Part shown: one piece after another, positions 1 to 64,000 of the stretch | How the letters are laid out: the number at the start of each line of letters is the position of its first letter | How positions within the stretch are numbered: the first letter of the stretch is position 1 | NCBI GenBank assembly: GCA_951406725.2 | Contig: OX597822.1 | Coordinates: forward strand, 26,722,001 to 26,786,000 | Source of the DNA: Octopus vulgaris | Lineage: Eukaryota | Length of the DNA stretch: 64,000 nucleotides | Direction: 5' to 3' | Position numbers and translations under genes: made by a program | Notes under the pieces: generated by a model | The model's input: the letters and a program-made list of their open reading frames with translations, nothing else | What the model was told of the DNA's origin: nothing | Database searches by the model: none

Positions 1-264
1 TTCTGAGTTCAAATCATGCTGAAGTCAACTTTGTCTTTCATCATCTCAGGATTGATGAACTAAAGTACTAGGAAAGTACAGGGATTGGTATAATCAACTG
101 TTCCCTTTACAGAGATGTGAAAACCTTGTATCCTATATAAGAAAAAGTATGTTAAAGATTTCTGTCTATAGCTCAACATAACATTTGAACTCCTGTTGCA
201 CAACAAGCAGAAAAATATTATAGATGATGATGATGATGATGATGATAATGATAAAAATAAAAAT

Positions 265-449
265 ATTATGTACATTATTTACATTATTTATATTGGATGG
301 ATATGTGTCTTCATCTTGTTTGTTGCTACCACAGTGTTTCAGCTGATTACTCTTCAGCCTTCATAAGGTGTCCTGATGGAATTTTGAACCCAACCCTGGG
401 TTCTCATTCCTAAAGTATTTTTGTTGATGTTATTATTATTACCTCTGCC

Positions 450-496
<47 letters not shown>

Positions 497-510
497 GTTA
501 TTATTATTAT
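265..510 (-). mobile_element. Older copy of the hammerhead-containing tail + (AAT)n, attached to a different 5' module
   Basis: Aligns by eye to 5372-5570; degenerate motif GACAC-CTTATGA-A-GGCTG..CAGCT-GAAAC-ACT-GTGGT at about 328-372. Confidence 0.65.
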
Positions 511-1237
511 TGTTTTTTATTGTATTTTTGTATTTATATTTGTGTAACATCGTCTGTTTTTCTGTCCTTGTTTCGCATACATTTGTTGCTTTTTTCCAAG
601 GAATCTAATACTCTTAGCTTAGTTTTTTCCTTGGGGCTGGCCAGATTGGAGCAATCTCAAGATTAATCAGCTGAAATTGCGAGGATGATCCTGTTCTTGA
701 CTGAAGATAAAAGGCTTCAAATGACCCATCCATGTTTTTTTTGTATTGTCTATATGGATGTCTTGTTGTCCCCTTTTGTATTACCTAGTTGTCCGGATGT
801 TTTGCGTTCTTGTCCCATTTTGTATTTTATTTTATATATATAGCGACGTATGTACACTTTGTTCTCTTATATATACACACACACATACATATTCTTTGGA
901 AAACCATGTGCATTTACACATGAATGCCAATGAAAATTCTTTGCAATTTTCTTTAGAAAGAACCTGCTCCTAGTTTCTTGTCCATAAGTCTTTGCATAAC
1001 TGTTGTCTTTAAATGTAGAGTAATGGGGGAAATAAGCTGGATTAAAAAGGGAAAGAGTTGGGGACAGAGGGGGTATGGAAAGAAAACTTTCAAAGTATTT
1101 GTGCTGTAGTTTATTATTGTGAAAAGATCTGTTCCAGTTCTCTCTCTTTCTCTTTCTCTCTCTCTCTCTGATTGATATTATATCACTATTTTACTAAATA
1201 GATTCTTCTTTTTCCCCTTCTTCGCCTTTATCACTGT

Positions 1238-1306
1238 CTTCTTCTTCTTCTTCTTCTTCTTCTTCTTCTTCTTCTTCTTCTTCTTCTTCTTCTTCTTCTT
1301 CTTCTT
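1238..1306. repeat. (TTC)n microsatellite
   Basis: Read directly from the sequence. Confidence 0.98.
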
Positions 1307-1879
1307 TCTCTCCTTTTTTTTTTTGCATATTTTGTGACATTTTTTAACATATTTCCTTCTGACCTGTTATTCTTTAGCTTTTTAAATCTAGTTTTCTTTT
1401 TGTTTGAATTTATTCACATTTTTGTAAAAAAAATAATTCGTCTTTATTTTTGCTCATTTATTGACGCTTCCAGCCAAACACCTTCGCACACACACACACA
1501 CACACATACACACACACACACACATACACACACACACATACATACATACATACATAAATGCATTCATTCACACATTTACTTATGTTTTACATTTCCTACA
1601 CTTTATTTCTTTATTATTTTTTAGTAATACATTTTGCATTTACTATTTCAGGCCCTTTTTAAGAATATTTTTATTTATTCATTTCCATATTTATTTATTT
1701 TTCTTCTTTTATGTATTTGATTTTTATTGCATTCTCTTACAGTTTTAGTTTTGCGCCTGTATGTCCATATATATAATGCATATATGCATGCATACATACA
1801 TTTATAAGTATATATAGATGTATTATATATTTGTGTGCATCTAAGTATATGTAAATTCATCTATATATAAATATATATA

Positions 1880-2260
1880 TCTCTCTCTATATAAACGGCA
1901 GTTTGTCTGTGCGTTTTCTGTGTGTCTGTTTTTCTCGTACCCTCACCCTGACCACGGCTTTCAACCGATTCTGATGAAACTTGACACACACATAGCCCAA
2001 TGTCATAATTCAAAACTAACGCAGCGAAAATTTTGAAAAGTTCCCCCAGTTCTGAAAAAAATCGATAAATTCGACATGGGGTCGAGAATCAGAAACCCAA
2101 ACCACAGACCGTCTAGGGGACGCAACTCCACCTTTTTTAACTCAAAAAAAATTTACCATCATTTTTCCCCATTTTTTTGCTATTTTTTGGCTATAACTCT
2201 CTAAAAATGCTTTATAGTTATTTCCCTTACAAACCTGAGCAACGCCGGGCGATACTGCTA

Positions 2261-2261
<1 letters not shown>
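1880..2261 (+). mobile_element. Non-autonomous Helitron
   Basis: 5' TC start, subterminal GC-rich hairpin cctgagcaacgccggg, 3' CTAG followed by T; embedded in (TA)n; no TSD. Confidence 0.75.

Positions 2262-2346
<85 letters not shown>
2262..2346. repeat. (TA)n microsatellite
   Basis: Perfect TA run. Confidence 0.98.
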
Positions 2347-2348
<2 letters not shown>

Positions 2349-2349
<1 letters not shown>

Positions 2350-2577
2350 AGGCGTCGAGCTGGCAGAATCATTAGCACGCCGGGCGAAATGTGTAGCCAT
2401 ATTTCGTCTGTCATTACATTCTGAGTTCAAATTCCACCGAGGTCGACTTTGCCTTTCATCCTTTCGGGGTCGATAAATTAAGTACCAGTTTCGCACTGGG
2501 GTCGATGTAATCGATTTAATCCCTTTGTCTGTCCTTGTTTGTCCCCTCTATGTTTAGCCCCTTGTGGGTAGTAAAGA

Positions 2578-2580
<3 letters not shown>
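2349..2580 (+). mobile_element. tRNA-derived SINE, family A
   Basis: A-box-like gagctggcagaa, B-box gagttcaaattcc, central gcctttcatcctttcggggtcgataaattaagtacc; many copies in the window. Confidence 0.9.
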
Positions 2581-2608
<28 letters not shown>

Positions 2609-3171
2609 TATGTGTTTTGCTTGTTTATGCATATATAATATATATATATATACGTATAGATGCAAAGAAGATGTATATGTATGTATATATGTGTATATGT
2701 ATATGATGTGTGCATATGTTAGATATAATCAGTGCTATTGCTTTCATACTTATGACATGGCACATAATCTTGTGAATCATCACAAAAAAATCAATCACTG
2801 CACAATAATCTCGCCGTTTAGTTTGAGAAGAATGGAGAAGAGATAAGAGTCCTGGTAATATGTTTGTGGGAAGTACACTTGCTCTTGATTCGGGGGGGGG
2901 GGAGGGGGCGGAGGCAGGGGCATTATGAAGATATTTGCTTGTCATTATGATTTCGACAGAACAAACAGCTATAATAATGACCTACTTAGTACTAAGTGAT
3001 CTGTCTCTGATTATATATACTCCCGATGTCTTGAGATTGTTTCTCATTACTCTTTTCATTCTGTTATTGGTTTTGGCCAGTTGATTGTGTTCATGTTGGA
3101 GCACCTTTCTTAAAGACAGCAAGCAGTATATGATTTTGGTCAGTTTGTTGTGTTCATTCTAGAGCACATTT

Positions 3172-3970
3172 GTAGGAGTGGCTGTGTGGTAAGTAGCTTA
3201 CTTACCAACCACATGGTTCTGGGTTAAGTCCCACTGCGTGGCATCTTGGGCAAGTGTCTTCTACTATAGCCTCGGGCCAACCAAAAGCCTTGTGAGTGGA
3301 TTTGGTAGACAGAAACTGAAAGAAGCCCATCGTGTATATGTATATATATATGTGTGTGTGCATGTTTGTGTGTCTGTGTTTGTCCCCCTAGCATTGCTTG
3401 ACAACCGATGCTGGTGTGTTTATGTCTCCGTCACTTAGTGGTTCGGCAAAAGAGACCGTTAGAATAAGTACAAGGCTTACAAAGAATAAGTCTTGGGGTT
3501 GATTTGCTCGACTAAAGGCGGTGCTCCAGCGTGGCCACAGTCAAATGACTGAAACAAGTAAAAGAGTATAAAAAAGAGTATAGGTATGTAGCTTGCTTAC
3601 CAACCACATGGTCCTGGGTTTAGGCCCACTGCATGGCACCTTAAGCTAGTGTCTTCTACTATAGCCTCGGGCTGACCAAAGCCCTGTGAGTGGATTTGGT
3701 AGACGGAAACTGGTAGAAGCCCATCGTATATGTATATATATATGTATATGTATGTGTGTGTATATATTTGTGTGTCTGTGTTTGTCCCCACCAGCATCAC
3801 TTGACGACCGATGCTGGTGTGGTTTGCGTCCTCATCACCAAGCAGTTCGGCATCAGAGATCGATGGAATAAGTGCTGGGCTTACAGGGAGTGGGTTCTGG
3901 GGTTGATTTGCTCGACTAAAGGCGGTGCTCCAGCATGGCCTCAGTCGAATGAATGAAACAAGCAAATGAG
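3172..3970 (+). mobile_element. Two tandem tRNA-derived SINEs, family B (internal TA/TG microsatellite)
   Basis: Head gtggctgtgtggtaag..gggttcagtccc, CORE-like ccttgggcaagt, tail gactgaaacaagtaaaagag. Confidence 0.9.
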
Positions 3971-5371
3971 TATGGTTGTTTTTTGTTTTTTGTTTTTGAT
4001 GTGAAGTAATGAAGGAGGTACTTGGAGAGTTGCTCAACAAGCTAGAAATATGGTACTTCATTGGTTACGACTACGAGGGTTCCTGTTGATCTGATCAACG
4101 GAACAGCCTGCTCATGAAATCAACGTTTAAGTGGCTGAGCACTCCACAGACATGTGTACCCTTAGCGTAGTTCTCCAGGAGATTCAGCATGCCATAGAGC
4201 GTGACAAAGTTGGCCCTCTGAAATACAGATACAACACATTTTTGCTGCCTGAGTGGATTGGAGCTATGCTCAAGGACACAATGTGTTGCTTGAAATTGAA
4301 CTCATAACCTTACGATTGTGAGTCGAATACCTTAACCACTAAGCTACGCATCTTCATGCTAGAAATATAAGCCCTGTATATTGCACCAAACTGACTTCAT
4401 TCTCATCATCACAATCACGACTCATCATCACTACCATCATCATCATAATCTCCACCACCAACAACAGTAGCATCACCACCACAATCATCACCACCACCAT
4501 CATTACCATCACAACTGTCATGATACCACCACCACCATGTTCATTGTTTTTAATGTCCATTATTCTGTGTTTGCATGTGTCACATCCGGATGCTCTTCCT
4601 GGCACCACCTTGCTCCATTTTGCTTTATCCTTTCAACAGCAAACAGCCAAGTGACCAGACAAACTTCTATGGCTAAATTGTAAACAAATGTCACTGTCTT
4701 TGTCTGACATTGAATTCCATTCAAGATTGGCACACTCGTGTCAAAACAAGAGACGCTGAACAGTTCTATATCTAAGAGATGAGGATTTATGCACATTATT
4801 TACATTGTTTACAAAACAAATCATTTTGCTCAAGAAAAACAATTCACTGCCTAGTCCAAGAATCGAAACCATGATCTTGTAATCATGAGAACAACATCCT
4901 AACCATCAGGCCACATGCCTTTCACTGACATATAGTGGTTAAAATTTACACCTCTGAGGGTGGCAAGCTGGCAGAATCATTAGCATGCTGGGCAAAATGC
5001 TTAGCAGCTATTTTGTCTAATAGTATACATTAAAAATAATGTATATGGTAGTGGTGATTGTGGTGGTAGTTCTGAGTTCAAATTCCACCAAGGTTCACTA
5101 TACCTTTCGTCCTTTCAGAGTCAATAAAATAAGTACCAGATGATCATCAGGGTCAATGTAATTGATTTACCCCCTCCCCCAAAATTACTGGCCTTAGAAG
5201 TTCACTAAGGGACCGTGTAGTTTAGGGTTTGTTTCTTTGTGTGGACACTGTTGGCTGGAGTTGTTTCCTATCACCACAGAAATTTGGTTGAAATTTATGA
5301 GACAAATTTGGTGGACAGAAACTGTAAAAATCCCAATGTGTGTGTGTGCGTATGTGGGTGTTCTGTGTCTC

Positions 5372-5517
5372 TTATTTACATTATTTACATTCGATGGATA
5401 TTTGTCCTCATTTTGTTTGTTGTTAACACAATGTTTTGGCTGATATACCCTCCAGCCTTCTTCAGGTGTCTTGGGGAAATTTCGAACCTGAGTTCTCATT
5501 CCTTAGGTATTTTTTTA

Positions 5518-5572
<55 letters not shown>

Positions 5573-5682
5573 GTTCAGGTCACTGCTTGGAATCGAACTC
5601 AAAATCTTTGGGTTAGTAGCCCGCACTCTTAACCACTATGTCATATGCCCATGTTCTTAACCACTACACCATATGCCCGTGG
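5372..5682 (-). mobile_element. Non-autonomous element: tRNA-like head + (AAT)n + hammerhead-containing tail
   Basis: Minus-strand head with A-box-like and GAGTTCGATTCC B-box sequence; tail has GACAC-CTGAAGA-A-GGCTG..CAGCC-AAAAC-ATT-GTGTT at 5425-5470. Confidence 0.75.
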
Positions 5683-6509
5683 GATCAGCTTTGCTTTTCA
5701 TCCTTTTGGGGTCAATAATATAAGTACCATTTGAGCACTGGGATCAATTTAATCAACCCACCCCTTCCCCAAAAAACTGCTGGCCTTGTGCCAAAATTTG
5801 AAACCATTATTATTATTATTATTATTAAATAACTAAGTCAGCAGGCTAGCTTTGAGTATTTAATTTCACCCTCTGTGCTCTCTGTGAAAAATCTTGCTGT
5901 GTGTGTGTATGTTTTCTTTTCCTCCCTTTGGTAAAAGTACAGCAATAAGTACAAAGCCACAAGGTGCCATAGGATTGTTACTTCACTCTTCATTTCCATG
6001 GTTATAATAATTAAGTGAATAAGAAATATATTATCCAATAAATAGGTTACTCAGCTCTGGCAGTTTCAGTTTTTTTTCTTTTCCTGCTGGAGAACTAAAC
6101 TCAGAACTTAAAATCAACAAATCATTTTGTCAGTACCAGAGATCTGACACTATTTACAGAAGTGGCTTATATTTCCTTATGTACAATGAATTGGCTGATC
6201 TTGTACCACTTTCACCCAGGCTGAGTGGATTCAGTCATCTCTCTCCTCTTGTTTTCCATATTTTCTCTTCCCCAACAAGCCTTTCACTAACAACCATATC
6301 TAATCTTTACTACCCCACTATTTTACATTTCTCAATGGGATTGGTTTAGAGATAGAGGTTGTGTTGTACCCATGGCCATTACAGGTGTCCTCAGGGCTGA
6401 GTAGATTCATACAATTTAATATTCCTCTTCAATGTCTGTCAGCCCTCTGCTATGTCCTTCTTGCCCATGTTTCTTCTTGCACTCATTAAGCGGTGGTATT
6501 TTAAAAGAA

Positions 6510-6742
6510 AAGGTGGTGAGCTGGCAGAAACGTTAGCACACCGGGCGAAATACGTAGCCGTATTTCATCTGCCGTTACATTCTGAGTTCAAATTCCGCTG
6601 AGGTCGACTTTGCTTTTCATCCTTTCGGGGTCGATAAAATAAGTACCAGTTATGCACTGGGGTTGATATAATCGACTTAATCTATTTGTCTGTCCTTGTT
6701 TGTCCTCTCTGTGTTTAGCCCCTTGTGGGTAGTAAAGAAATA
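6510..6742 (+). mobile_element. SINE family A
   Basis: Full-length copy with flanking direct repeat ggtattttaaaa. Confidence 0.9.
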
Positions 6743-7188
6743 GGTATTTTAAAAAGAATGTTAACCACAATGGTATTATAGATTCTATCCAGCTGATAAG
6801 CTTTCACATAGTTTCTACCTGATTTTATTCATGAGTTTTGGGTTGGCAGAAGAATGTGGAACTTATTTGGGAGCAAAATTCTCAACTGCAAAGTCATGCC
6901 TACATTAAAAAAATGGTAATCAGATTGTTGCTACTACAGTGGGCTAGAGTGGACCTGAGAGTAGTAAAGATCCTTCCCGAGTCATACAGACTGAGATGGT
7001 TTCCCAGTTTCCATGGCCTATGGATTCCCTCCCTGGATGGGATACCAGTCCATTGCAAGATTACTCATTTTTGCCAGCTGAGTGGACTAAAGTAATGTGA
7101 AATGAAGTGTTTTCCTCAAGAACACAACACTTGTCTGGTCCAGAAATTGAAATCACAATCTTATGGCCATGATTCCAACATCCTAACC

Positions 7189-7422
7189 TATTTCTTTACT
7201 ACCCACAAGGGGCTAAACACAGCGGGGACGAACAAGGACAGACAAACAGATTAAGTTGATTACATCGACCCCAGTGCGTAACTGGTATTTAGTTTATCGA
7301 CCCCCAAAAGGATGAAAGGCAAAGTCGACCTCGGCAGAATTTGAACTCAGAACATAATGGCAGACGAAATACGGCTATGCATTTCGCTCGGCGTGCTAAC
7401 GTTTCTGCCAGCTCACCGCCTT
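7189..7422 (-). mobile_element. SINE family A nested in a family E SINE
   Basis: Reverse-complement copy; TSD ttccaacatcctaacc at 7173-7188 and 7421-7436. Confidence 0.9.
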
Positions 7423-7562
7423 CCAACATCCTAACCACTAAGCTACACACCACATCATAAAATGATGTTCCCCATCATTTTGAAGGCTGTGGTGAAAAAC
7501 AATTGGAAAAATCCCCGCCAAAATGGAGAAGTTCCAACTTATGTGGTTTTCTTGATTTGAAA

Positions 7563-7885
7563 CTCCTCTCCCATCCCTTCAGAAAAAAAAAAAAATTTCC
7601 CCACAAATTTCTTCATAATCATAATCTAAGCCATTTGAAAGGTTTTGTATTAATTTTCATTAAAAGATACCCATTTTCCTGAAAGTTGTGAGGGAAAAAA
7701 TTGGATTGTGTGAATTTTCCGAAAGTCCTCTCGCCACTCCTTCAGAAAGCATTTTCCCACAAATTTCTTTATAATCGTAATCTATGCCATTTGAAAAGTA
7801 TTTCTACAAAATTTCAATAATATTTACCCATTTTCCTGAAAGTTATGTGGGAAAAATCAGATTGTGTGAATTTTCCGAAAGTCTC
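7563..7885. repeat. About 165-bp tandem duplication
   Basis: Two diverged copies of cttcagaaa..cccacaaatttct..gattgtgtgaattttccgaaagtc. Confidence 0.8.
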
Positions 7886-8969
7886 TTCATCCCCCCCATT
7901 CCCCGTTCGTTTGTGCAAATTTTTGTTGTATTCGTTTTCTATGCATTTTTTTTTTTACACCTATTAGACATTTTTTTGTTTTGGTGACCAAGTTTTAAGC
8001 TATATATTAACCTTTATTTCCTTTAAAGTGTGCCTTGAATCAGCATCATCATCATCATTTGCATTCTGTTTTCCATGCTGGCATGGATTGGACAATTTGA
8101 TAGGGGCTGGCAAGTCAGAGAGCTGCACCAGGCTCTGATTGTCTGTTTTGGCATGGTTTCTATGGCTGGATGCTCTTCCTAACACAGAACACTTTGCAGA
8201 GTGTACTGAGTGCTTTATACATAGATAAAAATGTATAAAACATTTGAAAACCACTGCTGTGTCCAGTCATAATTACTTTAACGAGGACATTTGAATAAAT
8301 TTCTCTCATGTTGTTGGTGTTGCTTAGCTTCAGATCAGCTCTGCTAGAGAAACATCTATCATCAGTCAAACATTCCATGACTGTTTCTTATCTTTTTCTT
8401 TTTCAGTCATAGTATTATTGTAATATATTTCAGACTAGGCTATTCAAAGTTATACCCTTTTGTTTTTCTTACAAAGGCAGTAAAGTGAGATTTCAGTAAG
8501 ATTTGGTTGCTATATTTACTAAGCTGAATCACTGCACGGAAGTCCCCTCATCAGCTTGCTAGGAACAGAGAACGGGGACAAAAGAATTCAATACAAAGCA
8601 CTGTTCAATAATATTTATCTCTGCTCAATATAAATATGGTCTTGATCAATTAAGGTTATTGTGTTTGCCATATTAAATTATGTTAGGGCGTACCTCTCTA
8701 GTAATTTTCATGTAGTTTGGTTGGTTTTATATACCATACAAACGGTTTTGCACATATAGATTAATTAGGGAAAAACTGAGATTCAATTTCTGTTTTTTCT
8801 TTTCTCTTTTTCTTGTTTTTCTTTTTCTTTTTTTGTTTTGTTTAGGAATTGTAGAGGATGAAACTGAATTTCTTATGCTGTATTTCATCTCACCTTTCTC
8901 TCCTTTCTGAGATGAAACCTTACTGATGGCTGCTTATCCTGTTAATTTATATATCTTTTGTTCCCATAG

Positions 8970-9089
8970 TGAGCAATAAGATGAGTTTCATTTATAAACT
9001 GGGTCCAAGTAAATCTAGTATTCCACCACTCATAGAAACTATTATGTTTTTAAGTCAGTGGAGAGAAATGTATGGCTTCCATAGGAATG
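8970..9089 (+). CDS. Candidate 120-nt internal exon (xSNKMSFIYKLGPSKSSIPPLIETIMFLSQWREMYGFHRN)
   Basis: Acceptor tcttttgttcccatag, donor G|gtgagt, open phase 1/1 frame; no recognised homology, and its phase does not join the long frame of the 10046 candidate. Confidence 0.25.
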
Positions 9090-9823
9090 GTGAGTGCAGA
9101 AACAGTTGGGAAAAAAATGGTCAAGATGATTCATAGCAGTTCTACTTGAGTATTTCACTCATTGCAATCCTTACCACCACTTCCTTTCGGTCTTGTTTTT
9201 TGTCATTCTTGCTCAGGATAAATTATATTTTGAAATAGATCTCAGAAATGGCATACCATCTCTTGAATGTGCAGTTTACAATCAATATATATTTTCCCGC
9301 CCCCTATATTTTCTGTCTCCCACTGTTCACTATTTGAAATGTTCTGAATGTCTTTCCATTAAGATATTATACCGACAATAACAATGATGACAACAGCAAT
9401 AACCACCTCTATCTTCCCCTTTTCAGATATCGATTGATCTTCTGTGTACACATATACAAACACATACACACATATATGTATATATTCAATTTTTTTTTAT
9501 TTAATCGTTTATTTGTTTATTTATATTTTTATTAGAATAATAAATTGTGTAGTTTCCATTTTCGAAAGCAGACAATTGTATTAATTGTAGAACTGGTAAT
9601 GAGGAAAAAATACGGAAAGTAAGATTTACCTTTGTTTTCTTTGTTGCATATTCACAAAGAGAATGTGAGACCTGAAGTGATTTTATTGTGTTGCCTTTAC
9701 AGTTTAAAAAAAACACAAAAATTAAAAGTATATTTTTAACTTCAGCAAACTGTTAAAAGTTTTATACTATGACACAGAAGCTAGTTGAAAAGAGAGGAAA
9801 CGAGAGACAATATGTCCATTCGT

Positions 9824-9825
<2 letters not shown>

Positions 9826-9876
<51 letters not shown>
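9826..9876. repeat. (GA)n microsatellite
   Basis: Read directly from the sequence. Confidence 0.98.
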
Positions 9877-9881
<5 letters not shown>

Positions 9882-10045
9882 TATGTTATATCATGAATAT
9901 GAGACTGTGGCAGTCTGTGTACTATTATTGCTGCTTCATCATTTCGCATTCATTGTAACCCATGCACTTAGATTGAACAACCATTGACATTTAAGCATTT
10001 TGTGCTTGTTTGTATTTGCTAACTTCATTTTTCCTGCTCTTATAG

Positions 10046-10156
10046 AAACCTGACATTGATGTCGACATGCTTCCAGCCACTACTGGCATATTCTTTGATC
10101 CTGCCCTGCCCAATTGGAAGATGGAGCTGTTACAGACCATCTTCGAAGGAGTGTAG
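10046..10156 (+). CDS. Candidate terminal coding exon of an unidentified gene (KPDIDVDMLPATTGIFFDPALPNWKMELLQTIFEGV*)
   Basis: Good acceptor ttcatttttcctgctcttatag; GC-elevated unique sequence; open frame to TAG; protein not recognised. Confidence 0.4.
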   Translation, partial: KPDIDVDMLPATTGIFFDPALPNWKMELLQTIFEGV

Positions 10157-12113
10157 ATTCTTTTGCTTCTCATCACGTGTCCTTGCCTTTTCCCACCCAG
10201 TAGCTTTTCCAGCATGAAGAAGGCCACTTATCTCATATTCATGATATAACATACAAAAATTATGAGCTTTCTGGTCGATAACTTGGCAGAGAGGATCTGT
10301 ATACTTAAGGCACTGCTTTTTCAGTGGAAACAGCCATAAGCTAATGAAGTTCATTTGACTGTGGCTATGCTGGAGCACTGCCTTTAGTCAAACAAATTAA
10401 CCTCAGGACTTATTCTTTGTAAGCCTAGTAATTATTCTATTGGGCTCTTTTGCCGAGCCACTAAGTTATGGGGACATAAACACACTAATATCAGTTGTCA
10501 AGCAATGGTGGGGGACAGACGCAGACGCACAAACATATACATATATACATATATATATAAGCCATTTAAGAAACACACAAATGTGTGTTTCTTAAATGGC
10601 TTATCAACACCTCCCATGCTGCAATTGTTTTAATTCCAGCACACAATCTCAGATCAGGTCACTTGCTATGCAAGTACATCTTTGTAACTCTATTTTCTTA
10701 TTTTTCTTAAATAAATATAAACCCCAGTTTATCTAATTACTTTATTTTTGAATATTAAATATAATATTCAAAATAAATAATAGGTAATAAACCAGCAAAT
10801 TCATTAGATTTAATTATCCCTTAATGAGATATTTATGATATATCATGATATATATATTAACTTGGCAGAGAAGATCCACATACTTAAGGCGTTACTTTTT
10901 CAATCAAATAATAGGCGGGCTGTTCTATTGAAGAACCTATGTCCAAGATGTCTGAAACCGTTTCATTTCTCATAGCAACCAGATTTATTGACACCAAGAC
11001 ATTCTCTCTGATTTTATTACAATTGTTGCTGACACAGACCATTATGGTTTCCAAGGATTCCAGTTGTTAACCAAACAAACTGACAGACCAGTAATCAGAA
11101 ACTAATACAGAAAGTAACATTATACAAGTTTTTATGAAGACAATGTAAATAGAAGTATCAAACTCTGGAAAAACCATTAAAAAGTTTCTTTGTCATGCAA
11201 CACTAGCAGACTCTTTAGATCCAATGTTTGCAGTTTGGTTACCTCTTGTCATTGCATATCTGAGGACTATGAAGAAAAAAAGGATTTAAAAACTAATTTG
11301 CATTCAGAATTTGCTGACTAGAAAATTGTTAACAATTATGTTTCACTAAGAAATAACAAGGAAAGTTTACATTACATCTGAATACAAAAAAAACCCCAAA
11401 AAAACAGAGACAAACCAAGGAAAATTCTAGAATACTTCTGTTGACTGTTGCTGTTGTTGGTGTTGTTGTTATGTAAGCTTTAATAATTTCTACTTGAACA
11501 TGTGCAGTCAAGCAGAAATGGATTCTTGACAAGCTTCCTCAGCAAACAGGTTTAAGTTCCTATCTGTTATTTAGACATTTCATGTATGCTGTTAATGTCA
11601 ATGAGAATGACTGAGATGCCATAACTTACTTTGTCTACTCAGCTTGAAAAATCTTGCATATGTTGTTACTCCATATAAGAATGCATTCTTGATGCGTAAA
11701 AAAAGGGATCGCATACTTGTGAGTGGATCAGCTTGAAAGTTTTTTGCTGTTGTTTAGCCCCAGCTTAATATAACCTGAACAGACCTATGCTCAAAGGTAT
11801 TCCAACCATGACCGTCACATCGTTTACAACCCTAACAATGTCTTGTCTGCTCCATACGCAAGTATGTAAGACATAAAATGATGATGGTGATGATGACAGT
11901 GATGATTATGATGATATTTAAGTGTCAGTGTGAGTATACTGGTATGAACCATCCCTTTACATCAGAAGGAAATTTATAGAGTCAATGAAATAAGTACTTG
12001 ACTGAAGTACTGGCATTGATATATATGTTTTTTTTTTTTTAAAAAAAAACAACCTCAGAAGGTAGTGCTCCAGCATGGTTGCTGTTAAATGATTGAAACC
12101 AGAAATAGAAAAG

Positions 12114-12273
12114 CTGGTGTGGCTGTGTGATAAGTTGTTTGCTTACCAACCACATGGTTCTGGGTTCAGTCCCACTGCGTGCACCTTGAGCAAGTGTCTT
12201 CTACTATAGCCTCAAGCCAACCAAAACCTTGTGAGTAGATTTGATAGACAGAAACTGAAAGAAGCCCATCGTA

Positions 12274-12322
<49 letters not shown>

Positions 12323-12512
12323 CTGTGTTTGTCCCCCCAACATCGATTGACAACCGATGCTGGTGTGTTTACGGTCCTGTAATATAGCCCTTCGGCAAAA
12401 GAGACCAATAGAATAAGTACTAGGCTTACAAAGAATAAATTCTGAGGTCGATTTGCTCAACTAAAGGTGGTGCTCCAGCATGGCAGCAGTTAGATGACTG
12501 AAACCAGTAAAA
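12114..12512 (+). mobile_element. SINE family B
   Basis: Full-length copy. Confidence 0.9.
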
Positions 12513-14057
12513 AAACAAAAAAATTCTCTCACAATATAGTTGTGTCAGGTAATAAAAAGTTGGATACATTTTTAATAATGTATGTTATATTATTATACAT
12601 ACTCGTATGTATTATATTCATTGGAAGTGTTGTCTTATTCTTCCATTCAGCTGTCATTGGAATGCCTCAGATATATTGCTTTCAACACATGCTATATGTC
12701 GGCCCTTACTTAGCAATCATTATTCTGACACTTATTGACCTAACACAAGGGATCTGATATTTGTTTTCATATGATCGATAATGATAGTGAAACTGAATTC
12801 AATGGATCAATACTATTGTGAATTAAGTTAACCTATTCTTATAACCTGTTGTCCTTTCTCTGTAACAACAAATAACTATGGTCGAATATTATCCCATATT
12901 TTTTATATCAATATTAGTAAATACATTAATGAAGAAATGAACTAGAATATCTGTTGCCTGAAGAACAGCAGAATCCATAGAAACTAGTTGTTCTGCATTG
13001 GTGAAAAAGTAACATAATCAAAATAGAGGAATAAAGTTTATGTTGTGGAGAAAAAGAGAAGCCAAGCTTTTCCAGTAGAAACTTCTGTTAGGGAGAAAGG
13101 TTCAGTTCACATTTGTTTTCGCTCATTTTTCATCTTCTTTAATTTGTTTCAGTTTTTTGGACTGTGGCCATGTTGGGGCACTACCTTGAAGGTTTTTTTG
13201 TTGGACAAATGAATCCCTGTACTAATTTCCTTTTTAAATTTGGTACTTATTTTATTGGTCTCTTTTACTGAACTGCTAAGTTATGGAGATGTAAACAAAC
13301 CAACATTGATTGCCAATTAGTGGGTAGTGATGAATTAAGTACTGGTTGAGCACTGGGGTCGATGTAATCAACTTACCCTCATCCCCATAAATTTCTGATC
13401 TTGTGCCAAAAATCTTAAATCATTATTGTCATCATCATCATCATCATCATCATTATTATTTTCAAATCCCTCCTGGGTTGACTTTGCCTTTCATTCTTAT
13501 GGGATCAAGCAGTGGATGAGATAAAAACAGTCACAAAGATGCACTCACAAACACACACACACAATTACACAAAAGGTTTCCTTACAGTTTCCATCTACCA
13601 AATCCACTCACAAGGCATTGATCAGCCTGGGGCTATAGTAGAAGATACTTGCCCAAAATGCTATGCAGTGGGACTGAACCTGAAACCATAGAGTTACTAA
13701 ATGAGCTTCTTAATATACAACTATGCCTGCACTTATCTCTGATAGAAGGCCTTTGTCTGAAAACCTTAGATATTTCTTCTTCCTGTTGGCATAAAATTTA
13801 TCTAACTATTTGAATTATTTCTTGATCTTCAGTTCAATTGATTGATCCCTTTTGAGGTTTTAATACTTCACATCATTAGCAGTTTCCAGATCTGGCTGCT
13901 GCTTTTCACATTAACGAAGCTTGCCATTTTCAACAGAAGAAATAATGTCTCTGAGCAAACATTGAAGTAGTTGTGGGGCAGAGATTGGCTGATAGTAATG
14001 TTTCTGTTTCGTTTTCTCTTTCCTCTTTTGTTAGTATCTTCACTTTTCCATTTTCTT

Positions 14058-14365
14058 CTTCATCATCATCATCGTTATCGTTTAACGTCTGCTTTCTATG
14101 CTAGCATGGGTTGGATGATTTTGACTGAGGGCTGGCGAACCAAATGGCTGCACCAGGCTCCAATCTTGATCTGGCAGAGTTTCTACAGCTGGATGCCCTT
14201 CCTAATGCCAACCACTCAGAGTGTTGTGGGTGCTTTTTTACGTGCCAGCGGCACAGGCACCAGTCAGGCGGTACTGGCAACAACCTCGCTCGAATCTTTT
14301 TACATGTGCCACCGGCACAGGTGCCAGTGAAACGACATTGGTAATGATCACGCTCGTATGGTGCC
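14058..14365 (-). mobile_element. RTE LINE 3' UTR fragment (similar copies: 8045-8215 -, 34160-34530 -, 36915-37285 +, 42280-42645 +, 46340-46730 +, 63715-64000 +)
   Basis: Shared gttggcattaggaagggcatccagctgtagaaac..aacccatgctagcatgg..(GAT)n. Confidence 0.85.
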
Positions 14366-14938
14366 CTTTTAACAGTCTTACAAAAATCAATACTGGGGTT
14401 GATTTCTTTGACTAAACCCTTTAAAGATGACTGAAACAAGTAAACAGACAGTAATAAATGGCCTCTTTATGTTCTGAGTTCAAATCCGACAGAGAATAGG
14501 GGCTCAAAACAAAAAAACAACTGAAATGCATACTGCAAGATGTCTTGGTTGATTCTCTCAATGCTGCCAATCGAATTTGCTGATCTGATATTTCATTGAC
14601 CTGGAGAAAATGAAAAGCTAAGTAGAGTTCAATGAGATTTGAACACTAGAGTACGGACAACAAAAACACAAACACTGTAAGCTATTCTGTTCTATGGTCT
14701 CAGTCAGTATACATTATCAATAAACTGGAATCGATTCACTTGAATATTTATTATTGAGTTTGTTGTGTCAAATGAAAAGAAATCATTAATATCATATTGC
14801 TATTGATAATATCATCAACAAGATAACCACTACCATTGCCACCACCACCACCACCATCAATACCATCTTTATTATTACTCTGCGTGCATAAGTGAAAGCA
14901 GGGTATTGTAGTCGCTCATTATGATTATTATTATTATG

Positions 14939-14970
<32 letters not shown>

Positions 14971-14974
14971 AGTC

Positions 14975-15182
14975 ACAAGCTGGCGGAATTGTTAGCACAT
15001 CAGGCAAAATGATTTGTAGTATTTCGTCTGTCTTTATGTTCTGAATTCAAAATTTGCTGAGGCTGACTTTGTCTTTCATTCTGCTGGAGTTGATGAAATA
15101 AGTACCAGCTGAGAACTGGGGTCAGTGTAATCAATGAGTCCCAGTCCCCCAAATTTCAGGCCTTGTGCCTTTCTCAGAAAGG

Positions 15183-15221
<39 letters not shown>

Positions 15222-16318
15222 GTTAAGGTAACAAGCTGGTAGAATCATTAGCAAACCAGGTAAAATGCTGAGTATATTTCATCTATCGCTACATTCTGAG
15301 TTCAAATCCTGCTGAGGTTGACTTTGCCTTTCATCTTTTGAGGTCAGTAAACTAAGTACCAGTGAAACACTGGGGTCGATATAGTTCATGATTGGCTGAC
15401 AGAATTTTTGAAGTGTTTCCCATGAGGCAGCAAATAACTGTCTCAGATTTGGCTCAGTAAACATTTTAGACTAATATTTACAGTCAAGCTAATACAACGA
15501 TGAGAATTACGGCATTTATAAAAAATGTGAAAATATCTCGGGAAAGATGATCAGAGACCAGGTCAATTTATACACCATGGGTAGGTAAAAAAAACAATCA
15601 TCTTATTTTACATAGGAAGCTGTCAGTTTGTCTAGTTGTTGTTGAGTATTTGAACACTCATTCAAAAAATTTCAGACCTTGTGTTTATAGTAGAAGCGAT
15701 TATTATTATTATTATTATCATCATCATCATCATCATGTGGGTAGTGAGCTGACAGAATCATTTCTACATTGGTCAAAATGCTTAACAGCATTTCTTCTGG
15801 CTCCCTTTACATCTTGAACTGGAATTCTCTTGCAGTTGATTTTGCCTTTCGTCCTTTCAGGGGCAGTGTAATACAGTACGAGTCAAATATTGGTGTTGAT
15901 TACCTCAGCTAACCTCATCTCTTCAAAACTGCTGGCCTTGAATTATTTTTTTTAGGGCAGCAAGTTGGCAGTATTGTTGCTGTATTGAGAAAAAAAAAAG
16001 GCTTTGTATTTATAACAGTTCTTTATGCTCTGAGTTCAAATTCCACTGAAATCAATTTTGCCTTTCATCAATCCAAGGTTGATAAAATTAAGTACCAATA
16101 AAGTACTGAGGTCAGTGATATTGACTAACCCCCTCCCATCAAAATTGCTAGCCTTATGCCTAAATCAGAAATTATTATTATTATTATTCCGCCGAGGTCA
16201 ACTTTGCCTTTCATCCTTTTGGGGCCAATAAGTTAAGTACCAGTGATACACAGGGGTCGATATAATTGACTTGTCCCCACCCCACAAATGTGCGGGCCTA
16301 ATGCCTCCAGTAGAAAGA

Positions 16319-16320
<2 letters not shown>
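14975..16320 (+). mobile_element. Cluster of older family-A-related SINEs separated by (TTA)n tails
   Basis: About five degenerate copies sharing ttctgagttcaaattc..gcctttcatc..aagtacc; similar minus-strand clusters at about 55920-56520 and 59260-60790. Confidence 0.75.
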
Positions 16321-16358
<38 letters not shown>

Positions 16359-17193
16359 GTTAGAAGAGATGTTATCCTGACATTTAGTGATAAATCTTCT
16401 CATATATCAAGACTATTTTGGGTTTCAATTCCAGTATCCTTTGTCCTGTTATGAAGCAGTTTGGACAATGTACTGAGTGCACCAATTTACACCCTTTTGT
16501 TCCATAATCTCTTCATTTCTCTGCCTATGTTCTAATATTTTTCCATTTTCTCAGCTTCTTTAATATCAATTTTACTATCATAACATGGTTGCTAAGTCAA
16601 TGACCTAACACTATTTGTTCGTTGCATTGTCTGCAAGCATGTTTAGTCTCATTGTTTTGAAAGTCGTAGTCTTTATGGAGAAATCCCCTCAATTATGTAA
16701 TGAACATTATGATGATGATCATCATCATTATCAGCAGCAGCAGCAGCATTATTAATTATTATTATTATTATTATAATCACAAAAGATTTATATATTGAAA
16801 AGTCGATTAATGTCAAGCAAGTGAAGAGTGACAATCATGTCTAATGTTAATTCATCCAAGCATTGATTGAAACTAGTCATAGAAAATCAATCCACGATGT
16901 TTTGAATGAATGTTGAAATACTCAATGACAATTCAACAAATTGACAGCTTCCGATGTAAAGTAAGATGATTGTTTTTTTACCTACCCACCGTGTATAAAA
17001 TGACCTGATCCCTGATCATCTTTCCCGAGATTTCTTCTCTAATTCTCCTTTCATTTGTTTTATAAATTCTGTAATTCTCATCATTGTATTAGCTTGACTA
17101 CAAATATTAGTCTAAAATGCTAACTGAGTCAAATCTGTGACACTTATTTGCTGCCTCGTGGGAAATGCTTTAACAATTCTGCCATCCAATCAT
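15388..17193. repeat. Long (about 265 bp) imperfect inverted repeat pair, 15388-15651 and 16916-17193
   Basis: For example agtcaagctaatacaacgatgagaattac vs gtaattctcatcattgtattagcttgact; the arms are collinear throughout. Confidence 0.85.
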
Positions 17194-17626
17194 CATTTAG
17201 ATTTTTTTTCTCATTCTTTTACTGGTTTCAGAGCTTGGATAGTAGTTGTTCTGGGACATCCCTTCAATTATTTAATTGATTATATTGACTCTAGTAATGA
17301 TGTTATCAATGTCTATTTTATTGGAATTATCTTTGGACATAAAGGGATATAGTATTAGTTTACACCAGCAAACATAAACAGTGACTCAGATATGTACACA
17401 TATACATACACGCACACCATAAACATATTTGTCAGGTTCCTGCAGTTTCCATATTCCAAATTCTCCTCACAAAGCATTGGTTCATCTGAGACTACAGTTA
17501 GAGATACTGGCCCAAGCTGCAAAGTAGTGCGACTGAAAAGAGAACTTTGTTGCAAAGCAAATTTCAAAGCCACATGGTTATGCTTGCATCTCCATATAGT
17601 TTATATATGTATACATGTATAAAAGT

Positions 17627-18904
<1,278 letters not shown>

Positions 18905-20818
18905 AAAGCAACTCTAGCAAATGAATGTGGTGGATGTGTGAACAGAATGCAATATTAATGACCTGAAAGATATTGAGTTCCAATCTTGAATTTATATTGT
19001 CCTTAGACAAATCACATTATCAATATACCTGTGCTACAGTCTACATGTATTGCTATAGTATAAGTGTTAAGCTACACTACGTATATAAACAAATGTGCGT
19101 ACAGTTTCTTCACAAGCTGAGAAAGGGAAATTGACCTGTTGTCAGTCCTCCTTGAGACAGTTCTTCTGAGAATGCATACCCACCTATCCATGATAAATTC
19201 TATGTATACATATATAGTCATTATTATTAAAGAGTACATTAAAATGGGAAATCCAATTAGCATAATAATTATTTTGCTAACACCTAGGTCAACTGTATGT
19301 TGATGTGTTGAGCAGCTGGCATACAGATAATGTACTTGTTCTGTGGCTTATATTATTAATTAATTAGAAACACTTCATTATAAGCATTTAATGTTTTACC
19401 TGTATAACCTACATAGCTCCAGGGAGTCTCTGCATGGCTGCTGGACTTGCCAAAAATTAAACACTACCACCATCATCATCATCATCTAATGATAGACATC
19501 CATGCATGCATAAGTAGGATGGTTGCTTATCTACAAGAAAAAAGGAAGAAAAAGGATCTTTGAAAAAGCTGGAGGGATAAATTATTGAATTACGTAGTAA
19601 CAAATAAACTTTGCTTAAAAATAAGTTGGGATACCGAATTGGCAGAGTCATTAGAACATCAGATTAGATTGCTTCCTGCTCTCTGTGTTCAGAGTTCAAA
19701 TCCTATTGAAGCCAACTTCATTATTCATTCTTTTCAGATCAATAAAGTTCCAGTCAGGATACTGGTCTGGTAGACTTGTTAAATCATTGGCTGGGATGCT
19801 TTGTGATAGTTATTCCAGTTCTGTGTGGTCCAGGTACAAAGTCTTGCCCCTAGACCACCATTTTTGTAAAGCAAACTCTTCTGGGCAGACAACAAAACCA
19901 GCAAAAGAAAAGAGAAAGAGACCTAGAGACAATCTGAGGGCATGTAGTGCCCTGTAGATAACTATCATGTTGATGGTACTACCACTGATATACCCTTATC
20001 TGTGTATTTGTATGAAGATATTGGTATGTGGACTTGAACAAAATAACTGAAATAGATAATAAAAATGAGTCCAAAGATATGTATATGAAAAAGAAAAGTA
20101 ATGAGACTTAAGAAGTGTAGATAAACCAGTGTAAATTGTAAGTAAAGCTCTTTAATAATCTCTTATCAATCATTAAGTAGTCCAAATTTGACAGCATGTA
20201 ACATAATGGGAGTGAGTATTTGTGAGTGGGTGGTATTTTGTTAAAATAAAATTTTTATCATGCACATCATCTCTTATATGCACACACGCACATGCACGCA
20301 TACGTGAACAATATTTACTTTTAATTCTTGTTCTGGGTGTAAATTGTTCATTTTCAATCTAAGGTTGGTGTTGCATGTTTTTACAGTCCTAGGCATGTTA
20401 GTATTTCAAAGAAAAGAAAAAATTTTAAGTAAACAGAAATTGTTTAAACTGAATGAACTTACATATGAAATTCTTGAAGAAAAACATGAAGTATTAATGT
20501 TTATATTATAACTAAAACCATTTATAAAAATCACCTTTGGAACCACGGTCATCTGCTGCATGGAAATTTAAGGGTAAAATGAAGGCTCACATACTCAAAA
20601 AAAAAGAATAACCTGATGAATAATTCTGATCAAAATTTCCAAGGGCAACAACTATGAAATGTTTATTAAATAACATTGATTTAAAACTGAGATGGTTTCA
20701 ATATTATGATGAAATAATGTTGCATCCCAAGAAAAAAATATTTGATGGTTAAACTATGATATTCTAAGAGCATATTTAATATACTTGGTCAGTTCAACAA
20801 AAGTGATATGTAAAATGT

Positions 20819-20851
<33 letters not shown>

Positions 20852-20883
20852 AAAAAAGGTTTGAAAATGCAATTTAAACGATG

Positions 20884-20889
20884 TTTATT
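20884..20889 (-). terminator. AATAAA polyadenylation signal near the PLE 3' end
   Basis: TTTATT on the + strand about 40 nt from the element end; repeated at 26696-26701. Confidence 0.5.
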
Positions 20890-20890
20890 T

Positions 20891-20931
20891 ACTTAACCGG
20901 TTTCACTCTTTGGTAAAAGATTGTCAAAAGT
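20891..20931 (-). ncRNA. Minimal type-I hammerhead-ribozyme-like motif (U3-A8 core variant), 3' pLTR copy
   Basis: Minus strand reads ACUU-UUGACAA-UCUUU(UACC)AAAGA-GU-GAAA-C-CG-GUU-AAGU: stem I ACUU/AAGU, stem II hairpin, palindromic AACCGGUU stem III; followed by AAUAAA. Confidence 0.65.
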
Positions 20932-20947
20932 TACATTTAAGGAAACA

Positions 20948-21170
20948 TTGAATAATATGGGTTCAAAAAAGTTTTTTACATAATTGTCACATTGAATATT
21001 ATGCATTCAAAAAAGTTTTTTACATAATTGTCACATTGGATATTATGGGTTCAAAAAAGTTTTTTACATAATTGTCACATTGAATATTATGCATTCAAAA
21101 AAGTTTTTTACATAATTGTCACATTGGATATTATGAATTCAAAAATGTTTTTTTATACATAATTGTCACA
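20948..21170. repeat. 44-bp tandem repeat x5 inside the pLTR (second copy at about 26760-26984)
   Basis: Units start at 20948, 20992, 21036, 21080 and 21124; consensus ttgaatattatgcattcaaaaaagttttttacataattgtcaca. Confidence 0.92.
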
Positions 21171-21527
21171 TTATTTGGGAAAATTTGGCAGAAAAGGATA
21201 AAACAAATATATTATTGGGAATTGGTTGCGTTAATTATTGGTTGTCGCAAATTGTCACATTACATGTATATATATACAATCTTTGGTATATATATACAGC
21301 GTTTTGACAGCAAAAATTAAAATGGATTTTTTGTCCATCTCAGAATATTTTAAGTATGTTTTTACTGACCTGTTAGTATTAGCAGAAAGGCTGAACTGAG
21401 AGAACAGAAGTAGCCAATGTGGTGTATACTTCCCCTTTATGCATGAATGATTTTGGGGTTATCAGGAGGTTAGTATGCGGGTGTGAATAGATGTGTCCGT
21501 GCCTGCTGGTCAGACAGCGTCTGTTTG

Positions 21528-22565
21528 TCACACACATATATATACACACAAACACACACACACACAACAACACACACACACACACACATAGTATACAAAC
21601 ACAAACCACATACAGACAACACACACACACACAGAACACACACACCCACACACAACGCACCCACATATATCACATATATACACAGCACACAAATATAACA
21701 TGTATCTATATATAATATACACAGATATATAACACACATACACACACACACACACAACACACGCACACATACATACATAATATAAATATCACACAAATAC
21801 ACCTAGCATATATATATACACACATACAATACACACATACAGCATGTAAGTAATATACATACACAATATATGCATGCAATATACATACGCAATACATACA
21901 TACAATATATATATATATAGACAATGCATATACATATATACACATATACATATAAATAGTGTTTACATACACATACATAGATGTACCACATATACACACA
22001 ACACACATACATACAATGCATACACATACACGTACGCATACATATAATATATATATACACACACACACACATAACATACATACACACACAATGCATACAT
22101 ATATATACACGCAATGCATATACATGTATTCATGCACATATAGCACACCTACAATATACATATATACAGTGCACACATACACACAAATATATACACTTAA
22201 TTGTACACGTACATATACAATACACATACATACAATATACATATATACAATGCGCATGCAAATAATGTACATGTTTATACACACATAAACATGCAAATAA
22301 ATATACACACACACACATACACACACACACATATATATACACATATATATATATATATATACACACATACATACATACATACATGCACATACATATATTT
22401 TTTCACACACATACACACACACATATATATATAAAAAATTCACCACCCCCCACACACACAAATTACAAACCTATAGCGTACACACTCAAATATATCTCTA
22501 CATGCCGCACATACACACAAACAAAGTACTAACATATACACACATACCATGCATATACACACACA

Positions 22566-22610
<45 letters not shown>

Positions 22611-22825
22611 GATACATATGTAAAAACATACACACGTATACAATGCTCACACACACACACACACACACATACACACACACCCGCACACAGTGCACACACA
22701 CACACACATATATACACACGTGCACACACACAAACACATACAACGCGCGCACACACACATATACACACACACGCACACAGTGCACACACACACACACACA
22801 TATATCACCTACATATATATAATGC
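21528..22825. repeat. Long degenerate (CA/TA)n tract forming part of the PLE 3' UTR
   Basis: The 21528-22134 part is duplicated nearly base-for-base in the other pLTR, so it travels with the element. Confidence 0.9.
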
Positions 22826-22973
22826 ATGCGTGTGCATGCCACGTATGTGTGCGGTCAATGCCCGCTAGTGTGTCCTATGCGTGCCGATGCGCGCATGTGC
22901 CCGCCCGCACGATATGCTGTGAGCGTGCGCGCGTCCCTGTGTGCTTGCTCTGGATGTGCTTCCAGGGGGTATG

Positions 22974-25349
22974 TTAGAGTATGTTTAGTTGTGGTCTGTA
23001 TTTTTGAATAAGATTACTTTCCTTATTTATTCGTGTTTGGTCTGTGGTGTTGTCCGAGCATTGGTATAGTGGGAAGACTAAGAATTTGGGGGACTTATTG
23101 TGTGCACAAAGGTCTAAGTGTCCACTTAGTGGTATCTGTCTTGTGGAGGGGTCCCTCAGTTGTTGTCGGTGAACTGTCATTCTGTCTCTGAGGGTAAGGC
23201 TCGTTTGCCCTATGTAGTCTTCGTGGCATCCTTCACACCTTATGACGTAGAGTAAATTTTTTGATGCGCACGTGAAGTTATTTTTTATGATGAATGTGTG
23301 TCCCGAGTGGAACTTGTACGACGATCCCTCAATGAGGTGGATGCAGGTCTTACAGTTGGGGCGACCACATTTTTTGATGGTGGGCGGTGGGTTTGTGTTG
23401 TGTAATTTTGCGTTGGTGAGGAGGTTTTTTAGGGATTTAGGTTGTCTCTTACTTTTTATTATTTTATGAGCTGCCAGTATTTTTTTCAGGCGTGGGTCTT
23501 GATTTAGTTGTGGAATGTTGTTGTATATAATAGTGTAAGCTTCTGCATTCCTTGGGTTGTGTGTTGAGAGATAAGGGAGGCTATTGACTGTACTGTGGAT
23601 GTGTTTGGGTTTTCGAAGGTCTTGAATGTTGATTGATTTGGCCCGTTCTATTCCGTTGTCTACTAGTGATGCCGGGTAATGTCTTTCGAGAAGAATTGCC
23701 CTTAGTTCCCGGAGTCTTCTATTTCGTGTTGTGTCATTTGAGACAATAGTGCAGATTCTTCTCGCTAGGTTGAAGGGGATATTTGTCTTTGTGTGTTTTG
23801 GGTGATTGGAGGTGAATAGAAGGTATTGTTTAGAGTCAGTGGGTTTGTAATGGATGTCAGTTTCAATGTTGACGCCTTTTTTAATGATTAGGATGTCAAG
23901 AAAAGGGAGTTGGTCCTGACTATATTCCATTGTGAATTGAATGTTGTTATTTACACTGTTGATAAGGTTTTTGAAGTCTATAAGTTGGTCGAGTGTGTGG
24001 GACCATAGGATGAGGCAATCATCTAAGTAGCGTTTCCAGTTCTCCAACAGGTATTTGTGGAAAGACTGGCCGTACTTATATTTGGATTTTTCATAGATAT
24101 GTGATTCCAGGTAGGCCATCACCAGGTTTGCATAGGTAGGTGCAACTTTCGTACCCATTGCAGTCCCTGAGACCTGTCTGTAAGTGTTGTTGTGGAAATA
24201 CATGAAGTTGTTTTGCAGAATAAATTTGAGGCCCTCAATTATGAATTCTTTTTTAATTCTTTCCGGGATCTCATTGGGATATTTATCCAGCCAGAATTTA
24301 ATGGCTTCCAGTCCAAATTCATGTGGGATTGTGGTGTAAAGATTAATAACATCAAAAGAAACGATTAAGGTGTCTTTATCGGCATGTTTGGGGAGATGGT
24401 TTAATAGGTCCAGGTCATCTCTTACAATACTTGGAATGTGTTTCAGTATTGGCTTTAAGATGATATCTATAAAGTTGCTAAGTCTGTGTGTTTCACAACT
24501 TGGGCCTGCCACTATTGGTCTCAGTTTGAGATCAGTGGGATGTGGTATAGTGATGCAGGTTGAAGTGGACTTTTTGCAAGCTTCTGTGATAATTTGACTC
24601 TTGTGTATTTTTGGAAGGCCATAGAGTGTGCTGGTTTTGCAATTAAATTTAGTAATGTAGTCGCATTCCTTTGCTGTCAAGTCATTCCGGTGTTGGTAAA
24701 TGAGTGCCTTCAGATTGGTCATTGTTTTGGATTGCTGGTAGTCGACTACTCTTTCGTAGTATGTGGTATCCTCTAAAAGGAGAGATACAGAGTTTTTATA
24801 TTGCTCAGTATTCATAACAACGACCGTACTACCCTTATCAGCTTCCTTTATTGTGACGTCATGATTGTCTCGTAGTGTATGGATGATTTCCCATTCTCTT
24901 TTACTGGTGTTGGGTTTGAGTTTAGGTTGTGGGAGTTCACCATAAGGGAAGTTGGAGATGTAATCGCAGAATTTGTCTAAGGTTTTGTTTTTGCCTTTTA
25001 TGGGATTATAGTTGCTTTTGTTACAGACCATTGATTCGTCGTTATTATTAGTTTTTCTGTCAAAAAATTCCTCTGTGAGGCGTAATTTTCTGCAAAAGTG
25101 CGAGATGTCATCCTGTATTTCCCTCAGGTTAGGGTATTGCGGGGTTGGGGTGAATTTCAGTCCTCTTGAAAGGATTTTTATTTGTGGTGTCGACAGGTTT
25201 AGGTTAGAAAGATTCACTATTTTTGGTTTTTCGGGGTTGGTATCTACCATCTGGTGTCGTGGAAACTGATGCCCTTGCCTAAAAAAGGAATCCTGGGGTT
25301 CTTCTATTTGCGGTATTTTGCTGTATGTGATTCTGTCCCCCGTTGACAT
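22974..25349 (-). CDS. PLE reverse transcriptase with C-terminal GIY-YIG endonuclease (791 aa; true start could be Met at 25250, MVDTN..)
   Basis: PLE N-terminal motif IVNLS..LSRGLKFTPTP; RT motifs LYGLPKIHK, LRPIVAG, SFDVINLYTTIP, QVSGTAMGTKVAPTYANLVM, WKRYLDDC, LPFLDI; thumb KPTDSKQYLLFTSNHP; Cys linker CGRPNCKTC; endonuclease LLYVIRCEGCHEDYIGQT..R...H..E..LN; no stops or frameshifts. Confidence 0.96.
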   Translation of the reverse strand: MSTGDRITYSKIPQIEEPQDSFFRQGHQFPRHQMVDTNPEKPKIVNLSNLNLSTPQIKILSRGLKFTPTPQYPNLREIQDDISHFCRKLRLTEEFFDRKTNNNDESMVCNKSNYNPIKGKNKTLDKFCDYISNFPYGELPQPKLKPNTSKREWEIIHTLRDNHDVTIKEADKGSTVVVMNTEQYKNSVSLLLEDTTYYERVVDYQQSKTMTNLKALIYQHRNDLTAKECDYITKFNCKTSTLYGLPKIHKSQIITEACKKSTSTCITIPHPTDLKLRPIVAGPSCETHRLSNFIDIILKPILKHIPSIVRDDLDLLNHLPKHADKDTLIVSFDVINLYTTIPHEFGLEAIKFWLDKYPNEIPERIKKEFIIEGLKFILQNNFMYFHNNTYRQVSGTAMGTKVAPTYANLVMAYLESHIYEKSKYKYGQSFHKYLLENWKRYLDDCLILWSHTLDQLIDFKNLINSVNNNIQFTMEYSQDQLPFLDILIIKKGVNIETDIHYKPTDSKQYLLFTSNHPKHTKTNIPFNLARRICTIVSNDTTRNRRLRELRAILLERHYPASLVDNGIERAKSINIQDLRKPKHIHSTVNSLPYLSTHNPRNAEAYTIIYNNIPQLNQDPRLKKILAAHKIIKSKRQPKSLKNLLTNAKLHNTNPPPTIKKCGRPNCKTCIHLIEGSSYKFHSGHTFIIKNNFTCASKNLLYVIRCEGCHEDYIGQTSLTLRDRMTVHRQQLRDPSTRQIPLSGHLDLCAHNKSPKFLVFPLYQCSDNTTDQTRINKESNLIQKYRPQLNIL

Positions 25350-26586
25350 GTCTGTTGAAGAGGTTTTGGTTGTTGTGATTCTGTCCCCCGTTGCTATGTT
25401 GTCTGTTGAGGAGGTTTTGGTTGTTCCAGGGTCTGGGTTGTTGGTGTGGCCTCCTGGAAGAGTTTTGGTTATTCCAGGGTTTGGGTTGTTTGTCCTGGGT
25501 GTAATGTTGGTTCCTTAGAGTGGGTTGGAAACTATATTCATGGTTTAGGAGTGAATTCCTATATGTTGGGGGAGAACTCTGAGTTAGGAGCGGTTTGGGT
25601 TGGAATCTACAATCATAGTTCAGAGATGGGTTTCTAAGTGATGGGTAGGATCTCCGAATCTGGAACGGTTCTTGTGTGGGTTGGGGTCTACGTTGTCTGG
25701 TAAAGTTTTGTCGTGTGATGATGGGTGTCTCGGTTCTTTTGATGGGATTGTAGTGCTGTCTGTAAGTTCTGTTGTTGTTGTTGTCGATGTTAGGGGTGGT
25801 GTGTGTTCGGTGTTTTGTGGTTGGTTTTCTTTGTTTTTGGCGAGGGGTGTGAGTTGAAGTAGATATTTTAAAATATGGGTTGCTTGAAAGGTGTTCCTTT
25901 GTGAACTCTGTTTCATAATTGGTGAACCAGCTGTTTTTTTCCATTAGCTGGAGGGATGTTATTTCTTCATCCTCGCAGTTTTTTCTCCAGAGTTTGGTGG
26001 TTTCATCAAGGAGTGCTCCTTCACAGTGTTTTGAGATTTCAATCTGCATTTCATTGTCAAGGGTCTTGGATTTTTCTTCACTGGTGTTGGCTCTGAGCCG
26101 CAAGAGTTCTACTTCCGTTTTGAATTTTTCAAAAGCTAGTTTCTCCCTGAGGTTTTTTTGGTTTTCTGGTTCATTTTGGATGGGTTTTATTTGTAGTTTT
26201 CTGGGTAGGATGATAGGGGTGGAGTTGAGCCACTTTTCATAAATGTCAGCTTTGTTGTTATTTTTTATGAAATTCCAGAAGGCAAACTTACGCGCTTTGA
26301 GATTTTTACTCCAGGTGTTGTTAAGAGAGCTTTTAATTGAGAAGCAGTCTTTAGTTTGCTCCTGCTTTGGGAGCACTGCCGTCTCTATGGATTTCATTAG
26401 GTTTTGCAGTGTTGGGATGATGTCAGGGATTTGATTGGTTGTTTTGGCCTCCATGAGTCCATTTAGGTATAAGTGCGATTGTTCGACTTTGTTTATTATG
26501 GTTGAAAGTTTCGAGGAGATTTCTTGTAATTCTTTTAGGATATTTTGGTTCATTAAAGATTCTGCTTGTTGTGATTTGGGTGGCAT
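25279..26586 (-). CDS. PLE ORF1: predicted helical/coiled-coil N-terminal half and disordered Q/N/R/P-rich C-terminus (435 aa from ATG at 26586)
   Basis: Uninterrupted 1.3-kb ORF between the 5' pLTR and the RT ORF, with the same A/C-rich sense-strand bias as ORF2; first ATG in GAAA-ATG context (the track start at 26646 is a GTG); heptad-like segments ILKELQEISSKLSTIINKVEQ and LREKLAFEKFKTEVELLRLRA. Confidence 0.85.
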   Translation of the reverse strand: MPPKSQQAESLMNQNILKELQEISSKLSTIINKVEQSHLYLNGLMEAKTTNQIPDIIPTLQNLMKSIETAVLPKQEQTKDCFSIKSSLNNTWSKNLKARKFAFWNFIKNNNKADIYEKWLNSTPIILPRKLQIKPIQNEPENQKNLREKLAFEKFKTEVELLRLRANTSEEKSKTLDNEMQIEISKHCEGALLDETTKLWRKNCEDEEITSLQLMEKNSWFTNYETEFTKEHLSSNPYFKISTSTHTPRQKQRKPTTKHRTHTTPNIDNNNNRTYRQHYNPIKRTETPIITRQNFTRQRRPQPTQEPFQIRRSYPSLRNPSLNYDCRFQPKPLLTQSSPPTYRNSLLNHEYSFQPTLRNQHYTQDKQPKPWNNQNSSRRPHQQPRPWNNQNLLNRQHSNGGQNHNNQNLFNRHVNGGQNHIQQNTANRRTPGFLF

Positions 26587-26655
26587 TTTCGGGACTCGTG
26601 TGATGTTTATATATATATAAAAAAGTTGAGTTGTGGGGTATCGCACGAGTGGGAT

Positions 26656-27948
26656 TATATAAGAAAAAAGGTTTGAAAATGCAATTTAAACGATGTTTAT
26701 TTACTTAACCGGTTTCACTCTTTGGTAAAAGATTGTCAAAAGTTACATTTAAGGAAACATTGAATAATATGGGTTCAAAAAAAGTTTTTTACATAATTGT
26801 CACATTGAATATTATGCATTCAAAAAAGTTTTTTACATAATTGTCACATTGGATATTATGGGTTCAAAAAAAGTTTTTTACATAATTGTCACATTGAATA
26901 TTATGCATTCAAAAAAGTTTTTTACATAATTGTCACATTGGATATTATGAATTCAAAAATGTTTTTTTATACATAATTGTCACATTATTTGGGAAAATTT
27001 GGCAGAAAAGGATAAAACAAATATATTATTGGGAATTGGTTGCGTTAATTATTGGTTGTCGCAAATTGTCACATTACATGTATATATATACAATCTTTGG
27101 TATATATATACAGCGTTTTGACAGCAAAAATTAAAATGGATTTTTTGTCCATCTCAGAATATTTTAAGTATGTTTTTACTGACCTGTTAGTATTAGCAGA
27201 AAGGCTGAACTGAGAGAACAGAAGTAGCCAATGTGGTGTATACTTCCCCTTTATGCATGAATGATTTTGGGGTTATCAGGAGGTTAGTATGCGGGTGTGA
27301 ATAGATGTGTCCGTGCCTGCTGGTCAGACAGCGTCTGTTTGTCACACACATATATATACACACAAACACACACACACACAACAACACACACACACACACA
27401 CATAGTATACAAACACAAACCACATACAGACAACACACACACACACAGAACACACACACCCACACACAACGCACCCACATATATCACATATATACACAGC
27501 ACACAAATATAACATGTATCTATATATAATATACACAGATATATAACGCACATACACACACACACACACAACACACGCACACATACATACATAATATAAA
27601 TATCACACAAATACACCTAGCATATATATATACACACATACAATACACACATACAGCATGTAAGTAATATACATACACAATATATGCATGCAATATACAT
27701 ACGCAATACATACATACAATATATATATATATAGACAATGCATATACATATATACACATATACATATAAATAGTGTTTACATACACATACATAGATGTAC
27801 CACATATACACACAACACACATACATACAATGCATACACATACACGTACGCATACATATAATATATATATACACACACACACACATAACATACATACACA
27901 CACAATGCATACATATATATACACGCAATGCATATACATGTATTCATG
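26656..27948 (-). repeat. 5' pseudo-LTR of the PLE (5'-truncated tandem copy of the element's 3' end)
   Basis: Direct repeat of 20844-22134, offset 5812-5814 bp. Confidence 0.95.
26703..26743 (-). ncRNA. Minimal type-I hammerhead-ribozyme-like motif (U3-A8 core variant), 5' pLTR copy
   Basis: Identical to 20891-20931. Confidence 0.65.
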
Positions 27949-27990
27949 TATACATATATATATATATATACATACACACACACACACACA

Positions 27991-28243
27991 CAGGGTGTGA
28001 TGGGTAAATTGTCAGCATTCACCAACTTACTTAAGGAGACTGTTCAGAAGAATTGCAGGAGATACCGAAGTCATCTGGAGATCTGGGTTAAAAGCCAATG
28101 CCGATTTCATTGAAAAAATTTATTCTTTAATATTTCTTTTAGTATTTTATGTAATTTTAGTGAATATACACCTGTTAAAATGAGATGTCTGTGTCATTTT
28201 TATTTTGACATTATTTAGGTGACAGCTTATTCACCACACCCTG
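27991..28243. mobile_element. Tc1/mariner-like MITE
   Basis: Imperfect TIRs cagggtgtgatgggtaaattgtca / tgacagcttattcaccacaccctg. Confidence 0.7.
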
Positions 28244-28501
28244 AATATCTCTATCTGTCTGTCTGTCTGTCTAAAGAAAGACATAAAATCAACAACAAAA
28301 ATGTCAGAGCTGTTTTGTGTGTTGGGTATATGCATGTGCATGCACATATATATATATTTATATACACAAGCCTACATAAACACACACCCAGGCAAATATA
28401 TATATATATATCTAAACACATAGACTGATTTGTGTGTGTGTATGTAGGTAGCCAATGTTTAGAGAGAAGCTTTAAAAAGCACACAAAAAGGTTACTACCC
28501 A

Positions 28502-28541
<40 letters not shown>

Positions 28542-28691
28542 TAATATAGGATAAAATTCTTTTCAGAAATTTTTTTTATCAAAAGTGGCAGTATATTAAA
28601 ATACCTTTAAAGGTTAAAATTATAAACAGCTTATGAACAAGGGCAAAAAAAAATTGGCATAGAAATAACTTTTCTTTTGCCCTTGTTTATA

Positions 28692-28725
<34 letters not shown>

Positions 28726-28728
<3 letters not shown>

Positions 28729-29648
28729 AAGATGTAGACCCAGGAAAACCTGGGATGAGGTTTTGAAGTACGATCTTTGAACATTGGACCAAGGCAATGA
28801 CTAGAGACCGGGATCTTTGGAGATATGCTGTGCTTGAGAAGACCCGACAAGCCAAGTGAGACCATAGCCCATGGCCTACACCAGTGGGTGTAACCAGCCC
28901 ATTTATGAATACTCCTCATTCATTGGACTATAAACCTTGCTTTTGAAGACCTATTGAGGCAAGTGAAATCAAAATCAAAATTGCAGACATGGCTGACGAC
29001 AGTACTACCTGATTGGCACTTGTGCCAATGGAACGTTGAAAGCACATCTGAACGTGGGGTGTAACCGGGCCACTTATGAGTACCCCTCATTCATTGGACT
29101 ATGAACTTTGCTTTTGAAGACCTGTTGAAGCAAGTGTAAACAAACCAAAATCACTGATGTGGCCAATGACAGTATCGCCTGATTGGCACTTGTGCCAGTG
29201 GAAGATTAAAAGCACATCTGAGTGTGATCATTGCCAGGGCCACGGAATGGCTCCCATGCCAGCGATACATGAAAAGTACCATTCAAGCATGACTGTTGCC
29301 AGCGTCGCCTTAGTACATGTGCTGGTGGCATGTGAAAAACAACATTTGAGTGTGGTCATTTCCAGTGCCGCCGGACTGGCTCCCGTGCAGGTAGCATGTA
29401 AAAACACCTTTTGAGTGTGAGTGTGGTCATTGCCAGAACCACCTGACTGGTCCTCGTGCCGGTGGCATGTAAAAAAACACCCTCTACATTCTTGGAGTGG
29501 TTGGCATTAGGAAGGGCATCCAGCTGTAGAAATTTTGCCAGACCAGATTGAGCCTGGTGCAGCCTCTGGCTCACAAGTCCTCAGTCAAACCGTCCAACCC
29601 ATGCCAGCAGGGAAAGCGGACATTAAACGATGAGGATGATGATGATAA
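28726..29648 (+). mobile_element. RTE LINE 3' fragment
   Basis: GRCRPRKTWDEVLKYDL..RDRDLWRYAV followed by the same 3' UTR and (GAT)n tail. Confidence 0.85.
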
Positions 29649-29949
29649 TACTTGTAATGCACCCCAGCATTGCTTGAGTCTAATGACCTACAGCCATATT
29701 GTATTATTTTTTCCTTTCTTATGGCCAGTATTGGTACATGAGGAGTATAATGCAAACAACTCTTCTTTATAAACATACTTTTCGGTCATTTTCTGATGAA
29801 CAACACTGCAGTTTCCATCTACCAAATTCAGTCACAAGTCTGTAGTTGGCCTAGAGCTATACAAGAAAATACTTGCTGAGAGACTGAATGTGGAGCAATG
29901 TAGTTGAGGAGCAAACCTGTCAACCACACAGTCATTCTTGCACCTAATA

Positions 29950-29982
<33 letters not shown>

Positions 29983-30823
29983 ACCTTTGTTTGTTAAATC
30001 GAGTATTGTGTCTGACAGAATTGCCTCCCTTTGCTAAAAACCTCAAAATTGTTCGACCCAACCTCATTTCCAAGGCTATTTTTGTAGTAAAAAAAAAATT
30101 TGTTGTGCAAAAAACATACTTTATTTGGTAACTTTGATACCCAATATGTCAAAATTGGCAACTCAGTTTTTGAATCCATAAGGAACATATCACCACACAC
30201 ACACACAGACTTTGTTTTATGTATATATATAAAACCACAAAACTCTTTTTAGTATGCTTTCATAAAATATATGAAAATAGATTCAAACATCTGATGATTT
30301 AAGAGGTAACAGGTTGCCCTATATTTAGGGTATTGTTTCTCTTTATTTCTATCTCTCATATACACATGCACAGAAAGTTTTAGCCCTTTTGATATTATTA
30401 ACCCACTAAGACAAAATGTGGCTTTTTTTTTTATATAAAATTGCTTGTTCTAAAGCATTCAGATCTAAATGAAAATATTTCATAATTTTATCTAAAGAAC
30501 CTTTGGATGACTTCTCATATATCAATTTTTGCCATTCACGGGTTGAGATTATCCATAATCCTCTTGCATTACAGTGTTTGTTGTTTTTGCCTAGCAAGGT
30601 TTACCCTCTACAAACTGAAATAGATTGCAGCCTTTTTGATAAGTTGCATTTTAAACATCATAATCGTCATTGTCATCATTGCTCCAACTACCACCACCAC
30701 CACCACCATCAGTAGTATCTGTCTGTATGTCAGCCTGTATGTCTGTCCATACATACATGCTTATGCATACTTATGTCTGCATGGACAGATAGACAGACAG
30801 ATACATATGTAGTATATCATATA

Positions 30824-31056
30824 TATTTCTTTATTACCCACAGGGGGCTAAACATAGAGGGGGCAAACAAGGACAGACAAAGGTATTTAGTCGATTACAT
30901 TGACCCCAGTGCATAACTGGTACTTAGTAAATCGATCCCGAAAGGATGAAAGGCAAAGTCGACCTCTGCGGAATTTGAACTCAGAACGTAGCGACAGATG
31001 AAATACTGCTGAGCATTTCACCCAGCGTGCTAACGTTTCTGCCAGCCCTCCGCCTT
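30824..31056 (-). mobile_element. SINE family A
   Basis: Reverse-complement full copy. Confidence 0.9.
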
Positions 31057-31321
31057 ATACGTGGTATATCATATATGTATGTAGTATATCATTGTAGGAT
31101 TTGGACTCAGTATTATATGTTACTAAATCCATTCGTTGTTACCACTTAAAATGCTGCAGCCTAACTAAATATTTAATCCGACAGCGTTCTCATGTGTCCA
31201 TCTTTGACAAATCTCTATGAATAAATATACACGTACTGCAGGCTGTGTATTTATTACCAAGAGCAGATGGAATAGGGAAAGTTTAAGCTTGTGTATACTC
31301 ACATTTCATAAACAACTTCAT

Positions 31322-31352
<31 letters not shown>

Positions 31353-31698
31353 ACCACCACCACCATCACCACCTTCATCATTTCCATTATGAACGTCATC
31401 ACTGTCCATTATCAGCTTCATCATTATCACCATCATCATCATTATGAACACCATCAGTTACTGTTGTCATCCTCACCGTCGTCGTCGGCGCCATCGTTAC
31501 TCTGTGATTGCTCAGTTTTGAATAATATTTATTTTCGCAGGAGAATTTATTATAAACATATTTATTTATCTATTTAATTTTGTTGTTGTTGTTGTTATTG
31601 TCTGAGAATTGGTGTATGTTACTCTGTAAATAAGGTTGCAAAGTTGTATAATTTTGTGTGGGCGTGTTTATATTTGTATATTCATATGTGTGAGTGTG

Positions 31699-31729
<31 letters not shown>

Positions 31730-32331
31730 CTGGATTCATAACTTCCACACAAGCAAACATTCTATAAGAAGATAATTTATGTTGCTATAGTGGAAGGATA
31801 TCCAAAAATGAATGCTAGCTTTGCTTATGCCTCCTTTTAAAATCATCATCATCATCATCATTATCATCCTCATCATTACCATCATAATTATCATTAATCA
31901 AGAAACGAATAGTAATTAGGGAGTTTGTATTTATTGTATATTTATAGCTAAAGTTTCACAGAAGCAAAAAAAAAAAAAAATAATTAATTAAATAAATCAA
32001 ATAATCATGTCTGATTGTTCAGATGCTTAATTCTGAGTGATGGTGTCCTAAATGCTTGGATGGTGAGTAAAGCTTATTCTCCTTGGCCAGTTTCAATCAT
32101 ATAGTGGAAAGTGTGTTTGTATGTGCAGTGGAGAGAGAAGGAAAGATATGTGGATACACACTTATATATCATAATTACTACGTTTAAATATTTGTTGTGC
32201 AAGATTTTTTATGTGAAGTCGTGTGTTGAAACAGATATTGTTATATTTCGGAATGGTCATTTTGCCAGTTTAGCCAATAAATAAATAAGATTAAGATTAA
32301 TGTAAAAAATAAATAACACTGAAGCAAAATA

Positions 32332-32722
32332 TGGATATGGAAGCACTCCGTCGGTTACGGCAATGAGGGTTCCGGTTGATCCGAATCAACAGAACAGCCT
32401 GCTCATGAAATTAACGTGTAAGTGGCTGAGCACTCCACAGACACGTGCACCCTTAACGTAGTTCTCGGGGATATTCAGCGTGACACAGAGAGTGACAAGG
32501 CCGGCCCCTTGAAATACAGGTACAACAGAAACAGGAAGTAAGAGTGAGAGAAAGTTGTGGTGAAAGAGTACAGCAGGGATCACCACCATCCCCTGCCGGA
32601 GCCACGTGGAGCTTTTTAGGTGTTTTCGCTCAATAAACACTCACAACGCCCGGTCTGGGAATCGAAACCGCGATCCTATAACCGTGAGTCCGCTGCCCTA
32701 ACCACTGGGCCATTGCGCCTCC
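32332..32722 (-). mobile_element. Young tRNA-derived SINE, family D (related copies at about 4010-4355 - and 43570-43890 +)
   Basis: Head GGAGGCGCAATGGCCCAGTGGTTAGGG..GGTTTCGATTCCC; 16-bp TSD acactgaagcaaaata at 32316-32331 and 32723-32738. Confidence 0.9.
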
Positions 32723-33225
32723 ACACTGAAGCAAAATAACGCCTAATATATAGTGCGTGTGTTTTTATTGGCTAAACTGGCAAAATGACCATTCCGAAAT
32801 ATAACAATATCATAATTACTCTTTTCTACTTATTTTTACATACTAGCATGGATTGGACAGACATTCTCTTGTACAGTCTTTAGTTCTTTGTGGCTTCTTG
32901 TCACCTCTTTCATAACATTCAGTCTCTTGAGATAAACCCTGACCACTTCATCCTATGTCTCCCTCAGACTTCTTCCTTTGCTTGTCCCTTCCCACTTGGA
33001 TTACTTAGCACTTCTCTCAATATCACCCTTCCTAGTTTTTCTCTCTGTTCATTTGGCTTTTCTAATAAAGGCACAAGGTCTCAAATTTTAGGAATGTAGC
33101 AATTAGTATTGATTACATTGTCATCAATACTTGACTAGTACTCATTTTATGATTCCTGAAAGAATGAGAAAAAGAGCTGACCTAGACAGCATTTGAATTC
33201 AAACTGTAGAGCTAAAAGAAATGCT

Positions 33226-33434
33226 GTTCTATATTTAAGAGATGAGGAATTATGTACATTATTTACATTATAATATCGATGGATATTTGTCCTCATCTTG
33301 TTTGTTGTTAACACGTTTCGGCTGATATACCCTCCAGCCTTCTTCAGGTGTCTTGCGGAAATTTCGAACCTGGTTTCTCATTCCTAAGGTATTTTTCGAT
33401 ATTGTTGTTGTTATTATTTTTATTATTATTATTA

Positions 33435-33478
<44 letters not shown>

Positions 33479-33616
33479 ATCATCATCATCATCGTTGTTG
33501 TTGTTGTTCAGGTCACTACTTGGAATCGAACTCAGAATCTTGGGGTTAGTAGCCTGCGCTCTTCACCACTATGTCATATGCCCACAAGCATATGGCGTAG
33601 TGGTTAAGAATGCAGG
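33226..33616 (-). mobile_element. Second copy of the tRNA-head/hammerhead-tail element, with an inverted duplication of the head
   Basis: Same architecture as 5372-5682; hammerhead motif at 33310-33352 (CTGAAGA..GAAAC); inverted arms at 33553-33581 and 33588-33616. Confidence 0.75.
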
Positions 33617-33920
33617 TATATTGGGCTTCGTATATGTGTACCCCAGCTTCACTTTGATGGCATGTGCTGTTCTCTCTCACTCATTAATAATAATAGTAAA
33701 GTATGGATGTGTGTATGGGTATCTCAATAACGAGATAAACACTTGGTTGAACTTTATTCTTGTGACCTACTTAAGTACTTCTGTTGTTTTTTATCATTCC
33801 TTATCTGAGAATCTTATTCAATATATATATAAAATTGAACTCATTGTCTTATAAGTATTTTGTTTGATTAATACTTAGCATTGGGGTGCAAAATTATTTT
33901 GCTGTTTAATATCTTCTTCT

Positions 33921-34147
33921 TTAACCCTTTACTTTTCATATTATTCTATCAAATGTAATGCTTATGTATTAACATTGTTTTCAGTTTATCGTCCTTATCT
34001 CTCAGCTTTGAGATTTTGATGATGTGGTTTTATATTTTCAGAATGACTTCATAGGATAGGTGTGAGAGGCCCAGTCTGGTCAATTTGAACATAAAACTCA
34101 TAGAGTATTTGAGCCAGATATGGCCTATTTGAATACTAGAGGGTTAA
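33921..34147. mobile_element. piggyBac-like MITE (other copies 52682-53306 and, inverted, 62169-62398)
   Basis: TTAA-CCCT...AGGG-TTAA termini; three homologous copies. Confidence 0.8.
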
Positions 34148-35094
34148 ACCAAACTTAGTTCATCATCATCATCATCGTTAATGTCTGCTTTCCATGCTAG
34201 CATGGGTTGAACGATTTGACTGAGGACTGGCAAACCAGATGGCTGCACCAGCCTCCAATCTGATCTGGCAGAGTTTCTACAGCTGGATGCCCTTCCTGAC
34301 ACCAACCACTCCAAGAGTGTAGTGGGTGCTTTTACATGCCACTGCCACGAGGGCCAGTCAGGCAATACTGGCAACGGTCACACTCAAATGGTGTTTTTTA
34401 CGTGCCATCTGCACAGGAGCCAGTCCAGCGGCACTGGCAACATCCTCGCTTGAATGTTTTTTCACATGCCACTGCCAGTAAGGCGACGCTGGTGACGATC
34501 ACGCTCGAATGGTGGTTTTTATGTGCCTGAAATTCTAAGAACAACCAATTTCCTTTTGTTGTTGATTTAAATTGTATCTAATTCACTGCTGTCTGATTTG
34601 TTTTTTTTTTTGTTTTATGGTTATTGAGCCATTGGTTGAAGAATGAAAGATTTGCATTGTCCCATGGGTGATGTGCAGTGTCTGTGGCCAAGACACTTAA
34701 CACTGTCTTGCTAGCTGAGATCATTGAGATGTAATAAGTTCCATATGAGTTACTATGATGTAGTTGTAGATCTGTGCTATGAACAGTTTGGCGTTTTTTG
34801 TGTATGTTCTTTTACTTGTTTCAGTCATTGGACTACAACCATGCTGAAGCACTACAATAAATGAGATTAGTCAAATAAATCAACCCTGGCATTTATGTTA
34901 TGTCTGTTAATTATTTTATTGTTGCTGAACTGCTAAATTATGAGGACATAAGCAAACTGATACTTTTTGTCAAGAGGTGAGGGAGACAAACACAAAGGTA
35001 TACACTTAGACACATACATGCACACCCATGCACCCGAGGTAACACACACACGCACACACACAGGTATATTTATTAATTTTTTAAAATATTTGAT

Positions 35095-35484
35095 TCAGTC
35101 ATTTGACTGTGGCCATGCTGGAACACCACCTTTAGTCAAACAAATTGACTCCAGGACTTATTCTTTTGTAAACCTAGTACTCATTCTATCGGTCTCTTTT
35201 GCTGAACCACTAAGTTACAGGGACGTAAACACAACACACCAACATCAGTTGTCAAGTGATGGTGGTGGTGGTGGTGGGGGTGCAAACACAGACACACAAA
35301 CATATACTTACATATATGTGTGATGAGCTTCTTTCAGTTTCTGCCTACCAAATCCACTCACAAGGCTTTGGTTGACCCGAGGCTATAGTAGAAGACACTT
35401 GACCAAGGTGCCTCGCAGTGGGACTGAACCCAGAACCATGTGGTTGGAAAGCAAGCTTCTTACCACACAGCCACTCCTGCGCCT
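35095..35484 (-). mobile_element. SINE family B
   Basis: Reverse-complement full copy. Confidence 0.88.
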
Positions 35485-37339
35485 ATATATGTACACATTC
35501 ACAATCACTGATACACCCATATGCACATGTTAAAAATCTAAAACTCAAGATAAAAACCAATCAGGTTTTTTTTTTCTTTAAAGGCTTAGTTGGAAGGAGC
35601 AGATGTCTGAGATTAGCAGAGAGGAAGTTGTGCTTAGGACTGAAGACCTGGCTTGATTGCTTGCAACAAACTGGTGATTGCTAAAGGCACCCAAATACCA
35701 TGTATCAGCATTAAGCTGGATCACAGATTCAGTTCTTTCTGTCTAAAACTCAGTTATTAAAGTACACATAATTGGATGAGGTACACATAAGTACACATAA
35801 TTGGATCAATCAATCAATTGGATCAAAGTACACATAATTGGATCAATCATAATGAAAAGTGAATTCCAGCGTCTTGTTAAGGACAGGGGTGATTTCAATA
35901 AATTCTGCCTAAAATTTTATCAAAGTCAGAATTAGTGGTTCGTTAGGGAACATTAGTCATCAGTGAAATTGATTTGTTTCAGATGTTGAAATTTTACAAA
36001 AATCCTATTCCAAAGCTAGCAGAGAATTATATAAATAGAAAATAAATGTAAGATAAACAACAGCAACAACTAAAAAAAAAAACAGGGAAGGGGTTCGTTT
36101 GTTTGGCTGTTTGCTGTTATTTATTTATTTTTTTTACCTTACAACCAAATCTTGTCATTACAATATTGAAATTAATTGAATAATTAATTATTTAATTAAT
36201 TAAGATAGTTTCTAGGAAACTTGTTGCTGTTGTTGGTGGTGGTGGTGGCAGCATAGGAGAAGGTGGTATTTATTATAGATTCATGTAAACTGAAAGTGGT
36301 TGTTATATAAGAAAAACAGAGGAAGAAAGAAATGTTAATTGGAGTGGGTGGGGTGTGAATAAGGTAGTGATTGTATTAGTCGGTGGGTGGGGATACAAAG
36401 AGGAGGGAAGAAGTAGATGAATATCAGGGAGGAGTTATACAGCATTTTATAAAATCACACATTTTTCTTCTTTAAAACGTGTATTAGAAGTTGATGCTCC
36501 CCCCACCTCCACCATTCACTCATTGTGTCTCAAATAATACATAGTTTATGTGAACACTTGTTGGGAGCTTTTGGTGAAAAATATTCTACTAAGACTAATT
36601 ATAATGTCCCCTGTGGAATACATATGTGTCTTGTTACAGAGATGTAGGCTCCGAGAAAGTTAATTTCATGTTGAATATTTTGGAGTAGTTTCCCCTTAAA
36701 AGATAGTTTTTTTTTTCTTATCTAGTTACATATAATAATGTGTTTTTTGGGACATTTTGCTCACTCTGGATAGTTGTGTATCTAACCTCACATTGTGCAT
36801 AAGAAATTAATTATTTAAGTGTGTTCTTGTGTTGCCATAGTTTTAACAATTTTATATATATGTATGTTTGTGGAGCACTAAGTCTAATTGCAAGATACCC
36901 TGTTGTGTATGTGTGTGTGAGAAAACATGAGATGAAGTACTGAAAAATGACCTCTGGAAGCTGAACCTTTCAGGCAAGATGACAAAAGACCAGGATACCT
37001 GGCGCCTGGCCGTACTCAAGAAGATCCATACCCCACAACAGAAGTGTTAAGACCGATCCTGTTGGTGGTGTAAAGCACTCATGGTAATGCCACGTAAACC
37101 GTCCATGCAGTGCCATATAAAAAGACCTGTGTATTACCATGTAAAATCACCCAACCCACTCTGTAAAGTGGTTGGTGTTAGGAAGGGCATCCAGCTCTAG
37201 AAACTATGCTGGAGTCTGATGCAGCTTGCCAGCTCTGGTCAAACCATCCAACCCATGGACAATAGACATTAAATGATGATGATGATTCTACTGTCCATTT
37301 TTCTTTGCTTACCACCTGCATTGCTCAAATAATTATTAT

Positions 37340-37620
37340 AACCTTAACATCAGATTCACAATTCCTCATAGCTGGGGCCATGTGTCATACACTCCCTACA
37401 AAATTGAGGCTTGCATCACATTCACTGAAACATAGTATCTTTTCTGCAACAGGCCCTGTGCTATTTAACATCAACCCAAGACAAATCAAAGGAGAATAAG
37501 GTCCCATCACCTTCAAATGAAATCTGAACAAATTTCTTCAAGTGTTACCAGATACTTGGATACATTTCAGTCAACAGCATCTCCCAACTTGAATGACCTA
37601 TTATACCACAAAACTTGTCT
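37340..37620 (+). mobile_element. Degraded CR1/L2-like LINE 3' end
   Basis: Translates FSATGPVLFNINPRQIK..FK*NLNKFLQVLPD. Confidence 0.6.
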
Positions 37621-38537
37621 TTAAAATGACTTAATAGGCCCTATTAAGTTAGGCATGACATGGTCAAGACTTTGGCCAAAACATATCTAAATTATCTAAG
37701 TTATATGGGTCAGAATTTGTTGAGGCAGATTTTCTACTGCTGGATGTCCTTTCTGTCTCCAATCCTCATCTATTTCCAAGCATGGCAATATTTTCTCAGG
37801 TTAGGACATATCTTCAACTTATTTGTAATTATTGCACAATGTCAGTGCAAGGAGACACAAACAAACACACACACACACACACATTCATATGTATATATTC
37901 AATGAGCTTCTTTCAGTTTCCATCTCACAAGGTTTGGTTGTCCTAGTGCTATATTAGAAGACAATTGCCTATGGTGACACATAGTGGGCTTGAACCAAAC
38001 ACCATGTGGTTGCACAATGGCACCACATAATTACAAAGCAAACTTCTTAACCACATAGTTACCAAGTTAGTGTGGAATGAATTTTTTCACTACACAATTT
38101 TGCCTCTGACCGAAGCAGTTGCAGAAGAGAGAAATTATTTAACGAGGACAAATTATAGATAAACAAATTTAAATAAAACTATATTGATATAGCGGCAGAG
38201 TGGAAAAGATTACTTTTAACTATTAACTTCATTGCTGTGTTTCACGTTATTTCTTTTAATTAGTGTTATGGTATTGATACTCTTTTAAATGGTTTCAGTT
38301 ATTGGACTGTAGCCAAGCTGGGGCAATACATTCAAGGGTTTAGTCGATGATATTGACCTCAGTACTTATTTGACACACGTAATGATTTTATAGATCTCTA
38401 ATTATTGAATCATTGTTATGCTTTTAACATCAGATCAGTTTATGATAGACATAAACATAGACAGATATATATATACACATATATAATTTTTAATAATAAT
38501 TAGATATTCTTAATAACTATATTTATATACATGACAT

Positions 38538-39375
38538 CGGATGTAGCATGCAAGAGAGACGTTTGCGCTGGTATGGTCATGTACTTACACGGCAGAGTGT
38601 AAGTGCCCTGAGAGAAATGCTGGACATAAGAAGCATTGGATGTGGCATGCAAGAGAGACGTCTGCGCTGGTATGGTCATGTACTACGGATGGAATTGAAG
38701 AAGTGCCACTCCCAAACAGCTGAAGGAATCCGGGGTAGAGGATACCCAGGAAGACATGGGATGAGGTAGTCAAGCATGACCTTTAAACATTGGGCCTCAC
38801 AGAGGCAGTGATGAAAGACCGAGACCTCTGGAGATATTCTGTGACTGTGAAGACCCAACAAATAACATGAGTTCATGGCTGTTACCTGCACCAGCTTCAC
38901 ATAGCTGCCCCAGCCCTTCCAAAGTACCTTGGATCGCAGGATGGCCTGCTGTGCTTACCTTGGATCGTAGGGTGACCTGCTGTGCTTGAGGAGACCTATT
39001 GAGTCAAGTACATCAACATCAAAATAAAAATCAAATGGAAATTGTAGTTGTGATACCTGTGCCAGTGGCATGTAAAAAGCACCATCTGAACGTGGCCAAT
39101 GCCAGCGCCCCCCTTGACTGGCTTCTGTGCTGGTGGCACGTTAAAAGTACCAACCGATTGTGGCTGTTTCCAGCCTCCCCTGGCACCTGTGCCGGTGGCA
39201 TGTAAAAAGCACCCACTACACTCATGGAATGGTTGGCATTAGGAAGAGCATTCAACTGTAGAAACACTGCCAGATCAGACTAAAGCCTGGTGCAGCCTCC
39301 TGGCTTCCCAGACCCCGGTTAAACCGTCCAACCTATGCCAACATGAGAAACGGACATTAAACGATGATGATGATA
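38538..39375 (+). mobile_element. 5'-truncated RTE-clade LINE (ORF C-terminus, 3' UTR, (GAT)n tail)
   Basis: Encodes QERRLRWYGHVLR..RGRG.P..TWDEV; 3' UTR with repeated gtgccggtggcatgtaaaaagcacc; (GAT)n tail. Confidence 0.88.
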
Positions 39376-39693
39376 ACGTTAAATCAAATATTTTGAAGTC
39401 ACACTCAAACTTTTGTAATGTAATCAGAAATAGACTCAGTGTGACATAGTGCATTCAAAGTTTGGCCTTTTGTATTACAGGTATGGACTGTAAGCAAGCT
39501 GACACAGTACCTTCAAAGTTTTAGTCAATGACTATTGACTTCAATTTTTATTACGCTTAGACTCTGATTTTATAACTCTCTCATTATTTGAACTATTAAG
39601 TTATGTTTTTAACACCAGATCCATTTATAACAGTAAATATAAACACAGACGTAAACGCAGACAGAAATGCACATATATATTATATTTAATAGT

Positions 39694-39926
39694 AAGGTAG
39701 TGAGCTGCCTGAAACGTTAGCACGCCGGGCGAAATGCTCAGCAGTATTTCATCTGTTGCTACGTTCTGACTTCAAATTCCGCCGAGGTCGACTTTGCCTT
39801 TCTTCCTTTCGGGGTCGATAAATTAAGTACCAGTTATGTACTAGAGTCGATGAAATCGACTTAATCCCTTTGTCTGTCCTTGTTTGTCCCCTTTATGTTT
39901 AGCCCCTTGTGGTCAATAAAGAAATA
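39694..39926 (+). mobile_element. SINE family A
   Basis: Full copy; TSD tattatatttaatagtaa. Confidence 0.9.
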
Positions 39927-40519
39927 ATATTATATTTAATAGTAATTATATATTCCTAAGACTATGTATATGCATGATGTAAAATTAATTGTTTTGAAGT
40001 CACAATCAAACTTATTTAATGTATTCTAAAACAGAATTACTGTGACGCAGTGTGTTAAAGGTTAGTGATTTGAATTGCTGGTACAATCCATTTGACAGTC
40101 TTTCACATAATTTCTGTCAACCCATTTTCATCTGCACCTGAGTCTGTGGTGGAAGATAGCTGCACAAAGGTGCTATGGTACAGAAGCATTGAACTGGGCC
40201 ACTTGTGATTGTGAAGCAAATTCCTTAGTCATTCAGCTATGCTCGCACTCACGTATACTTGCAAGTACACAAACACACACATACATCACAAGCACACACA
40301 TGCGTGTGCACACACATACACACACACACACACACACATGTATATGCTATTTGCATATACATACACTCATGTTAAGTATTAGGTTTGTTTAAATTTTCTG
40401 TGAGAGAACATTATTTCTTAGTGGTAGACATTCTTGCTCTGTGTATGTCTATATAAATGCAGTAAAGGTATGTATTTATGTATGAATGTGTAGTCTATAT
40501 ATTTCTATTTATATATATT

Positions 40520-40564
<45 letters not shown>

Positions 40565-40614
40565 CTGTATATAATATATATATATATATATATATTTATG
40601 CATATACATATATA

Positions 40615-40652
40615 TCTATATCTACCTACCTACCTATCTATCTATCTATCTA

Positions 40653-40719
<67 letters not shown>

Positions 40720-40737
40720 ATCTATCTATCTATCTAC
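40615..40737. repeat. (TCTA)n(TCTG)n tetranucleotide microsatellite
   Basis: Read directly from the sequence. Confidence 0.95.
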
Positions 40738-41231
40738 CTTTCTAACTACACTCACACATAGACCTATCTATCCGTAAACTTATATCAATGTATATCTTCT
40801 ACAGATATTAGAAGGAGTAGTAAATAAAAACATCATCTGAATCCCTCAGTAATACGCTCAAGAATCTTTGTTCAGAACTGCAAATGCTTTATGGCATTAT
40901 CTAATGAAAGATAAATCTCTCCCGTGATATTATAGGCAAAGCATTGCAAGTATCACCCCAAGCAATCTCTTATACATTTACAACAGCTTTATTACCTGAA
41001 GCACATTAATTTATGGTGTCTTGCTGAAATATGCTGCCAAATGTTAGCAACCAGAATTGAACTTAGCGTCTGTGAGATGATAATTCAATACCTTTATTCA
41101 CCTGGCCATTTCAACTCTTTGATGTGAACTTAGTTTGTTCAGATTTCAGTATGCGTTAATTACTCTATGCATTCCACAATTTCCAGTTCTCTTTATATCT
41201 GCTATTCTAGATTATCTATTTTCAGGTCAGC

Positions 41232-41611
41232 TTTATTACCTCTGTCTTAGCAAAGGTAGCAGTATTGTTTTCAGTCGTGTTTGTTTGTTTGTCTGTGGAC
41301 AAGATATCTCAAGAACCTATGGATGGATTTGGATGAAACTTTCAGGGATGTTTTTCCTCATGACTGGCACAAACTGATTAGATTTTGGGAATGATCTGGT
41401 ACCTGGCAAGGATTCAGGATTTTTTTCCATTTTTTTTTTTTTTGTTACTTAATTTTTGAGAGCAGTCAGATTCGTTTTTAGCATTCTCGTTTGTGAGAAC
41501 AGTCAAGTTTATTTCAGATATTCTCATTCTAAAAAATCATCTCTGGCTAATCATTGAGACGATGTTGGTGTTGCCTTGGCCAGAGCTTTGCACTCTCTGA
41601 GTGCTCTTGTT
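41232..41611 (+). mobile_element. Helentron-associated (HINE/DINE-1-like) non-autonomous element
   Basis: ttattacctctg start, short GTTT/GTCT microsatellite, ggatttggatgaaactt core, 3' hairpin GCACTC-tct-GAGTGC (41590-41604), T-rich flanks. Confidence 0.6.
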
Positions 41612-42243
41612 TTTGAATGGTTCTCATTGTTGTTTAGTTCTGAGTCAACTCTGATCAAGCAAATCTAATGATCGAATTTATTCCAGCCATGGCTGTCTCA
41701 TCTTATTTTCAGCCATAATATCTAGAGTATACTATATTTGAGACTGCAGTGTGTGATTTCAAAGGGCATTTGGCTGTTATTTCTAGTAGGTTAAGATATG
41801 GTATTGTCATATAAAGTCTCTCTTGTTGGCTCAGTTTATGCATTGTCATTTTAGAAAAGTTATTATCTATTAAAGCATTTATAATGTAAGTTTAGTATAA
41901 AAGGACCTTAACCTCAAAAGGTGAAGTAACAGTTAATGTAGTCAAGCAAGCTGCAATAAAGAAAATATATGAGTATGTGCGTGTGTGTGTGTGTAAATAT
42001 AACTACATACACACACTCACACATGCATGCATATATACATAATAACACACTAGCATGTGTACATATATGCATTATTTCACTCACACATACATGCACATAC
42101 ACACACCACTCACAGATGAGGAAACTATAGACAGATAGAATGAAACTGAGCAATAATCCATTTTGTGTGTGTGTGTGTGTGTGTATGTAGGTATTTATCT
42201 GTGTCTGTATGAACACACACACTTGCACACATAGACACACACT

Positions 42244-42275
<32 letters not shown>

Positions 42276-42665
42276 TGCAAAGTGGCTGAGTTCCTTTCAA
42301 GCGTGGGGTCTCAAGGAGGCAAAGTGGCTGAGTTTCTTTCGAATGTTGGGCCTCGTGGAAGCAACGACCGAGACTTTTGGCATTATGTCATGCTTGAGAT
42401 GAAGACTCATCAAGCTGAGCAAAATCGCAGTCATGGCAAATACTGGTGTCACGCAAATGGCACCTGTGCCGATGGTGCGTAAAAGCACCCATTACACTCT
42501 CAGAGTGGTTGGTATTATGAAGGGTATCCAGCCATAGAAAACCATGCCAAATTAGACTGGAGTCTGGTGCAGCCTTCCAGGTTGCCAGGCCTGGTCAAAC
42601 CGTCCAACCCATGTCAACATGGACAATAGATGTTAAATGATGATACATACATACATACATACATA

Positions 42666-42709
<44 letters not shown>

Positions 42710-45700
42710 TAAAATTAATCAAAGGACATATTTGCATATATATATATATATACATACATACACTCACATAAACATTCATACAAACACACACACCACATCA
42801 CACTCAGAGACAAGCACATTTCAAAAGTTTAATTGTTACTTCAAACTATTGAATTTTATATCATGCATGTATATATGTAGCCATTAAGAATATCTAATTA
42901 TTATTAAATATAATATATAAATGTGTGCATCCAACTATATTTATGTCTGTGTTTATATTTACTGTTGTAAATTGGCCTGACGTTAAAACCATAACTTAAC
43001 AGTTCAATAATTAGAGATCTATAAAATCACTACCTGTCTGAAATAAATACTGAGGTCAATATCCATTGACTGACACCTTTGAAGGCACCGCCTCAGCTTG
43101 GCTACAGTCCAATAACTGAAAACATTTAAAAGACCATCAATGCGATAATATTTATTAAAAGAAATAAAGCAAAACACAAACAATGAAGTTGGTAGTTAAA
43201 AATAATCATTCCCACACTTCCACCGAATCAATAAAGTTTTAATTTTGTTCATTCATTTGTAAGTTATCCTCATTATATAATTTCTTTACTTTTTTTAACT
43301 GCTTTGGTTGTAGGTGAAATTGTGTGTGGTTAAGGACTTTGATTCATCGAAAAAAAAAAATGAATGAAAAAATTAAATGGTACTATTGTGCAACCACCTG
43401 ATTTCAGGTTCAATCCCACTGTAGTGTTGCTACTTGGGCAAGTGTCTTCTCCTATAGTTTTGGGACACCAATGTTTTGTAAGTGAATTTGGTAGACAGAA
43501 ACTGTGTGGAAGCCTGTTGTGTATGTGTATATATATATATATGTGTGTGTGTGTATTTTGTGTGTGAGTGAAGACATGTGGCTTACTGGTTAGGGTATTT
43601 ACCTTGTGATCGTAAGGTCGTGAGTTCAATTCCTGGCAATGTGTTGTGTCCTTGAGCAAGACACTTTATTTCATATTGCTCCAGTTCACTCAGCTGGCAA
43701 AAGTGAGTAGTGCCTGTATTTCATTTTAAAGGGCCAGCCTTGTCACATTCTGTGTCACACTGAATCTCCCTAGAACTATGTCAAGGTTTCACATGTCTGT
43801 GGAGTACTCTGCCACTTGCACATTAATTTCACGAGCAGGTTGTTCCATTGATTGGATCAACTGGAACCCTTGTCGCTGTAATAGATGGAGTCATAGCTTA
43901 TGTGTGTGTGTATGTATCTTTGAGTCTGTGCTTGTCTCCACCTCATTGACACACACACACACTTGGCTACTGGTGTTGGTTTATTTATGTCACCATAACT
44001 TGGCAGTTTAGCAAAAGAGACTGATAGAATAAATGCCAGACTTTAAAAGTAAGTACTAGGGTTGATCTGCTTAGCTAAAACCCTTCAAAATGGTACCCCA
44101 CCTTAGCTGCAGTTCAGTGACTAAAGCAAGTAAAAGATAAAAAAGAATCCAGAAGTTTGTGAGTGAAATTTGGTTGACGAAAATTTGTATGGAACCCCAT
44201 TGAAGGAACTATATCTGTCTTTCAAGTGTTGGACTTAACCTGTTGCTTGGTTTGACCCTGGTATGACTTCCGGTCCCTGTGTAACTTTAGTAGGGTCTAC
44301 CCTGTTGCAAGCATTCAGGCCAGTCCTCTTGTCTATGCCTACCTTCATTCTATCCTTCTACCAGCCTTAGAAGTCCCTAGCATTGTCAGCAGCACTGTCT
44401 GTCCTCATTGTTGACTTATCTAACAAAATCACCTTGAACGCCCTAACCGACCAGTCCGTCAGGCGTCCATTTGACACTGCTGGTTACAGCATGCTCTCCA
44501 CTTCTCTCTGGATCGCACCTTTCTCATCCATGTGATCCCAATCACCCTCCTGAAATCATAACTCCACCATCGTGGAGGCCTTCCAAGTGGCTGTTTCTGC
44601 TCGCGCGGGTATCACTCGACAACTGCGCGGTCCACTGATTATCTAACAAAATAAAAATTAAAAAACAATACTGGTATGAACCTAACTCCTCTCCTTGGTA
44701 TTTTCATCCTCTCTTTTTTATTACCTCTTTGTGTGTGTGCGTGTGTGTGGGGTTCTTGAATGACTTCTATTTTAGCTTTGGTTCATGGTTGACTGTCTAA
44801 CGACAAAAAGAGCATTGAAATGTAAAAATAATTTTCTATGTTAATAATGCGGTCATCCAAATTTACAAACAAGAAAAAAAATATATGAAACAGAAGAGGA
44901 AGAAGTGCAAAGCTAACATCAAGAACAATCAGACAAACAAACAAACACATTTTCCAGTTATGTCAGTTTGCATGGCTATGAAAAGCAGCATCAACATCAA
45001 TACTTTTCTAACAATTAGCACTTAAGAAATTAAGTGATCACCAATCTAAATATAATATTGATTTCATTTCTGACAGAACACAATACCAGCATTTGAATCG
45101 ATCTGAGCTCACACATTTGTTTTATTAACCCTGAAAGGACAGGGCAGTTAAAAATCGATTTTTGCTGGATTTGAACTCAGATTGTTGGGGATTGAAATGA
45201 AATACATTAATGTAATTAGGCCCAGTACTCTATGATTTTTGCACTCAATTCCAGAACATAATATGGTACACCTTTTATTTCTTTGATTTTGTGTGTGTGT
45301 TGGTGGAGGAAGAAGTCTGCTGAAAGGGACTTTGTGCATTGAGACCAATGAAGTCCATATCTTTTATCTTTTACTTGTTTTAGTCATTGGACCACAGCCA
45401 TGCTGGAGCACCTCTTTGAAGGATTTAGTTGAACACACCGACCCCAGTACTTTTTTTATTTTCAAGTTTTATTCTGCTTATTCTATTGGTCTCTTTTGCC
45501 AAACTGCTATGTTCCGAAAATGTAAACAAACCAACATGGGTTGTCAAGTAGTAGTGGTCATCAACAAACATGCACAGGCACACACACTCATGCATGCACA
45601 CACACACATATATATACATACATGCACAGACATTTAGGCAGAATAGTTGGTGGCGGTTCATTTTCCATGGGTTTGCAAACGAGATTTGATTTCTTAACCA

Positions 45701-46975
45701 CACAACCATACCTGCACCTCTTTCAATAATGAGTGAGTGTGTGTATGTATGTATGTATATATGTTGTGTGTGCATTGGTGGCTGTGTGTTTGTGTGTGCA
45801 TTGGTGGCTGTGTGTTTGTGTGTGCATTGGTGGCTGTGTGTTTGTGTGTCTAGATGTATGTGTGCAATATGAATAAAGTTGTAAAGACAGTATAGTTTAC
45901 CTAAGTTTAATCTGGCGAACTATCAAAATCCCACTTGTAAAAATATTGCTTATATAGCATCCTGTACGAGAATGGTAGTAAAGAATAACATAAAATAGCA
46001 GGAGCTCAGTGGGAAAGAAGGTGAGGATCAGAATGGCATGAAATTAGACAGCTCATAACTAAATTATAATGACACTGAACATACACGATAAAATACTGAA
46101 TATATACCTTGAAATATAATAAAATAGATTAATATAACAGGTGTGTAAACATATATGCAAAGATATATATATAAATTATGTGACAAATTGTTTGAAAATA
46201 CTATGTGAAAGTAATAGGAACATACTCTTCCGGATTTTGCTGGAAACTGTTGATGAAGTGTCAGTCATCAGAATTAGATATGAATGTTAGACATATAATC
46301 ATCATCATTGTTTTAATGTTTGTTTTTTTATACTTAAAAGTGAAATCTTAGTCATGGCCAATTCTGTGTCGCATATCTGGCACCTGTGCAGGTGGCATGT
46401 AAAAAGCACCCTTCAAACCTTAGGCCTCATGGAGACAGTGACAAGTGACCGAGACCTACAGCAATATACCATGGTTGAGAAGACCTCTCAAGCCAAGTGA
46501 GATTGTAGTTATGGTTGATGCTGGTGTTTTGTAACTGGCACCTGTGCTGGTGGCACATAAAAAGCACCCGCTACACTCTCGGAGTGGTTGGCATTAGGAA
46601 GGGCATCCAGCTGTAGAAACCATGCCAAATCAAACTGGAATCTGGTGCAGCTCCCAAGCATACCAGTTTTCAGTCAAACTGTCCAACTCATGCTAGCATG
46701 GAAAATGGATGTTAAATGATGATGATGATGGATGTATGTATGTATGTATCAGATGATAGTACATTGGGGCAGTTTCTTTGGTTGGATGTGCTTCCTCATG
46801 CCAAACTTCATTTGTCTGCAAGTGAGATTATAATTTCCTTATCTATCAGACAACAAACAGCCTGTGATGTTGGTTACATGGAGAGATGGCAGTTAATGAT
46901 AGCCTTTTGTTTACAGTCAGTGAAAACACACAAAGATAACAGAAAATGTGAATTCAATAACACAAATACACACAT

Positions 46976-47026
<51 letters not shown>

Positions 47027-47454
47027 TGCACACAACATATATGATAGGGTTCTTTCAGTTTCTGTGTACCAAATCCACTCACAATTCTTTGGTCAGCCTG
47101 GGACTGTAGTAGAAGAGTAGCACTGTATTCCCAAGGTGACATGCAGTGAGACTGAACCCAAAACCACGTGGCTGTGATGCAAACCTGTTAACCACACAGC
47201 CATTTCTGCATCCACACACACACTGACCAACAGTCATACTATAATTGACCCTTGTTTATTTAGCCTGAAACTAGCTATGCAAGGACATTTCATTTATTAA
47301 TAATCCTCTCCATTATAGGCACAAAACTGAAATTTTAGGGGTGCATTTAAGTTGATTACATCAACCCCAGTACTTGACTAATACTTATTTTATCGACTCC
47401 GAAAGAATCAAAGGCAAAGTTGACCTTGAACTCAATGTAAAGATGATAAAATGC

Positions 47455-47687
47455 TTATTTCTTTACTACCCACAAGGGGCTAAACACGGAGAGGACAAAC
47501 AAGGACAGACAAACGTATTAAGTTGATTATATCGACCCCAGTGCATAACTGGTACTTATTCAATCGACCCCGAAAGAATGAAAAGCAAAGTTGACCTCGG
47601 CGGAATTTGAACTCAGAATGTAGTGGCAGATGAAATACCACTAAGCATTCTGCCCGTTCTGCTAACGATTCTTCCAGCTCACCGCCA
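47455..47687 (-). mobile_element. SINE family A
   Basis: Reverse-complement full copy. Confidence 0.9.
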
Positions 47688-49107
47688 TTTTTCATTTCTT
47701 AATAATATAATTTGTTTGATTTCAGTTATAAAACAAGTTGGTTCAAAGCCAATACGCTGTTTCAGAATGACTAGGTGTAGATCATGGGCAGTTAAATTTA
47801 AGGTTTATATTCAAAGCTTACGATTGAATAATATGTCCAAATCCTAACAAGTATTTCAGTCAAATGAATTACACCTCAGTGTATTTATATTTTCAAGAAG
47901 ATATATAATATTATGAAATGAAATTGAATGTTGAACATAATGTTATGAAACAGGTATATTGTATATATATTTGACCTTCTATTGCATTGTTACTTATTAC
48001 ATTTAGTATATCAAGCATTGTGACACAAGGAAAGTTAGGTCTGAAAGTATATTTAATGAGTTTAACTCGAACTTATGATGTAAGTTCAAAAGCATCATAT
48101 TAAATTAATGCAAATCTGCTTTACTTTAAAATTTGAAGTCAAGAACTATTTATTATTTTAAAGAAAAGAAAATCCATCTGAAACAAGGGTGTCAATAATT
48201 AAATTTATTATACAGACTTCAAGTGTTCAAAGTTTTGGCTTGCAATATAAAAGAATTAATTGTATGCTTGTAAAGGTGTGTTTTTAAGATAAGAAAATGA
48301 TATATTGCATTAAGTAATGAGAAGATGAACTGATGTTAAAAATTATGTAAGAAACAGAAATTGAAAATACCAAAGATCTGTATATTATATTAAAAAGGGT
48401 ATCTAATTCATTATGAAAGTTCTATATATTTCAATTTAGATAAGACAGATAGCATATGTCAAATATTCTTCACAACTGCAACAGTTCATATATTAAATCA
48501 TTGACTTCACATATAATGATCCAAATCTACTTTTGTGGGGAGGTGAGGATACCATGAGTAAAAATACTCTCTTAGGCAGTTTATGTTTTTTGCTATCTTA
48601 CAAATGGTTTTCACTGAAGACAACCCCTTATGTGTTCAGCTAGAGATTGGTTCTTTTGAGGAAAGCTAGATCTTATATACCACAGAAAAACAGGGTGAAC
48701 AGCATTTGTTTAAATGTTTGTGTGGTTTGAGGTAACAAATCAATTTCCATTCAATGTTATGGCTTGCTTCTTTTTAATCTGTTTAAGGGATCATATATAA
48801 TTCAGACAAGTTAATGTCTTTACTTATGAGCAGGTACCAGAATGTTCTATGTATTGGTTAATCCTATAGAAAATCTTGATGTAGTCTTGTATTAACTATT
48901 GTGCTCCAAACAGTACCTTTGAAAATTCAACTATAATCCAAGTGACTATTGAGTCAGACGCATGCAGTTTCAAAGATGTACATACATATTGGATGAATTA
49001 TAGAGTTTTGTTTAGCTCATAATTCATAAGAATTGTGAAAAATTTGGTATGGTCAAAAAAGAAACTTTTATAATGTTCTTATTTATTAAAAATTTTATGA
49101 TATTGTA

Positions 49108-49278
49108 GATGTAGGTGTGGCTCTGTGGTAAATAGCTTGCTTACAAACCACATGGTTCCCGGTTCAGTCCCACTGTGTGGCACCATGGGCAAGCGTCTTC
49201 TACTATAGCCTCATGCTGACCAAAGCCTTGTGAGTGGATTTGGTAGACAGAAACTGAAAGAAGCCTGTTGTATATATG

Positions 49279-49309
<31 letters not shown>

Positions 49310-49518
49310 ATGTTTGTGTGTCTGTGTTTGTCCCCCCAACATCGCTTCACAACCGATGCTGGTGTGTTTACATCCCTGTAACTTAGTGGTTTGGCGAAAG
49401 AGACCGATAGAATAAGTACTAGGCTTACAAAGAATAAATCCTGGGGTTGATTTGCTTGACTAAAGATGGTGCTCCAGCATGGCCACAGTCACATGACTTA
49501 AACAAATAAAAGAGTAAA
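49108..49518 (+). mobile_element. SINE family B
   Basis: Full-length copy. Confidence 0.9.
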
Positions 49519-50635
49519 TAGCAGACATCTGAGCATGGTGTGGTATAGTCCATCCAGCTGGGGAACACATATGCCATAGAAACCGGGAAACCGGTTAGGG
49601 TGTCAGCACCATGATCGTAAGATTGTGGTTTCAATTCCTGGACCGGGCGACATGTGTTCTTGAGCAAAACACTTCATTTCACGTTGCTCCAGTCCACTCA
49701 GCTGGCAAAAATGAGTAACGCTGCAATGGACTAGCGTCCCATCCAGCTCGGGAACACATACGCCATAGAAACCGGGAAACCGGGCTCTGAACCTGGTTAG
49801 GCTTTAAAAAGGTGCATTTATTTTTTTTTTACACAAAACATTATTGGAGAGTCGATGTATGTTGTGCATAACATATCTGATTTTCTGCATGTTAGAGAAT
49901 TCTGAATTTTGCAAGTTGAACATATCAAGATATTTCAATATCATAATGTTAGATTCAGTTGTTATTCAGTTGAGCTAACCAAAAAAACATATGAAGGTCC
50001 TTTCTGAATCTCTCAATATTGCGTTTATGTATCTTTCTACATATAACAAAACTGTTTGCACTGTATAAATTTCCGAGAACATGTGAGAACTTGGCATGTA
50101 AGCAAGTAAGGTTATTTTGTTTCTCAATGTTGCTCCCATGCCTGTAGCAAATGGAATGTTTGAATGTTTCTGCATTCATATACAATTGTCAAAGAATAAT
50201 GCTTGCCTTGACTTGTAGAATTATATTGATTTCAGAATTAGTGATGGGTGAAAAAGTTTTTTTATGAAAGAATGAATACATCATACAAACATATGTACAA
50301 ACAGCCTTAATTCAGGACAAACTTATGTCTCAGTGACATATGATATAATATATAATAAATATGATATATATTATATGTAACCTACAAATACATAACATGT
50401 TATATTATATATTATTTGCATACACAGATATACATGCACTCATACACATGTATGTAATACAAATAACTATTAGGAAGTAATTGTTTTTGGCTACAGATTA
50501 TCTCATATGATTCTCTTTGAGGAATTTCATCTCTTATAACTGCATCTTATATATCTTGTCTATGTTGTATAAATGTATATGTGTTTTATATATGCGTGTG
50601 TATGTGTGTGTGTTATATGCTGAACAATTCTACTT

Positions 50636-50774
50636 TTCACTCTGAGCGAGAGGCCCTTTGTCACCAGTAGAGGTAGGAGCTATCTGAACTTTGCCCAGGC
50701 TATTCTTATTCTAGTGGCAATGCTCTCTGAGCATCCACTCCCACTACAGACTTGGTCACCTAGGTAGCGGAAGC

Positions 50775-50777
<3 letters not shown>
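50636..50777 (-). pseudogene. Internal RTE reverse-transcriptase fragment
   Basis: Translates SFRYLGDQVCSGSGCSESIATRIRIAWAKFR*LLPLLVTKGLSLRV. Confidence 0.75.
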
Positions 50778-50830
<53 letters not shown>

Positions 50831-50831
50831 T

Positions 50832-51063
50832 ATTTCTTTACTACCCACAAGGGGCTAAACACAGAGGAGACAAACAAGGACAGACAAACGGATTAAGTCG
50901 ATTACATCGACCCCAGTGCTTAACTGGTACTTAATTTATCGACCCCGGAAGGATGAAAGGCAAAGTCGACCTCGGCGGAATTTGAACTCGGAACGTAACG
51001 GCAGACGAAATACAGCAACGCATTTCGCCCAGCATGCTAACGTTTCTGCCAGCTCGCCGCCTT
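50832..51063 (-). mobile_element. SINE family A inserted in (TA)n
   Basis: Reverse-complement full copy with CpGs retained. Confidence 0.9.
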
Positions 51064-51094
51064 TATATATATATATATATATATATACATATAG

Positions 51095-51350
51095 TGGAGG
51101 TGCGTGGCTTAGTGGTTAGGGTGTCAGCATCATGATCGTAAGATTGTGATTTTGATTCCTGGACTGGGCAAAGCATTGTGTTCTTGAGCAAAACACTTCA
51201 TTTCATGTTGATCCAGTCCACTCAGCTGGCAAAAATGAGTAACGCTGCAATGGACTGGCATCCTGTCCAGCTGGGGAACACATATGCCATTGAAACTGAG
51301 AAACCGGGCCCTTGAATCTGGCTAGGCTTTATAAGGGCACATTTATTTAT
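51095..51350 (+). mobile_element. tRNA-derived SINE, family E (other copies at about 49530-49825 + and 6935-7450 -)
   Basis: Head ggaggtgcgtggcttagtggttaggg; internal gcaatggactggcatcctgtccag resembles the V-SINE domain. Confidence 0.8.
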
Positions 51351-52751
51351 ATATATATATATAGATATATATCCTAATTTTGAATGCATCTACAACAAAC
51401 GACATTTCCAACTCAGCCTTAGAATAACACAAACACACATGCAAATATTTAAAATGATACACTCAAGAGATTCCCAAGAATATATTAAAAACCAGTCCCA
51501 ATCACTGCTATAATCCATAACAAGTCACTTTTAGGTCACTTGACCATTTAACATTCTACTACTATAATGGCACTCCCGCATTCTCCTCCTCCTCCTTCCT
51601 CTTCCTCTTCTTCCTCCTTGTCCCTGCCAAGAATTTACAATAACCTCAAACTCACAAGAGTAAACAAGAGAGACAGAGACAGGCAGAAACAAAGAAAATA
51701 CCCCTTGTATTTGAATGTTATGCAAATAACTTTTCTTTAAATTTTCCCCAAATTGAATTGTTTTCCATACTGACAGTTGGAAAAGTCTTATTGACTGAAA
51801 CCAATACTGAAATGTTTTTTATAAAATTATTTTAGCATTTTCTACCTTGACTTTTTTTTCCACACACACACACACACACACAAGCACGCATAAATATATA
51901 TATGTATTTATATAATTTAAAAATAGGATAAAATCTTCATAAGAATTTATCAAGTAGTTAGCGTGAAAAACCTCATAAGAGAAAAAAGCCCTCAATTTTT
52001 TTCCCTTTAAATTTATTTATTTATATTATATAGAGGGCACTCTTATACTTAGCGTGTGACATCTATGTGTAATAGTGCCCTCTATATAATATATATATAT
52101 ATATATACAGAGAGAGAGAGAGAGAGAATGGTTGTGCCCCAGCATGACCACAGCTTTAAAGTTGAAACAAGATATAAAGAGTTATATATATGCAAATGCC
52201 CGTTTTTTTTTTGTTAGATAAGATCTTTGTTATTTATAGCTGTTCTAGAAATGTCTCTTCTTCATTGTCTGAATTAATCATTTGTGATTCTGTTAAATCT
52301 TGAAGGTCTTCAAATGTGACAGGTCTCATAACTTTGCAATAAATTCTGGATGTCAATCAAACATTCAATCATCTTCTTCAAGTATATCCTCCTCCTCATC
52401 GTCATCATCATCATCATCAGCAGCAGCAGCACTACTATCATTCTAATGTACACTTTTCTTATGCTTACATGGATCAGGTAGAATTTGTTGATGGAGATTT
52501 TTTTCTGAGGGCAAAACAACCTTCCTGCTACCATCCTTCAGTTGTTCCCAAGCAACATAATATTTCTCCATGATTGGATATGATTTTATGGATGATTGGT
52601 TCTAATTATATTGTTTGTAAGATGGTCTGTCTGTTTGTCAGAGAGAGAGGGGAGAGAGAGAGAGAGAGCTATATGCATTCTTTAACCCTTTAATATTAAG
52701 ATTATTCTGTCAAGTGTAAGGCTTTTTTATTCACATTTTAAAAAATTAATT

Positions 52752-52970
52752 TACTCTTTTACTCCTTTACTTGTATCAGTCATTTGACTGTGGCCATGCT
52801 GGGGCACTGCCTTTAGTCGAGCAAATCAACCCAAGGACTTACTCTTTGTAAGCCTAGTACTTATTTCATTTGGTCTCTTTTGTCAAACCACTAAGTTACA
52901 GGGATGTAAACACCACCAGCATCAGTTGTCAAGCAATGTTGGGGGGACAAACACAGACACACAAACATAT

Positions 52971-53001
<31 letters not shown>

Positions 53002-53147
53002 CGATGGGTTTCTTTCAGTTTCCATCTACCAAATCCACTCACAAGGCTTTGGTCGGCCCAAGGCTATAGTAGAAGACACAGTGGGTCTGAACATGGAACC
53101 ATGTGGTTGGTAAGCAAGCTACTTACCACACAGCCACTCCTGCGCCT
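52752..53147 (-). mobile_element. SINE family B nested in a piggyBac-like MITE
   Basis: Reverse-complement copy splitting the MITE at 52682-53306. Confidence 0.88.
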
Positions 53148-53761
53148 ATGCATTATCTTGTAGCTTTGAGGTTTCAATGATGTGATTGTTTCTTCTTCAG
53201 AATGACATTGTTGGGTAGGTGTAAGATATCAGATCTGGCCAGTTTAAACATAAATCAAGTAGAATATTTGGGCCAGGTGTGGCCTGTTTAAATATCAAAG
53301 GGTTTATCACCTATTAAAGTGTTACCCACAAAAACACCTTAGAGTATGTTTAGTTCCATCTGCTCCTGAAGGAATTTGTTTTTGTTTTGTTTTTTTGCTG
53401 CATATTTACTATAAATTTACATTGTACTCTTTGTCTTTGTCACTTTCTCTCTCTCTCTCTCTCTCTCATACCCTCACATATACACAAGCACATGTGTTTA
53501 CCTGCTAATGAGTTACCCAGGAAATACTTTAGGTTACACTGACTTGTTCCTCGTTCGTTCACAGTTATGTTACTCCCTTTCTCTGTCTGTCTGTATGTCT
53601 ATCACCCTCTGTGCCACATATTTACCATGTCTTCCATTCCGTTGCCATATACACACACATTATAAATGAACCATAGTTTGAAGCATCTTCATTAGTCAGT
53701 AATGTGTTATTATGCATTATTTATCATCCATTAATTTCTGCTTGTGTTTTCTGTCTTCCAG

Positions 53762-53872
53762 GGAATACCATTAGTAATGTTGTCATGATAATCCCACCCG
53801 TGTTTCTGGCTGTATTGGCATTGAGGCAGAAACTCGAGATGAGGTTGCTGATGTGTAACATTAGTCTGCTAA
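53762..53872 (+). CDS. ACER3: Internal coding exon of an alkaline ceramidase (ACER3-like); other exons not found in the window
   Basis: Acceptor ttttctgtcttccag and donor gtaagt; 111 nt, phase 1/1; encodes (W)NTISNVVMIIPPVFLAVLALRQKLEMRLLMCNISLL, matching recalled ACER3 WNTVSNLIMIIPPMFGAVQSVRDGLEKRYIASYLAL. Confidence 0.85.
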
Positions 53873-55152
53873 GTAAGTAAATTACTTCTTTTATCTTTGT
53901 ATCTCTTTCTTCTTTCACTCTTTACATTTCATTTTAATTTTTTTTTATTACCCTTTCATTTTTTTTCTTTACTCTGTCACTTTTACCTCATCTCTTACCC
54001 AATGTCTCTTAAATTTACCTTGCTACTTTTTACCCTCTTACTTTCACCCTCTTTATTTTCCCCTTCTCTTTTACTCTGTCACTTTTACCCAATGCTTTTT
54101 ACCCCTTCACTTTATACCCTTTCTCTTTTATCACCTCTCTCTTACTCTATCAGTTTTACTTTTCTCTTCTACCCTTTCACTTTTCCCACTTCTTTTATTC
54201 TTTTTCTGTTTCTCTTTTAACTTTTTTTACTCCATTTTCTTTGCACTTTCTCTTTTACTTAAATTGTTTTTTACTTTATTCACTTTTATTCTATACCATA
54301 TGTTCTATCTCTTTTACTCTACCAGTTCTTCATAGCCTTCTTTTTCTTCTCTCCATCTGATTTATTCTCATTTTGTTTTTCCTATCTTTTCTACCCCATC
54401 ACTTTTATGCTACCAACTTTAACTCTTTTTCCTTACTCTTTCTACTTTTTCTAATTTACCTTATCTCTTTTATCTATCTGTTCTATTCTCTCTTTTGATT
54501 CTGTCTCCTTAGTTCTATCACTTCCTATTCTATTCTTCTTACTCTATCAGTTTTAGCTCTTTCGCATTTACTGTCTCTTTTCTTCTATTTTATTCTATCA
54601 CTTTTACTCTTCACCACTTTCACTTTCCTACTTAATCTAGTAATCTTAACTCTTCTCTCACATTTTACTCTCTTATATGTTCTCTGTTACTTTTTTTTAT
54701 CTTTTCTTCCATGAAAATTGTGAAGGATGATTTTATCATATATATACATAACATGAAATACATAGATGTCCTTCAGCTAACTACAACTCAGTGTTGTTCT
54801 TTGTTTTTTTAGGCTAGACAGTATATTCTACTAAGTCAAACTAACTTAGCAATATATACTACACCAACCATGTATAATTGACTCTTCTTATATCAGTCAC
54901 TGATCAATATCAGCAGCAACAGTTAAGTTAGTGTTATAACATACTTAATGTAATGAGCATCGAAAATCTAATTGGAAATGATTACGTGGTGAGGAAAAGA
55001 CAGCATTAAATCATCATTGTCGTCGTCATCATCCTCATCATCATCATTATTTTATGTTTATTGGTAAGGGTTGGAGACTCAGCAATGCATGTTGACTTCA
55101 TCTTACTGAGGTATTGATGAGAGAATCAGAGTAAATTTACAAACTTGTACAG

Positions 55153-55545
55153 ACACAGGAGTGGCTGTGTGGTAAGTAGCTTGCTTACGAACCACATGGT
55201 TCTGGGTTCAGTCCCACTGCGTGGCACCTTGGGCAAGTGTCTTCTACTATAGCCTTGGGCCAACCAAAGCCTTGTGAGTGGATTTGGTAGACAGAAACTG
55301 AAAGAAGCCCATTGTATATATATATGCATGTGTGTGTATATGTTTGTGTGTCTGTGTTTGTCCCCCCGCCCCAATATCGCTTGACAACCGATGCTGGTGC
55401 ATTTACATCTCTGTAACTTAGCGGTTCAGCAAAAGAGACTGATAGAATAAGTACTAGGCTTACAAAGAATAAGTCCTGGGTTCGATTTGCTCGACTAAAT
55501 GCAGTGCTCCAGCGTGGCCACAGTCAAATGACTGAAACAATGAAA
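55153..55545 (+). mobile_element. SINE family B
   Basis: Full-length copy. Confidence 0.9.
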
Positions 55546-56747
55546 AAAAAGGGCAAAAGAGTAGTTGGAATTGAAAATTAGTATATGTTAGAATATAAAT
55601 TACTTTGAGGCATTCTTTGCATAAAAAATAACAGTTAAGTTAATATTAACATGTTTAATGCAATGAACTGCAAAATGTTAATCAAGAATAATTAAATGGT
55701 AATAAAATGACAACACTAGCTCCATGACTAATATAAATTTAGTAATTTTGGCAAGTATGGGAGAAAACTCTGAGCATATTCTGTCTTAGAACTTCTCAGT
55801 GAGGCATTACTGTACATACTGAGGCATTGAATAGAGAATCAATACATAAATGTTCCATATTGGACGGTGGTAGGTGAGAAAATGAGCATATCTAAAACAA
55901 AAAAAAGTGTGAAAGACAAAGATCATCCTTGGTAGAATTTGAACTCAGAACATAAAATGTTGGAAGAAATACTGTGAAGCATTTTGTCTGACACACTAAT
56001 GACTCTGCCAGCCTGCTACCTTAAGATGTTAATCTATAAGAAGCTTTTCTACTATAGACACAAGGCCTGAAACTTAAGAGGTGGGGGCTCATTGATTACA
56101 TCAACCCCAGTTTGCAACTAGTACTTTGTTGACCTTAAGCAGATGAAAGGCAAAGTTGACCATGGAAGAATTTGAACTCAGAACATAGCAGCAGACGAAA
56201 TGCTGCTAAGTATTTTGTTTGGGGTGCCAACTATTCTGCCAGCTTGCCACCTTAATCTGTATGTTAATCTGTAATATTAATCTATACGTTAATCTATAAT
56301 ATTTGTTTCAAATTATGGAACAAGGCTAGCAATTTTAGAGAAGGAGGTACATCGATTACACTGACCCCAGTGCTTAACTGGTACTTATTTTATTCATCCC
56401 TAAAAAGGATGAAAGGTGAAGTTGACCCTGGTGGAATTTGAAATCATTATGGAAAGGGTCAAAAGAAACGCCGTGAAACATTTTGTCTGACAAGCTAACG
56501 ATTGTGCCAGCTTGTAACCATAAGGTTTTAATCTATAATAATAATTTTTGTATGAGCCAATGAGGAAGTCTACATATTTACTTAAACTGCTAGAAAGAGC
56601 AATCAAATAACTTTTATATCATTTTAGAAAAGGAAGGACACATTGGAAAAATAAAATGACAGAATGGTTATCGCTAGAATACTTTTGATCATGGTTAACC
56701 TGGGGTTAAACAACAACAGCTGTCACTGTGTATTTATACTATTTAAT

Positions 56748-57280
56748 TTAATTTAAGTTAAGTTAAGTTAATTTTTTGGTTCAAAAAGCAAAAAGCAAGG
56801 CCATGTAGGGGGACATGGAGTTATGTACAGGGAGGGTGTTTATGCAAAGAGTTCAGGCCATTTCTGGTCAAGAGAGACTTTGAACTGAGCGGTCGTCGGC
56901 ATCTTCACTATCTCGTCCAGCAGCTTATTCCACGGATCCGCAACCCGGACGGGGAAAGCCCCTCTCCTTCGATTGAGATGAAATCGTTGCAGATAGAGCT
57001 TTCTGGAGTGACCCCGCTGCTGACGCTCTGGAGCAGGAGCGAAGAACAGCTCTTTCGAGAGGTTACACTTTCTGCTTATGATGTTGCGAGCGAGAATGAG
57101 ATCACCACGGCATCATCGTTTTTCTAGAGAATAAAGGTCGAGCGTCTTCAGCCTTTCTTCATAAGACAAATGCTTGAGACCAAGAACCATGTGGGTAGCT
57201 AGCTTCTGAACTCTTTCGAGATGATGTATGTCTTTGAGGAGATAAGGAGAAGAGGCTTGAATTCTGTACTCCAATGTGTA
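56748..57280 (-). mobile_element. 5'-truncated CR1-clade LINE
   Basis: Translates LEYRIQASSPYLLKDIHHLERVQKLAT..LSYEERLKTLDLYSLEKR*CRGDLI..RGHSRKL..RVADPWNKL..FKVSLD; (TTAAC)n tail. Confidence 0.9.
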
Positions 57281-57821
57281 GATGTTGTGCTTATTTAACC
57301 CTAGGTTAGCCTAATGAAGCAGATCTAGGTTCAAAGGAGCAAAGACATTCTAGTTCTAGCCCTGATCATTTAGTTAGGTGTGGGTAGGGTATTCCAGTAC
57401 AATGTATCAATGACTACATTTATTAATATGTCCTTCCCTTTTGTTTGTCCTTAAATAGTCATGTGACCAGCTAGAAATAGCGGCCAAATTATCCTTATTT
57501 CAAATCCTATAGTCTTAGGAAAAGCAAAGACACATTGGTTAATGTAGTCCCAGATACACTGAGGGTTGAAGTTCTTGTTGTTGTTGCTGTCATTGTCATT
57601 TAGTCTTTGGTCAGCTCTGATCAGATAGAACTATTTTCAAAATCATAGTTTTGCATGATCATAGTGTGACCATGACCACCCCTTCTTTTTTTCTTGGCAC
57701 AGTGGAATCTGTATTAGCCAGCATGTCCTTCATTTCTAAGACTTAAAGTGTGTGATTTGAAGGAATTTTGCAATTATTTCTAGCAGGTCAAAGGACTCTA
57801 ATGAGGCTGTATTGTCTGTAC

Positions 57822-57877
<56 letters not shown>

Positions 57878-58794
57878 GGTTTGGGTTGGAAGTTTGTTTG
57901 TAAACAGAACTAGTAATTGTTAATTCCATACTGCATAAATTCTCTAGAATTACCTGGACCATAATGGAAGCTATGAACAAGAGGATTTAAAGTAAATATC
58001 TATGTCTTTGTGAAAAGCAATTCCATTGGTATTTTTGGCTACTGGTTATTTTCCAATCTTAATAATACTTTGCAAGCATATCAAAGAATAGTTTTATAGA
58101 ATAATGTCTTTTATTCACATTTGGAATATGATTTTCTATTGTCTTTTTTTCTTCATTTTCTTTCCTTTTAATTTGTTTTGCCGTGTTTACATACATATGT
58201 ATGCCTAGTAGCATGCTTTCAACTTTAGATGAATATGTACTCACGTGAATATATACTTCCATATAAAATATTTGTTTATACTTCCACATGAATATATATA
58301 CTTATACATAAGCATGCGTCCTCACACATACATACACATATTACATACATAGGCATACAGGCATCATAATTTTCATTGTATGCTTTCATTATGGTTAGAT
58401 AAATATTTCATTTCTATATGCTGTGTTTCTTGTGGCTGTGATCAAAGTTATTCCTTTTAAACCATCCTATTTGCATTCCAGGCTTTGTATAGTCCAGTTT
58501 ACATTATCCATTATGTCATTTTCCTTTTGAAACAATAAGGTATGTTTTGTGGGAAATTTAGTTGATATTTTTAGAATGATCATATGCAGGCTTCCTTGTT
58601 CATTTAATACATTTGTTATTAGTATTGTTGCACTTTCTTCAGGCTACAAACTTTGGAGCAAGCCACATGACTGGTACATATTTTAGCGTGAATGAGCAAT
58701 TTTAGCTTTAGTTGGAAACTGAATTCAGAATATAAAGTACTGTGACTAAATACCTCTAGCGTTTTCTTTTTATCTCCTAAGTTCACTGCTTGCT

Positions 58795-59200
58795 GATGGA
58801 GTGAGGAAAGCTTTCGTGGCTGGAGGTGTTGGAGTGAGAGAAGCAATAGAGTTTATAGATGATAGAAAAGCTTGGAGAGTGTTTGTAGATGGATGAGGGA
58901 ATTTGATGTTGCTCAAAGGGGTACGGAACCAGCATGATGTGGTGGGGGTAAACCAGCATATGCTGTTGGGCCCCGCTGCTGATATTGGGGGTTGCATTCT
59001 GTGCCTTGACCTGAGCATAGAAAGGGGCTCACCTTTTTGAGTTGGGAAATGAATGGAATGCCTGGCGTGTGTCTTGTGGCTACCCCCTCCTAATAAATTG
59101 GGGAATAGGCCTGGGTATATAATAAAAGAAAAAACTCTGCTCTACAAAGCTGGTTGTTCTGATGATGCTGTCAGCTAGTTCTGACTAGCAGAATGTATCC
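58795..59200 (+). mobile_element. 3' fragment of a second RTE-like LINE
   Basis: Translates DGVRKAFVAGGVGVREAIEFIDDRKAWRVFVDG*, resembling the RTE C-terminal DR..WR motif; right boundary approximate. Confidence 0.5.
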
Positions 59201-60004
59201 CTTCAGCAAGAAACAGAAGGGCAGATACTTCAATCTAGTTTCTGATAACAGTTTCTAAGGTAGGCACAAAACCAGAAATCTCAAATCTTGGAACATTTTA
59301 TTATAGTAACCCAAGTAAGTAACTGGTACTTCATTTTATCAATCTCAAAAGAACAAAAGGTAGTGTTCCACTGACCCTAACACCCAGCTGGTATCAATCC
59401 TGACAAGATGAAAAGCAAAGTTAACTTCAATGGAATTTGAACTCAGGACTTCAAAAGCTGGAAGAAATTCCAGTAACCAATTTATCTGGCACAGTAACAA
59501 TTCTGCCAGCTAGCTACCTTAATAATAATAATAATAATCATCATCATCATGCTCCATAATAATAATCTTTTCTACTATAAGCACAAGGCCTGACATTTGA
59601 GGAGAGGGGCTAATCAATTACATTGATCCCAATATCCAACTGGTACTTATTTCATTAACCCTGAAAAGATGAAAGGCAGAGTCAGCATTGGTGGCATTTG
59701 AACTCAGAATGTAAAGACAGACATATAATAATGATAATTATAATAATAATAATAATAATCATTAGAATAATAATGATGGTGATGATTTCAAATTTTTGCC
59801 ACAAAGGTAGCTTGGGGGAGGAAATTAAGTCACTTACATCGACCCCAGAGCGTAACTGGTGCTTATTTTATCGACCCTTGAAAGGATGAAAGGCAGAATA
59901 AATCTCAGCAGAATTTGAACTTAGAACATAGCGACAGGCGAAATACTCCTAATCATTTTTCTGGTATGCTAACAATTCTGCCAGCTCGCCACATTAATAA
60001 TAAT

Positions 60005-60560
60005 AAATGCCCTGATGCAGTACCAGGCAGTGGATTTCATTGCTTCTGATCTTAACTGATTGTAAGTGTTATCATGTACATTGTTTTGTCTTGGTATAAA
60101 AGATGAGCGACAACAAATATTCTGCTCAGATTTGCTTGTCAGTTGTTTGACCTTAACCAGTTGAGCATGTCCCTTGGTGGTTGACGATATGTGCATCTCT
60201 GACCATGAGCAGAAGTAGTGGGGGAGCATCATAGCCATGTGTTGAGAGGGATTCTTTTGGCTCTGAATAGTTCACCTCTGGAAACGTGGGTGTTTTGTTC
60301 AACATCCTTAAACAACCCTTATTCAGGGACCTTATGGTTGGGATGGACTATTTGAGTTGAAGAAAATTCTAATGGGGTCCCATCTGTAAGGTCATGCGCT
60401 ATTTATCTTGATATGAGATCACCATGTTGCGCATATATGGTTGTGATGCATGTGCCTGGTGTACCCTTATCAGATGGGTAGTCATGGTGGGTATACTGGA
60501 CTTTGTATATTTTGCCTCAGTGTCACTTTGATGGCATGCACTACTTGCTCACTCAATAAT
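60005..60560. mobile_element. Unclassified interspersed repeat bounded by (AAT)n
   Basis: Its right end (ggtatactgg..cactttgatggcatg..cactcaataat) recurs at about 33615-33690. Confidence 0.55.
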
Positions 60561-60900
60561 AATAATAATAATTATAATTATTATTATTTTTACTATGAGC
60601 ACAAGGCCTGAAATCTGGTGCGGGGAGGGGGGAGATTTTAAAATATTTTGACACTAGTGTTCAACTGGTACTTATTTCATTGACCTCAAAAGAATAAAAT
60701 TAAAAGTTGAACTCAACAAAATTTGAACTCAGAATGTAAAGACGTGAAATGCCAGTAAGCATTTCATCTAGGGTACTAACAATTCTTTCTATAGTAGTTT
60801 CTGTGATCTCAGAGATCATGTGAAGACTGTAGGTATAGCCCATTCCTCCAGACTAAATCAATAGAAAAAAAATTTAGTTGTGCTGCTGCTGCTGCTGTTG

Positions 60901-60932
<32 letters not shown>

Positions 60933-61346
60933 GAAGATGGTGTTATATTTCTTATATATCGTAGTTCTAAACTTCATAATTGTGTCAGATGCAGCTTATA
61001 GAGAGCTAGATGCTGGAATCTGATACAATAAAGAATTAGAACAACTGCAGCCACAACAGGCAGCTGCAAAAAAACCTGCAACATCAGCAACAAACACAAT
61101 TATTGTATTTTTTTTTTGTTTCCAATATTTTCTTTTTGTATATTTCAGTTAGTGATTTTTTTATTTCCAGGAATATTTGTCGTTGCTGTTGTTGCTTAAC
61201 TTTCAAATTGGCTCCGATCTAGTAGACCAATGATCAAAATGCAGACATTCAAATTATGACCATCCTGTCATACGTTGTGTAAAAGAGACTATATCATTTA
61301 GTCTTTCCTTCGTTCATGATATTAAGATGTGGTTTGAATAAGAAAT

Positions 61347-61825
61347 GACTGCTGTTTTCTTGAAGATCAAGTAACCATATTTAAGCTCTGTCATTGCATC
61401 ATCTGCATGTTAGTCATAGCAGATTGGGCATCTATACTCATTTGCCAGCTATTTCTTGCAAACTGAGTGACCACATTTAGGCTCCTTCATTGGCTCATTT
61501 GGTTGCTGTTCTTAGTAGTTTGAGAGACTATGGAGAGTGCTGTCTGATTGAATCATTTGGCTGCTGTTTCTAGCAGGCCAAGCATTTATGGAGAAACCTC
61601 CAGTAAACTGGCCAATTTTACTGACCATTTATAGATCCTCTCATTAACATGTGGTTGTTATTTTTTAGCAAGTCAAATAATCCCATATAAGCTTCCTCTT
61701 TGGCTTGTTTAGCTGTTATTTCAAATAGGTTGAGTGACCATGTCTGTATAGGGTCCTTCAGTAATTCATTTGATTGCTATTTATAGCATGTCAGGTAACC
61801 ATGTAGAGGGCTCCTTCATTGGCAC
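61347..61825. repeat. Degenerate minisatellite of about 55-60 bp, about 8 units
   Basis: Recurrent tttggctgctrtttctagcagg..gtgaccat..aggctccttcattggc. Confidence 0.7.
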
Positions 61826-63675
61826 ATGTTCTTTCGAGATCATTAATGTTGCTGTTCTATGTGGTTAGTTGCCTTGCTAGATATAGCAGCTAAACCTCTC
61901 TTGAATCATATTTTTCTGTCTTAAAAATCTACAAAAGGAAAGGATACCCTGGATAATGTAGTTCTCTTGTAGTTCTGAAAACTTTGTATGAAATAAAGAT
62001 GTGATCAATTTATCTTTCATTATTGGTCATCTTGGTCAGGGCTGGAACTTAAGCTGTGTGGTAGGACGGATTTCCTTTCGTAGTGCCTGAAGGGAGTAAT
62101 ATTGACTGATGTTGGAGATGGGGGATGAATTGCTATGTTTTATAAAAGTAAGTTGGTTTCCAACGTTATTAACTCTTTAGAATTTTTATCTGGCCATTTT
62201 GAGCCCAAATATTCTATCTGTGTTCTATTTTGAAACTGGCCAGATATTGTCTCTCACACCTACCCTACAATGTCATTCTAAAAATATACAAACACACCAT
62301 TGAAATCTTGAAGCTACAAGATAATACATGATTAATTCAAAACAATGTGAATAAATAAGAAATACATTTGACAGAGAAATCTGAATGCTAAGGGTTAAAC
62401 TTGCCCAACACATCATGGTGAAGAAAGAATTCCGTGCATGCAAAGTATATTTTTTATGTTTGTATATTTGTTTTGCAAAATTCCTGATGTGAAATTATGT
62501 GTTGAAATATATTATTATATTTCAGGATGGCCATTGTTCATTTTCTTTTTGCCAAATAAACACATCACTATATATTCATTCTTCACTCCAGCATTATTAT
62601 TGTTTTTATTTTAGTGTCCTTTGTCTAAAATCTTTTGTCACACATCCCATGACCTTTTCAGCGACTCTCCATCCCATTAGTATATTTTGTCTTCTCATTA
62701 ATACAACAACAGTTTCTTACTATACCCTTGGGCCAACCAATGCCTTGGGAATGAATTTGATAAATGGTAAATGTGTAGAAGTCCATCAGTCACCGACCCC
62801 CACACCTCCACTCCTACACATGGTGATGCAAACAAGATGAAAAAGAACTCAAAACATGAGTATATACATATATTTTCAGAAACAGCTATCGGACTTGTAA
62901 CGTCTTCTAACCTCTAATTCTTTGAGTCTAAGCAATCTGAATAAGTTTGCTCTATAAAATATATATATGCCCATACTTCATTGTTTATTATCTCAAAATT
63001 TTGAATCTGCCTTCACCTCTTTTTAGATGTATACATGCACACACACACATACACACACACACACACATACATTGTACATTAAAACCCAAGGTTTGATTTG
63101 TTTATTTGAATCATTGTCTCTCTAGATATTTTCATTAATATTTAGCAGAAGCAATGGAATAATTCAAAGGCCATAGATTCATGCATTAGCACTTATCAAG
63201 CTAGCTACAGATTAAGGAGTTGTGAATTTATATACCAGTGATAATAGCATTTCCCTAGATAGTTCTGGAAGAAATAATAAAATATGTATATATTTTATAA
63301 TTATATATATAAAATATTTATATATTATAATTATATATATATATATAAAATATTTATGTATTATAATTATATATATATATATATTCCATACAATGTATTT
63401 AAAATATAAAATTATATGTGTTTTGCAATTTTAATTTTGTTTGTGAAATGAAACAATCGTAGGTGAATATGTTGATTAATTAATAAATTAATTTGTATCC
63501 ATTAGATCTCTCTGTTTTCTAACTAGATAAAAATGTTTGATATTTTATGATATTCTATTAAATATATTCATTGAAGAATTATCTTTTCAAAATTTAATAT
63601 ATTAAACCAGTGTATCTTGGATAAATATCCCTATAAGAGGTTTGAATATCCTCATTGTAATTATATATATATACA

Positions 63676-63707
<32 letters not shown>

Positions 63708-64000
63708 CATACAGTAAGACCTGTTGAGGCAAGTGAAAATCGAAATCGATCAACATCAATGGAAATTGTAGGTGTGATACCAGTGCCGGTGGCACGTAAA
63801 AAGCACCATCCGATCGTGGCTGTTTGCCAGCCTCGTCTGGTACCCGTGCCGGTGGCACGTAGAAGCACCCACTACACTCACGGAGTGGTTGGCGTTAGGA
63901 AGGGCATCCAGTCGTAGAAACATTGCCAGATCAGACTGGGCCTGGTGCAGCCTTCTGGCTTCCCAGACACCAGTTGAACCGTCCAACCCATGCTAGCATG

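Follow-up and report, generated by a model that had tools for sequence, protein, structure and literature searches.

Introduction

Canonical endonuclease-bearing (EN+) Penelope-like elements (PLEs) are described as single-ORF elements in the passages of PMC8557442 used here. Passages of other sources assign two ORFs to EN-less elements (PMC6431247), an esterase ORF1p to Penelope-like elements (PMC3905857), and internal RT initiation near the pLTR-ORF junction to Poseidon (PMC11167929), and a gag-like ORF1 is given for two Chlamys families in the part of the PMC8557442 supplement covered. The Fig. 1 legend of the same paper refers to a coiled-coil ORF1 that is separable by a frameshift with a pseudoknot, the clade being unnamed in the text passages at hand. 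The Neptune element repeat.CL27 of Fundulus has two ORFs, the first without a database match, and no expression mechanism is proposed for this pair in the passages of PMC12602865 on those ORFs. Nothing on frameshifting appears in the portions covered of PMC3846280, PMC5408684, PMC6515669, PMC3849965, and bioRxiv 10.64898/2026.07.22.740005.

For some PLEs a frameshifted ORF1 has been noted before; in the literature covered, in which key papers and figures are incompletely represented, we found no such description for endonuclease-bearing ones and no slippery site for an EN+ PLE. The PLEs with a pseudoknot frameshift separating ORF1 are said to be Athena/Terminon. The -1 heptamer of HIV-1 gag-pol is U UUU UUA.

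Here we describe a young Neptune-type PLE, a clean representative of a widespread two-ORF variant that probably uses frameshifting. It lies in a 64-kb window, by which we mean the whole stretch of DNA analysed. Related loci, protein clusters, and sequencing runs carry the prefixes L, P, and X, respectively.

Architecture, ends, and age of the insertion

The element occupies the minus strand as a 5'-truncated partner (27948-26656) followed by a single full unit (26655-20844; 5,812 nt). Its surroundings are AT-rich, microsatellite-rich animal DNA with short flanking repeats of octopus-like appearance, and no second copy was found when the 64-kb window was searched by alignment. The terminal features are as follows.

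20821..20849, no strand: (TA)14.5 target microsatellite at the element 3' end (repeat analysis)
20844..22134, minus strand: 3' pLTR, which terminates the full 5,812-nt unit (alignment)
20945..21172, no strand: 44-nt x 5.1 tandem array within the pLTR (second copy at 26757-26986)
21521..22860, minus strand: (TG/TA)-rich microsatellite-like tract of 1.34 kb in the 3' UTR, carried by the element
26656..27948, minus strand: 5' pLTR, the 5'-truncated tandem partner (alignment)

A sequence-only reading of this DNA had proposed a partial-tandem pLTR structure and a very recent insertion with about three pLTR differences, and alignment bears out both: the duplicated 1,291-nt copies (20844-22134 and 26656-27948) align as pLTRs of the tandem/partial-tandem type, an EN+ PLE trait, and differ at exactly 3 of 1,291 aligned positions. 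These are one substitution (21734/27548) and two single-base indels within A-runs, giving a substitution level of 0.08% (Poisson upper bound ~0.4%), so that the insertion is very young. Even within the 1.34-kb microsatellite-like UTR tract, the 614 duplicated nucleotides differ by one substitution. Contigs from runs X1 and X6 span the pLTR/leader junction, indicating that the tandem junction is real outside this assembly.

Microsatellite targeting, also proposed earlier, agrees with the position of the element end inside (TA)14.5 (20821-20849), where the element's own TATATA tract provides a 5-6 nt microhomology at the 3' junction. The 5' pLTR is broken off within the microsatellite-like UTR and adjoins host (TA)n(CA)n; because both ends lie in such repeats, a target-site duplication is unreadable. 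The element terminates at its own TATATA tract, 50 nt past the ribozyme described below, whereas one X1 contig stops instead at a second TATA tract (26608) and continues into (TA)n. The GIY-YIG endonuclease would nick (TA)n, and the nicked repeat may prime by annealing to the element's own UAUAUA tracts beside the pLTR end.

The assertion that CpGs are preserved held weakly, with observed/expected ratios of 0.43 (ORF1) and 0.53 (ORF2) against 0.34-0.36 in the flanks; nothing but a 175-nt segment of the 3' UTR attains 1.10. The long ORFs read in the microsatellite part of the UTR were discounted as dinucleotide-repeat artefacts, and the Rfam matches, all to miRNAs, as microsatellite-driven noise.

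Terminal hammerheads and leader

Each pLTR contains a predicted ribozyme, and a hairpin lies in the leader ahead of ORF1.

20891..20931, minus strand: minimal type I hammerhead, U3-A8 core, palindromic helix III (descriptor)
26703..26743, minus strand: second minimal hammerhead copy (AATAAA at 26701-26696)
26594..26650, minus strand: leader hairpin with TATATATATA loop, directly before the ORF1 ATG (folding)

The minimal-hammerhead descriptor matched twice in 7.2 kb, once per pLTR, with 0.035 matches expected from shuffles, and the terminal ribozymes suggested earlier are thus present as predicted motifs, although an Rfam search found no ribozyme. In the 3' pLTR the predicted cut falls between 20895 and 20894, and AATAAA comes next at 20889-20884. 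U3-A8 and C3-G8 hammerhead variants, together with a dimer model, were described previously (PMC4209133); our motifs resemble these in the minimal type I form, the U3-A8 variant, the palindromic helix III, and the presence of one copy per pLTR, but helix II carries an additional two bases ahead of GAAA and is without the G10.1-C11.1 pair. In two related loci (L002 and L011) the motif occupies the equivalent position and keeps this palindrome but is of the C3-G8 kind; a poly(A)-type hexamer comes after it, and a leader of ~100 nt then precedes ORF1. Their leader is in a similar position and has an AT-rich middle. The leader hairpin of the window folds better than shuffles (z -4.9; 0/200 as good), and X1 has a loose contig end at 26608, inside this hairpin region. 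Transcription would begin within the 5' pLTR, and the hammerheads, given their palindromic helix III, would cut multimeric RNA as dimers. The insertion itself, being young, TA-targeted, and equipped with hammerheads, is ordinary for its class.

The RT-GIY-YIG frame and its placement

22974..25280, minus strand: RT, thumb, CX4CxxC linker, and GIY-YIG in one frame, without stops from the candidate slippery heptamer onward

In the assembled letters neither long frame is interrupted by a stop (25279-26685, with its first ATG at 26586, and 22974-25514); counted from the ATG at 25250, the RT frame encodes 758 aa. The RT motifs GLKFTP, ADKG, YGLPKIHK, SFDV, GTAMGT, YLDD, and FLDI are present, Pfam RVT_1 was matched (E 7e-8), and the GIY-YIG domain is complete (LLY..C..C..YIG, R, E, N); inspection therefore recovered all of the catalytic motifs that had been called intact (YLDD; LLY..YIG..R..E..N). 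The N-terminal motifs GxKF and DKG together with the C-terminal GIY-YIG characterize an EN+ PLE. The Cys linker reads C628-x4-C633-x2-C636, and in the CCHH motif, whose paired cysteines separate GIY from YIG, the residues C672, C675, H694, and H711 are invariant or nearly so in an alignment of relatives.

The earlier assignment to the Neptune type is supported by the motifs, the Cys linker, and the C-terminal GIY-YIG. Motif B, the EN spacing, and the lack of an insertion-in-fingers domain favor Neptune over Nematis, Poseidon, and Naiad when compared by eye with Figs S1-S2 of PMC8557442, and motifs 3 and 4 are separated by 64 aa, matching the Neptune rows. The CX2-5CxxC linker is a Neptune trait that is common to Nematis and Naiad EN; it is absent from Penelope/Poseidon and present here, while the N-terminal EN and insertion-in-fingers domain of Naiad/Chlamys are absent, our EN being C-terminal. 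Our RT tree, built from 61 relatives after six near-copies were dropped, holds no named Neptune references, so that the Neptune placement rests on motifs, and Neptune is paraphyletic in the passages of PMC8557442 used here. Judging from the same passages, the element shares with the Neptune clade the C-terminal GIY-YIG, CX2-5CxxC linker, CCHH, absence of the insertion-in-fingers domain, motif B and EN spacing (by eye), partial-tandem pLTRs, and a microsatellite target, but differs in having a 2-kb 3' UTR with a long microsatellite-like tract; it differs from canonical EN+ PLEs in the conserved 1.3-kb ORF1 that precedes RT in another frame.

A homologue search retrieved 974 RT relatives. The closest named ones among the matches listed are host contaminants in bivalve-symbiont assemblies; no relatives were found in PDB sequences or in viral contigs.

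One-base deficit at the junction of the two frames

25279..26586, minus strand: ORF1 (435 aa with the assembled four G, about 447 aa with five)
25280..25286, minus strand: U UUU UUA slippery heptamer, candidate -1 site, also splice-acceptor-like
25294..25298, no strand: G-run, four G in the window and five in contigs of the runs (read contigs)
25244..25252, minus strand: RT-frame ATG (25250) overlapping the last ORF1 codons and stop (25246-25244) in the five-G form

With the assembled letters, the ORF1 stop lies at 25281-25279, and ORF2, in the +1 frame, seemingly shares 236 nt with ORF1. The junction was checked in contigs of four sequencing runs (X1, X6, X8, and X13) from four studies. An extra G behind 25294 has a depth of 38.8/38.8 in X1 and 948/2047 in X8, loose ends at 25298 begin with the extra G in X6 and X13, and one X8 contig listed stops within the G-run. 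The deficit of one base at 25294 thus shifts the last ~15 ORF1 codons and produces both the apparent overlap and the apparent 88-codon extension of ORF2. The end peptide FL..DT(R/G)W of ORF1 homologues lies in the third frame of the window as assembled, while in the five-G form the ORF1 end matches it as FL..DTRW. There, the ORF1 frame reads U UUU UUA in phase and terminates 11 codons past Phe-Leu, and from the heptamer onward the -1 frame is open for RT. The four-G run is either an assembly (homopolymer) error or a private mutation; if it is real, the window copy would be out of phase, leaving the ATG at 25250 as its sole start for RT.

The description of the element as intact accordingly holds for its stop-free frames and motifs but not for the shifted ORF1 end with four G against five in the contigs, and potential activity, as predicted from sequence, would apply to the family while being doubtful for the assembled copy with its out-of-phase slippery site. 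Three long X1 contigs (757, 1,597, and 1,241 nt) show, respectively, 0 letters of difference from the window, 4 letters plus the G gap, and 2 letters. Of nine substitutions checked, the seven located in RT are synonymous and the two in ORF1 nonsynonymous. Because the RNA status of X1, X6, and X13 is a guess, coverage of both ORFs is not taken as proof of expression. In the DNA run, depth at the 3' end is ~40-fold that over ORF1, as 5' truncation would produce, depth not being copy number.

That the window differs by one base from other copies at the junction, and that canonical EN+ PLEs are single-ORF in the passages cited (PMC8557442), might suggest that the two frames are a single-ORF Neptune broken by a frameshift mutation or sequencing error. 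Yet the two frames persist in the five-G form, the best 120 of 974 RT homologues measure 478-803 aa though lengths up to 1,481 aa were searched, and relatives with 32-50% RT identity are likewise arranged in two frames. Such a broken ORF is very improbable and largely refuted. The single ORF of canonical EN+ PLEs is replaced by two frames in the window, the reads, and the relatives, and we therefore file the element as a variant of EN+ PLEs.

The ORF1 family

ORF1 combines a helical/coiled-coil N-terminal part of 231 aa with a basic, N/Q/R/P/T-rich disordered tail, which contains a 51-nt duplication. It is not an orphan, since a profile search matched 937 clusters at 50% identity. The following statistics were taken from 155 proteins (150 of the 937 clusters listed), 86 of which have at least 330 aa. 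Among these 86 homologues, whose median pairwise identity is 28%, 76 have FL (73) or FF (3) among their final 45 residues, compared with 4/86 and 8/86 in the two adjoining 45-aa windows upstream and 23/86 in a third upstream window, and 22 homologues end exactly 10 residues past FL. K, E, Q, M, and W do not occur directly before FL/FF (0/76), although these make up 20.6% of ORF1 tails (p about 2e-8 if independent), as expected if the preceding codon must end in U.

In an AlphaFold2 model from 70 sequences, residues 81-240 form a confidently predicted helical region (pLDDT >90), the N terminus forms a coiled-coil-like helix, and the tail, of net charge +25, is disordered. Foldseek found no match to PDB and viral models at E 0.001, the VIA search gave unrelated helical bundles (best Z 8.7), the ESM Atlas search yielded no usable match, and Pfam found no family common to more than 1/70 members. 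Capsid, RRM, zinc knuckle, and esterase were sought, and only generic coiled-coil/helical-bundle matches were obtained; a three-copy complex prediction of residues 1-236 scored 0.02. With its coiled coil and basic disordered tail, ORF1 protein would serve as an RNA-packaging scaffold.

Junctions in related loci

Among 118 relative loci, 63 include the RT start and 54 have at least 250 nt upstream. Eight loci in or near the window's clade with at least 150 nt upstream were used for the junction count, and 7/8 have an in-phase U UUU UU(A/G) with RT open at -1: UUUUUUA in L001, L002, L005, L007, and L011, and UUUUUUG in L015 and L077, while L008 has no heptamer and appears decayed. U UUU UUG is not known as a textbook heptamer. 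A detectable ORF1 homologue is present in 6/7 heptamer loci. A Met upstream of the I.NLS motif is absent from all seven, which rules out for their RT the kind of start that the window might use.

The last observation bears on whether RT-EN is translated separately from the ATG at 25250, through termination-reinitiation or a shorter transcript, with ORF1 as a separate protein. In the five-G form this ATG lies 4 nt before the ORF1 stop, an equivalent Met is found in P0001-P0006, and no fused ORF1-RT homologue of 829-2365 aa was found among 5,203 candidates, a weak test. Against this, the seven heptamer loci have no such Met (0/7), the TGG of the ATG is kept as a Trp codon without ATG in L001, L002, and L011, and the phase-locked U-run in 76/86 homologues is left unexplained. 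We consider separate translation unlikely for the family, but reinitiation may be a second route in the window's sub-lineage.

Alternatively, UUUUUUAG may be the 3' splice site of an ORF1-containing intron, the spliced RNA giving RT and the unspliced RNA giving ORF1 and the template. The pyrimidine run with AG at 25289-25279, the donor-like AA/GTAAAT at the hammerhead, an immediate AG in 6/8 junctions, and the 5'-UTR introns across the pLTR boundary in Penelope and Chlamys-3_cRei (PMC8557442, passages cited) are compatible with this, and the G-starting codon after FL/FF in 53/76 homologues also fits a UUUUUUAG acceptor. However, an acceptor need not hold phase with ORF1, yet phase is kept; L015 and L077 have no AG immediately past the U-run; a pattern search found no donor-like site in the L011 leader; and contigs of three putative RNA runs cross 25279 unbroken with no joint among those listed, a check in which contigs drop rare forms and RNA status is guessed. 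Splicing at this position is therefore quite improbable.

In a wider set of 51 loci with 400 nt upstream, UUUUUUA is distributed 8:1:2 (frameshift phase versus the other two) and GGGUUU(U/C) 13:0:0, most of these 13 cases coming from one assembly with near-copies included. In the GGGUUUY clade, a distant branch drawn mainly from one assembly, ORF1 mostly stops 0-2 codons past the heptamer, and a hairpin follows (71% paired on a gapless alignment; 43/500 shuffles as high, hence weakly supported). Homology between the window ORF1 and that of this clade was not detected (hhalign 0.2%). Further, for P0125 (ORF1 end) and P0004 (RT start) one DNA fits all 10 tail codons in a -1 overlap, a fit found for 1/120 RTs tested, and both clusters have contigs sized 3821 and 3827. 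A third group (e.g., L018, L026, L027, L029, L030, and L035) has upstream ORFs overlapping by 13-50 nt, an early Met, and no canonical heptamer, indicating that frameshifting is not universal. Many other Neptune-like loci likewise lack a heptamer and have an early Met.

Probable -1 frameshifting at the candidate slippery site

Judging from these sequence comparisons, RT-EN of this family is likely to be made via Gag-Pol-like -1 ribosomal frameshifting at U UUU UUA. The phase lock, the constrained base before Phe, the open -1 frame, the absent starts, and the second heptamer type are all predicted by -1 frameshifting. The in-phase heptamer with the -1 frame open belongs to the five-G form and 7/8 related loci, not to the window letters as assembled. 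The product of most ribosomes would be an ORF1 protein of ~447 aa; those stepping one nucleotide backward at 25286-25280, a minority, would continue into an ORF1-RT-endonuclease fusion of ~1,200 aa. The sequence-only reading had left ORF2 as recoded or reinitiated; phase and the relatives without start codons favor recoding by -1 frameshifting and make reinitiation the lesser possibility.

Counting against frameshifting, the window and its nearest relatives P0001-P0006 have a Met directly before the first RT motif. A stem-loop or pseudoknot 5-9 nt downstream of the window heptamer was sought and not found: the RNA there folds worse than shuffles (z +1.75; 197/200 as good), searches for pseudoknots, dimers, and long-range stems past the heptamer gave nothing significant, and a long-range stem to the GxKF region had a permutation p of 0.12. 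Clear downstream structure occurs only in L001 (local hairpin) and L005 (70-nt window).

The site shares with HIV-1 gag-pol the identical heptamer, a structural-type ORF upstream, and the polymerase in the -1 frame, but no stable downstream stem-loop was found here and ORF1 has no capsid/zinc-knuckle match. The PLEs with a frameshifted ORF1 in the cited part of PMC8557442 are similar in that a coiled-coil ORF1 is linked to RT by a frameshift. For repeat.CL27, coordinates 73 and 666 in the passages of PMC12602865 place ORF2 in the -1 frame, as would happen 1 in 3 times by chance, whereas its ORF1 is only 420 nt and is termed non-overlapping.

Implications

EN+ PLEs have been treated as single-ORF, and annotation tools place the RT start at the nearest Met. 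We tentatively propose, while giving it somewhat less than even chances, that a large, mostly marine-invertebrate branch of EN+ PLEs has an undescribed Gag-Pol-like design, in which a new coiled-coil ORF1 family (over 900 clusters) is fused to RT-GIY-YIG by a structure-independent U6A frameshift; a second branch would use an unrelated ORF1 and GGGUUUY, making -1 recoding recurrent or ancestral in PLEs. If that design is true, the family described here, being young and multi-copy, is well suited to testing it. The U6A site, phase-conserved at 28% median identity with no evident stimulator, offers a natural set for structure-independent frameshifting. If frameshifting is true, the working enzyme of this branch would be an ORF1 fusion ~450 aa longer and would be made at a fixed low ratio to the structural-type protein, which would bear on RNP assembly in telomerase's closest mobile relatives and on PLE reconstitution.

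ORF1 termini and the RT junction in related elements

Among the 76 ORF1 homologues carrying Phe-Leu or Phe-Phe in their last 45 residues, 22 end exactly 10 residues past the Phe-Leu encoded at the candidate -1 frameshift heptamer, which suggests that the heptamer-to-stop distance is fixed at 30 nt. A second clade of tandem Neptune-like PLEs (L052, L054, L056, L059, L062, L066, L071, L073, and L075, on WLWD01 contigs, and L067) carries GGGUUU(U/C) in phase, mostly with a stop 0–2 codons past it and a weakly supported GAC-AG-GCNN..NNGC-A-GUC hairpin. Its ORF1 (357–431 aa) shows no detectable homology to that in the window, and its hammerheads include both U3-A8 and C3-G8 types. In six other Neptune-like loci (L018, L026, L027, L029, L030, and L035), an upstream ORF of 171–715 codons overlaps the RT frame by 13–50 nt and an early Met is present, and stop-start coupling is possibly used there.

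PLE sequences were also found in bacterial genome bins (L076–L118, from genome contigs, and named RT-relative matches), including SUP05, Bacteroidota, Stappiaceae, Nitrospirales, Thiodiazotropha, and Solemya symbionts; these are most likely contaminating host DNA.

Repeats in the window

Several families of dispersed, SINE-like repeats of 200–300 nt (75–90% alike), often terminated by a microsatellite, and three two-copy tandem duplications (copies 82–85% alike across the three) were observed, together with an array in the PLE:

2336–2609, 3232–3935, 12181–12529, 30772–31056, 49113–49528, 50779–51063, and others: dispersed repeats
3188–3973: tandem duplication, 404 nt
7595–7883: tandem duplication, 156 nt
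28884–29221: tandem duplication, 171 nt
20945–21172 and 26757–26986: 44-nt × 5 array, directly upstream of the hammerhead

Two unit types alternate in the array (higher period, 89 nt), each unit containing a small hairpin-like inverted repeat.

In its 3′ UTR, the PLE has a (TG/TA)-rich tract resembling a microsatellite, 1.34 kb long (21521–22860) and copied nearly without error; the 3′ UTRs of its branch relatives L002 and L011 measure only ~100 nt. This tract may seed host microsatellites.
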